NCBI GenBank assembly: GCA_951406725.2
Contig: OX597814.1
Coordinates: forward strand, 39,370,001-39,434,000
Length of the DNA stretch: 64,000 nucleotides
Reading direction: 5' to 3'
Origin: Octopus vulgaris
Taxonomy: Eukaryota
Position 1 is the first letter of the stretch; every line of letters begins with the position of its first letter. The notes under the pieces were generated by a model that did no database searches, was not told where the DNA came from, and worked only from the letters and a program-made list of their open reading frames with translations. A program made the translations under genes and the position numbers. Of this stretch, positions 1-64,000 are shown piece after piece.

Positions 1-16
1 CGTGGGGGCTGTCCCC

Positions 17-150
17 ATGCATACATACATGCAAACATGCATACATGCACAAATACATACATATATACATACATGCATGCATGCATACATACATACATAC
101 ACACATACATACATACATACATACATACATACATGCATACATACATACAT
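17..150. repeat. (CATA)n microsatellite
   Basis: Direct tetranucleotide repeat; explains ORF 37..258. Confidence 0.95.
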
Positions 151-639
151 GATAGAAGTCGATTCGTGTCCGAGATGACCATCAAACCCATTTCACTCTT
201 AAGAAGTATTTCGAATTTTGTTTCCCCATCGTTAATAGCGTTTCATTTGTCTCCTTAGGCCTGCAAGGGATTTACAAGACATCTACATTGACCGTCTGAA
301 TGTTGGGACTTATTATAATAAGGGGTGAGTTCTCTTCCGATCCAGGCACTCTTTTACACAAAGTGCACGTATGCTCATGCTATCACATCAGCAAATGTAT
401 ATATGATGATTGCTCCATTTTCACAGACGATTGTCGTCTCTCTGAGTTTTCTTGTTGTCAATGCCATATTCCACACTAAGTCTATGATCTCTCAAAGGTG
501 TATTCACTCCCGCTGCTGATCTGTATGACTTGAAACATAAGTCACATACGAAACCTGTAATTTCCACCGGATTGATCGGATCACATTATAAAATCTGAGC
601 CACCGTGTGTCTCTTCACTCCCGAAATCACTTTGCATGA

Positions 640-1305
640 CTTTTCACATTCTATTACACGATGATTCACCTGGTTTTGGAGAAAGGACGTTGCATACACT
701 TGATCTTTCACGGATGATTGAATTTCCCAGCTTTCGCAAGAGTACGCAGTCACACGTTTCTCACCACTAACACCTTAGCTTTTCATTGGGGTTCTCATGA
801 AGCACCCTTTGATGCCAGTACTTTAGGTTTTCGTGCATTAGGTGACCCTTTTCAAAAGTTTTACAAGTTTCACTTATACGCTTCCTCCACTTTTCAATGT
901 TAGTTCTCGGTTCTTTACATGGATTTGCAGTTCCTTTAAGTTGACTTTTATGCAATTTTTGTAATCTTTTCGCGGTGGGTACTCAAGACGCTTTCCAGTG
1001 CACAATGCTTATCCATCGTGCTTTTGTAAGGACTTCTGTGCCATTTGTTTTACCTTGCCACTTGATGCTGAGTATGTCTCTCTCAAACATTTTTTTGTGA
1101 AAGCGTTCAAGGAACTTGAAATGCTTACGGTATACTCTCCATGTTTCAGAAGAGAACAACAGAGCCATTAGTACACACACCTTCTAAACATTCAGATAGG
1201 TCTTGCTAGTGATGCTCTGAATGTCTCCGATTCACTTTTCAGGACTCTCAAATGCTACTGACAATTTCTGAACGCATGGATTTATTTCAGCATCGCATCT
1301 AGGAA
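640..1305 (-). mobile_element. Degraded RTE-clade LINE, C-terminal (post-RT) region
   Basis: Minus strand reads DAEINPCVQKLSVAFE...KTYLNV*KVCVLMALLFSSETWRVYRKHFKFLERFHKK...ILSIKWQGK..GTEVLTKA, then WRKRISETCKTFEKG. This matches the RTE thumb/C-terminal pattern (LLYxSETW, LERFH, ILxIxWQD). Stops and frameshifts present; left edge uncertain. Confidence 0.8.
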
Positions 1306-1376
1306 GCTATCTATCAAAAATATGCTGGTTCGTCTGGTACAGATGTGAACATTATATATTTCTTTTTTTCTTTTTT

Positions 1377-1453
1377 ACATACATACATACATTCGTAGAT
1401 ACATGCATACTTACATACACACATGCATACATACATACACATATATACATACA

Positions 1454-1487
<34 letters not shown>

Positions 1488-1529
1488 CACACATACACAT
1501 ATATACATACATACATACATACATACACA
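1377..1529. repeat. (CATA)n microsatellite
   Basis: Direct repeat. Confidence 0.95.
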
Positions 1530-1664
1530 TGAGTTTGGTTGCATTTCATTCGCTTAATTTCCCAAAAGTTTCAGTCTTTAAAATTTCGTTTTTTATGTAT
1601 TTTTAGTCTCATAAATATATTCATTTTATGTAATTCGCGTAGAAAACTATAACTGTATAGTGAA

Positions 1665-1984
1665 GGCGCGTGGCTTAGTGGTTAGGGCATTCGACTGACG
1701 ATTGTAAGTTCGTGAGTTCGATTCCCGGCGATGCGTTGTGTCCTTGAGCAAGACACTTTATTTCACGTTGCTCCAGTTCACTCAGCTGGCAAAAATGAGT
1801 TGTACCTGTTTTTCAAAGGGCCGGCCTTGTCACATTCTGTGTCATGCTGAATCTCCCTGAGAATTACGTTAGAGGTACGCGTGTCTGTAGATTGCTCAGT
1901 CACTTGTCCGTTAATTTCACGAGCAAGCTGTTCCGTTGATCGTATCAGCTGGGACCCTCATCGTCGTAACCGACGGAGTGCTCC
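1665..1984 (+). mobile_element. tRNA-derived CORE-type SINE (family A), full length
   Basis: A-box TGGCTTAGTGG, B-box GAGTTCGATTCC, CORE-like GTGTCCTTGAGCAAGACACTTTA; homologous copies at 48079-48342 (-) and 56653-56953 (+). Confidence 0.9.
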
Positions 1985-2359
1985 TATCCTATATCTGCGT
2001 AGAAATTTTTTGAGGAAATTGTATTTGTTGCGTGAAACCTTAAACTATTTCGTCACAGTTGCAATGAAAATGTCTTCTTTGGAGTTACAAATTAGGCATT
2101 TCTCCAAACAAAGCCAGAAAAATAAATAAATAAAAATAAATAAAAATAAATAAAGCAGAAATATATCCATGCATTCATACAAATATTTGTACTTATACGC
2201 TAACCACTGAGTTTGAACAATTACCGTTAGATATATATGAAGATACATAGGTGGAAGGGTATACCATAAGGCAGAATAACAGCTGTTATGCTGATATATA
2301 TCCGGCTACTTAACATCTGTTTTATTCATCAAGTTAACCTAATGTTTAGTATATGTTTC

Positions 2360-3820
2360 AACAATCGATGCAACATCCATAACTACACCGACTACAACTA
2401 TCACCGACACAAACATCACTACTACCACCCCTACCAACAAAGTTGTTGTTACTGCTGCCGTTACTGATACTATTACTACTACTACTATTATCAACACCAA
2501 CACCACCATCACCAGCAGCCCCACCACCACCGCAGACCACACATTACTGCGCAATTTATATTCTCAACTTTTCTAAGTGCTACTCCCATTACGACCACCC
2601 CAAATCTCACTGCAGTCATCAAGATCAAATTATTATTATCAAGATACAATATTAAGAGAAGAGGAAGTGAGAGAGAAAGAGAGAGAGAGTAACACACAAT
2701 GAAATGCCACTCCCATACTTACAAGCATAATAATCACCATCCTCACCACCTTCACTGCTCTCAACAAAGCCACTGACACGTTTACAATTACCATAGCCAC
2801 TAAAACTACTGACAGTAAATATTATTGTACTAAAAACGGTGGTTAATAGCAATGCCCATTACGATATAACACTCAACATCAAGTACTAAGAACAAACCAC
2901 AATTAGCAACACAAGGAATAGCACCAACAAACAAGAAGACAATCACAACACCTGCTTTTCACCAATGCTTATAAACTGTATACCGCGTACATTAGTATTA
3001 ACTCTAACTGTAGTAATATCCCAACATTCCCAGCTATCACTACAAACAACAATATATTCGCACCAACATCAATACCACAATCAACATCCTAAACATCAAC
3101 ACCAAGAGATAAAGCAACAAGAATAATATTACTTCCACCGCCAATAATAAGTTCTGAACAAGACCAGAACCATGGTCAGCGACATCCAACATTAACATCA
3201 CAGTCACCACTCGCAGTCACATAGTAATCAAATGCAAGTAATTTGTCTACAGCGTCAAAATCCTCATCTACACCACCAAAATTATAAACAACAATACTGT
3301 AACACAATACCACAATCTTCAACATCCTAATCACCACTAACGACATTGTCGGGCGAAATGCGTAGCCGTATTTCGTCTGCCGTTACGTTCTGAGTTCAAA
3401 TTCCACCTAGGTCGACTTTGCCTTTCATCCTTTCGGGGTCGATAAATTAAGTACCAGTTACGCACTGGGGTCGATATAATCGACTTAATCCGTTTGTCTG
3501 TCCTTGTTTGTCCTCTCTAGGTTTAGCCGCTTGTGTGTAGTAAAGAAACAAATTATATTCAACACCACAACCAACAATTCTACAACTTGCAAATATTCCA
3601 TAAAGTCACCAACATCACAAACACTATTGACATCAAGAGACACAAATATCAACCTCAGCAACAAAGCAATCACTAACATCATAAATCATAACCCCCCCAA
3701 TGGTAAACAATATCACAATTTCCAACACCAAACTCGCCAACTGCACGATAGTCACACTCCGATCACGACCGACAATATTACAACTACCACCAATGTTATT
3801 ACAGTCACAAGCAGTTGATG
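2360..3820. repeat. Degenerate (CAA/CAC/TAC)n low-complexity tract
   Basis: Strand-asymmetric A/C-rich trinucleotide-derived sequence, interrupted by a SINE. Confidence 0.8.
3348..3555 (+). mobile_element. SINE family B, 5'-truncated, well preserved
   Basis: B-box GAGTTCAAATTCC followed by GGTCGACTTTGCCTTTCATCCTTTCGGGGTCGATAAATTAAGTACCAG; many copies elsewhere in the window. Confidence 0.85.
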
Positions 3821-3861
3821 CTAAAAGAGGTACAAAGCATGACATTTGGGTTGCGTCTTTT

Positions 3862-4290
3862 AGTTGATTAAATCAGCCACAGTACTTTATTTTTCTTTCT
3901 GTTTTGTTCTTTTTTTGGGGTGAGGTAGTTTATTATTCTATCTATCACGTGCCCAAGGCGAATGAAAATCAATTGTGATCTCGTCAGGATTTGAAACCAG
4001 AAAGTAATTGACTGTATATAATTCCGCAATTTATTGTCTCCGACTCTTTAACGATACTGTAAATTCACCATCCTGTATGCAATTACTAATAACTCTCTCT
4101 CATTTTGGCCCAGCTAAAGCAGATTTTAACGGGAGGAGGTCTCATCAATTGCATTATTTGAGTATTGGTTGGTATCTTATTTTATCCGAAGCGATGAAAA
4201 ATAAAGTTGATTTCGATGGGATTTGATCCCAGCGCCGCAGCAAATAGCGTAGCGCATTTTAGCCGAGGCTCGAGCAATTCTGCCCACCCT
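3862..4290 (-). mobile_element. Two tandem diverged SINE family B copies
   Basis: Reverse-complement similarity to family B (GGATTTGAA B-box remnants near 3988 and 4220). Confidence 0.55.
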
Positions 4291-4686
4291 CCATCCTCTA
4301 TCTCAATGATCACCAACAGCACTACAACCACAATTTTCAAATTTCATTACAACCATCCTCAGGCAATCTTCAAACTCCTCAATCATCACATTTAAGTGAC
4401 ACAAAACACAAAGACATGAGCAAGTCCAAAATCACCGCTAAAAACTCCACTTGATGACAATCAACATCACAATCAACACCAATACCACAGCCTCTAAAAT
4501 AGATTACCAACAGCAATGTTAGCGTGGTTTCTGTTGTTCTTGATCGTAATTGTGGTATAGTTACTGTTTACAGTTTGGAGGTAATGATGATAGTTGTGGT
4601 GGTGGTAGTAATTGTTACGGGGTTAACTAGCTATGCCATTAACAATAAAGAATAGCAACAATATATATATATATATATATATATAG

Positions 4687-4849
4687 GGTGCGGGGTTTCA
4701 GAAAAAAAACAACAGATGTATTAGTATAAAGCTCGGGAAGTGAAAAAGTGTTTAACGTTTCGAGCCTACGCTCTTCCACAGAAAGGAACACAGGAAGAAA
4801 CAAGGAAAGAAAATTAAGAATGTGTAGTGGCTAGCGATCTATCGTGGCG

Positions 4850-4850
<1 letters not shown>
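4687..4850 (-). mobile_element. Short (TA)n-embedded element, Penelope pLTR-like, with hammerhead-like core
   Basis: Homologous to 45245-45440 on the opposite strand; minus strand has CTGTGGAA-GAGC-GTAG-GCTC-GAAACGTT; (TA)n on both sides. Confidence 0.65.

Positions 4851-4941
<91 letters not shown>
4851..4941. repeat. (TA)n microsatellite
   Basis: Direct repeat. Confidence 0.95.
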
Positions 4942-4944
<3 letters not shown>

Positions 4945-6207
4945 TGATTAAAATGACCGATCATAGCAATTAAAACACGGATACGCCAATGTGGGATGGC
5001 CGAACTTCAACACGGTTGTCAATCTACTTGTTAAAAATAGCAAACACAGCTCTCTTCAAAAGCGACGTTTACCATAAGAAGTGCGACATATAAGATAACG
5101 TGTCTGTGATAAACTATGCCGTAGTATAGACGAAACAGTTCACACGTTTAATTATACGTATGCTCAATATGGGCTGACCTGGGGCTAAACGGCATTATCA
5201 ATGATCAGAAACAAACATTACTGTTGTTTATTTTTATTTTTATTTATTTATTTTATATATTTCTATTTTCTCTACATCTGATTGGTACTTTATCTACATG
5301 CCTTATTTTCTCATTATCTTTGTTCTTCCTATTCATCTCTTTTCTGCTACTCTTACATTTTTTCTTTCAAATAAATGGTTGCACACTATCACAATCCACT
5401 CACAACAACTTTCTCTCCCTCACTATTATTCTTGCTCTCCAAACTTTTACTATATCTATCGGTTTTTTTCCTCTTCCTTATCTACATTTTACTTCTCTCT
5501 TTCCTGTATTTAAATCACTCTCCTTCATTTTTTTCCCTTTCGCTTACTCTCTCTCTTTTCTATCTCCCCCTCTCTCTTCCAATGTATTTCTATATATCTC
5601 TGATCTCCAAGTTCTTTCGTGTCTTTCACCATCCCACTCACTGTTTAAAGTAGTGTATTTGTGTTTTTGTGTTTGTGTATATCTCTGTGTGGGTCTGCGT
5701 GTATATGTACGTATGTAAAAGAAACACGTATATTGCATTTTGTGCATTTATGTCTAAACACTTACACCCACACATACATACATACATACACAAGAGAAAG
5801 AGAATAATGCCTCTTTGAATCACTCTTAAAACGACACCCACTACTTTGACCTCTTAAGTTTATGAGGGATGGCTCAACGCAGTCATAAGACTAGCTGATA
5901 TAGCACCCAAATCATTCTGAAAATACATCGACGCACCAGGAGCTGTTTAGTAATGCCCGGAACAAAACAACGATAATACATTAATTATCTCAAATGCATT
6001 TTCCTCTTGCCTCCCAATTCCCATGTAGATTCATACTCATACGCACACATCCATACAATATATGTGCGTGTGTACGCGCGCAATTGTGTGTGTGCGCAGA
6101 TGTGTATGTATGTATGTATGTATGTACGTATGTATGTACGTAGGTATGTACGTATGTATGTACGTATGTATGTACGTATCTATGTGTATATATATGCATA
6201 CTATAAA

Positions 6208-6250
<43 letters not shown>

Positions 6251-6419
6251 GTATGGAGACTACTACATTCACAGTATTTATTTTACATAATACCTACATA
6301 ATATATAGTTATATGCATAATAGTCATACAACATAATATTCATTTTATAACTATAAAATAAATATTGCGGATGTACAAGTATTCATACTCCTTATTAGTA
6401 TTAATGTTATTATTACACT

Positions 6420-6910
6420 CTAAGGAACCTTTACATTCCTGAGTAGAACACACGGAATTAACCAATGGAAAATTCACCCCTGACTAACGACTTGTAGGCA
6501 CAAATATTGGTTACTGATGGTTGTGGTTAGCCGGAATCTGGAACCAGGCGAAGAGCTAACACGGTATCCGTCCTGAATAATATATCCCTCCAGACTATCT
6601 AATTCTCATTGTACGAAACTTCAAATCAAATGCGAAAGTTCAAATCACAACAACCCGATATTTGGAGAAACTTCGATTTTTTACAAGTCCTTTCCGCAGT
6701 AACTGCTATCATTGTCGTAATGTATCGTACGCTTTTATTACCGCGTTGATGACATTACAACGAAAGTCTTCCCGTTTAAACACGAGTTCTCCCATCGTAT
6801 GAAGCGCAAGGTCTCCTATCAGATGAACCCATATCGTTATTTCGTTATGTCTTTCTCATAGTGTTTTCTTGACAAAGATACTGGAGTGGTTTCATATTAC
6901 CTTCGCCAAA
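6420..6910 (-). mobile_element. Possible highly degraded RTE 5' UTR / endonuclease start
   Basis: Minus strand GAAGGTAATATGAAACCACTCCAGTATCTTTGTCAAGAAAAC resembles an RTE/BovB 5' UTR motif (recalled, not aligned). Downstream SR*SG..GEFSIG*FRVFYSG resembles the APE-domain 'RW.G.GEF....Y..FYSG' pattern. Confidence 0.4.
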
Positions 6911-7191
6911 CGGATTGTTGCTAGAGCAGAAGGAGCCCATCCATCCTTCGACAGGTTTTCACACACCTTCCTCAAAAGAGTATCAAGCTACTCAAATGGG
7001 GTAGCCGGTTTAGTCATTGACCACTTAACCACAGAATAGGTAGTACTGGCTTATATGGTACCACTAGCAGGCGATCCCTGATCTGACTATAATGTTATTG
7101 TCTTTACCTAAAATTGGTTTTGTAATTATATTCACCTAATAAACACACATGCACGGACGAACAAGCATACACGCACACATGCACATTCATA

Positions 7192-7584
7192 TACTCTTTT
7201 ACTCTTTTTACTTGTTTCAGTCATTTGACTGCGGCCATGCTGGAGCACCGCCTTTAGTCGAGCAAATCGGCCCCGGGACTTATTCTTTGTAAGCCCAGTA
7301 CTTATTCTATCGGTCTCTTTTGCCGAACCGCTAAGTGACGGGGACGTAAACACACCAGCATCGGTTGTCAAGCAATGCTAGGGGAACAAACACAGACACA
7401 CACACTTATATATATATACATATATACGACAGGCTTCTTTCAGTTTCCGTCTACCAAATCCACTCACAAGGCATTGGTCGGCCCGGGGCTATAGCAGAAG
7501 ACACTTGCCCAAGATGCCACGCAGTGGGACTGAACCCAGAACCATGTGGTTGGTTAGCAAGCTACTTACCAAACAGCCACTCCT
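7192..7584 (-). mobile_element. tRNA-derived SINE family C, full length, with internal microsatellite and CR1-like 3' tail
   Basis: Minus strand: TGGCTGTTTGG A-box, GGTTCAGTCCC B-box, CTTGGGCAAGTGTCTT core, internal (TA/TG)n, tail GGCGGTGCTCCAGCATGGCCGCAGTCAAATGACTGAAAC. Second full copy at 34850-35233. Confidence 0.9.
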
Positions 7585-7971
7585 TTTAAAATTTATTTTT
7601 CTTTTTACTCCCATCACGCTATATCATTCTTAAAACTTATCTCTTTCGTTGTTTTCTCGCTTAATCCTTTCGTTTGTTAATATCTTCCCAACTCCAGTAA
7701 CTATTTCATATTTCTTTGTCTATTTGTCTCTCTCGCTCACTTTGTATCTCTCTATGTCTCCATCTTTCTGTATCTCCATCCCTCTTTCTCTCTATCTTTC
7801 CCTCTTTCTTTTACTCTATCCCTCCACTCACTTGCTTCTCTGATTTCTGCCCACTTGCTAGCACACTCTCACACAGGCACACACACACACATACACACAC
7901 TACACAGGTATTTGGACATAAAAAACAAGACCAGAACCCACTTCAATGCAAGCGTACCGCGAAGCAACTGT

Positions 7972-8048
7972 ATTTATCTTTGTCTTTCTGTCTGTCACTC
8001 TATCTATCTATATATCTATCTATCTATATATCTATCTATCTATCTATA

Positions 8049-8080
<32 letters not shown>

Positions 8081-8133
8081 ATTCATCTTTCTTTCTATTT
8101 TTCTATTTGTCTGTCTGTCTGTCCATCCATTTA

Positions 8134-8165
<32 letters not shown>

Positions 8166-8179
8166 TCTATCTAACTATA

Positions 8180-8223
<44 letters not shown>
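7972..8223. repeat. Compound (TATC)n/(TTTC)n/(TGTC)n microsatellite
   Basis: Direct repeats. Confidence 0.9.
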
Positions 8224-8525
8224 ACTTTTTGGCCACACGCTCACTTTCTATCCCCATTCTGCTTTCTTCCAATCTACATTCTCACGTTTCCAACTCCCAA
8301 ATCATACAACATATCGTTATTAATTTGCCACTTTCAATTTCTCAAATCCTTTCTCATATCCTGGCCAAATTTTCTTTCTCATGAGTTTTAATTTCTATCA
8401 TTAATTAATTTAGTCTATTCTTCTTTCGCTCTATCTTCCTTTATATATATTTCCCTGTCTTTTCACACTTTTTACACACACACACACACAAATATATACA
8501 TGCATGTATATATATTGCTTATGCA

Positions 8526-8580
<55 letters not shown>

Positions 8581-8793
8581 TCAAAATATGACCGTGTGTG
8601 TACCGTTGGCGATTTTTCCCTCCGTCTTCCCTTCCTTGGAACTTTCCTTTTCCTATGATTCTGACGAAGAGCTCCGCTCGAAACGTTAAATCATTCTTCT
8701 TTCTTTCCTTTCCTGACCGTCCAATAACACTATACTTTTTCCACGTCCTCGCATTGTTGTGTTTTCTCTTTGTGTTTTCATGTTTAGATTAAC
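8581..8793 (+). mobile_element. Short (TA)n-embedded element, Penelope pLTR-like
   Basis: Flanked by (TA)n on both sides; pyrimidine-rich body; contains a hammerhead motif. Confidence 0.65.
8655..8694 (+). ncRNA. Minimal type-I hammerhead ribozyme motif (Penelope-associated variant)
   Basis: ATGATT-CTGACGA-A-GAGC-TCC-GCTC-GAAACGTTA-AATCAT: 6-bp stem I, CUGANGA box, 4-bp stem II, GAAA box, palindromic AACGTT stem III region. Confidence 0.75.
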
Positions 8794-8930
8794 TATATAT
8801 ATATACATATTAAGGTGCGAAATTGTTATGATTTGGGTCTAATAACAAATGGAGGATGAACATATTCACGCTTTGTGAGTGATTTTTCCATGTTCCTTTT
8901 ATCGTTTTCCCGTGCACTTTTAATTTCTAT

Positions 8931-9042
8931 TAGAAAAAGTGCTAGGCTTACAAAGGATACGTCCTGGGGTCGATTTGTTCGATTAAAGGTGGTGCTCCAG
9001 TATGGCCGCAGTCAAATGACTGAAACAAATAAAAGAATAAAA
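8931..9042 (+). mobile_element. SINE family C 3' fragment
   Basis: Matches the tail of 7192-7584, including CAGTCAAATGACTG. Confidence 0.85.
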
Positions 9043-9062
9043 TCATACATACATATGAATAT

Positions 9063-9135
<73 letters not shown>

Positions 9136-9136
9136 G

Positions 9137-9278
9137 TAACATACAATTGCCAACCAAGTGTGGCGTCCTATACGGGACAGTGCAACTGAAGTTTATAGCT
9201 CAAGGAAGACACGGGGCTATAAATTTCAGTAGCACCGTTCCGTATAGGACACCACACTTAGTTGACAATTATATGCTA
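9137..9278. repeat. Imperfect inverted repeat (~62-bp arms)
   Basis: CATACAATTGCCAACCAAGTGTGG...TTTATAGCTC pairs with GGGCTATAAA...CCACACTTAGTTGACAATTATATG; about 9 mismatches counted by eye. Confidence 0.9.
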
Positions 9279-9351
9279 CGACTTCGTATTGCTACTGTTT
9301 ATATCTCTCTAAGAGATTTAATATAGTACATATGTATGTATATATATTATA

Positions 9352-9408
<57 letters not shown>

Positions 9409-9417
9409 GTGTGCATG

Positions 9418-9540
<123 letters not shown>

Positions 9541-10092
9541 GCAGTACCAAGTGGCTCTCATGGCTCCTGATCTTAACTGATTGGAAGTGTTATCATGTAC
9601 ATTGTTTTGTCTTGGTATAAAAAGATGGGCTATAGCAAATAGTCTGTTCAATACCACAGATTTGATTGTCTGTTGTTTGACCATAACCAGTTGAGCATGT
9701 CCCTTAGTGGCTGACGATATGTGCATCTCTGATCACGAGCAGAAGTAGTGGAGGAACATCATAGCCGTGTTTTGAAAGGAATTCTTGGAGGTTTGGATAA
9801 TTCATGTCTGGAAACATGGGTGTTTCGTTCAACATCCTTAAACAAGCGTTATTCAAGAACCTTTTGAGCGGGATGGGTTACTCTACCGGCAGAAAATTCT
9901 AACTGGGCCCCACTAGCAAGGTCACGTGCTGTTTATCTTGATACGACATCACCATGTTCTCGCGCACATACAGTTGTGATGCATGTGCCTAGTGTACCCT
10001 TATCAGACGGGTAGTCATGAAGGGTATACTGGGCTTCGTATATTTTACCCCAGTGTCATTTTGATGGCATGCACTGCTCTTTCACTCAATAA
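9541..10092 (+). mobile_element. ~550-bp non-coding interspersed element (family E) embedded in (AAT)n
   Basis: Homologous to 28460-28925 (+), 29835-30352 (-) and 32572-33112 (-); ends TGCACTGCTCTTTCACTC-AATAAT. Confidence 0.85.
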
Positions 10093-10307
10093 TAACACTA
10101 ATAATAATAATGAATATAAACGTTATTATTTCTCAATCTCCCGAAATGAGATTTACAATAACAGTTCTTTAAAGTAATGACTATTTGCCAACATAATGTG
10201 GCCGTCCTGGTAGAGACGATTGTTACTGTTATTAATAGTTATGTATGTATGTATGTATGTATGTATGTATGTATGTATGTATGTACGTACGCACGTACGT
10301 GTGTGTG

Positions 10308-10339
<32 letters not shown>

Positions 10340-10848
10340 TGTATGTATGAATGTATGTATGTAAAACGTAACATCAGATAAATATAAACATATATATTAG
10401 TATACAATTGCTGGACGTGGTGGTTCCAAAAGAAATTAAGTTGGCAGGATATTTAGAATATAGAATTGAAAGCAAAATCTTTCAAAGTGTAAAGTTTTAT
10501 ACTAATCCGTGAAACCGACAGGCTCTGGGATCTAAAATTTTGGAAAGTACATTTTCTCGGATTCACTATAATGGAATAGAATTTTGTCACATACACACAC
10601 ATACATACTCACACACATACTCACAGACATATACTCAGGCACATGTACAGGACAGCCATAGTCGAGACAGAATATATCTTTTGTCGGTCTAACGACTTTT
10701 GAATATGTTGTTTCTACTCACTCTCTGACATTAAGCACTTCATTTTAAGTGACCACAATCAACTTTTTTCGAACGGGGCTTTCCCTGGAATAATGCACAA
10801 ATTTATACATAGAAATACACAAACACACTTATTCTCTCTCTCTCTCTC

Positions 10849-10887
<39 letters not shown>

Positions 10888-10894
10888 CACACAG

Positions 10895-10968
<74 letters not shown>

Positions 10969-10969
10969 G

Positions 10970-10999
<30 letters not shown>

Positions 11000-11002
<3 letters not shown>

Positions 11003-11760
11003 CTGGGTATCGACATGAGTGATGATACCTCTTTCCAAGTGCACATTACCAGGATGGCGACAAAGTGCAGACGACTGGCTGGGTGGATCCTAACAACATT
11101 CAGAACCAGAGATAAGGAAACCATGATGGTCCTCTGGCGGACATTCTTCCCCAGCCGCCTGGATTACTGCTCACAGCTATGGTCACACACCGGTGTAGAA
11201 TTAACAGCGGACCTTGAAGTAATCCAGAGAAGATTCACAAAGAATATTGTCTCTTTGCAACAGCTCAGCTACTGGGAAAGGTTGAAACAGCTAAGACTCT
11301 ACTCCCTGGAGATAAGACGGGAGAGGTAAGCAGTAATATATGCCTGGAATATCCTGGAAGAAATTGTGACAAATTTTGGCATTGTAAGCTATACCAATAC
11401 TAGAACGGGACGACACTGCATAGTGCCAAAGATCCCAGCAAAGCCATCACGCTTCAGGTCCAGCTTCTGCAACAGCCTGGGTTTCAAGGGCCCACATCTT
11501 TTTAATATTCTCCCAAAGAGTCTGAGGAACTTGCACAAAGTAGATGTAGCGGTTTTTAAATCAAAGCTGGACATTTTCATGTCGAGAGTCCCAGATGAAC
11601 CTACCTCACGGCAAGAGGTGCAAATGAGAGTAGCTATATCAAATTCCATTCTTCACCAAGTGCCACATATTAGACGAGGTTCTTCGTAATAACAGTGTAG
11701 CACAAAACGGCGGTGCATCGGCATGGCTGCAACTCTCAGCTGAAACTAGAGAAAAAAAGA
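11000..11760 (+). mobile_element. CR1-type LINE 3' end (RT thumb/C-terminus + 3' UTR), 5'-truncated
   Basis: YLGIDMSDD...[10 protein letters not shown]...[10 protein letters not shown]...[21 protein letters not shown]...LFNILPKSLRN...FKSKLDIFMSRVPDEP. ORFs 10793..11329 and 11366..11689 are in the same frame, split by one TAA. Confidence 0.9.
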
Positions 11761-11819
11761 TATATATGTATATATATATATATGAGAATGTGTGTATATA
11801 TATATGAGAATGTATATTT

Positions 11820-12047
11820 ATGTTATAATCTTTTGTGCCCAATATTTTAAGGAACTTGTTAAACTTTTTATGTCCTTAACATCTTCTTGTTACCAAAGAT
11901 TGTATATATGTATTGTAGCATTTTGTAACAACCAATAATTAACACAACCAAACTTTTACATGTTACTTTTGACAATCTTTTTCCAAAGAGTGAAACTGGT
12001 AAAGTAAATAAACATATTTTAATATTGCATTTTCAAACCTTCTTTCG
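11820..12047 (+). mobile_element. (TA)n-flanked AT-rich element with decayed hammerhead motif
   Basis: TTACTT-TTGACAA-T-CTTTT-TCCA-AAGAG-T-GAAAC-TG-GTA-AAGTAA at 11963-12007. Confidence 0.5.
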
Positions 12048-12112
12048 TATATATATATATATATATGAATAAACATACATCTATATATACACACACATAG
12101 ACACACACACAG

Positions 12113-12196
<84 letters not shown>

Positions 12197-12468
12197 CATG
12201 GGTGCTTCCCCGCCTTCTCGAATAAGAAATTGTAATGGATATATATATGACTTCCTTTCGTATGATATTTTGTGGTTTAAAGAAAACCGGTAATTTTCAG
12301 ATATTTCTAGTTTAAAATTCTTTGTCTCATAACTTTGAGTTCTATTATACGTAACGTATGTACTGAAGCTGATATGAATGACTAAAGCCCTAGATTACAG
12401 CCCACAAGGAAGGATGCTGCACCTGTCATTGAAGCCATTAAAAGGGTGCATGTAGGTGTGTGAGTGTG

Positions 12469-12539
<71 letters not shown>

Positions 12540-12686
12540 ATATGAACATATATTTACAGACAGTGAGAGAGAGAAATAGTGAGAGGGAGAGAAATCATGG
12601 ACAGATAGAAAGAAACAAAAATATTCATATATACACAATATCATACGTGTGTACACACAGGCGCGCATGTGTATATATATATAATT

Positions 12687-12758
<72 letters not shown>

Positions 12759-13275
12759 TCCCTGCGCACTCAGCCACACATGCCTTTAAATGCATGCACA
12801 CATGTATGTGTATTCACATGTCTTAAACTCTGTGTAGTGACCTCCGGTAATCCAGCTACTTATAGGCCTGGTGTATTGACCAGTTCGGGAAATGGAGATG
12901 CTGGTGGAGGAACTTCTATGTCGATCGGTTGTCCACGCTCAGCTCGCTATTAAAACGGTGATGTTGAGAGAGCTCAGCAGCAACAGGTTGTCTAGGAAGG
13001 AACGATTCAGCCCAGGGCGCGAATGCAGCAGGCAAAAGATTTGTGTCCAGCAGCAGTGGGGTCGCGCCTGTGAGAAAACTTATCAGCTGCCAATATGCAC
13101 AGACATACACTGTTGATATACATGTATGTTTACATACAAACATGTATAGACTGATATATACGTGCATGTATTTGCGTGTGTTTGTGTATATGTGTGGGCG
13201 CGCGCGCGTCTATGCGGGGGTATGAGTATGAATCTGCTTGGAAAGATGAAAAATATATACGTATACATGTAAATT

Positions 13276-13277
<2 letters not shown>

Positions 13278-13357
<80 letters not shown>

Positions 13358-13455
13358 TATGTATATGTATATGTGTGTATATATATAATCATAAATATAT
13401 ACCTATATATACGTATATATATACATACATATATGTATACATATGTATATATACA

Positions 13456-13501
<46 letters not shown>

Positions 13502-13513
13502 TGTACATATATG

Positions 13514-13548
<35 letters not shown>

Positions 13549-13565
13549 GTATATATATATGTATG

Positions 13566-13658
<93 letters not shown>

Positions 13659-13668
13659 TTATATATAC
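13278..13668. repeat. Compound (TC)n/(TA)n/(TATG)n microsatellite
   Basis: Direct repeats. Confidence 0.9.
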
Positions 13669-14060
13669 TTGAATAGGCGCAGTAGAGAGCGTCTGGATAT
13701 TACGTCAACAAAGAATCAAACTGCCACACAATTCTTTCTGTCTCACATTCTCTCACTCACCGGTCTATTTATCTGTATCTCGGTCCCATCTCCGATGTTA
13801 TTCTGCGCACTGAGAAACTTGCAGTCAGCCAATCAATAAAACGTTATTCCCAAGTTGAAGATATATACGTTTATGAGTGTGTACCTGTGTTTATGCGTGC
13901 ACTTATGTATAACTATTCTTTTGTCTGTCTGCGTGTGTGTGTGTGTGTCTGTATGTGTGTGTGTGTTCGTGAGAGTTTGTTCATGCGTGTCTGTGCGCGC
14001 GTGTTTTAATATGTATGTGTTTGTGTCTTTACATATACTGGTGTTTATATCTATCTTCCA

Positions 14061-14101
<41 letters not shown>

Positions 14102-14304
14102 TTCATATACGAATAAATATGATAAGGATATATATATTTATATATACATGCATATGTGTATAGTTAAAAGTAAGTATATATATATATAATAAGTATGTAC
14201 ACACACACACACACACATATATATATGTATTTATACACCTATTTTCGTCCTTTGTTTTTCTATAAATTTCAACTATATATATATGTATGTGTGTGTATGT
14301 ATGT

Positions 14305-14376
<72 letters not shown>

Positions 14377-15178
14377 ATGTGTGTTTGTGTGTGTGTGTAC
14401 ATATATGTGTGCGTATCTATGTATGTGTATGCGTATTTGAGTTTATTAGGTTCTTCTAGGAATATAAGTATATATGTAATAGTTCGCGTGCGTGTGTACA
14501 CCCCCCCCCCCACTTATATGAACATACGAACATACACACACGAACACATTCACGCTTACACATACATACATACACACATACACATACTTACAGGAAAACG
14601 AACATCGATACGTGTATATGTATATTCCTTCAGTACGTTTTCATGTGAATATGAACCCTGTCGTGTCTCTGGAGGTATAGGTGTATACGTTCCTGTTTGT
14701 ATTTGTATGTGTTTGAGCGTATTTGTGTGTGTATATATGTGTGAGTGTGTGTATGCATATGCTTATGCGAGTGTGTATGTTTGTGTGATTATGAATCTAT
14801 ATATGTGTGAGCGCGGGTGTGTTTCGTAATCTGTTTCGGACATTTATTTTATTTGTTTCTCTCTCATCGTATGTGATACGCTTGTATGTATCTGTGTGTT
14901 TGTGTAGTGGAGACTATGTGTATATACTTCTATATATATATGTATGGTACTATACAGTAATGAGTAGTTGCTGTGGAACATTCGTACGTATGTGTGCATA
15001 TGTGTGTTCTTGAGCAAATGTTGGTTTGAGCGTGAACTGTGGTTGAAATGCCTAGCAGACCTGTAAACGGTACTGCGATAACTACACAGACTAAAACCTC
15101 CGAACACTGACAGAACAGAAGAAAGAAGTGTAGTAAGACAATACTATTTAGGTTGGTATTGCTTTAAACATGTATGTA

Positions 15179-15232
<54 letters not shown>

Positions 15233-15302
15233 TATATATACATAAATACATACGTATATATACATATATACATATATATATATGTATGTATATGTATATA
15301 CC

Positions 15303-15343
<41 letters not shown>

Positions 15344-15479
15344 GTACATGTATGTATATTTCTATGTATATTTATGTCTTTATATATTTATTTATATATG
15401 TGTGTCTTTTGTATAGATATGTTGGTAGATGGTAGATATATAGTTAGAGAGATATATGCATATATATGTATATCTATAC

Positions 15480-15562
<83 letters not shown>

Positions 15563-16894
15563 TACATATATATATATATATAAAGAGAGTGAGAGAGTGA
15601 CTCTTTTTATATTCTTATAAGTTTTGTTTTGGTGTCTTTGCTCATAGCTTCGGCTTCAATGATATTAATTAATGAAACGTATTGACCCTTGAATGTGTAT
15701 ATATTTTTTTATTGATTCGGGAATTAAAAAGAAAAGAAAGGGATGTTCGGCCTGGGCGGGCCTGACAAGTCACACTGGGAAGGGACGTAAGTATATACGA
15801 CAAGTTATTTTGTCCGGCTCTTAACCGATTCTCTTTTAAACCACACACACATACACACACACACACACACAAATATATATACATGGACACAGAGGCACAC
15901 ATACGCACACACACATACATACGAACACAGATCTCGCGCGCACACACACACATACACAAAAGCACAAACAAGCCAACGCACTCACACATACACAAACACG
16001 CACACGCATACGCAACCACTCATACACACGCCTACACCCTTTTCACCGTCTCTTTTTGTTTCTCTAATATAACTATAGATTTTTATTTACATACTTACGT
16101 ATACACATATACACATACATATATACGTACATACATACATACATACATATATACGTACATACATACATATATACGTACATACATACATTCATACTTATAA
16201 TGCTTGAACGTGAGTATACGTTATGTTTATGTGTATGTAAGTGTAGGTGGGTGTATGTATGCATATTTGTGTGTAAATCTCTGTTGCATGTGTAATTATG
16301 AGCTTGCTAAACACTGCATATATCAATAGGAGGCAATTTTCCTTTTTATATTTTATTCCTACACAGTTCGCTCTGTAAAAGACTTGTGTTTTTCTTCGAA
16401 GCGACAGGCTGTGGCGCACACACAGACACATAGTCTCGTTGCAGTCTAGTCATTGGATGTTTAACGCCAAAGAGGATATATAGTGAAGACACTTCCGGAT
16501 TCGTAACTCTATTAAGAGAGCTATTGTGCCTAACGTGGGAGATACAAGAGATCACAACGAAGAAAAGAAAAAAGAACACAAAAAGAAAAAAAAAGTAAAA
16601 GAAAAAAACAAAGTCACCTCCGATGCAAGACAAACAAGCAAACAATTAAAATAGTAACCGTAACAAAAGTACCACACTGTACATACATACATACATATAC
16701 ACACACATATATATATACATGCATACATACATATATATGTAAGTATGTATGTATATATAAATATATATATGTGTATATGAGGCAATGCATAAGCAAAACT
16801 GAAAGTAGACGAAGAATCAAAACAGCGCGATAAATTAATATGAACACTTACGGGAGGATAAAAGCCAGCGTCTGAGACAATGCTATAGGAAGTT

Positions 16895-16896
<2 letters not shown>

Positions 16897-16926
<30 letters not shown>

Positions 16927-17002
16927 TGTAATAATAATAATAATAATAATAATAATGATTTCTTCATTGCAGAAACACTGAAAAAAGTATTCATAAAACC
17001 GA

Positions 17003-17091
<89 letters not shown>

Positions 17092-17116
17092 GTATAATAA
17101 TAATGATATCAATAAT
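16897..17116. repeat. (AAT)n tracts
   Basis: Two direct-repeat blocks. Confidence 0.9.
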
Positions 17117-17706
17117 AACGATTTAAATAATATATCCCTCCTACTACAACTAATATTGCTACTACAAGAACAGTAGTAATAATAAATTCAATATGAACAA
17201 ATACAAGGATAAACACAAAAATGAAAGCGACAATAAAAAGAACAGTTATATATGACAATACCGTTAAGAGAGCGAGAATATAGGAAATATGCATAAAACA
17301 AGTGAATTGAAAAAAAAAATGAAAAAAATAAATTAGAACTCGAAGGAATTACGCGAAAAAGGTAAGGTTCAACGTTGATGATAATTAACCTTTCTCTTCG
17401 AATGTATTGTAAAAGACATGAAGAATTTGTTTCTTTTCAGTGATTCGCTTCTACCTTGTCTGTCTCTCTCTTTCTCTCATTCCTGCTGTTTTAATCGTGC
17501 TACCACTTTCTGTCTTTCTTCTTCACAGCGGTTTTGCTTTTCTCCAGTTTCTTAGTTTGTGTTATTTCGTTTTACTGACAGTCGCTCTCGCAATGTGTAC
17601 ACAAACACACACAAAACACGCGCGTGAGCGCGCACACACGCATGCATGTACAGGCAAATATTTGCACATATATATAAATAGGTATATCTGTCTGTCTGTG
17701 AATTTG

Positions 17707-17778
<72 letters not shown>

Positions 17779-17819
17779 AGTCTCTCTGTCTATCTATCTC
17801 CATTTATACATCTATCCAT

Positions 17820-17885
<66 letters not shown>

Positions 17886-17892
17886 GTGTGTA

Positions 17893-17935
<43 letters not shown>

Positions 17936-18005
17936 CAATTAAGAATTAAATCTACTATTATATATATATATATATATATTTGCACACGCACACATACATG
18001 TATGT

Positions 18006-18142
<137 letters not shown>

Positions 18143-18423
18143 CGAGTATTCTGCACCTGTGATGTTACATTTTCTCTACTTAGAAGAATTACGATTGTTG
18201 TTTAACAGGTCCCATACACATAGCAGTAGTTCGACAAATAGCAAAAGAAGAGCAGAGTGAATAAGTTGTCATGAACGACTAAACACACTCAAAGTTGCAT
18301 TTTGGGCACCGGAAGAGTAGCCTATCCGAAACAATTGAGAGTTTACCTGGAATATACCTGTGTGGTTGAATGTATGCATGTACATATGTATGTACGGGCG
18401 TAGGTGTACATAAGTGCATATTA

Positions 18424-18608
<185 letters not shown>

Positions 18609-18716
18609 GATAGATAAATAGATAGATGGATACGTAAATAAATAGAAATAGGTAAATAGATGCCTATGTACATACATATTCAATTACAAGCGCATCTATC
18701 CATCTCTCTTTCTATA

Positions 18717-18750
<34 letters not shown>

Positions 18751-18832
18751 CCTACCTACCTACATACCTATCTATCTATCTATCCATCCATCTATCTATC
18801 TATATATCTATCTACCTACCTACGTACTTAAC

Positions 18833-18863
<31 letters not shown>

Positions 18864-19173
18864 TTATCTGGCTTTTCACCTATCATGCACACATCTACGA
18901 TATTTTAATATATATATTATAACAAATATATTATTTACGTAGCGTACTGCTTCTTTGTATTCCATTATTCGCGTAAAGTTTTCCACTATCTTAACAATGC
19001 TATCGTTCATGGGGCAAAACTGGTTGGGAGTTAGATAGCGTGAAAGAAGTATATATGTCTAACTATACGTACATATATACATACATGCACACACACGCAC
19101 ACACATGCAGACACACACTCATGCACAGATGAACATATAACTATATATGTAGGCGTGGATGTGCGTGTTGATA

Positions 19174-19174
<1 letters not shown>

Positions 19175-19237
<63 letters not shown>

Positions 19238-19277
19238 CATGTATATATATATATACATGTATATATATATATACATG

Positions 19278-19309
<32 letters not shown>

Positions 19310-19717
19310 TATATGTATATATATGTATGTATATATGTATGTATATATATATATATATATGTATGTATATATATATATACGTGTATATATGTATGTATAT
19401 ATATATATGTATATATATATATATACGTATATATATGTATGTATATATATATATGTATATATATGCATGTATATATATATATGTATATATATGCATGTAT
19501 ATATATATATATATGTATATATATGCATGTATATATGTATATATATGTGTATATATATGTATATATATATATATGTATTTATATGTATATATATATATAT
19601 GTATGTATATATAGAATTATATATATATATATATATTTATATATATGTATATATATATATATAATTATATATATTTATATATGTATATATACATATATGT
19701 ATATATATATATATATA

Positions 19718-19772
<55 letters not shown>

Positions 19773-19786
19773 TATATATATGTATG

Positions 19787-19818
<32 letters not shown>

Positions 19819-19920
19819 TACACATATACATATATATATATATATATATACTTAACTATCTCTTTGTATATATATGTATATATGTATGTATGTATGTACA
19901 TATATGTATATATGTATACG
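19175..19920. repeat. ~750-bp interrupted (TA)n/(TATG)n satellite
   Basis: Direct repeats; source of several spurious long ORFs. Confidence 0.95.
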
Positions 19921-20626
19921 TGTTTAGTTACGTATGAATGCACGGAAGATCAAAGGTAGTCTCATGCTTTTCCTCAACTCCCAGACGCGGGACAGATATT
20001 CAGCGGCTAAACGGCTGAACTACCCTTTTTAATTGGCCTACCATTTAATTTTACATTGTGCTCATTCCTCTTCAGTTCGTATTCGAAATCTCGCTGTGAA
20101 CAATTTTGCCTGTTGTTCTACAAGTGTTTAGAAATACGTACCAGTAACGAAGTAATGTAGTATTTGAAACCAACTATACACCTCCGCAGAAGATATACCG
20201 TCGTTAACTCTCAAATTTATCATCCATATATGGTGTGTTCTAACCCAAATGGTTTCGACTTTGCATTTCATCAAATAAGACTTCAGATGTTAAAGTCTAG
20301 AAGTAGCGGGGGTGGGGTGGAAAAAGGATGCCGAAAAGTACCCTATCAAACATGGACATCTACAGGTGCAACAACAGCATCAGCATAAACGACATCAACA
20401 TCTCATTATCATTCTCATGTCACCGTCTTTTCCCGTCTTTTCCTCTCAGTTATAAAACCCCTCCGTACACATTGCAGGCTCTCATTATGATCCTTCCTCT
20501 CTTCATCAATGCCCCAGTGGCAAATAAATGAAATAATCATTATCATCGTCATCACCATCATCATACGAAAAATAATAATCATTAATATTGTTGTACTTGT
20601 TGTTGGGGTGGGGAAGGGGTACATGG

Positions 20627-20970
20627 GTGAATTGCCGAGGTCGACTTTGCCTTTCGTCATTTCGTAATCGATGCAATAATTATTAGTCAATCACTGGCGT
20701 CGATGTAATCGACTGGCCCGTACCCCAGCAATACCCAGCCATCACAAGAAATTCAGGCCTTGTGTTCTTAGGAGAAAGGATTATGATAGTTGCTATTGTT
20801 AATGAACTGGATTGGCCGAATCGTATGAGTTTCAGGCAAAATAAATTTATGGTGTGCTTTCTAACTCACTGAAGTTCGAGTTCAAATTCCGCCGGGGTCA
20901 ACTTTGCTTTTTTTCCCTTCTGAGTCGATACACAGAATGTACTAGGTGCCGATGGCATCAAATAACCTAT
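20627..20970 (+). mobile_element. Two tandem SINE family B copies
   Basis: GAGGTCGACTTTGCCTTTC at ~20637; GAGTTCAAATTCCGCCGGGGTCAACTTTGC at ~20878. Confidence 0.75.
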
Positions 20971-21532
20971 CCTCAAAGCTATTTCTTTATGACTAATTAA
21001 GCATCATTTGTCTTGAATTATTCTTGCTGATATTTCGTTGTTACTGTTGAAGATGATGATGATGCTGTCGTTGTAGATAACAAAATCCATAGAAAGCCGG
21101 TTAACATTTCACGTGGCATTTAGTTCCACTCGTTCACGATTCAAACCAAATTTCTATCGAGTCGGCTATTTATTGAAGTAAACAGCCAATGCATGTAGGT
21201 GGCGCCCGGATTAAAGAAGATTGTAGGTGATACAGCGTGATTGTTTTTTCAAGTATTATTAGTGAATGAAGTAGGTGAATAATGTCAGAGATGTGATTAC
21301 AATATACACAGCGAGATGTCAAGGTTCGATATACATGTGGAAACCAGCTCGACCATAAGATGAACATAATGACAACGTCAACGATCTGTAAACTAATTCT
21401 TCGAAAGGTACAAGTGTTATGCTTAAGCATAAACAAAACAGCAAACACAGACACACAAAACACTGAGGCACAATATATATGTATATATATGTGTATGTGT
21501 GAGTGTGTACGTCTGTGTATACATACATACAT

Positions 21533-21594
<62 letters not shown>

Positions 21595-21832
21595 TTTTTT
21601 ATAAATGTATGTCTGTTTTTATATTTATACATATGTAAACCTATGTGTATAATATTGTTACAGAAATGGGAATGTATATATATGGTTGTATGTGTGTATC
21701 TGTGTGTGTGTGTACATATATATATATATATATATAGGTTCAAACACATATACAGACGCAAACTGATATATATATATATATGCATGTATATATAGATATA
21801 TACATATATACATACATAGATACATAGATACA

Positions 21833-21937
<105 letters not shown>

Positions 21938-21989
21938 CACATACACAAACACATGTATACATGTGTTATGCGTATCTGTAACGTGTTTG

Positions 21990-22170
21990 TGTTTAACCAC
22001 AGGTATCGGTGCATTTACGACTCCTTAAGTTAGTGGTTCAGCATTAAAAATTAAGTACCAGACTTTAAAAAGATAAAAAAAAAACTGAGTTCAATTAAGT
22101 CTACTTAAAATAATGTTCAGGACGGTGTCCCAGCAACAACAACATAGTGCACATCGTAAAATTATAAACA
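21990..22170 (+). mobile_element. Diverged SINE family C 3' half
   Basis: TTAGTGGTTCAGC...TAAGTACCAGAC...GACGGTGTCCCAGCA resembles the family C tail. Confidence 0.55.
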
Positions 22171-22477
22171 TTGGTACGTGTTTGCTGTACATTATGCATA
22201 GGCGTGTGTGGCATAATCGCAACACAACAACCGCGAAATATTTTTAAATGAATATATGGAATGTTTTTATGTAATATTCTTAAAGACTTCTGCATAATTC
22301 ATTCCCTCATATATTCTCTTTCAAATTATGTTTGATTGGATATATATTTAGGTATATTTATATATTTTTAACTAAACGATGCATATATACATTTATATAT
22401 GCGTGCGTGTGTGTCCCCCTATCTTTCCACCTGTCTGTCTATTTATCCGTCTCTCTATCCATTTATCTACCTGCCTG

Positions 22478-22526
<49 letters not shown>

Positions 22527-24064
22527 TTATTTATCTATCCATCTATCTATCTATCTATATATTTATACATTAACAATTACCTACTTTTTTTTCAAACTAA
22601 TCAAATAAGTTGGACGAGGATAACAGACACAAAACTCACTGTCTGGGATTCCTGATTATCTCCAAGGTGTATCTTAGAACTATATATACTGTATGTGCCT
22701 ATGTGTGAATATATGTATGTATGTGTGTATGAGAAGATACACTACTGTTCATTAATGCTTTGATTCTTATGCAAAAGCACTCAAGCTCTTTGGCTTGTGT
22801 ATGTATGTGTGTGTGGTAGTGTGTGAAAGTATGTATGTTTGGGCAGATGGATGGACGGATGGATGGATATGGGGAACACATACACTCAGACACGCACATG
22901 CATATACATGCATGAGTGTCCGTGTCTATACAAACGTATTGTTGTGCTTATGTTTTTGCCATTGCGTAAGCATGATAACAAACTGTATGTTAGCAGATCC
23001 AATGAAATGCAATGTATCTAGAAATTCCTGAGGAATTGAACTTATGTTTGCAGTTAAACCTAAAACTCGATACCGGTGCATTACAACTTATATTTTGCAA
23101 TGATGTATAACTTTTTTTTTTCTTTTTTAAACGTTGTACAGGAACATTCTATGCTTATAGATATTAGAAAACCGCGTCAAACTTAGTACTGACTGATCGT
23201 ATTGTCATGTATGTTGTTGCTATTATTAAAGCTGCTTAGGTCCACATCAGCATTAATCGAACGTATTATCAAAGGCATTCCAACCGTAAACAATCCCATC
23301 TTTTCTTTGGATATTTTATTTCATATCATTGCCTAATTTGGAGATTAGTGTATGATTTGAGTGAAATTGGGATGACTTATCTACATGTCAGATCAACGAA
23401 GTAGAGGCTTCGGGGGGTGGGGCTCCTGCGATTGCTCCATCAATGGACTTCTCGAATATTTATGTTGTATCAATGCGGGCAGGATATCTTCGAGTCTAAC
23501 GAGTATCAGTCAGTATGAATACCTGTTTGGCATATATACACGATATTTAGCTTGCTTTCAAGGAATATCTCTTAAAACCACGCTAAATCTCATTCGGCGT
23601 TAGCTGGTATTCTTTTTTTTTCTTGTTATTGTTACTCATGCCTTCCCCGTCGCAGTTTTGTTGTTGATGATGTTGTTGCTGTTGTTGTCGTTTTCTTTAT
23701 TGTTTAGGTAACAGCTCAATTCTAATAGAACAGTCATGTGATCAAAGAAGTCCAAGCCGAGACCAATCCATATATTGTACTATAAAACCGATCTACAAAT
23801 AGCGTACTGGATATTCTGACAATATCTGCGACAAATTGGTGCCCATTACAAATATAATGGGACACGGAACCACTTTCTTAAGCGTCTAAAAGAGTCCTTC
23901 AAAATATTAACCTTTTCTTTATGGATAGTTTATCCTAGACAAAGAAAATGAATATTTTGTTTCGTGAAAGAAAGTGGCTATAGTGGTGGCGGTGTGTGTG
24001 ATGTCGACGGCGTCGGGTAAAATGGCGATGATGAGGACGATTATGACGACGACAACAATGATAA

Positions 24065-24067
<3 letters not shown>

Positions 24068-24147
<80 letters not shown>

Positions 24148-24165
24148 TTAATAATAATAATAGTA

Positions 24166-24226
<61 letters not shown>

Positions 24227-24235
24227 CAACAACAC
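24068..24235. repeat. (AAT)n microsatellite
   Basis: Direct repeat. Confidence 0.95.
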
Positions 24236-24463
24236 GCTAATGTATTTATCAGTCCCAAGAGATAATAATGCATTCGAATCAACAGACGGTAATATATCTG
24301 TAAAAAGAAATGGAGAGATTATCGAAAAAAAATAATAAAGAAAAAAAAATAACGATCTGGAATTAAAGATAACCAGAATGTGGGAAATGAAAACAAACAA
24401 TCCCTATAATAATGCTTTAGGCGAATAAAGAAAATCATTATGTCTTGTGACTAAGTAAGAAAT

Positions 24464-24510
24464 TATCATCATCATCCATCATCATCATCATCATAATCAT
24501 CATCATCATC

Positions 24511-24541
<31 letters not shown>

Positions 24542-24551
24542 ACATCACCGC

Positions 24552-24611
<60 letters not shown>

Positions 24612-24619
24612 TATCATCA
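24464..24619. repeat. (ATC)n microsatellite
   Basis: Direct repeat. Confidence 0.95.
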
Positions 24620-24829
24620 CAATTACTACTATAATTTTTCTTTAAAATGGCTGCGTGAAACATAAGTATACATGGAATATAAAAGTTGTATAATAATAAT
24701 ATTATAATAAGTCAGTGCCCGTGATACAGGGCAACATCCTTCTAGGTCATGGAAACTTAGCGATCCAAAATTACCCGGAATACCAAGAACAAGTATCCTC
24801 TCAAATTGTCGTTTTCCAAACTATAATCG

Positions 24830-25430
24830 TATACTTAGAGTGGTTCCATCGACTCTTTCCATTTTCATGACTCTCGCCCACACTTCAATAAATTCAATAC
24901 TCTACCTTCTCCACCAGCACCTTCTTTTTCATATGAAGCATGAAAAAAATCTATGAGCTCTAGAGTAAAAGCCAAATTTCTCTCCTGAGACTATACACAT
25001 AAATCCTATAGCTAAAGTCACCAGACAGAAGGAAACTTCTACTGCTTTCTTTGTCCGTTTAAATAAGGTCGACGAGGCACTTAATCATGACGATGGATTC
25101 GGCTAATAACCAGATCCTATTTATACGTGACAGCAGTTGTTAGACATATCTCCATATTTCAACAATACTCGGTCACCGAACAGGTGCATAGAGAAGGATT
25201 TTCACCTCGGAAAGATTATTCTGGCGATACATCGGTACCTATAAAATGTTGATTGAAGCGGTTGGACTCCTCCATAGTATGACCAGACCAAGGCTTTCAT
25301 GAAATTAATCATATTAATCACCGACCACATTAACCAGTTTGTTCTAGTCGAAGCCCATAATTTTTCCAGGAACGTCATTGCGCTTTCCCGCCGCTAAATC
25401 TCTACAGCTTGCTAAAGTAGATCTTCCAAA
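24830..25430 (-). mobile_element. Degraded L1/Tx1-type LINE 3' coding end (copy 1)
   Basis: Minus strand fragments NFMKALVWSYYGGVQP..FYRY and ILLYAPVR*PSIVEIWRYV*QLLSRINRIWLLAESIVMI resemble the Tx1 C-terminal zinc-finger region. Recognised from memory of the family pattern. Confidence 0.55.
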
Positions 25431-25639
25431 TAATAAGACTAGTTTCTATGACCCAAAACAGCGATACCATATGTAAAATGTTACAAAACAAGTACAAAAA
25501 TAAAATAATGATGTGTGATTATATATACCTTTATACAGGAAAGAATTTATGGAAACAATAATATAAAAGAAAAAATTCTATGGAGACAGCACTATTGAGC
25601 CACTCATTGACATCTGCAAACTTCCGGTTTGTAACAACT

Positions 25640-26600
25640 TTTATGGGAAGAGACCACTCTTGTCTATATCATCCACGTGCATGCTAAAGCAAGGGTCAAG
25701 TACTCAATAGCTTTTGAGCAAAGTTGATGGAGTATATCACCTCCTTCTTAAAATTTCCTTCAAGTGGACTTGAAGAAGTTGATGAAAGGATGACTGAATA
25801 GAAACCAAACATCAAATTTTGCCGGCATTTGTTCTCCTCAAATCTTAATCATCATAGCCGCTTTATCAAGAAAAACTGCCAGCACTTTCCGGGTAAACGA
25901 AGGCGGTGATGTGATAATAATGATAGTATCGAGCGTATAGTCGAATCTGATCGACATGCACATCTGCTGCTGAACGCCGTAAGTCAGAAATACTCAACTA
26001 GTAAAGTATGCGCATAGTTTTGTCACATAGCGCACATTTCGCATAGTTCAAACCTATGTCACTCCCTTCTATGTAGAGTTGATCCCATCTCAGTAATGCT
26101 AATACAGCATAGGCTATTCGGCGAATAGACATCAACCAATCTTCTCCCAATAACGTTTTGCTCACCAATATAATCTTTCATAGAATACTATTGGTGATAT
26201 CTCCTCGCCATTAACCAACAGCTAGAGAACTGCGAGCGTCCTATATGTCATCCTGTTAATTGCCTTCGATTAAGCAAGTATTACTTGAAGTCAGCAACGG
26301 AGGCTGTGAGAATACATGCCTGACTGACGAAGATTAAAGCTCTTAATCCTCCAGCAATCTCTTCAGACGCCATACGCTCAGTATATGCCTGCATATTATC
26401 AGCAACAGCTCGTTCTAAGTATATTTAGGGTGTGCTAGTAGTAGACGCATCTCCTGAATAATGGAAGGCATCCGATTCACAGCATGAGAAATATGAGAAG
26501 CCCCAACATCAGATGAAACCTGAGACAAAGAACAACGGCCAAATGGCAATAAATGCATAAAGTCTATCACAGTCCATTCACCGTCCATCTAACTCACAAT
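25640..26600 (-). mobile_element. Degraded L1/Tx1-type LINE 3' coding end (copy 2)
   Basis: Minus strand DQLYIEGS..AKCALCDKTMR..ISDL and TIIIITSPPSFTRKVLAVFL parallel the same region as copy 1. Confidence 0.5.
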
Positions 26601-26609
26601 GTGAAACTA

Positions 26610-26799
26610 CGAGGGTGTGCTGAAAAGTTTCTCGCTTTAAGGGTATCACGAAAAACTTGGTTGGAGCCTCGAACTTCAGAGATCTTTTACAGAGTTTAGA
26701 AAAACTGAAAGGACCGCTGCAATAAGTGTGTGAATCTTAGAGGGGAATATGTTGTATAAAATCATAATTAACCGATCTTCCTTTTTCAGCACTTCCTCG
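26610..26799 (+). mobile_element. Mariner-derived MITE
   Basis: TA|CGAGGGTGTGCTGAAAAG ... CTTTTTCAGCACTTCCTCG inverted termini; internal remnant LEKLK/DRCNKCVNLRGEYVV* matches a mariner transposase C-terminus. Confidence 0.85.
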
Positions 26800-27918
26800 C
26801 ATATTGTTAAGGCATTCTTAAATAGCATGTGATCACCTTCGATAGTTTCAAATATATTTTGAAAGTTGTTCTGAAATAGCGTCGATTTCTTGACGTAATA
26901 AAATATATTTTTGATATAAATATGAAACCATAGTTTATGATGATTCTGTTTAATTACAATCATATTGATATAATATTTTAGTAATATCTATAAACATATT
27001 CATGATTTTCACGGTGAAGATGACGATTTTTTCGTTGGTTAGATGATGGTGGTAATGATGATAATAATGGTAATGGTATCGTCGTTGGTGGTGGTGGTGC
27101 CGGCAGCGGCGGTGGTGGTGGTGGTTGTGGCGGTGGCGAAGGCAAAGATAATGACAGGCAGGTCACGACAAAGAAAAAAAATCAAAGACTTGAAATAAAA
27201 CAATTGTGAGCAGGACAAAAGAGAAAAAAAGACAAGCGATACTGAAAAGTGGCTGGACTGGTGGTGGTGGTGGTAGTGGTTTCGGTGATAGTAGTAGTAG
27301 TAGTAGCTGCAGCAATAGTAATAGGAGATGGTGGTGTGGTAGTGGTAGCGGTGGCGGATACGGCGGTGGTGGTGGTGGTGGTGGTGGTAGTTGAGAACGA
27401 GAAAGAAACAAGGTAGGATCGCCTAAAAAACAAGGTGGGGTACAAAATACAAACAAGCAGGTAGGGAAACAATATCAGCCGTCATATCAATTTTCTTCTT
27501 TTTTCTTTGTTTCGAGTATTCTTCGTTCGACTGCAGGTGTGTGCTGCTGATAAACAATTTTCGACTAGTTGTCAAAAATTATCATTTTCTTATATTCTAA
27601 TCTTCTCTATTATGGTTCTTCTCCTTCTTCCTCTTCGTCTTCTCAAACAACTTCATAGTTTCACACACTGACATTGGCTCACTCACACACACACACACAC
27701 ACAAACACACGCTCACACGAATAGCTGTGTGTGTCTATCTGTGTGGGTGTGTTTATGTGTGTTTCTCTGTACGCATCTATATATACGTAAATAGATACGC
27801 ACATGTATATATATATACGTTTGTGTATGTGCGCGCACACAAAGAACACACATATATAAACACATGCATTTGCATATACATATATATCTACGTAGACCAC
27901 CAATATAAGTATGTATAT

Positions 27919-27987
<69 letters not shown>

Positions 27988-28103
27988 ATATATGTCGATA
28001 TACGTAGATGTATATATATATATATATATACATACATATATATATGCAAATGCATGTGTGTATATATATATATATATTTGTACATTAATATATGTGTGTA
28101 TAT

Positions 28104-28140
<37 letters not shown>

Positions 28141-28159
28141 TGTATTTATGTGTGTATAT

Positions 28160-28194
<35 letters not shown>

Positions 28195-28389
28195 TGTATA
28201 TATATATATATAACATATATACACGCACACACATACATACATACTTAAACGATCCCCCATATATGTGTGTGAGTGTGTGTGTGTGTCTGCCTAGAAGAGC
28301 AAGTGTGTGCATTGTTTCTTCATTCATATGCGTTGCAAATTCTTCTCGTTATTGTTTCTTGCATATTGCGTACATATCATACTAGTGAC

Positions 28390-28458
<69 letters not shown>

Positions 28459-28459
28459 G

Positions 28460-28925
28460 ATCTGATGCATTACAAGCACTGGCTCTCTATGCTCTGATGA
28501 AGTTAAGATCATAGCTGATCTTAACTGGTTTGAAGAATTATCATGTATATTGTTTTGTCTTAGTATAAAAGATGGGTTACAACAAATATCCTGCTCAGTA
28601 TCACAGATTTGCTGGTCGCTTCTTTGACCTTAACCAGTTGAGCATGTCCTTCATTAGGTGCCGATATGTGCGTTTCGGAACACGAGCTTTAGTGAAGGAG
28701 CATCATATCCATGTGATGAGAGGAATTGTTTGTAGTTTGAATATTCACTTCTGGAAACATGGGTGTTTCGTTCAACATCGTTAAACAACCCTTATTCAGG
28801 GGACATGAACTCGGATGGGCTACTCGCCCTGAAGAAAATTCTATCAGATGTGTAGTCATGATGGGTATACTGGGCTTCGTCTATTTTACCACAGTGTCAC
28901 ATAGATGGCTTGCACTGCTCCCTCA
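28460..28925 (+). mobile_element. Family E element, internally deleted, after (AAT)n
   Basis: Co-linear with 9541-10092 but lacks roughly the 9905-10000 segment. Confidence 0.85.
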
Positions 28926-29404
28926 TCCAGCAACAACAACAGCAACAACAGCAACAATAATATTAATAATGATAATATATTATTATCATCATCATCATCA
29001 TCATCATCATTATTATTATTGCTGTTGTATGAATCTCCGCAGCTTATTTTGCTGGGTATGGTGGAATATGTCAGCTGACTACAGCCAACAGACTAAGGTG
29101 AAACTTGTTTACAGGTCATACTTCAAAAACCCTGCGAAGAACTCTTGCAGTTCCTCATACTTCATTGTGTATTCACCTGATCGTTCTGTGACCGATACCC
29201 ACTTCCCACTCCTTCCCTGTCCCTCTCTGCCCCCACCTTCATTCAGATATATCAGCTCCCATGTAACTATTTACTTTTCTACGTCTTTTTAACATATTAG
29301 TCTGCTTTTCTCTAACTTTCTTTGCACAAGGGCTTTCATTTTCCAGCGTGGCAGAGAGAATCATAGAACAAAACGAGATGCGGGAATTAGCATTTTCTAT
29401 TCAC

Positions 29405-29600
29405 GGATTGACAGAATCGTAAAGGAATCGAAAAAGAGATCTACCTCGCGGTGTTTCTTTCGACTCTTTACAATTTCTGTTCAAATACATGTTCTTATTC
29501 AACTTTACATTTTATCCTTTTGGAGTCGATATAATATTGTATCGGTCAAGCACTGGGTTTCATGCTATCGAGTAAAGCTGTACAATAAATTTTTTTGCCT
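29405..29600 (+). mobile_element. Diverged SINE family B
   Basis: GACAGAATCGTAA...TTTATCCTTTTGGAGTCGATA...CACTGGG followed by (ATT)n. Confidence 0.6.
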
Positions 29601-29834
29601 ATAGTATTATTATTATTATTATTATTATTAATAATAATAATAATATTTTCCAATTGATTTGAATTTATTTCATCTTCCGACGGGGTCTCAACCAGGGCAC
29701 ATATATTTGATGGAGAGAAACTTCATGAGAATATGGCCGGTTGATGTCACACAGCTTTTTGAATTTCATAGATTATGATTTCCAAGGGATCTTGTCAAAA
29801 ATTGTTTGCAATTATTATTATTATTAATATTGCG

Positions 29835-30352
29835 AAAAAGAGCAGTGCATCCCACCAAAGTGACACGGGGTAAAATATACGAAGCCCACTATACACATCA
29901 TGATTACACTTCTGATATAGGTACACAAGGCGGCACATGCATCACAAGCATATGTGCACGATATGGTGATCCCATATCAAGATAGACAGTGCATGACCTA
30001 GCAGGTGCGGCCAGGAAGAAACTTCTTCAGGTCGAGTAGCCCATCGCGCTAAAAATGTCCTTGGATAAGATTTGTTGAATGATGATGAACTAAAACCCAT
30101 GTTACCAGGGACGAATTATTCAAACCCGAAAGAATTCCTCACAACACATAGTAATGACGCTCCCCGATGACTTCTGCCCCTGATCGAAGATGCACATAGC
30201 TTTAACCACCAAGAGAAAGCATAACCAGTTATAGTCAAAGAAGTGACAAGTAAATCTGAGGTATTGAGCAGATATTGGTTATATCCCATTTTTTACACCA
30301 AGAAAAATCAGGTACATTATAACACTTCTAAGCAATAAACAGAAGCCATGAG
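29835..30352 (-). mobile_element. Family E element
   Basis: Reverse complement of 9541-10092 (GAGCAGTGCA...AAAATATACGAAGCCCA...AGAAGCCATGAGAG), between (ATT)n tracts. Confidence 0.85.
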
Positions 30353-30364
30353 AGTTAGTACCTG

Positions 30365-32510
<2,146 letters not shown>

Positions 32511-32571
32511 AGTGTCCATGTAAATGGCTTACCTCCTAGCCTTCTAGCAAAATTTGAAACCATACATATTA

Positions 32572-33112
32572 TTGAATGAGAGAGCAGCGCACGCATTCAA
32601 AGTGACACTTAGGTACAAATATATGAAGCCCAATGTACCCATCATGATTATCCATCTGAGAAGGGTACAGCAAGCACATACATCACAACCATATGTGTAC
32701 ATGGTGACCTTATATCAAATTAAACAGCGCATGACTTTGTAGGTGTTGCCCAATTAGAATTTTCTTCAGGTCAAATACCCCATTTCGCTCATAATGTCCC
32801 CGAATAATATCTGTTTAAAAACAGAACACCTATGTTTCCGAGGATGAATTATAAAAAAAAAAAAATGAAAAACAAAGAATCCCTCTAGACACACTGCTAT
32901 GATATTCCCTCACTATTTCTGCTTGTGTTCAGAGATGTACAAATCATCAGCCACAAGGAGACATGCTCAGTTGGTGAAGGTTAATCAAATGACAAATAAA
33001 TTTGCAGTATTGAGTTGAATATTTGCTGTAGCTCATCATTTACACTAAGCCAATCAGTTCAGATCAGAACCTACGAGAGCCACTGCATTGCACTGCATTA
33101 AGACAGCCTGGT
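32572..33112 (-). mobile_element. Family E element immediately 5' of the R4/Dong fragment
   Basis: Reverse complement of 9541-10092. Confidence 0.85.
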
Positions 33113-33577
33113 ATTATTAAAATAATACAAAAAGAAAAAAAGAAAAAGGAAAACGTAAGACCGACTCGAGACCATACATTAACATTAAACAAATTAAAGG
33201 TGGTACTTTCCGAAATTGTCTTTCTTTCTGTCGGCTTTAATGTGTAGGATGTTTACCATAGAGATAATGATTTTTTGTTTATGCTTTAAGGTATTGTTTC
33301 GTATGTATTGTCACTTATGCCTTCGCTTCATTTAACGCTAAATATATTTTCTATATATTGTGTTACAATAAAGTGTTTACATTTGAATACGAAGGAGAAC
33401 TGAGTTACCTTCTTATTCTATTTGAGATGAAATCTTGCATAAATCGGTGTAGGAACATTGTGAACTAAATGAAATGAGCCGAACAATATAATTTGCAGTG
33501 TCTACGTTCGATACTATTATTGTGAATCTGTGTCTATCTTCCTTTTATAGGAGCTGTGTAAACTTAATTCTTTCTAA

Positions 33578-33725
33578 TTTTGAGAGCAAAGCCAAAAGTT
33601 TTCATGAGAATGGGTAAGTCGTTCACATCGACCCCATTACTTTAGTGGCATGTATTTGATCGACCCCGAAAGATTTAAAGACTTTTCGACTCAGAACGTA
33701 AAACCAAAAGAAATGCCACTATGCA
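33578..33725 (-). mobile_element. SINE family B, internally deleted
   Basis: TAAGTCGTTCACATCGACCCCA...ATCGACCCCGAAAG...ACTCAGAACGTAAA. Confidence 0.7.
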
Positions 33726-33924
33726 TAGGTTCATCCAGGAGACTTTATATTACCCGCAAATTTTACATGGGTATGTGAATTTAACAGGTTTCTTAATACA
33801 CCACATATGTTTTAACTAGGTCCTACAGGATACAGAGATTAATCGCTAGTGATTAATCTGAGTTCCAACATTAAGTACTGGAGATATTTCTTTTATTTCT
33901 CCATCTTTCCTATTAAACACTCCA

Positions 33925-33967
<43 letters not shown>

Positions 33968-34781
33968 TGTCCTTGTTCCCACTCTATAGCAAATGCTTTC
34001 GCCGAAAATAAGGAAAATATTAAAGAAAGGAGTGAACTTGTACTCAGCACGGAAGCTTATATCCATAATGATAATGACATCAATGTTTTACAGTGTAAAA
34101 ATACACACCATTTTGGGTGCAAAGAAATGGCTAAGAATTCTATTCGGTACTTAACAGAAAATATATTTTTTATAGTTTCGAAAGAAAGCGTATGGCTAAG
34201 ACATATCTGACAGGATTTAAAATCAGAAATGAGAAGCAAATGAATACTGAAATGGGGAATCACATTTAACTAATTAGTAATCATCATTTTAAACATTGAC
34301 CAATACCTGAATACATCAAAAAGACGTGCAGCTTAGTATTCAATATCTTTATTTGACTGCACCTTAATTTATCGGCTCATGATAGATGAAAGATAAAACC
34401 GAAGTCTTTGAATTGAAAGTGAGGTTAATTAAACGCTGTAAATATTTAGTCTGTCAGTCTAAAATTAGTGCAAGCAAGAGAAGTTGGAACTGGTACTAAA
34501 TTATTGATTACCAGGTGCTTATATCGTTGACCCGTGATTAATTATAGAGAAAGTAAAATATGGCAACGATTTGAATTGAGACTTTGAGAAAGCATAAGGT
34601 AAATGGAACGGCCTGAAACTGAGGTAGCAAAAAGCAATAGGAACGTTGCTTTACCGACGGGAGTGACACTGAATTAGAAACAAAAGGGAAAGTACAGCTA
34701 TATGGTCATGAAACGTTTTGTACGTGCACATAGAAATCACACACGCACACATGTGTATATATGCGTGCATGTGTGTGTAGG

Positions 34782-34849
<68 letters not shown>

Positions 34850-34852
<3 letters not shown>

Positions 34853-35233
34853 TCCTTTGCTCTTTTACTTGTTTCAGTCATTTGACTGCGGCCAAGCTGG
34901 ACCACCGCCTTCAGTCGAGCAAATCAACCCCAAGATTTATTCTTTGTAAGCCTAGGACTTATTCTATCTGTCTATTTTGCCGATCCACTAAGTTAAGTGT
35001 ACGTAAACACACCAGCATCGGTTGTCAAGCGATATTGGGAGGACAAAAACAGACACACAAACACACACATATATATATATACATGTATACGACGGGCTTC
35101 TTTTAGTTTCCGTCAACAAATCCACTCACAAGCCTTTCGGTCGGCCTGAGTAGTAGAAGACTCTTGCCCAAGGTGCTACGCAGTTGGACTGAATCCGGAA
35201 GCTTATGGTTGGTAAGCAAGCTACTTAGCACAC
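34850..35233 (-). mobile_element. SINE family C, near full length
   Basis: Co-linear with 7192-7584. Confidence 0.9.
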
Positions 35234-35243
35234 GTTAAAAAGA

Positions 35244-35438
35244 CATTATTAAGAAACAGACATGGTAAATGTAATAAAATTAGACCTTACCCTGTATAAA
35301 CCACAAAGCCAGAACATATGTGTTCTTGCTATATAAACCACAAAGAAAGAACTTATTTGTTCTTGCTTTGTGGTTTATACAGGTATGGCCTAACTTTATT
35401 ATATTCGTTACATTCACCGCGTGTGTTTCTTAATAATG
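35244..35438. repeat. Imperfect fold-back with internal ~38-bp tandem duplication
   Basis: CATTATTAAGAAACA...CCTGTATAAACCACAAAGC pairs with GCTTTGTGGTTTATACAGG...TGTTTCTTAATAATG. Confidence 0.85.
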
Positions 35439-35527
35439 AGAAATTTTTGAATTTAGAATATTAACTCCTATTTCTAGGGATTGGTGTTCCGCTACCCTAA
35501 TTTATTCATTTGTATATTTTACGTATA

Positions 35528-35702
35528 CAGTAATCCTTTGAATATCGCGATAGGTGAAAATCCGCGAAAAATGAACAGTACTGTACTGTATACATATTTG
35601 TATTATTCTTATAATTTGTATATATTTATTTTATAATAAATGCCAAATAGAGGAATCGACGTTAGCTTAAATAGTAAACCGCGATGTAGCGAAAGATTAT
35701 TG
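35528..35702. mobile_element. pogo/Tigger-like MITE
   Basis: TA|CAGTAATCCTTTGAATATCGCG ... CGCGATGTAGCGAAAGATTATTG|TA: imperfect TIRs with TA target duplication. Confidence 0.75.
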
Positions 35703-35769
35703 TATAGGTTAAACTTCCTGATCACTTTATTATTATTATTTTTAATAATGGTAATAACACTTATGTACA

Positions 35770-36022
35770 TTGGGATGTTGCATAAATAATAGGGGGTTTT
35801 TTTTCAAAAAAATTTATTCAACAAAAACAATAACAGTATTTAACAAAAAACATCTTTAAATGACGGTCTAACAGTCTGCCAAGCAAATGGGAAGCAGTAA
35901 TTGAAGTAGATGATTAATATGGTCCGGAATAATCATTTAAAATAGTTTTGTTATTTGTTGTTATTGTTTTTGTTGAATGAGATTTGTGGAAAAAACGCCA
36001 CAATAATTATACACCAACCCAA
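35770..36022 (+). mobile_element. Mariner-derived MITE
   Basis: TTGGGATGTTGCATAAATAAT ... AATAATTATACACCAACCCAA|TA termini, extended inverted subterminal arms, remnant SLPSKWEAVIEVDD*YGPE* of a transposase C-terminus. Confidence 0.8.
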
Positions 36023-36223
36023 TACATATATGCGTGTGTGTGTGTGCACATACATTCATATTTACATATACATACACAAAAATATATGAGTCCATATATG
36101 TACATATGTATTTTATTCATATATACATGTGTGTGTATATGTGTTTGTGTGTCTGCGTTTGTGTCTGTGTATATCCTTATAATAAATTACGTATATAATT
36201 GATGGTTGTTAGGACTGAAGTGA

Positions 36224-36345
<122 letters not shown>

Positions 36346-36493
36346 AATGCATATATATATAGATACATATATATATATATACATACATACATATATATAC
36401 ATACATGCACATAAAGATGTGTGTGTATCTATGCATTTACGTACATGTATGTGTGGTGCGTGTGAGCATGTAAGACTTTGATGTATATAAGTG

Positions 36494-36528
<35 letters not shown>

Positions 36529-39175
36529 ATTGTATATATACTCATGCTGGCATTATATATAGTGATAAATATTTGGAAGCGGCGGAAGATTTTTTTTATC
36601 GCAAATGCACATCAATATGGATTTGAACATTGTAATGAAATTTCTGATAAACGCAAAATCGTTAACGTTGAAATCTTCGGCGAACATCAGTACATATTCA
36701 TTACCAAACCAGCTATAGTTGTGTTAAGGAATGCTTTGGTTTACAGTTCAAGAAATATTGAGGTACGTATTCACAAATGCACACGTACAGATCCACATTT
36801 CATAGAAATATGGAAAGAGAGGCAGACCGAGAAGCATATATAGATATATGAATATATAGACAGGCACAAAAATATACATACATATATACACATACATACA
36901 CATGTATATGTATGTACACACACATACGCCCACAAAACACATACTGTCTCTGCAATGCCTCGGTCGAATAAGAGAAATAAAGAATTAAGCAAAAGAATAA
37001 CTATATTTCATTATATCTTACCCTCATGTATGCATATATTCAGGTACGTTCATCCACGCATACATAAATACACACTTACGTACATACATACGTGCATACA
37101 CACACATACATATACTTTTACATATTCAAACATGTTCTCACACAAATATAACGGTTCGGTAGTTTGTGTAATGATACTCTACATTTATTTTCTTGCAATT
37201 TAATGTGAGATGTGATTGTTAACGTTGGATTAACGCTCATATCTTTTTATCGCTGTTATTCATGTTGAAGTATTCTGGGGTTTTTTTGTTTTGTTTTGTT
37301 TTTTTGCTATATGTGCCTAGAGGGAGTATTTGGCAAAACGCATTCATATTTAACATATATAACGAGCAAATGTGTAGAGGGGGTGTTACAGGACGGGATA
37401 TTATTAAATTTGTAATTCTAATTGCAGTTTTCGATTTCGCAAAACAATACTACCAAAAAATGCTTTGATGAGTTCAATAAAACAGAATATTACAGAAACT
37501 CACATATACACGCAACCTCGCGCTTATGTATGTACTTTTGTGTGTATGTATGTATGTAAGTATGTATGAATGTATGTATGTATGTATGGATGGATGGATG
37601 GATGGATGGATGGATGGATGGATGGATGGATTGTTGGATGGATGGATAACAGTTACTAAATGTGCTAGGCTGACGTAATGGGCACTATGTTTTTAAGCAT
37701 ATTGAGCTGGACACCCTGACTAAAATTTACTACTAGAATGTTCAATAATTGTACTCGCAGCCAGGCTACATGTTACACGACTATGCACAGAGCGACTCTT
37801 GTTGATGAAGCAGTACATTGGATTCTATGTTTCGTCTTCTCCAGTAACTGCCAGGTAAATTTTAAAAGAACCCTAAGAAATCATCGCACGTGAATATGAC
37901 AAGTAATTCTAATATACCTGGTGTTCTCTCTCACCACATAGCTCTTGTTGAACAATGATCTCTTTTAAGAGTTATAAACTTTGATATTTGAATCCACGTC
38001 TTACCGTTCAGATATTACTGTGCAACATCATGCTATGTTTTTGAATAAAGTCAATCGCTGACACTATTCTATTTCTCGATAAAGCAGAGACAATCTTGAG
38101 GATACCTGAGAAACTGCACATTGCAAGCAGACAGATACACATCGTTATGTTCTTTGATTCCTATATGATTGACATCTGAAAGAAAAAGACAAGTGTATGC
38201 ATAAGTAAGCACATGGATTAAACATTTGTCTTATTGGTATGCTTCTTTGAATTTAGATTTATTAAGCTCTGAATATAAAAAGAGAAAATAAGAAACCTTT
38301 GCACGCATGTATAGGCATAATCCAGACATATACTCACACGCGAGATAGAAGTATACACGTATATATAAATATACATACGTGCATACATGTTTATATATAT
38401 ATATATTTATGCATGTATGTATATGTATACGCACACATACACATATACACAGGTAGACATATATACACTTCTGTACAATTTTCTACTTAAACGTATTTTC
38501 TCTACATTCACCTGTATCTATGTCAATCAATTTGGGTCTTTGTATACATGTGAGTGGAGGGGGGTATACATAGGTATGAACAAACATGCTCACATACACA
38601 CATACACACATACACAAGCACACACAGGCATACAAGCAGACAAGCACACACAGGCACACACACACATATGTTAACACACATTATCATACATATACTTTTA
38701 CACTACGTCTGTAAGAGGGTCTTCAAATCTCACCTCACACTATGTCTCTCATGCATTCTCAACCAATTCTTCTCCCACTCTCTCGGTCTCTCTCTTTCTC
38801 TATGTGTATGTGTGCGCGCGTATGCGCAAATACTACATACGCATTTTATAAATACCTTTCTGTTTATCTATCTGTCTTTGCATGTGTATGGAATTTATGT
38901 GCATGCGTATTCTCTCAACTAGTTCTACAGATAACTATATTTAGGGCAGAATAATTACCGTTGTTTGATTAAATATCGAAAATACGTGTTAAATTATACA
39001 TATTTAATGCGCATCCATGTAAACACATGTACACATATATATATGTATATTTCAATGTTTATTTCTCTCTCTCTCTCTATGTCTCTCTCTCTAATTATAT
39101 ATATATATATATAATAAGACGTTATATAGATGGATATATGTATATATATATAAGATGCACAAACCCACAGACACA

Positions 39176-39248
<73 letters not shown>

Positions 39249-39299
39249 TTATATATCCGTATATATTCAGGCACATATACGATGGTCTCTTCCGTCGGA

Positions 39300-39566
39300 A
39301 ACATCGTATGAGCGTTCAGATTCTGTTGTGAGACCTGCAAATACTATTTCGTTATAATGATGCCACACATAAGCTAATTGTTTTCATCACATGGACGTTG
39401 ACTGAACAGGTGCACTGTGTACCACTAGTCAGGTGTCGAAGTGATCGCAGAGCAAGGTGATAGAGTGTTGCTAAAAAACATGAAAATGCAATACCTGATC
39501 TAGGAATTGAAATCATGATCGCTAGATTCTTGCCGCATCAGCCTAACTCCTAATCGATGTACCCTC

Positions 39567-39569
<3 letters not shown>
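39300..39569 (-). mobile_element. tRNA-derived SINE family D
   Basis: Minus-strand degenerate tRNA head; shares CTGAACAGGTGCAC and AGTGATCGCAGAG with 57765-57962. Confidence 0.65.
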
Positions 39570-39622
<53 letters not shown>

Positions 39623-39778
39623 TCCACATATATATGTATGTATATATATATGCATATATATATATATATTTATATATGTATATATATATGTGTACATATA
39701 TATCTATATATATATATGTGTATATATATATGTATATATATATATGTATATATATATATGTATATATATATACATATG

Positions 39779-39825
<47 letters not shown>

Positions 39826-39850
39826 GTATATATATATGTATATATATATG

Positions 39851-39903
<53 letters not shown>

Positions 39904-39905
39904 GT
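39570..39905. repeat. Interrupted (TA)n satellite
   Basis: Direct repeats. Confidence 0.95.
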
Positions 39906-40047
39906 GTGTGTGTGCACATGTGTGTGTACATGTGCATGGATGTGTGTATTTGTGTGTGCGTATGTGTTTTGGTTTGACCAATACACAAACAGCATTAAGC
40001 ATTTGTGACACTTTCTTAGTTTTACTCTTTCTTTTCACCTGTTTAGA

Positions 40048-40111
<64 letters not shown>

Positions 40112-40561
40112 TGTAGTAGCAGCAGCAGCAGTGGCAGTAGTATTAGTTTTAGTAGTATTAGTTGTGTTTGTGATGTGGTGGTGGTGCTTGGTGGTTTTAA
40201 TGGTGGTGTTGGGGGCGGCAGTTTTGGTGATAGTAGCAATAGTTGAATATAGCAGTAGTAGTAAAAGTTATTTTATCAAAATATTAATTGTTTCTAACAA
40301 AGATTTCAAGGCCAATATGTTGAGAAATAATATTCGATTCTCGTCCTTGACAGAATGGAACGAAATTCAATGGAAAACTCGTCAGGATTTGCACAAAGAT
40401 ATTTGCAAGATAAAATATCGCAGGATGTATTTATGAGGCTTTATCTATTATGCCATTCCACCGCATTTACTAATAATTACATTATTATTAATTAAAATAA
40501 TAATATATTAACATTAATTGTGATATCTATATATTTAGATTGTATTAATTATTTGATACTT

Positions 40562-40768
40562 AGGCAGCGAGCAGGCAGAATCGTTAGCACGACCAGCAAA
40601 ATGTTCAGTGGCATTTCGCACCTCTTGATGTTTTGAGTTCGAATTACTCCGAGGTCATCTTTGCCTTTCATCGCTTCAGTGTCGATAAAAGGAGTTCCAG
40701 TTGAGCGCTGATGTAATCGACTTACATCTTTCCCCGAAATTGCTGGCCTTGTGCTAAAATTTCCAACC
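40562..40768 (+). mobile_element. SINE family B, full length
   Basis: AGGCAGCGAGCAGGCAGAATCGTTAGCAC...GAGTTCGAATT...GGCCTTGTGCTAAAATTTCCAACC-(ATT)n. Confidence 0.85.
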
Positions 40769-41104
40769 ATTATTATTATCATTATTTCTTTGACCTTTCT
40801 TACCAGTCTTAAAAGCATAACCATCGGTCCAATTTCTCTCTTTCTCTGTTGCCATGTCCACACATACACATAAATATATGTATTCACACACACACACACA
40901 CACATATATACATGGTTTGAAGGTGAAGAAAAGTACACCAAAATTTCAAGTTTAAAAACATAATCTATCTTCTAATGCTTAAATAGTCATAGATTATGAA
41001 CATTTACTGTAAATATATTTCAAAGAATTCTTACATTTTTTTATATTTTTCATTATTACAATATACACTATTATGTTAACGAGCTTAACCACCATTATTA
41101 GAAG

Positions 41105-41295
41105 AAGAATCGTAAGAGCGTCAGAGTAAAAAATTGTTCATGGAATTTGTTCCTGCATTTACATTTTGAGTTCATAACTTTGCCTTCTATCCATTCGTTA
41201 TAGATAAAAGAAAGGACCCGTCAATTATTGGTGTCATTCCTATCGACTAATTTCCGCCCCCTCAAAATTCCTGATCTTCTATCTAATCCAGGAAT
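41105..41295 (+). mobile_element. Diverged SINE family B with (ATT)n tail
   Basis: AGAATCGTAAGAGCGTC...TTTTGAGTTCA..ACTTTGCCTT. Confidence 0.6.
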
Positions 41296-41297
41296 CA

Positions 41298-41382
<85 letters not shown>

Positions 41383-41733
41383 CATTATTATTATATCAAT
41401 GCGTGGTAGAGTTGGTAGTGCAATCGATGACATCTTTTGTGCTGCCTAACACAAGACTACTTTCCAGTGTTGACAATGGAAAATAACAGATAAATTCTGT
41501 AGCACCCTGATGAAGCATTAAATCATAGGTCCCACAGACTTAAATATATAACGTCAAGACTAAATACTTTAATATATTTTTCGCCTACTTCGTTTGTTTT
41601 CTCTTAAAAACCGTTCAGAAAAGGACCAGTCATTTTACATTATGGCTGTGTCCTTTGAAACATAAATTGTCACACTGTGTATATATTTTAGATGTTTTTA
41701 TTGTCGTCGTCGCCATCTTCGTCTTCTTCATTG

Positions 41734-41952
<219 letters not shown>

Positions 41953-41959
41953 TTGTGTA

Positions 41960-42680
41960 CGGTGACGAGCTGGCGAAATCGTGAGCATATCGGGTTAAAT
42001 ACTTAGCAGCATTTCGTCCATCTTTACGTTCAGAGTTCAAATTCCGTTGTGGTCGAATTTGCCTTGTATTTTTTGAAGTTGATGAAATATGTACCAGTTG
42101 AATGCTTTAGCCGTTTAAACCGACTTATTCCTTACCCACGAATTTTATGGCCTTGTGCCAAAATTTGAAACCAATATTATAATTAATGGGAATTGGGAGG
42201 TTGGCAGATGTGCAAAGTGGCATTTAGTTACCTCACTGTACCCTCTGGTTTCAAATCTTATGAGCGTAGGATTAATCTTGAAGCGACCTGTTGGCAAATT
42301 CATTAATACGCTGGACAAAATGAATAACAGCAATTTTTCCGGCTCTTTACATTCTGAGATCGAATGATGCATAGTGACTTTGCCTTTAACACTTGGATCT
42401 CAGTAAAATATGCACCAGCTGAAAACTGAGGTTGATGTAACTGACTTGCAAATATTCCAAGCATTCTCGCAAAAATTCCAAGCCTTGTGTCTATAGCAGA
42501 AAAGATTAGACATTGTATTATTGGAAAGATCGGCCGTGCAGAGCATATAGTGTTTTGCGATATTTCTGCACTTCCCTTTTCGTACTGTGTTCAAATGAAA
42601 CTGTTGATGATTTTTACCTTTCATAGTAGAGGATCGATAGTATTACTACCTTTCAAATACTGAAGTCGATATAAAATTTG
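41960..42680 (+). mobile_element. Head-to-tail cluster of about four SINE family B copies
   Basis: Units begin near 41960, 42195 (partial), 42285 and 42520, with decreasing similarity. Confidence 0.7.
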
Positions 42681-42944
42681 CCATTCTATTATGTAAAATT
42701 AATTATTATTAATATTCAATTGCAATTTGCATAGTTATTCTTTCTTTCTGTCATCTTCACTTTCTTTGTCTCCCTTTCTTTCTCTCTCTTTCTCTCTGTC
42801 TCTCCCTCCCTCTCTTTCCACACGCAACGTACATACAGTCAAGTATTACTGTTAGTTATTACTACCAAGAACAAATACAACAGAGTTACAAGTGTTCTGT
42901 TTTGAGTTTTTTATTTATTTATTTAGTTATTTTCTTATTTGCTG

Positions 42945-43375
42945 TAGTTTCAGCTCAGAGCTGTGGCCATGCTGATGCACCGCCGTCTTCCTACACTATT
43001 ATTACCGAGAGCCTCCTCCAATATGTGGCACTTGGTGAATAATGGAGTTTGATGTAGTTACTCTCATTTGCACCTCTTAACGTGATGTAGGTTCATCTGG
43101 GACTCTCGACAGGAAGATGACCAGCTTTGATTTAAAAACGCCTACATCTATTTTGTGCAGATTCCTCAGGCTTTTTGGGAGAATATTAAAAAGCTGTGGG
43201 CACTTGAAACCCAGGTTGTTGCAATAGCTGGTCCTGAAGCGCGATGTCGTTGCTGGGATGTTTGTTACTATGCAGTGTCATCCCGTTCTGGCATTGGTGT
43301 AGCTTTCAACGCCACAATTTGGCACAATTCCTTCCAGGATCTTCCAGATGTACCTTCCAGGATCTTCCAGATGTA
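42945..43375 (-). mobile_element. CR1-type LINE 3' end, second copy
   Basis: Reverse complement of ~11345-11750 (GTCGAGAGTCCCAGATGAACCTAC, TTTTTAATATTCTCCCAAA). Confidence 0.92.
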
Positions 43376-43723
43376 ATTTAATTATTTATTTACGCATCTC
43401 TTTCTTTACATCCGTATGAGGGATAACTTTAAAATCCGGCTGATGTTTAATTTATCTATCTTTTCCTTCAGTTCGATAGATGAAATACGATAAACAATAA
43501 ATTTATCACATTTCCCGTCAGCAATCAATTATTTTTTTCGTTCCTTGATTTTAACTAACATTTTCTTGTAGCAAATCGAGACCAGCGAACCAAATTGAAT
43601 GTTATATATCTGCTATATCTGCTAAGTAAGAGTAAGTATCCAGAAACTCTTAGAGTTGTCTCCCATGCTTATACAGTTTCACCGAGAAACATTGTTATAT
43701 AGTTACTAATCTTTTATATATAC

Positions 43724-43788
<65 letters not shown>

Positions 43789-44949
43789 CAGTGTACTTAA
43801 CTTTTGATGTTCTTTTGGATGTTTAATTTGGGAAATTAGCGAACGTACTTTTTCTTCGGCCAAAGAGAGTTCGGTTTATTATACCTATGAAAAAAAAGAA
43901 AAGAAAAGAGAAAAGAAAAAAAAAAACACAGTCAGTGGGCACTGCTTGAATGGTTTCATCATAATTCTGCTCGATCATTTCATGTCTTAGTATCAACACC
44001 ATCATCGTCATCAGCATAACAGCAAGCTGAAAGAACAGAATCGTTACCCTACTTGTAGGTGGCTGGTTTGTGACTTTACAATGAATTTGCATTCATATTT
44101 TCTTTAACATATTTTTCTAAGACTTAATATATTCCGCACTGTATATACGTTTATTTCATTGACAAAAAAATATAACATCTCAGTTTTTTTCCGACATTCC
44201 CGACGGAAACTTGTTAAAAAATCATAGGACACATATACTACACATTATATTAATTTTCGATTTATAAATAAGATATTACAGATTTATTCATTCAATATTA
44301 TTAGTAAACTTTCCATTGTACTTGATTAGAACATTTTACTAAAGCTGAAACACTAAAAGAATAAAAAAAAAAAAAAAAAAAAAACAGCGTGAAATAATTC
44401 TTGGTTCCATAACAAGTGTTTCCTGTTTAAGTGGTCATAAAAATGTTCAGCAAATATATGCCCCAAGCACAAACATAATAACGGCAAATTTATTTTAAAA
44501 GTTTAAATTTAATGAACAAAAGGGTTAACTACTGAATACATCTGCAAAGGTATTAGCAATATAAATATATACATATACTTAAAAAAATATGTGTAGGTGT
44601 GTGTACGCATGTGTTTATATGTATGTGAATGTGTGTGCGTGCGCGCGCATATGTTGATGGGGTGAATAATAAGTGTTGTACACAGGATATGCATTCTCAA
44701 CAGTATATGTAACTCGGATAAAAGTATTTAAATCTAAATAATTAGTAATAGTAAAACAATGATAATGTATTAATGGATGCATGCACTAACATGTTTGTCT
44801 ACTCTCTTGCTCTCGCTTTCTCTCTCTCAAAACAAATCTGTCGGTTAATGCTGTCGTGAATGAAGGCAAATGTACGTACGTGTGCGGTCGTGTTCCTGTA
44901 CTCGCTATCATACACACACACATACAACGGCGTAGATGCATATATAGAC

Positions 44950-44991
<42 letters not shown>

Positions 44992-44997
<6 letters not shown>

Positions 44998-45119
44998 TAT
45001 ATAGAAGGAGCTTCTACAGGACTAGTACTGTTTCATTCAAGAGAAATCTTCAGGAACCTGAAGATTTCTCTTGAATGAAACAGTACTAGTCCTGTAGAAG
45101 CTCCTTCTATATAATAAAT
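44992..45119. repeat. Perfect palindrome, 63-bp arms with 2-nt spacer
   Basis: 44992-45054 is the exact reverse complement of 45057-45119. Confidence 0.95.
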
Positions 45120-45185
45120 TAATCTTACTCTGCTATGTATTGAGTACCTTACTTACTGTGGTTAACCCCGAATCAACCCGGGACC

Positions 45186-45244
<59 letters not shown>

Positions 45245-45247
<3 letters not shown>

Positions 45248-45437
45248 AGATCGGTAGCCACTACACACATTTTTTTCTCTCTCCTTGTTTCCCTCTTAGA
45301 TTCCTTCTGTGTTCCTTTCTGTGGACGACCGTGGGCTCGAAACGTAAAAGACTTTTACAATTCCCGAGCGTTGTACCAATACATCTGTTTGTTTTCCACA
45401 TCACCTGTCTTCGTCTTTTGTATTTTTCGTGAATTTT

Positions 45438-45440
<3 letters not shown>
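45245..45440 (+). mobile_element. Short (TA)n-embedded element, Penelope pLTR-like, with hammerhead-like core
   Basis: Homologous to 4687-4850; CTTT-CTGTGGAC-GACC-GTGG-GCTC-GAAACGTA-AAAG. Confidence 0.65.
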
Positions 45441-45513
<73 letters not shown>

Positions 45514-45518
45514 TTATA

Positions 45519-45581
<63 letters not shown>

Positions 45582-45993
45582 TGTGTGTGTGTGTGTGCGT
45601 GCGTGTGTGTAAAGGTTGCGGCAAACAAAGCGAGCCCAGATTCATCATTCAAAAAAAATGCATGATTCTGCTCTGACACGAATCATGGCGATAGCTCCAG
45701 GAAAAAATGAAAAAGACAACGGCTAAAACTTCAACTATATTAATATATAAAGGCACCTTTACCACATACGTTTTATTTTTTTTTGCTAACATCACATTAA
45801 TGTCTGTGCAGAATATACTTGTTTATTATCCTCCAGGTACCTATAGGCGTATATATATGTTTATGGATACAGCAACTAATTCGTCTATCTACCTATCTAT
45901 TTATGTAAACTTACTCTCCCTCACACACATATACACACACATATATATGCATACATACATATATATATATATATATACATATTTATATATATG

Positions 45994-46024
<31 letters not shown>

Positions 46025-46035
46025 GTATATATATG

Positions 46036-46069
<34 letters not shown>

Positions 46070-46190
46070 TGTATACACACATACACATGTATACACACAC
46101 GCACACACATATATATATATATATGTATATACACGCACACATACATACATACACTCATACATACATACATATACATACATACATTCATAC

Positions 46191-46352
46191 AGGCGTAGCT
46201 GTGTAGTAAGAGGCTTGCTTCCCAGCCACATAATCCAGGTTCAGTCACTCTGCGTGGAACCTAGACCGACTTCTACTGTAGCGTTGTGACGGGAGTTGTT
46301 AGATGGACACTGAAAGAAACCAGTCGTATATATGTGTGTGTTTGTGTGTGTG
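46191..46352 (+). mobile_element. SINE family C 5' half
   Basis: AGGCGTAGCTGTGTAGTAAG...AGGTTCAGTCACTCTGCGTGG...CTGAAAGAAACCAGTCGTAT. Confidence 0.75.
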
Positions 46353-46413
46353 TGTGGTGTATTTAGTACAAGCTACTGTATTTATTCACAGACGCACGAA
46401 CTCCACACTCTCA

Positions 46414-46474
<61 letters not shown>

Positions 46475-46799
46475 GTATATAAATGAGTAACTTAAAGTGC
46501 ATATACATTGATATATATTATTGACCCTGGGTAGAGGCATTCTCTTTTAGCTCATTCTTACTTAACACACTCTCCAGTTCCCTTTCCAATTATTTGCCTA
46601 TTTACTTTTCCAAGTTAGACGTTTAAATACATTTAATAAAATGAAAATTAAGTATACAAGTTATTAAATGAGCAGAAATCGAACCAATGAGTGTGTTAAA
46701 TAAGAAGGCACTAAAAGAGAATGACTCTCTCTAGACACATTAAGATATGCTTCAACACAGGAATTCACACAACATAAAAGCGAAACACACCCACCCACA

Positions 46800-46813
46800 C
46801 ATATATATATAGG

Positions 46814-46846
<33 letters not shown>

Positions 46847-46903
46847 ATGTATATATATATATGTATGTATATATATATGTATATATATATATATATATGT
46901 ATG

Positions 46904-46982
<79 letters not shown>

Positions 46983-47013
46983 GCATATATATATATATAT
47001 ATATATACGTATG

Positions 47014-47046
<33 letters not shown>

Positions 47047-47065
47047 ATTGTATTTTTCTACAAGT

Positions 47066-47125
<60 letters not shown>

Positions 47126-47130
47126 CATAT
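46800..47130. repeat. Interrupted (TA)n satellite
   Basis: Direct repeats. Confidence 0.9.
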
Positions 47131-47271
47131 ATTTCTATACTATATATAAGCGGGTTTTTTTCACCAAGAGCAGTACCAAAATGAGACAGTAGCATGGTCC
47201 CAGTCTCAGAAGCGAGTAAAGGAGTAAAAGTGTATATATGCATATATAACATACACACACACAAACACACA

Positions 47272-47338
<67 letters not shown>

Positions 47339-47728
47339 ACGAAGACGCACACATATATGTTGTTTTTGGGGTGTGTTTGTATCTCTGCATAGATATATAT
47401 GTATAAATATTATACATACATACACAGATATGTATGTATGTAAGTATGTATGTGTAGACATGGATTATATTTGTTATATATGGTTTGGTTCCTAAACGTA
47501 TATTTCTTGATAATACAAAATATAAACGCTACACTGTATATATGGTAAGTGTATTAATTCGAAATAACAGACAATATACGTCTTATCATTTCGAAAGCAG
47601 ATTTGGAAAGGAAAGCAACGCATTGTAAATTGAAATAACGTGGGTGTGCACCTACATATGTTTGTTGCTATGTGTGTATGTATGTATGTATGTATGTATG
47701 TATATGAATATGTGCAAGTGTTATGTAC

Positions 47729-47771
<43 letters not shown>

Positions 47772-47794
47772 TATTTATATGTATATATATATGC

Positions 47795-47861
<67 letters not shown>

Positions 47862-48078
47862 TATTTGTACATACATACATACGTTTATACGTATATAGGT
47901 ACGCATATATGGGTATATATTGTCATAAAACATAAAGAACATGAAATACGAAAATACAGTTGGGTACACAAAGAAGGAGAGAAAAAATGGAAAACAAGTG
48001 AAGTAACGTAAAAAAAGACACTTTATCAGTTGTAGGCTGTCCTTCTACTCCTTATTTCGAGCAATATATACACACTAA

Positions 48079-48342
48079 TGGCACTCCGTCGCTTACGACA
48101 AAGAGGATTCCAGTTGCTCCGCTCAATGGAACAGTTGCTTGTGAGACTAAAGTGCAAGTGTCTGAGCACTTCACAGGTACGCCTGCCCATTCATATGCTT
48201 CTCAGGGAGATTTAGTGAGACACAGAATGTGACAAGGCTGAAACCTTGAAATGCAGGTACTACTCATTTTTCCCAGGTTAGTGAACTGGTAAAATGTGAA
48301 AGAAAGTGTCTTGCTCAAGAACACAACGGGCCGCCGGGAATT
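48079..48342 (-). mobile_element. SINE family A, tRNA head truncated
   Basis: Reverse complement of ~1720-1984. Confidence 0.85.
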
Positions 48343-48346
48343 ATAG

Positions 48347-48383
<37 letters not shown>

Positions 48384-48397
48384 ATACATATATATAA

Positions 48398-48430
<33 letters not shown>

Positions 48431-48433
48431 TAT

Positions 48434-48476
<43 letters not shown>

Positions 48477-48527
48477 TACATATATATATACATACATATA
48501 TACATATATATATACATTTTAATATAC

Positions 48528-48560
<33 letters not shown>

Positions 48561-48964
48561 TATTTACATAGATATAGGCAAATATAAATATATATAAATA
48601 TATGCGCATATATATATACATAAATATATACATATGCATATATATATACGCACATACACACACAGACATATATATACACAAATGAATGTACGTTTGTGTG
48701 TGTCTGTGTTTGTGTGAAAAGATATTTACTCAGAAAAATAAAATTATATTTACCATTTAACACACACACTCCCTATCCATAACTATATATATATATATAT
48801 ATATATATACATACATGCATGCATACACACACGCGCGCACGCACAAGCTAGCGCACACGCACACACTCACACACACATATTCACATTAAAATTGCTTGTA
48901 GTAAATATACGGTCGAAGCATTTACACGTAAACTAATCAGACTTGATAATAATTATTCGTTAGT

Positions 48965-49130
48965 TAGGCTCAAGGCCAGAATCTTGATGTGTTACTCCTA
49001 TAGTTGATTAGATTGACTCTAGTAATTGACATATTTTATCGACATCGAAAGATTGAACGGCAAAATACATCTCTGTAGGTTATGAACTCAGGATGCAAAG
49101 GAGCGTATGTATCTAAATACAAGCAGGCCT
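48965..49130 (-). mobile_element. Diverged SINE family B
   Basis: CAAGGCCAG...ATTTTATCGACATCGAAAGATTGAACGGCAAA...TGAACTCAG. Confidence 0.6.
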
Positions 49131-49417
49131 TTTATTATCTTTATAATTACAATTATTATTATTTTGGCCATGGACAAGGGGAAAAAATAATTATAATAGT
49201 TCCTAATTAATTAACGAAGTCAATATTATCGACTGTATGCAAGCTTCATAACTGATGGACTTGTGCTTGTGAGACATCATTATCTTATTATTTTATTGTT
49301 AGAAATATTGTTAAAATTCTTGTTGTTGTTGTTATATTTATTGCTGCTACTGTTCACATACAACAGGGCATGACTGCGTTTATTTTGTGCCATGTTGTAA
49401 ACGCTTAATATTATCAG

Positions 49418-49493
<76 letters not shown>

Positions 49494-50205
49494 ACACTCA
49501 AATATATACAAATTTCATACTCAAATATATATATATATATATATGGGTTTATTTAAACGTGAAATAACTTAATTAAAATACCAGATATTTTAATCATTTT
49601 TCATATTTACAGCAACACTTTAGCCTTCACGTCAGTGTGACAGCTTATAAAAGGCGTGGTGGTTAGGACGTTGCCCAGCAAACCGATCAACTCAAGACAG
49701 TGATGAAATATGTATCACAGAACACGCTGTGACAGCGTATTGTTTACCTGTAGAATTCTAACAGCATTTAATGTGTGTAGACGTAACTTGCTGTCAGCTG
49801 TCTACAGGAGCCGTTGTGAATAACTTCCCTTACAAGTAACCCAACTTGACGAGACATTTCGTTGTTTAATTAGGCGTGTTTAATACCATTCTAATTCGCT
49901 CATGATTTAAATCAGAACCACCAGTTCTATAACCCGTGGAAGAATGAACAATTTCATTAACCCATGTGTCTTTTTTTTTAAATTAAAGATTTGATGTGAA
50001 GAATTTGACTATATCTAAGAAACTTAGGATGTATGCTTGTGTGTGCATGTGTGTGTGTACATGTGTGTATACATACATATATGTAAATGTACATATACAT
50101 ATACACTCAGACACGTTATACAGATACAGATACACGGACATATTTGTGCTTTTGTCAAGTTTTAGAAATATACCTATATCTCTCTCTCCACTCTCTTTCT
50201 CCCTC

Positions 50206-50303
<98 letters not shown>

Positions 50304-50399
50304 CTTACACACATGTTGTACAGACACAAACACTGACAGATTTGCATCTTGTTACGTTTTTCAAATATATTTCTATCCATCTATTTATCTATCTATCTA

Positions 50400-50465
<66 letters not shown>

Positions 50466-50935
50466 TATTTATACATATATATCGAGAGAGAGAGAGAGAG
50501 TACCAGAGGCCTGACTACAATATTGCCACACCAGTAGTAGTGTAAAATAAGGGAAGTTTATCTACCACAACCCCTATATTCAAACTAGTATATCTGCATA
50601 TATATGTGTGTGTGTATGCGTGTGTGTGTGTTTGTATCTGTGTACGTGTGTAAACATATATATGTATATGTGTGTGTATAAATATGCACAGAGACATAGA
50701 ACTTTTAATCTTGTATTATTTAGGGCATAATTCTTCTTCTACGTTTGTATGTGAGTGCGTGTGTGCATTGCATGTATGCATAAGTATTCCTGATTATGCT
50801 TGCGTATTACTACCATTTCTGATATACATATAAGCAATCAAATTAGATATTTAGTCTTTCTCTATACACTCCCAATTCGAGGGAGGTGGGCGTCATTAAT
50901 ATTACCTATGTTGTTATTTATAATGCTACTTCAGT

Positions 50936-51165
<230 letters not shown>

Positions 51166-51553
51166 TTAATTTTTTATTGGAAGGAGAAGTAGAAGAAATC
51201 ATCATTATTGTTGTTGTTACTTATTGCGTTTCCTGCGCTGGCAATTTATGTTTTGTATATTGTTATATTTATTAATTATGGTTATTTATAACTCCTTCGT
51301 ATCAAATCCTACATAAATTGTTTTGATTTTTCTTTTTTTGTTTATACTCAAATCTATAAACATTCATGGCATTTACAGTCTTCTTTTAAATTTCATGACC
51401 TTAAACAAGCAACGTATTTACTAACAGATATTAAAAAAAAAAAAACGCTTTTAATAACTATACGATAGAGAATTGTGAAAGTGAATTCTGTTAAAGATAT
51501 AGAGACGCTTAGGATGAGAGGCCGAAGTCATGGAAACACTTATAAACCACCAG

Positions 51554-51588
<35 letters not shown>

Positions 51589-52354
51589 AGAGTTTATAAT
51601 AACACTTCATAATTTAGGTACAAGAGCTGTAATATGACGGGACGGGCAAGTCGATTGCGTATACTATTGTATTCAACTGATATTTTATTGCATCGCCCCT
51701 CCAAATAAAAGGTTTATGAGATAAAGTCGACAACGGTAACGAAGAGAAAGGACTGTCACATACTACATTCTCCAATGAAGTAAAGTTTCTCTGCCCCTCT
51801 CCCTCTTCTCACTCGCGGTCCCTATTTATCTATTTCTCATTCTATATAAATATATATATATATATATACAAACATACACACACAGATATATATATACATA
51901 TACAAACAGACACGCATACGTATATCATGACATAAGGACAAAGAGACAGTGAGAAATAGATAGTTACATATATACATATGTAGTACATAAGTATAATGTA
52001 TACCTTGTTGTTCTTTCTTAGTAAAAATTTATTTAGTAAATACATATTGATGTTATAACTTTAGTTTCATTAAGTTTTATCAAAACAGGTTAAGTTTAGA
52101 AAGGAGCAGTAAAAATATGCGAGCGAATATTAGTTATTATTATTAAATATGCAGGTGCGATAGTCAACAGCGATAAGGTGGGGGTTTAAGACACACGAAC
52201 ACACACACACACAAAAAAGCACGCACCCAGACAAAAAGAACACACACACTTATATATGAATATATGCATAAGTATGTATGCTTATACAGATATGTGTGTG
52301 TATATATATATATCTTTAAATATTTGAATTGTTTCACTTTCAAAGCTACGGTGT

Positions 52355-52584
52355 ATGTGTCTTTGTGTCTCGGATTGTCCCCCTCACCACCACCACCAAC
52401 GATTGACAACCGATGCGTTTATGACCCTGTGCTTTTATGTTCCCTCTAAATTAGAGGTTCAGCGAAAACTAACTAACAGAAAAAAATACTAGGCAACAAA
52501 AAATAAAATTCGCTTGAGGTGATTTGTTCGAATAAAAACTCTTGAAGTTGGCATCCCAGGTTTTTTTACTGAAACAAAAAAAAA
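52355..52584 (+). mobile_element. Diverged SINE family C 3' half
   Basis: TTGACAACCGATGC...GGTTCAGCGAAA...GATTTGTTCGA...ACTGAAACAAAA. Confidence 0.6.
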
Positions 52585-52631
52585 GTTATACATAGTATGT
52601 ACATTTACATATACAAATGTATATTTATGTA

Positions 52632-52689
<58 letters not shown>

Positions 52690-52937
52690 CATATATTTAT
52701 CTATACACACACACACAAACACATACATACGCACACACACACATACTAACACACTATATATATATAGGGTCACAATAAGATGAGGACTGCAAACAGTGAC
52801 ACGTAATATGGTTGTAATTGTATACAAACTTCCCTCACGGCGAGACAAACGACGGCAATACACACTTTCGCACACACATTCATTCACATATAGGAAATAT
52901 ACGTAGTAGGTAATCATGCCCCCATACACACAGCTGA

Positions 52938-53016
<79 letters not shown>

Positions 53017-53524
53017 TTAATCGTTAAAACTTTGAATTGCTTCACCTTCAAATCTGCGTTGTGTATTTGTGTATGTATGTATTTGTATATATATATGCAC
53101 ATGTATGTTGGCACATGGATATTAATGTAAACAGGTAGTCATGCAGATGGATAGGTACATAGGAAATATGAACAAGCACACATACATAGAGACTTAACGT
53201 AAATGGAAACTGAAAGGCATGACCATTTACACACAGGCTTCTCTTAACGCAAGGACACATATGGAGACACACATCCACGCATTTAGATGCACACTTACGA
53301 ACACAGTGCCTATCACAGAAACTCTCTCTCACACACACACAAACTTAGACGTGCACACACAAGAAGACAGATGTACACACGCACATGCAAAAACACACAT
53401 ACATAAAAACACAAAGACACACAAGCACAAATACATAAATATGCAATAAGCATATATACAAATGTCCACACACACATATACATATACGCACAAACAGATA
53501 CACATACAGTCATGCATATATTGC

Positions 53525-53556
<32 letters not shown>

Positions 53557-53559
53557 CTA

Positions 53560-53597
<38 letters not shown>

Positions 53598-54087
53598 CAT
53601 ACATGCATACATTCATGCATACACATATATATGTATACATATATGTGTATGCGCACACACACTGACCCACACACATGCCCACAAGCAAGCAAACATGATG
53701 CCGCTCAGATAAAGGACAGAGATAAAGATTATATCGAAAAAGTTGCAAGACAGAACGAAAATTTTAGAAAAAAATAAATAAGTAAATGAGTGCAAAATTT
53801 ACCGGTGTGTGTGTTAAATAATAATGCACTAAAAGGGAGTGACTCTCCTCATACACAAAAAAAAATTGCTTCAACACACGAACTCACATAAAGAATCTTG
53901 CCATCCAAATCACAAAACTAAATTTGTGGTTATGTATGTATATATATATATATATATATATATTACTGTAATTGTTCCATTGTTGTTGTTTTTTTGTTTT
54001 CCCGTTTGGATTAAAATTATATATATATATATATGTATGTGTGTGAGCGTATATAATATATGTTTATACATATACACAAATACACAC

Positions 54088-54120
<33 letters not shown>

Positions 54121-54264
54121 TGCACAGACATCTAAATGTTTAGTAAAGGCATGTTTTCTATAGCCATTCGAAATATTTATAATGATGATTTATATAATAG
54201 AAAGGCGTTAACCTGTTTTGCAACCGTTTTCAAGTGTTTTTAACACTGTACAATTATAGCCGTC

Positions 54265-54296
54265 TGTGTGTGTATGTGTTTGTCTGTGTATATGTA

Positions 54297-54371
<75 letters not shown>

Positions 54372-54672
54372 ATGTATATATATATATATATGTATGTATA
54401 TATATATATAAATATATGTATATATATGTATGCATATATATATGTATATATTTATATATGTATATATATATATATGTACGTACATATGTATATATATATG
54501 TATGTAAATATATATGTATGTATATATATATATGTATATATATGTATGTATGTATATATGTATATATTTATATATGTGTATATATATATATGTATATATT
54601 TATAAATGTGTATATATGTATATATTTATATATGTATATATATATATATATGTATATATTTATAAATGTGTG

Positions 54673-54752
<80 letters not shown>

Positions 54753-54757
54753 TATAT
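54265..54757. repeat. Interrupted (TA)n/(TG)n satellite
   Basis: Direct repeats. Confidence 0.9.
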
Positions 54758-54894
54758 GTCAATACTATCTCCCTATTTAAATTATATTTGTAAATGCTTA
54801 ATACCTACATTTATATAGTATTCAGCTGACGTACCAGTGCTTAGAAGTTTTAACACACCCCTTTGAAGGAACTCTTTTCCTCAGTTTGTTACTA

Positions 54895-54945
<51 letters not shown>

Positions 54946-55142
54946 ATATCTATCTAGCAATGCATATAAGCTTGTATATATAAATATATATATATATGTC
55001 AAGGCCGACAGGAAACGTCGATGCTTCCTTAGGCTAAATAGCGGTGGTGTAATTCCCTTACGGGACTGTCACATTAAGTTGACAGTATACAACCTCTCTC
55101 TCTGTCTCTCTCTCTGTCTCTGTCTCTCTCTGTCTCTCTCTG

Positions 55143-55211
<69 letters not shown>

Positions 55212-55273
55212 TGGGAGACATTGTAAATCTATCCAAATTTGTCCTCTGTATGCGTTTCTATTACATATATATG

Positions 55274-55325
<52 letters not shown>

Positions 55326-56136
55326 GAATAAAACATACATAACCCATGTACATGTTTATAAACACACACACACATATATATATATACATATATATATATA
55401 TACATATACTTATGTTTATATTTATATATATGTTTATATATATACATATATATACGTTTATATGTATGTGTATATAAATAGGTATACACACAAACACACA
55501 CACACACTTACACGCTCACACACTAGGACAGCCACACATATATAAATCCACATACACAAGCACATGCAAACAACAAGAAGCAATCGCACACAAGCACATA
55601 TGCACACACACATACACACACGTATACATGTATGTATATATGTACACACACATTTTCCATGATCTGCTTTTTTTTTTGTTATCACAAAAGTATCATCTTA
55701 CGCTTGAGCCTGGTTGACCTGGGTAGCTGTAAAATTATACATATCCCTTAGGCTTAGTATTACCATAAATCAAATCTGTTTCAGCTTCAAGTCGATTCTC
55801 TATCCATATTCTGTCAAATGTACCTGTAGCTCTTGAGGTATTCTAGGAAATTTCAAACTTATTCAGTTTTCCTCTAATCCATATGATGGAATACATTCGT
55901 AGAAATGACTCGAAATATGTAGGACAATGTGCTATATATGAGTCTCACTGTACATGTCGGTACAATTTAATATACAGATGTGCTTCTTTACGTATGTGTG
56001 AGTGTATACATACATAAATACATACATGCATACTTATATATGTATATAAATGTACACATAAACATGTATGTATGTATGTAGATGGGACTGATAAGCAGTT
56101 ATATATAAACACACACACACACACACACACATATAT

Positions 56137-56172
<36 letters not shown>

Positions 56173-56195
56173 TTATATATATATATTGATTGATT

Positions 56196-56237
56196 CTAGT
56201 TCCAGCTCACGAGCTGTGGCCATGCTGGGGCACCGCC

Positions 56238-56239
<2 letters not shown>
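56196..56239 (-). mobile_element. ~44-bp extreme 3' tip of the CR1-type LINE within (TA)n
   Basis: Minus strand TGGCGGTGCCCCAGCATGGCCACAGCTCGTGAGCTGGAACTAG matches the LINE 3' ends at ~11708-11750 and 42945-42985. Confidence 0.8.
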
Positions 56240-56327
<88 letters not shown>

Positions 56328-56372
56328 ATATGTGTGTCGATGGATGGAACATATATATTTCGCTATAGGGTG

Positions 56373-56520
56373 TTAAGTCGATTACATCGATCCAATGCTC
56401 AACTGGTCCTTATTTTATCGACATCTGAAGGAAGAGAAGCAATGTCTACCTCAGCGGAATTTGAACTCAGAACGTAAAAACGGAGAAAATGTCGCTAAAG
56501 ATTTTTGCCTGGCGTGCTAA
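56373..56520 (-). mobile_element. SINE family B
   Basis: TAAGTCGATTACATCGA...GCGGAATTTGAACTCAGAACGTAAA...GGCGTGCTAA. Confidence 0.85.
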
Positions 56521-56532
56521 ATATTTTTAAGT

Positions 56533-56606
<74 letters not shown>

Positions 56607-56652
56607 TGTATGTGTGTGTGTATGTGTATACAGAGAGAGAGAGAGATAGTGA

Positions 56653-56953
56653 CGGTGCGTCGCTTAGTGGTTAGGGTATTCGGCTCACGATCGCAAAATC
56701 GTGAGTTCAAATCCCGTTGTGTCCTTCGGCAAGACACTTTATTTCCTATTCCTCGAGTCCCCTTAGCTAGCAAAAATGCATAGTATCTGTATTTGAAAGG
56801 GCCAACCTTCTCCCACTCGCCGAATCTCTCTAAGAACTACGTTAAGGGTACACGTGTCTGTGGGGTGCAAAACTACTTGGACGTTAATTTCACTGCGAGC
56901 TGATCCGTTAGTCATATCGGCTGGGACCCTCGTCGTAGCCGACGGAGTTCTCC
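56653..56953 (+). mobile_element. SINE family A
   Basis: Co-linear with 1665-1984. Confidence 0.9.
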
Positions 56954-56978
56954 TATATGTATATATATATATATATAA

Positions 56979-57038
<60 letters not shown>

Positions 57039-57169
57039 ACACACGTATGTGTGTATATATACACACATATATACAGATATATGCATATATGTGTGTGTGT
57101 GTGTGTGTGTGTACTGTACACACATATATATATATATATATACACACACGCGCGCAGAGGTGGAACGAA

Positions 57170-57300
57170 GTTGTGTAGTACATAGGGTACTTCTCAACCA
57201 CAGTTTCCCAGTTTAGTCCTACAGGTGTCTTTACTATAACCCCTAACCGACCAAATTTTGAGAGTGGATTTGGTTGTCAGTAACCGAAAGAAATTCCTGT
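57170..57300 (+). mobile_element. Diverged SINE family C 5' half
   Basis: AACCACAG...GTGTCTTTACTATAACCCC..CCGACCAAA..GAGTGGATTTGGT..GAAAGAA. Confidence 0.6.
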
Positions 57301-57713
57301 GCCCAAACGATCTCAACATTAGATTCAGAATGCATCCAACGCCGGGGCCATGTACGATACATTCCCTGGACAACTCAGGCACACAATACATGAATTCACA
57401 GCAATAAAACTGCACTCTTTGACGTTAACTACACACACACACACACACACAAAAAGAAGAAAATTTCAAAACAAATCCAGGAAAAATTTGTTAAATGGAT
57501 ACCAGATAAGCAGCCTGTAATTGTATATGTCTCAATCAAGTGCACGACAAAACTTGACTTCAAAAATGACTTAAGAGATCCTATTTAATGGTGCTATTAA
57601 GTTAGATATACCCTGGGCCAAGTGAAGTTATGGTATACATACATACATACACACATATATATATATATGTGTGTGTGTGTATGTCTGTGTGCGTGTGTGT
57701 ATCTGTGTGTGTA

Positions 57714-57762
<49 letters not shown>

Positions 57763-57764
57763 TG

Positions 57765-57962
57765 TAGCTGAAGGTATATGAGTGCACAGACTTTGCCGAA
57801 AGGGTTGCACAAATGACTTGTTTATAGTGATCAAATGTATGTGCTGTACATTAGCTCACTTCCTCCATCAAATCGATGTTGCCTGAACAGGTGCACATTG
57901 TATCAACCTCAAATGCTGCAGTGATCGCAGAGGAACCTCAGATGCTGAGTTGTGCAACGCAA
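57765..57962 (-). mobile_element. SINE family D fragment
   Basis: Shares motifs with 39300-39569. Confidence 0.6.
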
Positions 57963-58026
<64 letters not shown>

Positions 58027-58795
58027 ATTTCGGTACGGTCATTTTTTCTTTCCAAATAAACACACGCCCTATATATATTTTTCCTTACTCCTTTATTACT
58101 GTTTATTACATGTCCATTGCCCGGTGCACGGAAATCTTTCGTCACACATATGTGACTTCTTCATTGACACTTTTTCGTTTTCATGTGTACTCTTGCTCCA
58201 CTAACTACATTTTCCTCTTCTATGATGTTTGTCCTTAAGTGTACATGCGTTTGCGTCCGTGTGTGTGTGCGTTTGTATGTGTGTGTGTGTGTATGTATTC
58301 TTGTGCGTGTGTGTCATTGTTCTTAGCAGCAGTATGGCTTTCCCCTCAGTCCCATCCTCTCATCCCATTGTCCTGCTGTCCCAAAACCTGAAAATTTGGT
58401 GCAGTTTTTGTATTTCTCTCTGTTCGTAATAGCTTTGTTGTTGTTGTTCCTCTTCTTCTTCTTCTTCTTCTTCTTTTTCTTCTTCTTCTTCTTCTTCTTC
58501 TTCTTCTTCTTCTTCTTCTTCATCCTGCTGTTGCTGTTGTTATTGCCATCGTTGTCAATGCCGCTGCTGCTGCTGCCGTTGTTAGTCGTCTTGTTGAAGT
58601 TATTGTGTGTTATTGTGTGTGTGTGTTTACGCATGTATATGGATATGAGTTAAAATAAGATCAGTAATAAACGAGTGAAGAACAAATATATAGCACGTGT
58701 AATTATTTGGGGAAAAAAATGTCAATCCCGATATACAACATCTGTCTCATCACATGATTTCACGTTGGGAATCTTGCAACACAAATTGCTAAACA

Positions 58796-58841
<46 letters not shown>

Positions 58842-58934
58842 TAGTAATAATATGACAATAAAAGAATAAATGAAACCTCGATGATATGGAAATAGAGGAA
58901 TTTATCTGTTAAATAATATGTAGCAAATACACGG

Positions 58935-59055
58935 TTGCCATAATAAAAAACTTCTCCGGCATCTCGTCAGTTATTTAGTTTTGTCTTAATAACTGATGCA
59001 ATACCAGAGCAGACTTCCGCCGCGACATCCGAAACTCGGAGTGTTATTATGGCAA
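58935..59055. repeat. Asymmetric fold-back containing hammerhead remnants
   Basis: TTGCCATAATAA/TTATTATGGCAA outer arms; TCAGTTATT/AATAACTGA inner arms. Confidence 0.75.
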
Positions 59056-59207
59056 TTGTCACATATTATTTTGCACACATACACACACAGACAGCCACAC
59101 ATAGACACACACAAACACACACACACATACATAATGTATATATATATATATATATACACACACATTTATATGATTGAACGCCACGTATCCTTTTCGAAGT
59201 AAGTTTA

Positions 59208-59260
<53 letters not shown>

Positions 59261-59282
59261 TATATAATTACATACGTATATG

Positions 59283-59318
<36 letters not shown>

Positions 59319-59786
59319 TATATATATATACACACACATATATAATTACATGCGTATATGCATACATATATATATATATATATATATAGATATATATATA
59401 TATATATGTATGTATGTATATATGTATGCATATATCGCTAAGGACAGATATTTTAAGAGAAAGAAGGGAAACAGTGAAGGGGAAATATACAGACTGATAT
59501 AACCATTTTTGTAATATACCGAGGAATTGTTATTTTATTGTTAGAAACAATGTGGATGCTTGCATGCAGCTTTCTTCTTTACATACCTCCAATTTTATCC
59601 GACTGCTCGTACCATTTTGAGACCAATTTCATGGCGTCGCTTGATTTCAGAATTGAAACAACCAATACGTGTTACTCATGGTACATTGTCTGTTAGTGTA
59701 AGAATTTCGAGAGCCCAATCCGCTGCCCTGCATGTATGTCTGGGAAAGTTTTCTATGGTTTTGGTTATATATAATTGGATGAATAC

Positions 59787-59817
59787 CTATCTATCGATCT
59801 ATCTATATATCTATATA

Positions 59818-59848
<31 letters not shown>

Positions 59849-59898
59849 TCCTCTCTGTCTGTCTGCTTGTCTGTATGTCTGCCTGTCTATCTAACTCT

Positions 59899-59958
<60 letters not shown>

Positions 59959-60099
59959 ATATCTATCTATCTATCTATCTATCGCTCTATCTCTCTATCT
60001 CTCTATCTATCCTTCTATCTCTCTCTATCTCTCTCTCTATCTATCTAGCTATCTATCTATCTATCTATATATCTATTTATCTATCTATCTACTCATCTG

Positions 60100-60163
<64 letters not shown>

Positions 60164-60276
60164 CGTCAAAGACTTTTGCATTTTCCCGAGCATCAAATTA
60201 ATATACCTGCGTTTTGTTCCCTTACCTCTCTCAGTCTGTTGTTTTTCTATACATTTGAACTATTTCTCTCTCTCTT

Positions 60277-60307
<31 letters not shown>

Positions 60308-60345
60308 CTCTATCTCTGTCTATCTATCTATCTATCTATCTACTT
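59787..60345. repeat. (TATC)n/(TGTC)n compound microsatellite
   Basis: Direct repeats. Confidence 0.9.
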
Positions 60346-60460
60346 ATGTAGCTAGCTACTAACCTACCAATCAATCTTCCTACCTACCCTCTAACATACA
60401 TATACACATACATACATTCTTGCCAACCTACCTACCTACATGCCTTCCTTTGTATGTATG

Positions 60461-60496
<36 letters not shown>

Positions 60497-61256
60497 TGTA
60501 TGTATGTATGTATGTATGTATGTATGTATGTATGTATGTATGTATGTATGTATGCATGCATGTATTTATCTATCTATCTATCAATTTGCATATCTCGCAT
60601 TAAGACATTATAACAGAAAAACCTACTATAGCGATGTAAACTTTCTTACACTTCTCCGAATAGTCTCATTGTCTTTTATAGCGTCTCCTCCTAACGACAT
60701 TTAACCAAACAGACATTCTACTATTCTCTACTCTAACCATGTTGCTTGAGAGACAGCAATGCATTGTGGTAAGTGTGTGTGTGTGTATTGAATGAAAAAT
60801 CTGAATGTATGTATGTGCAATGATGTAAGAGTATTCATTTAATATCGGTCTCATAGTATGTTTATTATTTCTGCTTAATATCGTTGCCAGTTTAACCATT
60901 GTGTATATGCAGAGAAAACTACTAATCCATCCCGACTTTATCGTTTCTACGCAGTTCTTACATACTCTGTATACATATATATATATACACGCATTATGTT
61001 TATTGCATTTCAGTGCCTGTGACTGCCACTCAATATGATATATATTTCTCATTATTCTCATGGGTGTGATATATAAAATATAATATTACTTCTTCATTAT
61101 TTGCAGTGTTCAGCAAAATATGATTAATCTGTGACGTCTATGACACAACCATTCCTGTGTATGTCCTCGTGAGTGAGCAGTGGAGAAATTGTTCAGGAGG
61201 TTGTTAGGACCTGGTCGAAATAAATCTCACTGACAATATATTAAATCTATCTTCAA

Positions 61257-61700
61257 GTGACGAGCTGGCAGAATCGTTAGCACGTCAGATGGAATACTTT
61301 GTTTCATGTATTCTGTCTTACATTCTGGTTTCAAAATATGCTGAACTCGACGTTGCCTTTCATAAATAAGTACCAAGTAAACACTGGGGGTCAATGTAAT
61401 CGAACTAACTCCCCCCCACGAAATTGCCGGCATTGTGTCACAATTTTGAAACCAGTAAGTTAGATCAATGTTAAAACAGCGATCTAGCAATATCATTAGA
61501 AGCCAGACTATATGTTTAGTGGCATTTCTTCGGGCTTTGTGCTCTGAGTGCAGATTACCCCTTGGTCAAGTTTGCTTTTTATCCTTTCAGTGTAAAAGTG
61601 AGAACTTGGATTGATACAATAAGTACCATTTGATAACTGGGATCAATAAAATCGACTAGTCTTCTTTCCCTACATTTCAGGCCTTGTGCCTACATTAGAA
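61257..61700 (+). mobile_element. Two tandem SINE family B copies
   Basis: GACGAGCTGGCAGAATCGTTAGCACG...TTTTGAAACC, then a second unit ending GGCCTTGTGCCTACATTAGAAA. Confidence 0.8.
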
Positions 61701-61898
61701 ATCCACAATACATTAAAAGTATTAGCTTTAAACAAACAATATTTTGATGTCTTTTTTAATTATTTTTTGGGCATGTTAAAAAGATATTCTACAGTGAAAA
61801 TGAGTTTAAAAATTCAGTAGATATTTCGTATAAGACCTGTTCGAAAACTCAGTGTGAAACAGTTTTTTTCAAGTGCATTCAAAGTATCTCCGCTCCAA

Positions 61899-61987
61899 AG
61901 ATTTGGCTGCTATTTCTAGCACGCCCTGCCGCCACGTAACAGCTACCTACGTGGTAGTAGAGCGTGCAAGAAACAGCAGCCAAACCT
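61899..61987. repeat. Imperfect hairpin (~40-bp arms)
   Basis: TTTGGCTGCTATTTCTAGCACGC...CCACGTA / TACGTGG...GCGTGCAAGAAACAGCAGCCAAA. Confidence 0.85.
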
Positions 61988-62743
61988 TCCCAAACTACGA
62001 ATCAAAACTCTGTTGCTGGGAAACTCAGAGTTTCCCGGTGACCCAACGGATCACGGGTAGTCTAGTAATACATTAAATCTATGCAAATGTTACAAGTATT
62101 GTTGGGTTGATAATGAGTTTATTGCCTTAAATAGTAACGAATGTATCTGCACCTGGGTATGACGCATGTCCTAGCGTTCTATGTGAAGCTAATATTATAT
62201 TTTCTGTATTTTTACGTTCAACGTTTCCTTAATTTACACTGCCGGAGCTGCAAACATATGATAGAGCATCAAATAGGATTAGAACTGGTAGTTACAAATA
62301 CGTTTTATCATCTTAATGTTGTCTGAACTTTCAACAGCCAAAATAACTGATATTCAAACACTTCGCTGCATCAGGGCCATCCATATATGCTTAATATTCC
62401 TCCATCCATAATCACTCTTTTCATTGCTTTCGTTTTATATTGTTTTAATTTTTGTAATAAATTGTGTGATAAAAGAAAATTATTGTGTAGCGTTCTTGAT
62501 ATTTTCTCTGCTTCCATATTTCTGTTTCTTTTGATATGTATGTTTATGTTTCTTTTTGTTTTGTTTTGTTTTGTTTTTTGCCTCATTGATTAGTGCGCGT
62601 TAATTTATATGATAATTAGTGTACACAGCAACATTATACTTTCCCCCCTCTGGAATAGCAGTCCAAATTATGTAGTAGGATGCTTGCAGCACAGTCACCC
62701 TATCTACTGTTATTTGATGCCTAACCGTATTTGATGATATTGC

Positions 62744-62744
<1 letters not shown>

Positions 62745-62785
<41 letters not shown>

Positions 62786-63130
62786 GTGATGTTAACAATA
62801 TTGATTGCACTGGTGGTGGTGGTGGTGGTGGTGGTGTTGGTGGTGATGATGATGATGATGGCGATAACAATGGTGATGACATTGATGATGAAGGTGGTGG
62901 TGGTGGTTGTGGTGGTGGTTGTGGTGGTAGTGGTTGTGGTGGTTGTGGTGGTGGTGGTGGTGGTGGTAATGAAGTGGAGGATAATTGTAAATTTGCTGAT
63001 CGGTGATTATAGCGATGATAACGATCGTACCAATGGGCGATGACCTTGAAGACAACGACGATAACTACGACGACGAAGACGATGACAACGACAACGGCCA
63101 TAACGACCACGATGACTACGACGACGTTGA
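62745..63130. repeat. (GAT)n/(GGT)n/(GAC)n low-complexity tract
   Basis: Trinucleotide repeats; explains the Pro/Gly/Asp-rich ORFs. Confidence 0.9.
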
Positions 63131-63879
63131 GATGATTATGAGGATAATGTCCATATAAAAAATAGTAACAACATCTTTCTAAAATAACACCCTGGCATCT
63201 AAAAAGAAAGGGTAGAAAGATCCCATTTGATAATTTAATCCTAGATGTGCAATAGACCCGAGAAAATGGGATAGTCATGGTTGGAACAATTTTGATGAAT
63301 GGCCTGCTCAGTTAGGATTAACATGATCCACAACAGTAGGAAGTATATGGAAGGATGCAAGAAAACAATGGAAACAAGTAGTTAAACTTGTTCTTATTAT
63401 GGTTGTTCAATCCATTATCTGCTTTAATCAAGCAGGTATACGAACAATCGTTTTTATTTCTTTCTATATCGAAGCCCGCGAAGAATCGCTTTATTCATTC
63501 TATATCGAAGTCTTCGCTATGTCCAACATTTTCAAAACTGGCGAGATTTTAAGAAAATGAGGCTGCTGTTTCTGACAACTTAAGAGACTACACTTAGAAG
63601 TTCTTTGTTTGGTGGTCAACTATTTGAGTTGCTTGTCTTTAAACCTGAAGAAGTGATCTGGTGCCCAAGGAAGAAGAGTTATGTTTATGGAATGACGAAG
63701 ACATAGATAGATAGATAGATAGATATGCATATATATATATATATATATCCATAAATTAATGACAATGCACCTTTCTCAATAAACCTGATCCGAATGGCTG
63801 AAAGCGAGCAGATACCTCTTAATGCAACCAAAGGTCTTAATTTTATGAACGAGTCATGGAGTTAATCAACCTGGCAAGT

Positions 63880-64000
63880 ATACAAACCAACAAGTCAAGC
63901 AGTGGGGGAACAAAGACACATAAATATATACATACACATACTTGCGTGTATGTGTGTGTGTGTGCGTGCAACAGACATCTTTCAGTTTCAGTTTATCAAA
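63880..64000 (-). mobile_element. SINE family C middle fragment, runs off the window edge
   Basis: GTCAAGCAGTGGGGGAACAAAGACAC...TCTTTCAGTTTC. Confidence 0.6.

What the first reader, a model, noticed from the sequence alone, without database searches (positions are those of the whole stretch)
8655..8694. Essentially intact minimal hammerhead ribozyme
Seen: ATGATT (8655-60) pairs with AATCAT (8689-94); CTGACGA plus one extra A; GAGC/GCTC stem with TCC loop; GAAACGTTA containing the palindrome AACGTT. Established: this architecture fits small Penelope-associated hammerhead variants whose stem III is too short for a monomer and which can act as dimers. Inference: this is the best candidate for an active self-cleaving RNA here, cutting near 8687-8688.
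Basis: partly seen in the sequence, partly recalled or inferred. Interest (0 to 1): 0.75.

Follow-up and report, generated by a model that had tools for sequence, protein, structure and literature searches.

The report
Decayed hammerhead in Penelope retrotransposon end
This is one of thousands of short end-pieces left by a Penelope-type jumping gene; the self-cutting RNA motif is really in the sequence, but its tidy-looking helix comes from two mutations that no other copy examined carries together and that are predicted to lock it in a non-cutting fold, so it is likely an ordinary inactive relic.

Summary
The letters are there, and the Penelope link is now shown. The motif lies in a 215-bp solo end repeat (pLTR, 8579-8793) of an RT + GIY-YIG element; 7,820 genomic copies match its core exactly. 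"Essentially intact" does not hold. The family's stem I is 4 bp (GTTT/AAAY) and starts at 8688, a register backed by a G-C/C-G swap against a sister family. T8658A breaks the family stem, and the shifted helix stacks on a hairpin predicted to bury U4-G8 (pairing probability 0.94-1.0). No tandem partner was found nearby. Most solo copies run uncut across the site from a likely capped start. More interesting is the family: about 73% of copies carry U4C, and a 15,336-copy sister family carries A6U while position 7 varies freely. The scan noted such pLTR hammerheads before on other DNA. Verdict: decayed new member of a known kind; low interest.

The parts
8579..8793 (+). Solo pLTR copy (about 215 bp) of a Penelope-like retroelement, U4/AAAT subfamily, between (TA)n tracts; 11 of 200 compared positions (5.5%) differ from the subfamily majority
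8579..8584 (+). 5' start of the copy (ATTCAA), at the edge of the family's start cluster; likely the element's transcription start, in an initiator-like TCATTC (motif name recalled)
   Evidence: TSS is inference
8655..8660 (+). 5' strand of stem I; family ATGTTT, here ATGATT (T8658A, 0 of 123 other copies; seen once more in L207)
8661..8668 (+). Core C3-A9 (CTGACGA), canonical, plus the extra A between positions 9 and 10.1 typical of PLE hammerheads
   Evidence: PMC4209133
8669..8679 (+). Stem II GAGC/GCTC with TCC loop, G10.1-C11.1 closing pair
   Evidence: 98.9% of cells paired
8680..8687 (+). G12-A14, palindrome ACGT (A15.1 8683 to U16.1 8686) and U17 (8687); family-register scissile bond 8687/8688
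8688..8694 (+).
8786..8807 (+). 3' junction (A)GATTAAC followed by (TA)n; in full-length elements the sequence continues TTTATATACCG into the 5' UTR and ORF
8525..8578 (.). (TA)n target tract upstream of the copy

Best explanation
The 40-mer is the minimal hammerhead motif of a solo end repeat (pLTR) of a Penelope-like retrotransposon, inserted in a (TA)n tract, and this copy is likely a catalytically inactive relic. Shown: family membership, copy number, pLTR-ORF-pLTR structure, the stem I register, and the rarity of the two substitutions. Inferred origin: the element's RNA likely starts at the A equivalent to 8579 and carries the hammerhead about 110 nt downstream. The element's RT would start internally about 105 nt past the cut site on a nicked (TA)n target and copy the uncut RNA to its 5' end, leaving a 215-bp copy. 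Inferred decay: T8658A then broke the third pair of the family's 4-bp stem I and, with C8693A, created a 6-bp helix one base out of register. That helix is predicted to extend a hairpin in which UGACG (U4-G8) pairs with CGUUA, so the core cannot assemble. In source elements the motif would act, if at all, as a weak dimeric or protein-assisted ribozyme.
For: Repeat: 3,954 first-look candidates, top 40 at 92-100%; 7,820 exact core matches. PLE link: copies lie downstream of RT(YIDD)-GIY-YIG ORF ends and upstream of ORF starts. 5 of 10 regions picked for a 5' pLTR have pLTRs at both ends, 5.3-6.5 kb apart. Rarity: 40-mer 1 in the genome; both substitutions together only in the window copy among 124; 0.3-1.0 such doubles expected by neutral decay. 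Fold: monomer -11.9 kcal/mol with U4-G8 paired at 0.94-1.0, also in 121-501 nt context; the family-register dimer lies 23.7 kcal/mol above two monomers, against 7.1-11.3 for three intact family copies. Uncut template: 25 of 29 copies chosen by their 3' part start upstream of C3, one more (L153) has an internal deletion, 1 starts within 4 nt of the site. A Poseidon PLE hammerhead needed protein to cut and was dispensable for insertion (PMC11167929).
Against: The core C3-A9, stem II and GAAACGU of this copy are all canonical. Nearest-neighbour energies ignore tertiary contacts and Mg2+. The inactive hairpin is also partly populated in intact family copies (0.4-0.85), so it is not unique to this copy. 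The covariation rests on one pair and essentially one event between two families. PLE promoters are internal (PMC8557442), so a copy that begins at the start site could still be transcribed. No cleavage was measured.
Confidence: 0.85

Rival explanations
1. This copy is an active self-cleaving RNA: the two substitutions rebuilt a 6-bp stem I, and the RNA cuts as a dimer or with protein help near 8687-8689.
For: Canonical core and stem II. The shifted-register dimer is 10.5 kcal/mol above two monomers, similar to intact copies. The family register would cut at 8687/8688.
Against: The shifted register leaves either a non-palindromic A-CGU-U stem III or an extra base at the cut site; none of the families examined uses it. 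The core is predicted to be buried. No partner copy in the window or 10 kb upstream; the nearest listed exact-core copies are about 236 kb away on the other strand and 2.9 Mb away. U17 is allowed by the NUH rule but is not among the preferred triplets (PMC4832220). One such double mutant is what neutral decay predicts.
Confidence: 0.08
2. The motif in this family is no longer a working ribozyme even in source elements. It persists as a structural or protein-binding signal in the PLE RNA, and every copy, including this one, is non-cutting.
For: 73 of the first 100 listed family cores have U4C, as do both pLTRs of most full-length copies. 96 of the first 100 sister cores have A6U. U4C considerably lowers activity in vitro and A6C gives under 0.1 per min (PMC3088659). 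Most solo copies span the site uncut. Core mutants did not affect insertion in vitro (PMC11167929).
Against: In the sister family position 7 takes all four bases (A25, C21, G13, U37 of 96) while C3, G5, G8, A9 and GAAA are shared by both families, and position 17 was G in 1 of 100. That is the pattern of a maintained catalytic fold, though the search pattern itself fixed those neighbours. U4C keeps enough activity for viroid infectivity. This view is compatible with the best explanation as far as this locus goes.
Confidence: 0.3
3. The repeat is an independent non-autonomous retrozyme or SINE that replicates through tandem or circular RNA.
For: Thousands of short, protein-free copies of near-uniform length.
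Against: The same sequence is the direct terminal repeat of RT-EN elements. No head-to-tail tandem arrays in the close pairs checked (L066-L069). Copy ends do not match the cut site.
Confidence: 0.04

Closest known systems
Minimal type I hammerheads in pLTRs of metazoan Penelope-like elements (Cervera and de la Pena 2014, PMC4209133; read parts 1-2 of 4 of the text, no supplements)
   Same: CUGANGA core, extra base between 9 and 10.1, G10.1-C11.1, short stem I (4 bp), palindromic 15.2-16.2, position in the pLTR, mostly single dispersed copies.
   Different: Stem II is 4 bp rather than the 7-8 bp of the Schistosoma families. H17 is U in 88 of 100 family copies. In this copy stem I is broken in the family register. 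Family-wide U4C and A6U are not in the parts I read.
Neptune/Nematis-type EN+ PLEs (Craig et al. 2021, PMC8557442; 12 passages seen)
   Same: DKG motif, RT with YIDD, CX2-5CxxC linker (CSRSRCNTC), C-terminal GIY-YIG with CCHH, pLTRs with a hammerhead, microsatellite targeting.
   Different: Clade not tested by a tree. All full-length copies seen have stops or frameshifts. They carry a CA-rich 3' region of 1-3 kb.
Poseidon PAc element of Anolis (Frangieh et al. 2024, PMC11167929; read parts 1-2 of 4)
   Same: Copies span the hammerhead uncut; a fixed 3' end downstream of the hammerhead fits internal RT initiation; AT-rich targets.
   Different: Here the hammerhead lies upstream of the ORF rather than over the start codon. 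Protein assistance is untested here.
Small PLE hammerhead variants that cleave as dimers (Lunse et al. 2017; not held, seen only as a reference and through the review PMC6765202, passages)
   Same: Very short palindromic stem III that implies a dimer.
   Different: Their variants and rates could not be compared.

Membership tests
PLE minimal hammerhead | Core CUGANGA ... GAAA | tested here: met
   CTGACGA 8661-8667, GAAA 8680-8683
PLE minimal hammerhead | Extra base between 9 and 10.1; stem II closed by G10.1-C11.1 | tested here: met
PLE minimal hammerhead | Palindrome from 15.1 to 16.1 followed by H17 | tested here: met
PLE minimal hammerhead | Stem I of about 4-5 bp starting right after H17 | tested here: not met
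   This copy: 2 pairs, mismatch, 1 wobble. Family copies meet it: 27-29 of 29 at each of 4 pairs
PLE minimal hammerhead | Located in a PLE pLTR | tested here: met
PLE minimal hammerhead | Second hammerhead on the same RNA for a dimer | tested here: not met
   No other family copy in the window or 10 kb upstream. One same-strand sister-family copy lies 11.9 kb upstream (L035) with poor cross-pairing by eye
PLE minimal hammerhead | Site-specific self-cleavage | not testable with these tools
   needs bench assay
EN+ Penelope-like element (parent family) | Single ORF with RT and C-terminal GIY-YIG, flanked by direct pLTRs | tested here: met
   (5 of 10 regions); Pfam RVT_1 E=1.4e-5, RVT_1 0.0016 and GIY-YIG 0.025, all below curated cut-offs; motifs read by eye
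Neptune/Nematis clades | CX2-5CxxC linker between RT and EN | tested here: met
   CSRSRCNTC in L149, L150, L145
Neptune/Nematis clades | Placement in the RT tree | not tested
   no reference PLE proteins held
Non-LTR retrozyme | Head-to-tail tandem units each with a hammerhead | tested here: not met
   solo copy; four close pairs checked were not tandem units; definition from bioRxiv 10.64898/2026.07.22.740005, part 1 of 5
Rfam hammerhead families | Match at gathering score | tested here: not met

The most novel reading that the evidence does not exclude
The two hammerhead-bearing Penelope-type families sampled here, with over 20,000 exact-core copies between them, amplified after fixing substitutions at 'invariant' core positions (U4C in about three quarters of 7,820 copies, A6U in about 96% of 15,336) while keeping a free position 7, a non-G position 17 and a covarying stem I. 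They would be deliberately damped or protein-dependent hammerheads in the 5' leader of a capped PLE RNA, and the solo copies would be complete cDNAs of that uncut leader, which map the element's transcription start and RT initiation site.
Probability: 0.35. Interest if true: 0.5.

Novelty: new member of a known kind. Interest (0 to 1): 0.2.

Why it matters
For this locus, little: it is one decayed copy among thousands, and it shows how a motif can look more perfect after mutation than its working ancestor. For the family, it bears on the open question of what PLE hammerheads do. Lineages with U4C and A6U cores spread to tens of thousands of copies, and solo copies run uncut across the site. 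Both point to cutting being weak, conditional or dispensable, and they supply natural variants for a direct test.

Tried and rejected
Rfam at gathering score and at E up to 10: no hammerhead family. AACGTT as stem III: rejected because it uses A14 and U17. Retrozyme tandem: four close pairs were an inverted pair (L069), a 6.4-kb local duplication (L066) and two pairs of separate insertions about 1 kb apart (L067, L068). CpG decay of a U4C ancestor as the source of this copy's U4: rejected, since it belongs to a subfamily that differs from the U4C subfamily at 12 majority positions. Selection on the core within the family: not seen; 2 of those 12 differences fall in the 35-nt motif, one in the core. 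Host gene: 78 window ORFs of 70 aa or more gave no Pfam match at cut-off, and no PLE ORF remnant was found in the window or 10 kb upstream. Expression: no RNA holder listed on record. Contigs of 3 guessed-RNA runs and 1 unlabelled run covered only repeat parts, not the unique flanks; this is no evidence either way, and whether the copy lies inside a transcript stays open. Lunse et al. 2017 is not held; one search fetched an unrelated paper by a wrong id. Literature searches: Octopus + Penelope + hammerhead, 5 papers, none on this family by listing; hammerhead + U4C, 1 paper; hammerhead + A6U, 0. Supplements of PMC4209133 and PMC8557442 were not read and may list these families or core variants.

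Full report
Observation. The letters are as described. In hammerhead numbering C3-A9 is 8661-8667, an extra A sits at 8668, stem II is 8669-8672 with 8676-8679, G12-A14 is 8680-8682 and A15.1 is 8683. Rfam returned no hammerhead family at gathering score or among 21 matches up to E=10.

Context. A 196-base query gave 3,954 first-look candidates in the 2.8-Gb own genome, the best 40 at 92-100% identity. The copies share about 215 bases (window 8579-8793) and usually sit in (TA)n. Exact matches: 2,230 for the 30-base core with U4 and U17, 7,820 with positions 4 and 17 free, 7,008 for a 26-base piece of the 3' part; reversed-pattern controls gave 0.

What the repeat is. Following rare 5' extensions led to GIY-YIG and RT coding sequence upstream of the repeat. 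Following the ORF to its start found the repeat again in front of it: 14 of 30 loci had a match in their upstream part, 13 in direct orientation, with the sequence continuing GGATTAAC-TTTATATACCG into a leader and ORF (output cut, 7 of the 15 loci I asked for were seen in full or large part). Of 10 regions fetched because they had a 5' copy, 5 have direct copies at both ends, 5.3-6.5 kb apart. The protein has DKG, YIDD, a CSRSRCNTC linker and a GIY-YIG/CCHH domain by eye. Pfam support is weak and below cut-off (RVT_1 E=1.4e-5; RVT_1 0.0016 and GIY-YIG 0.025). By the definitions in PMC8557442 (passages) this is a canonical EN+ Penelope-like element of Neptune/Nematis type; I built no tree. The window holds a solo pLTR with no ORF remnant and no second family copy in the window or the 10 kb before it.

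Which stem I is real. In 30 core-selected copies taken in genome order, the 5' hexamer is ATGTTT in 24 and ATGATT only in the window copy. With U16.1 at 8686, U17 at 8687 and stem I starting at 8688, the first four pairs form in 29, 27, 28 and 28 of 29 other copies, and in 25, 21, 24 and 23 of 25 copies chosen by their 3' part (5 of those 30 loci did not match the motif pattern and were not counted). A sister family (15,336 exact matches) has the same stem II and GAAACGT, A or U at 17, and C-G where this family has G-C or G-U at pair 4 (15 of 20). The signal rests on one pair and related rows, so it fixes the register without proving selection. Among 123 other near-complete copies, some chosen for likeness to the window, T8658A occurs in 0 and C8693A in 6; T8658A alone turned up once more in L207. 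The window copy differs from its subfamily majority at 5.5% of positions against a mean of 4.5%, and neutral decay predicts 0.3-1.0 such doubles.

Predicted fold. Pairing probability for U4-G8 is 0.94-1.0, and G5 and G8 stay at 0.97-0.99 in 121, 217 and 501 nt of context; in three intact family copies with U17 it is 0.2-0.85. The double-hammerhead fold in the family register lies 23.7 kcal/mol above two monomers, against 7.1-11.3 for those three copies and 1.3-6.7 for two sister copies. Against my reading, a dimer using the 6-bp shifted stem with one extra base at the cut site lies only 10.5 above. I know of no natural example with that insertion (recalled, not searched), and these energies ignore tertiary contacts.

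How the copies arise. Of 59 solo or truncated copies, 42 start 65-84 bases upstream of C3 and 55 start upstream of C3 (30 of the 59 were selected for an intact core). Among the 29 chosen by the 3' part, 25 start upstream of C3, one has an internal deletion, one starts in loop II, one 4 bases past the cut site and one 25 bases past it. So the template was mostly uncut. Of copies that reach the A of ATTCAA, 818 have a non-element base before it and 663 have the element's C preceded by A, G or T; of the first 100 of these 56 continue with the element's T. About three quarters therefore stop within two bases. A G precedes the A in 15 of the first 100, against 3 of 100 one position further up, and all 4 such loci examined have it between (TA)n and the element. 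This fits a capped transcription start copied by RT, a lead taken from earlier scan notes e1-9854223 and e1-8159683; microhomology with (TA)n could also sharpen the edge. It agrees with PMC11167929 (parts 1-2 of 4): internal RT initiation, a hammerhead that cuts only with protein, and insertion unaffected by core mutants.

The family's cores. Of the first 100 listed family matches 73 have U4C, 25 U4 and 2 A4; position 17 is U in 88, A 6, C 5, G 1 (counted by hand). Of the first 100 sister matches 96 have A6U; among them position 7 is A 25, C 21, G 13, U 37, and position 17 is A 76, U 23, G 1 over all 100 (counted by hand). PMC3088659 (passages) reports U4C as much slower in vitro yet sufficient for a viroid, and A6C below 0.1 per min. 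A search for hammerhead + A6U found 0 papers and for U4C 1; unread supplements and Lunse et al. 2017 may cover these variants. This family-level pattern, not the window copy, is the part worth a bench test.

Comparison and verdict. The motif matches the minimal PLE hammerhead of PMC4209133 in core, extra base, palindrome and position, but this copy fails the stem I and partner criteria. The scan already holds 782 notes with the words hammerhead, Penelope, pLTR, minimal, ribozyme; none matched this sequence. Expression of this locus is unknown. It is a decayed new member of a known kind: 0.85 that it is an inactive relic, 0.08 that it cuts. Interest 0.2.

Noticed in passing
window 4745-4789 (-), C3 at 4781: Sister-family pLTR hammerhead remnant with core CTGTGGA (A6U) and a 3-bp stem I; the only window hit of my minimal-hammerhead descriptor.
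   Followed up: partly
window about 45245-45441 (+), C3 at 45319: Second sister-family pLTR copy with A6U core and a mismatch in stem II.
   Followed up: partly
window 44992-45119: Perfect inverted repeat with 63-base arms and a 2-base centre; it explains the mirror CTGAAGA...GAAA matches at 45031-45080. Possibly a foldback junction or assembly feature.
   Followed up: no
window 12829-13114 (+): Metazoan SRP RNA match, 82.7 bits, full model length; gene or SRP-derived copy not resolved.
   Followed up: no
G000, 15,336 matches (L182-L201): Sister family with A6U in 96 of 100 cores while position 7 takes all four bases; its coding partner was not traced.
   Followed up: partly
L142, L144, L145, L148-L150: Most full-length elements seen carry U4C in one or both pLTRs; all have stops or frameshifts, and a CA-rich 3' region of 1-3 kb.
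   Followed up: partly
L069:2613-2916: Two family copies in inverted orientation, cores 144 bases apart, the inverted junction described for PLE insertions.
   Followed up: no
L031:1800-3031 (-): Another PLE family with a GIY-YIG end and a more divergent hammerhead-like motif with palindrome ACCGGT, next to a family copy (read by eye).
   Followed up: no
window 8930-9060: A different high-copy short repeat directly downstream, heavily covered by contigs in all four runs laid.
   Followed up: no
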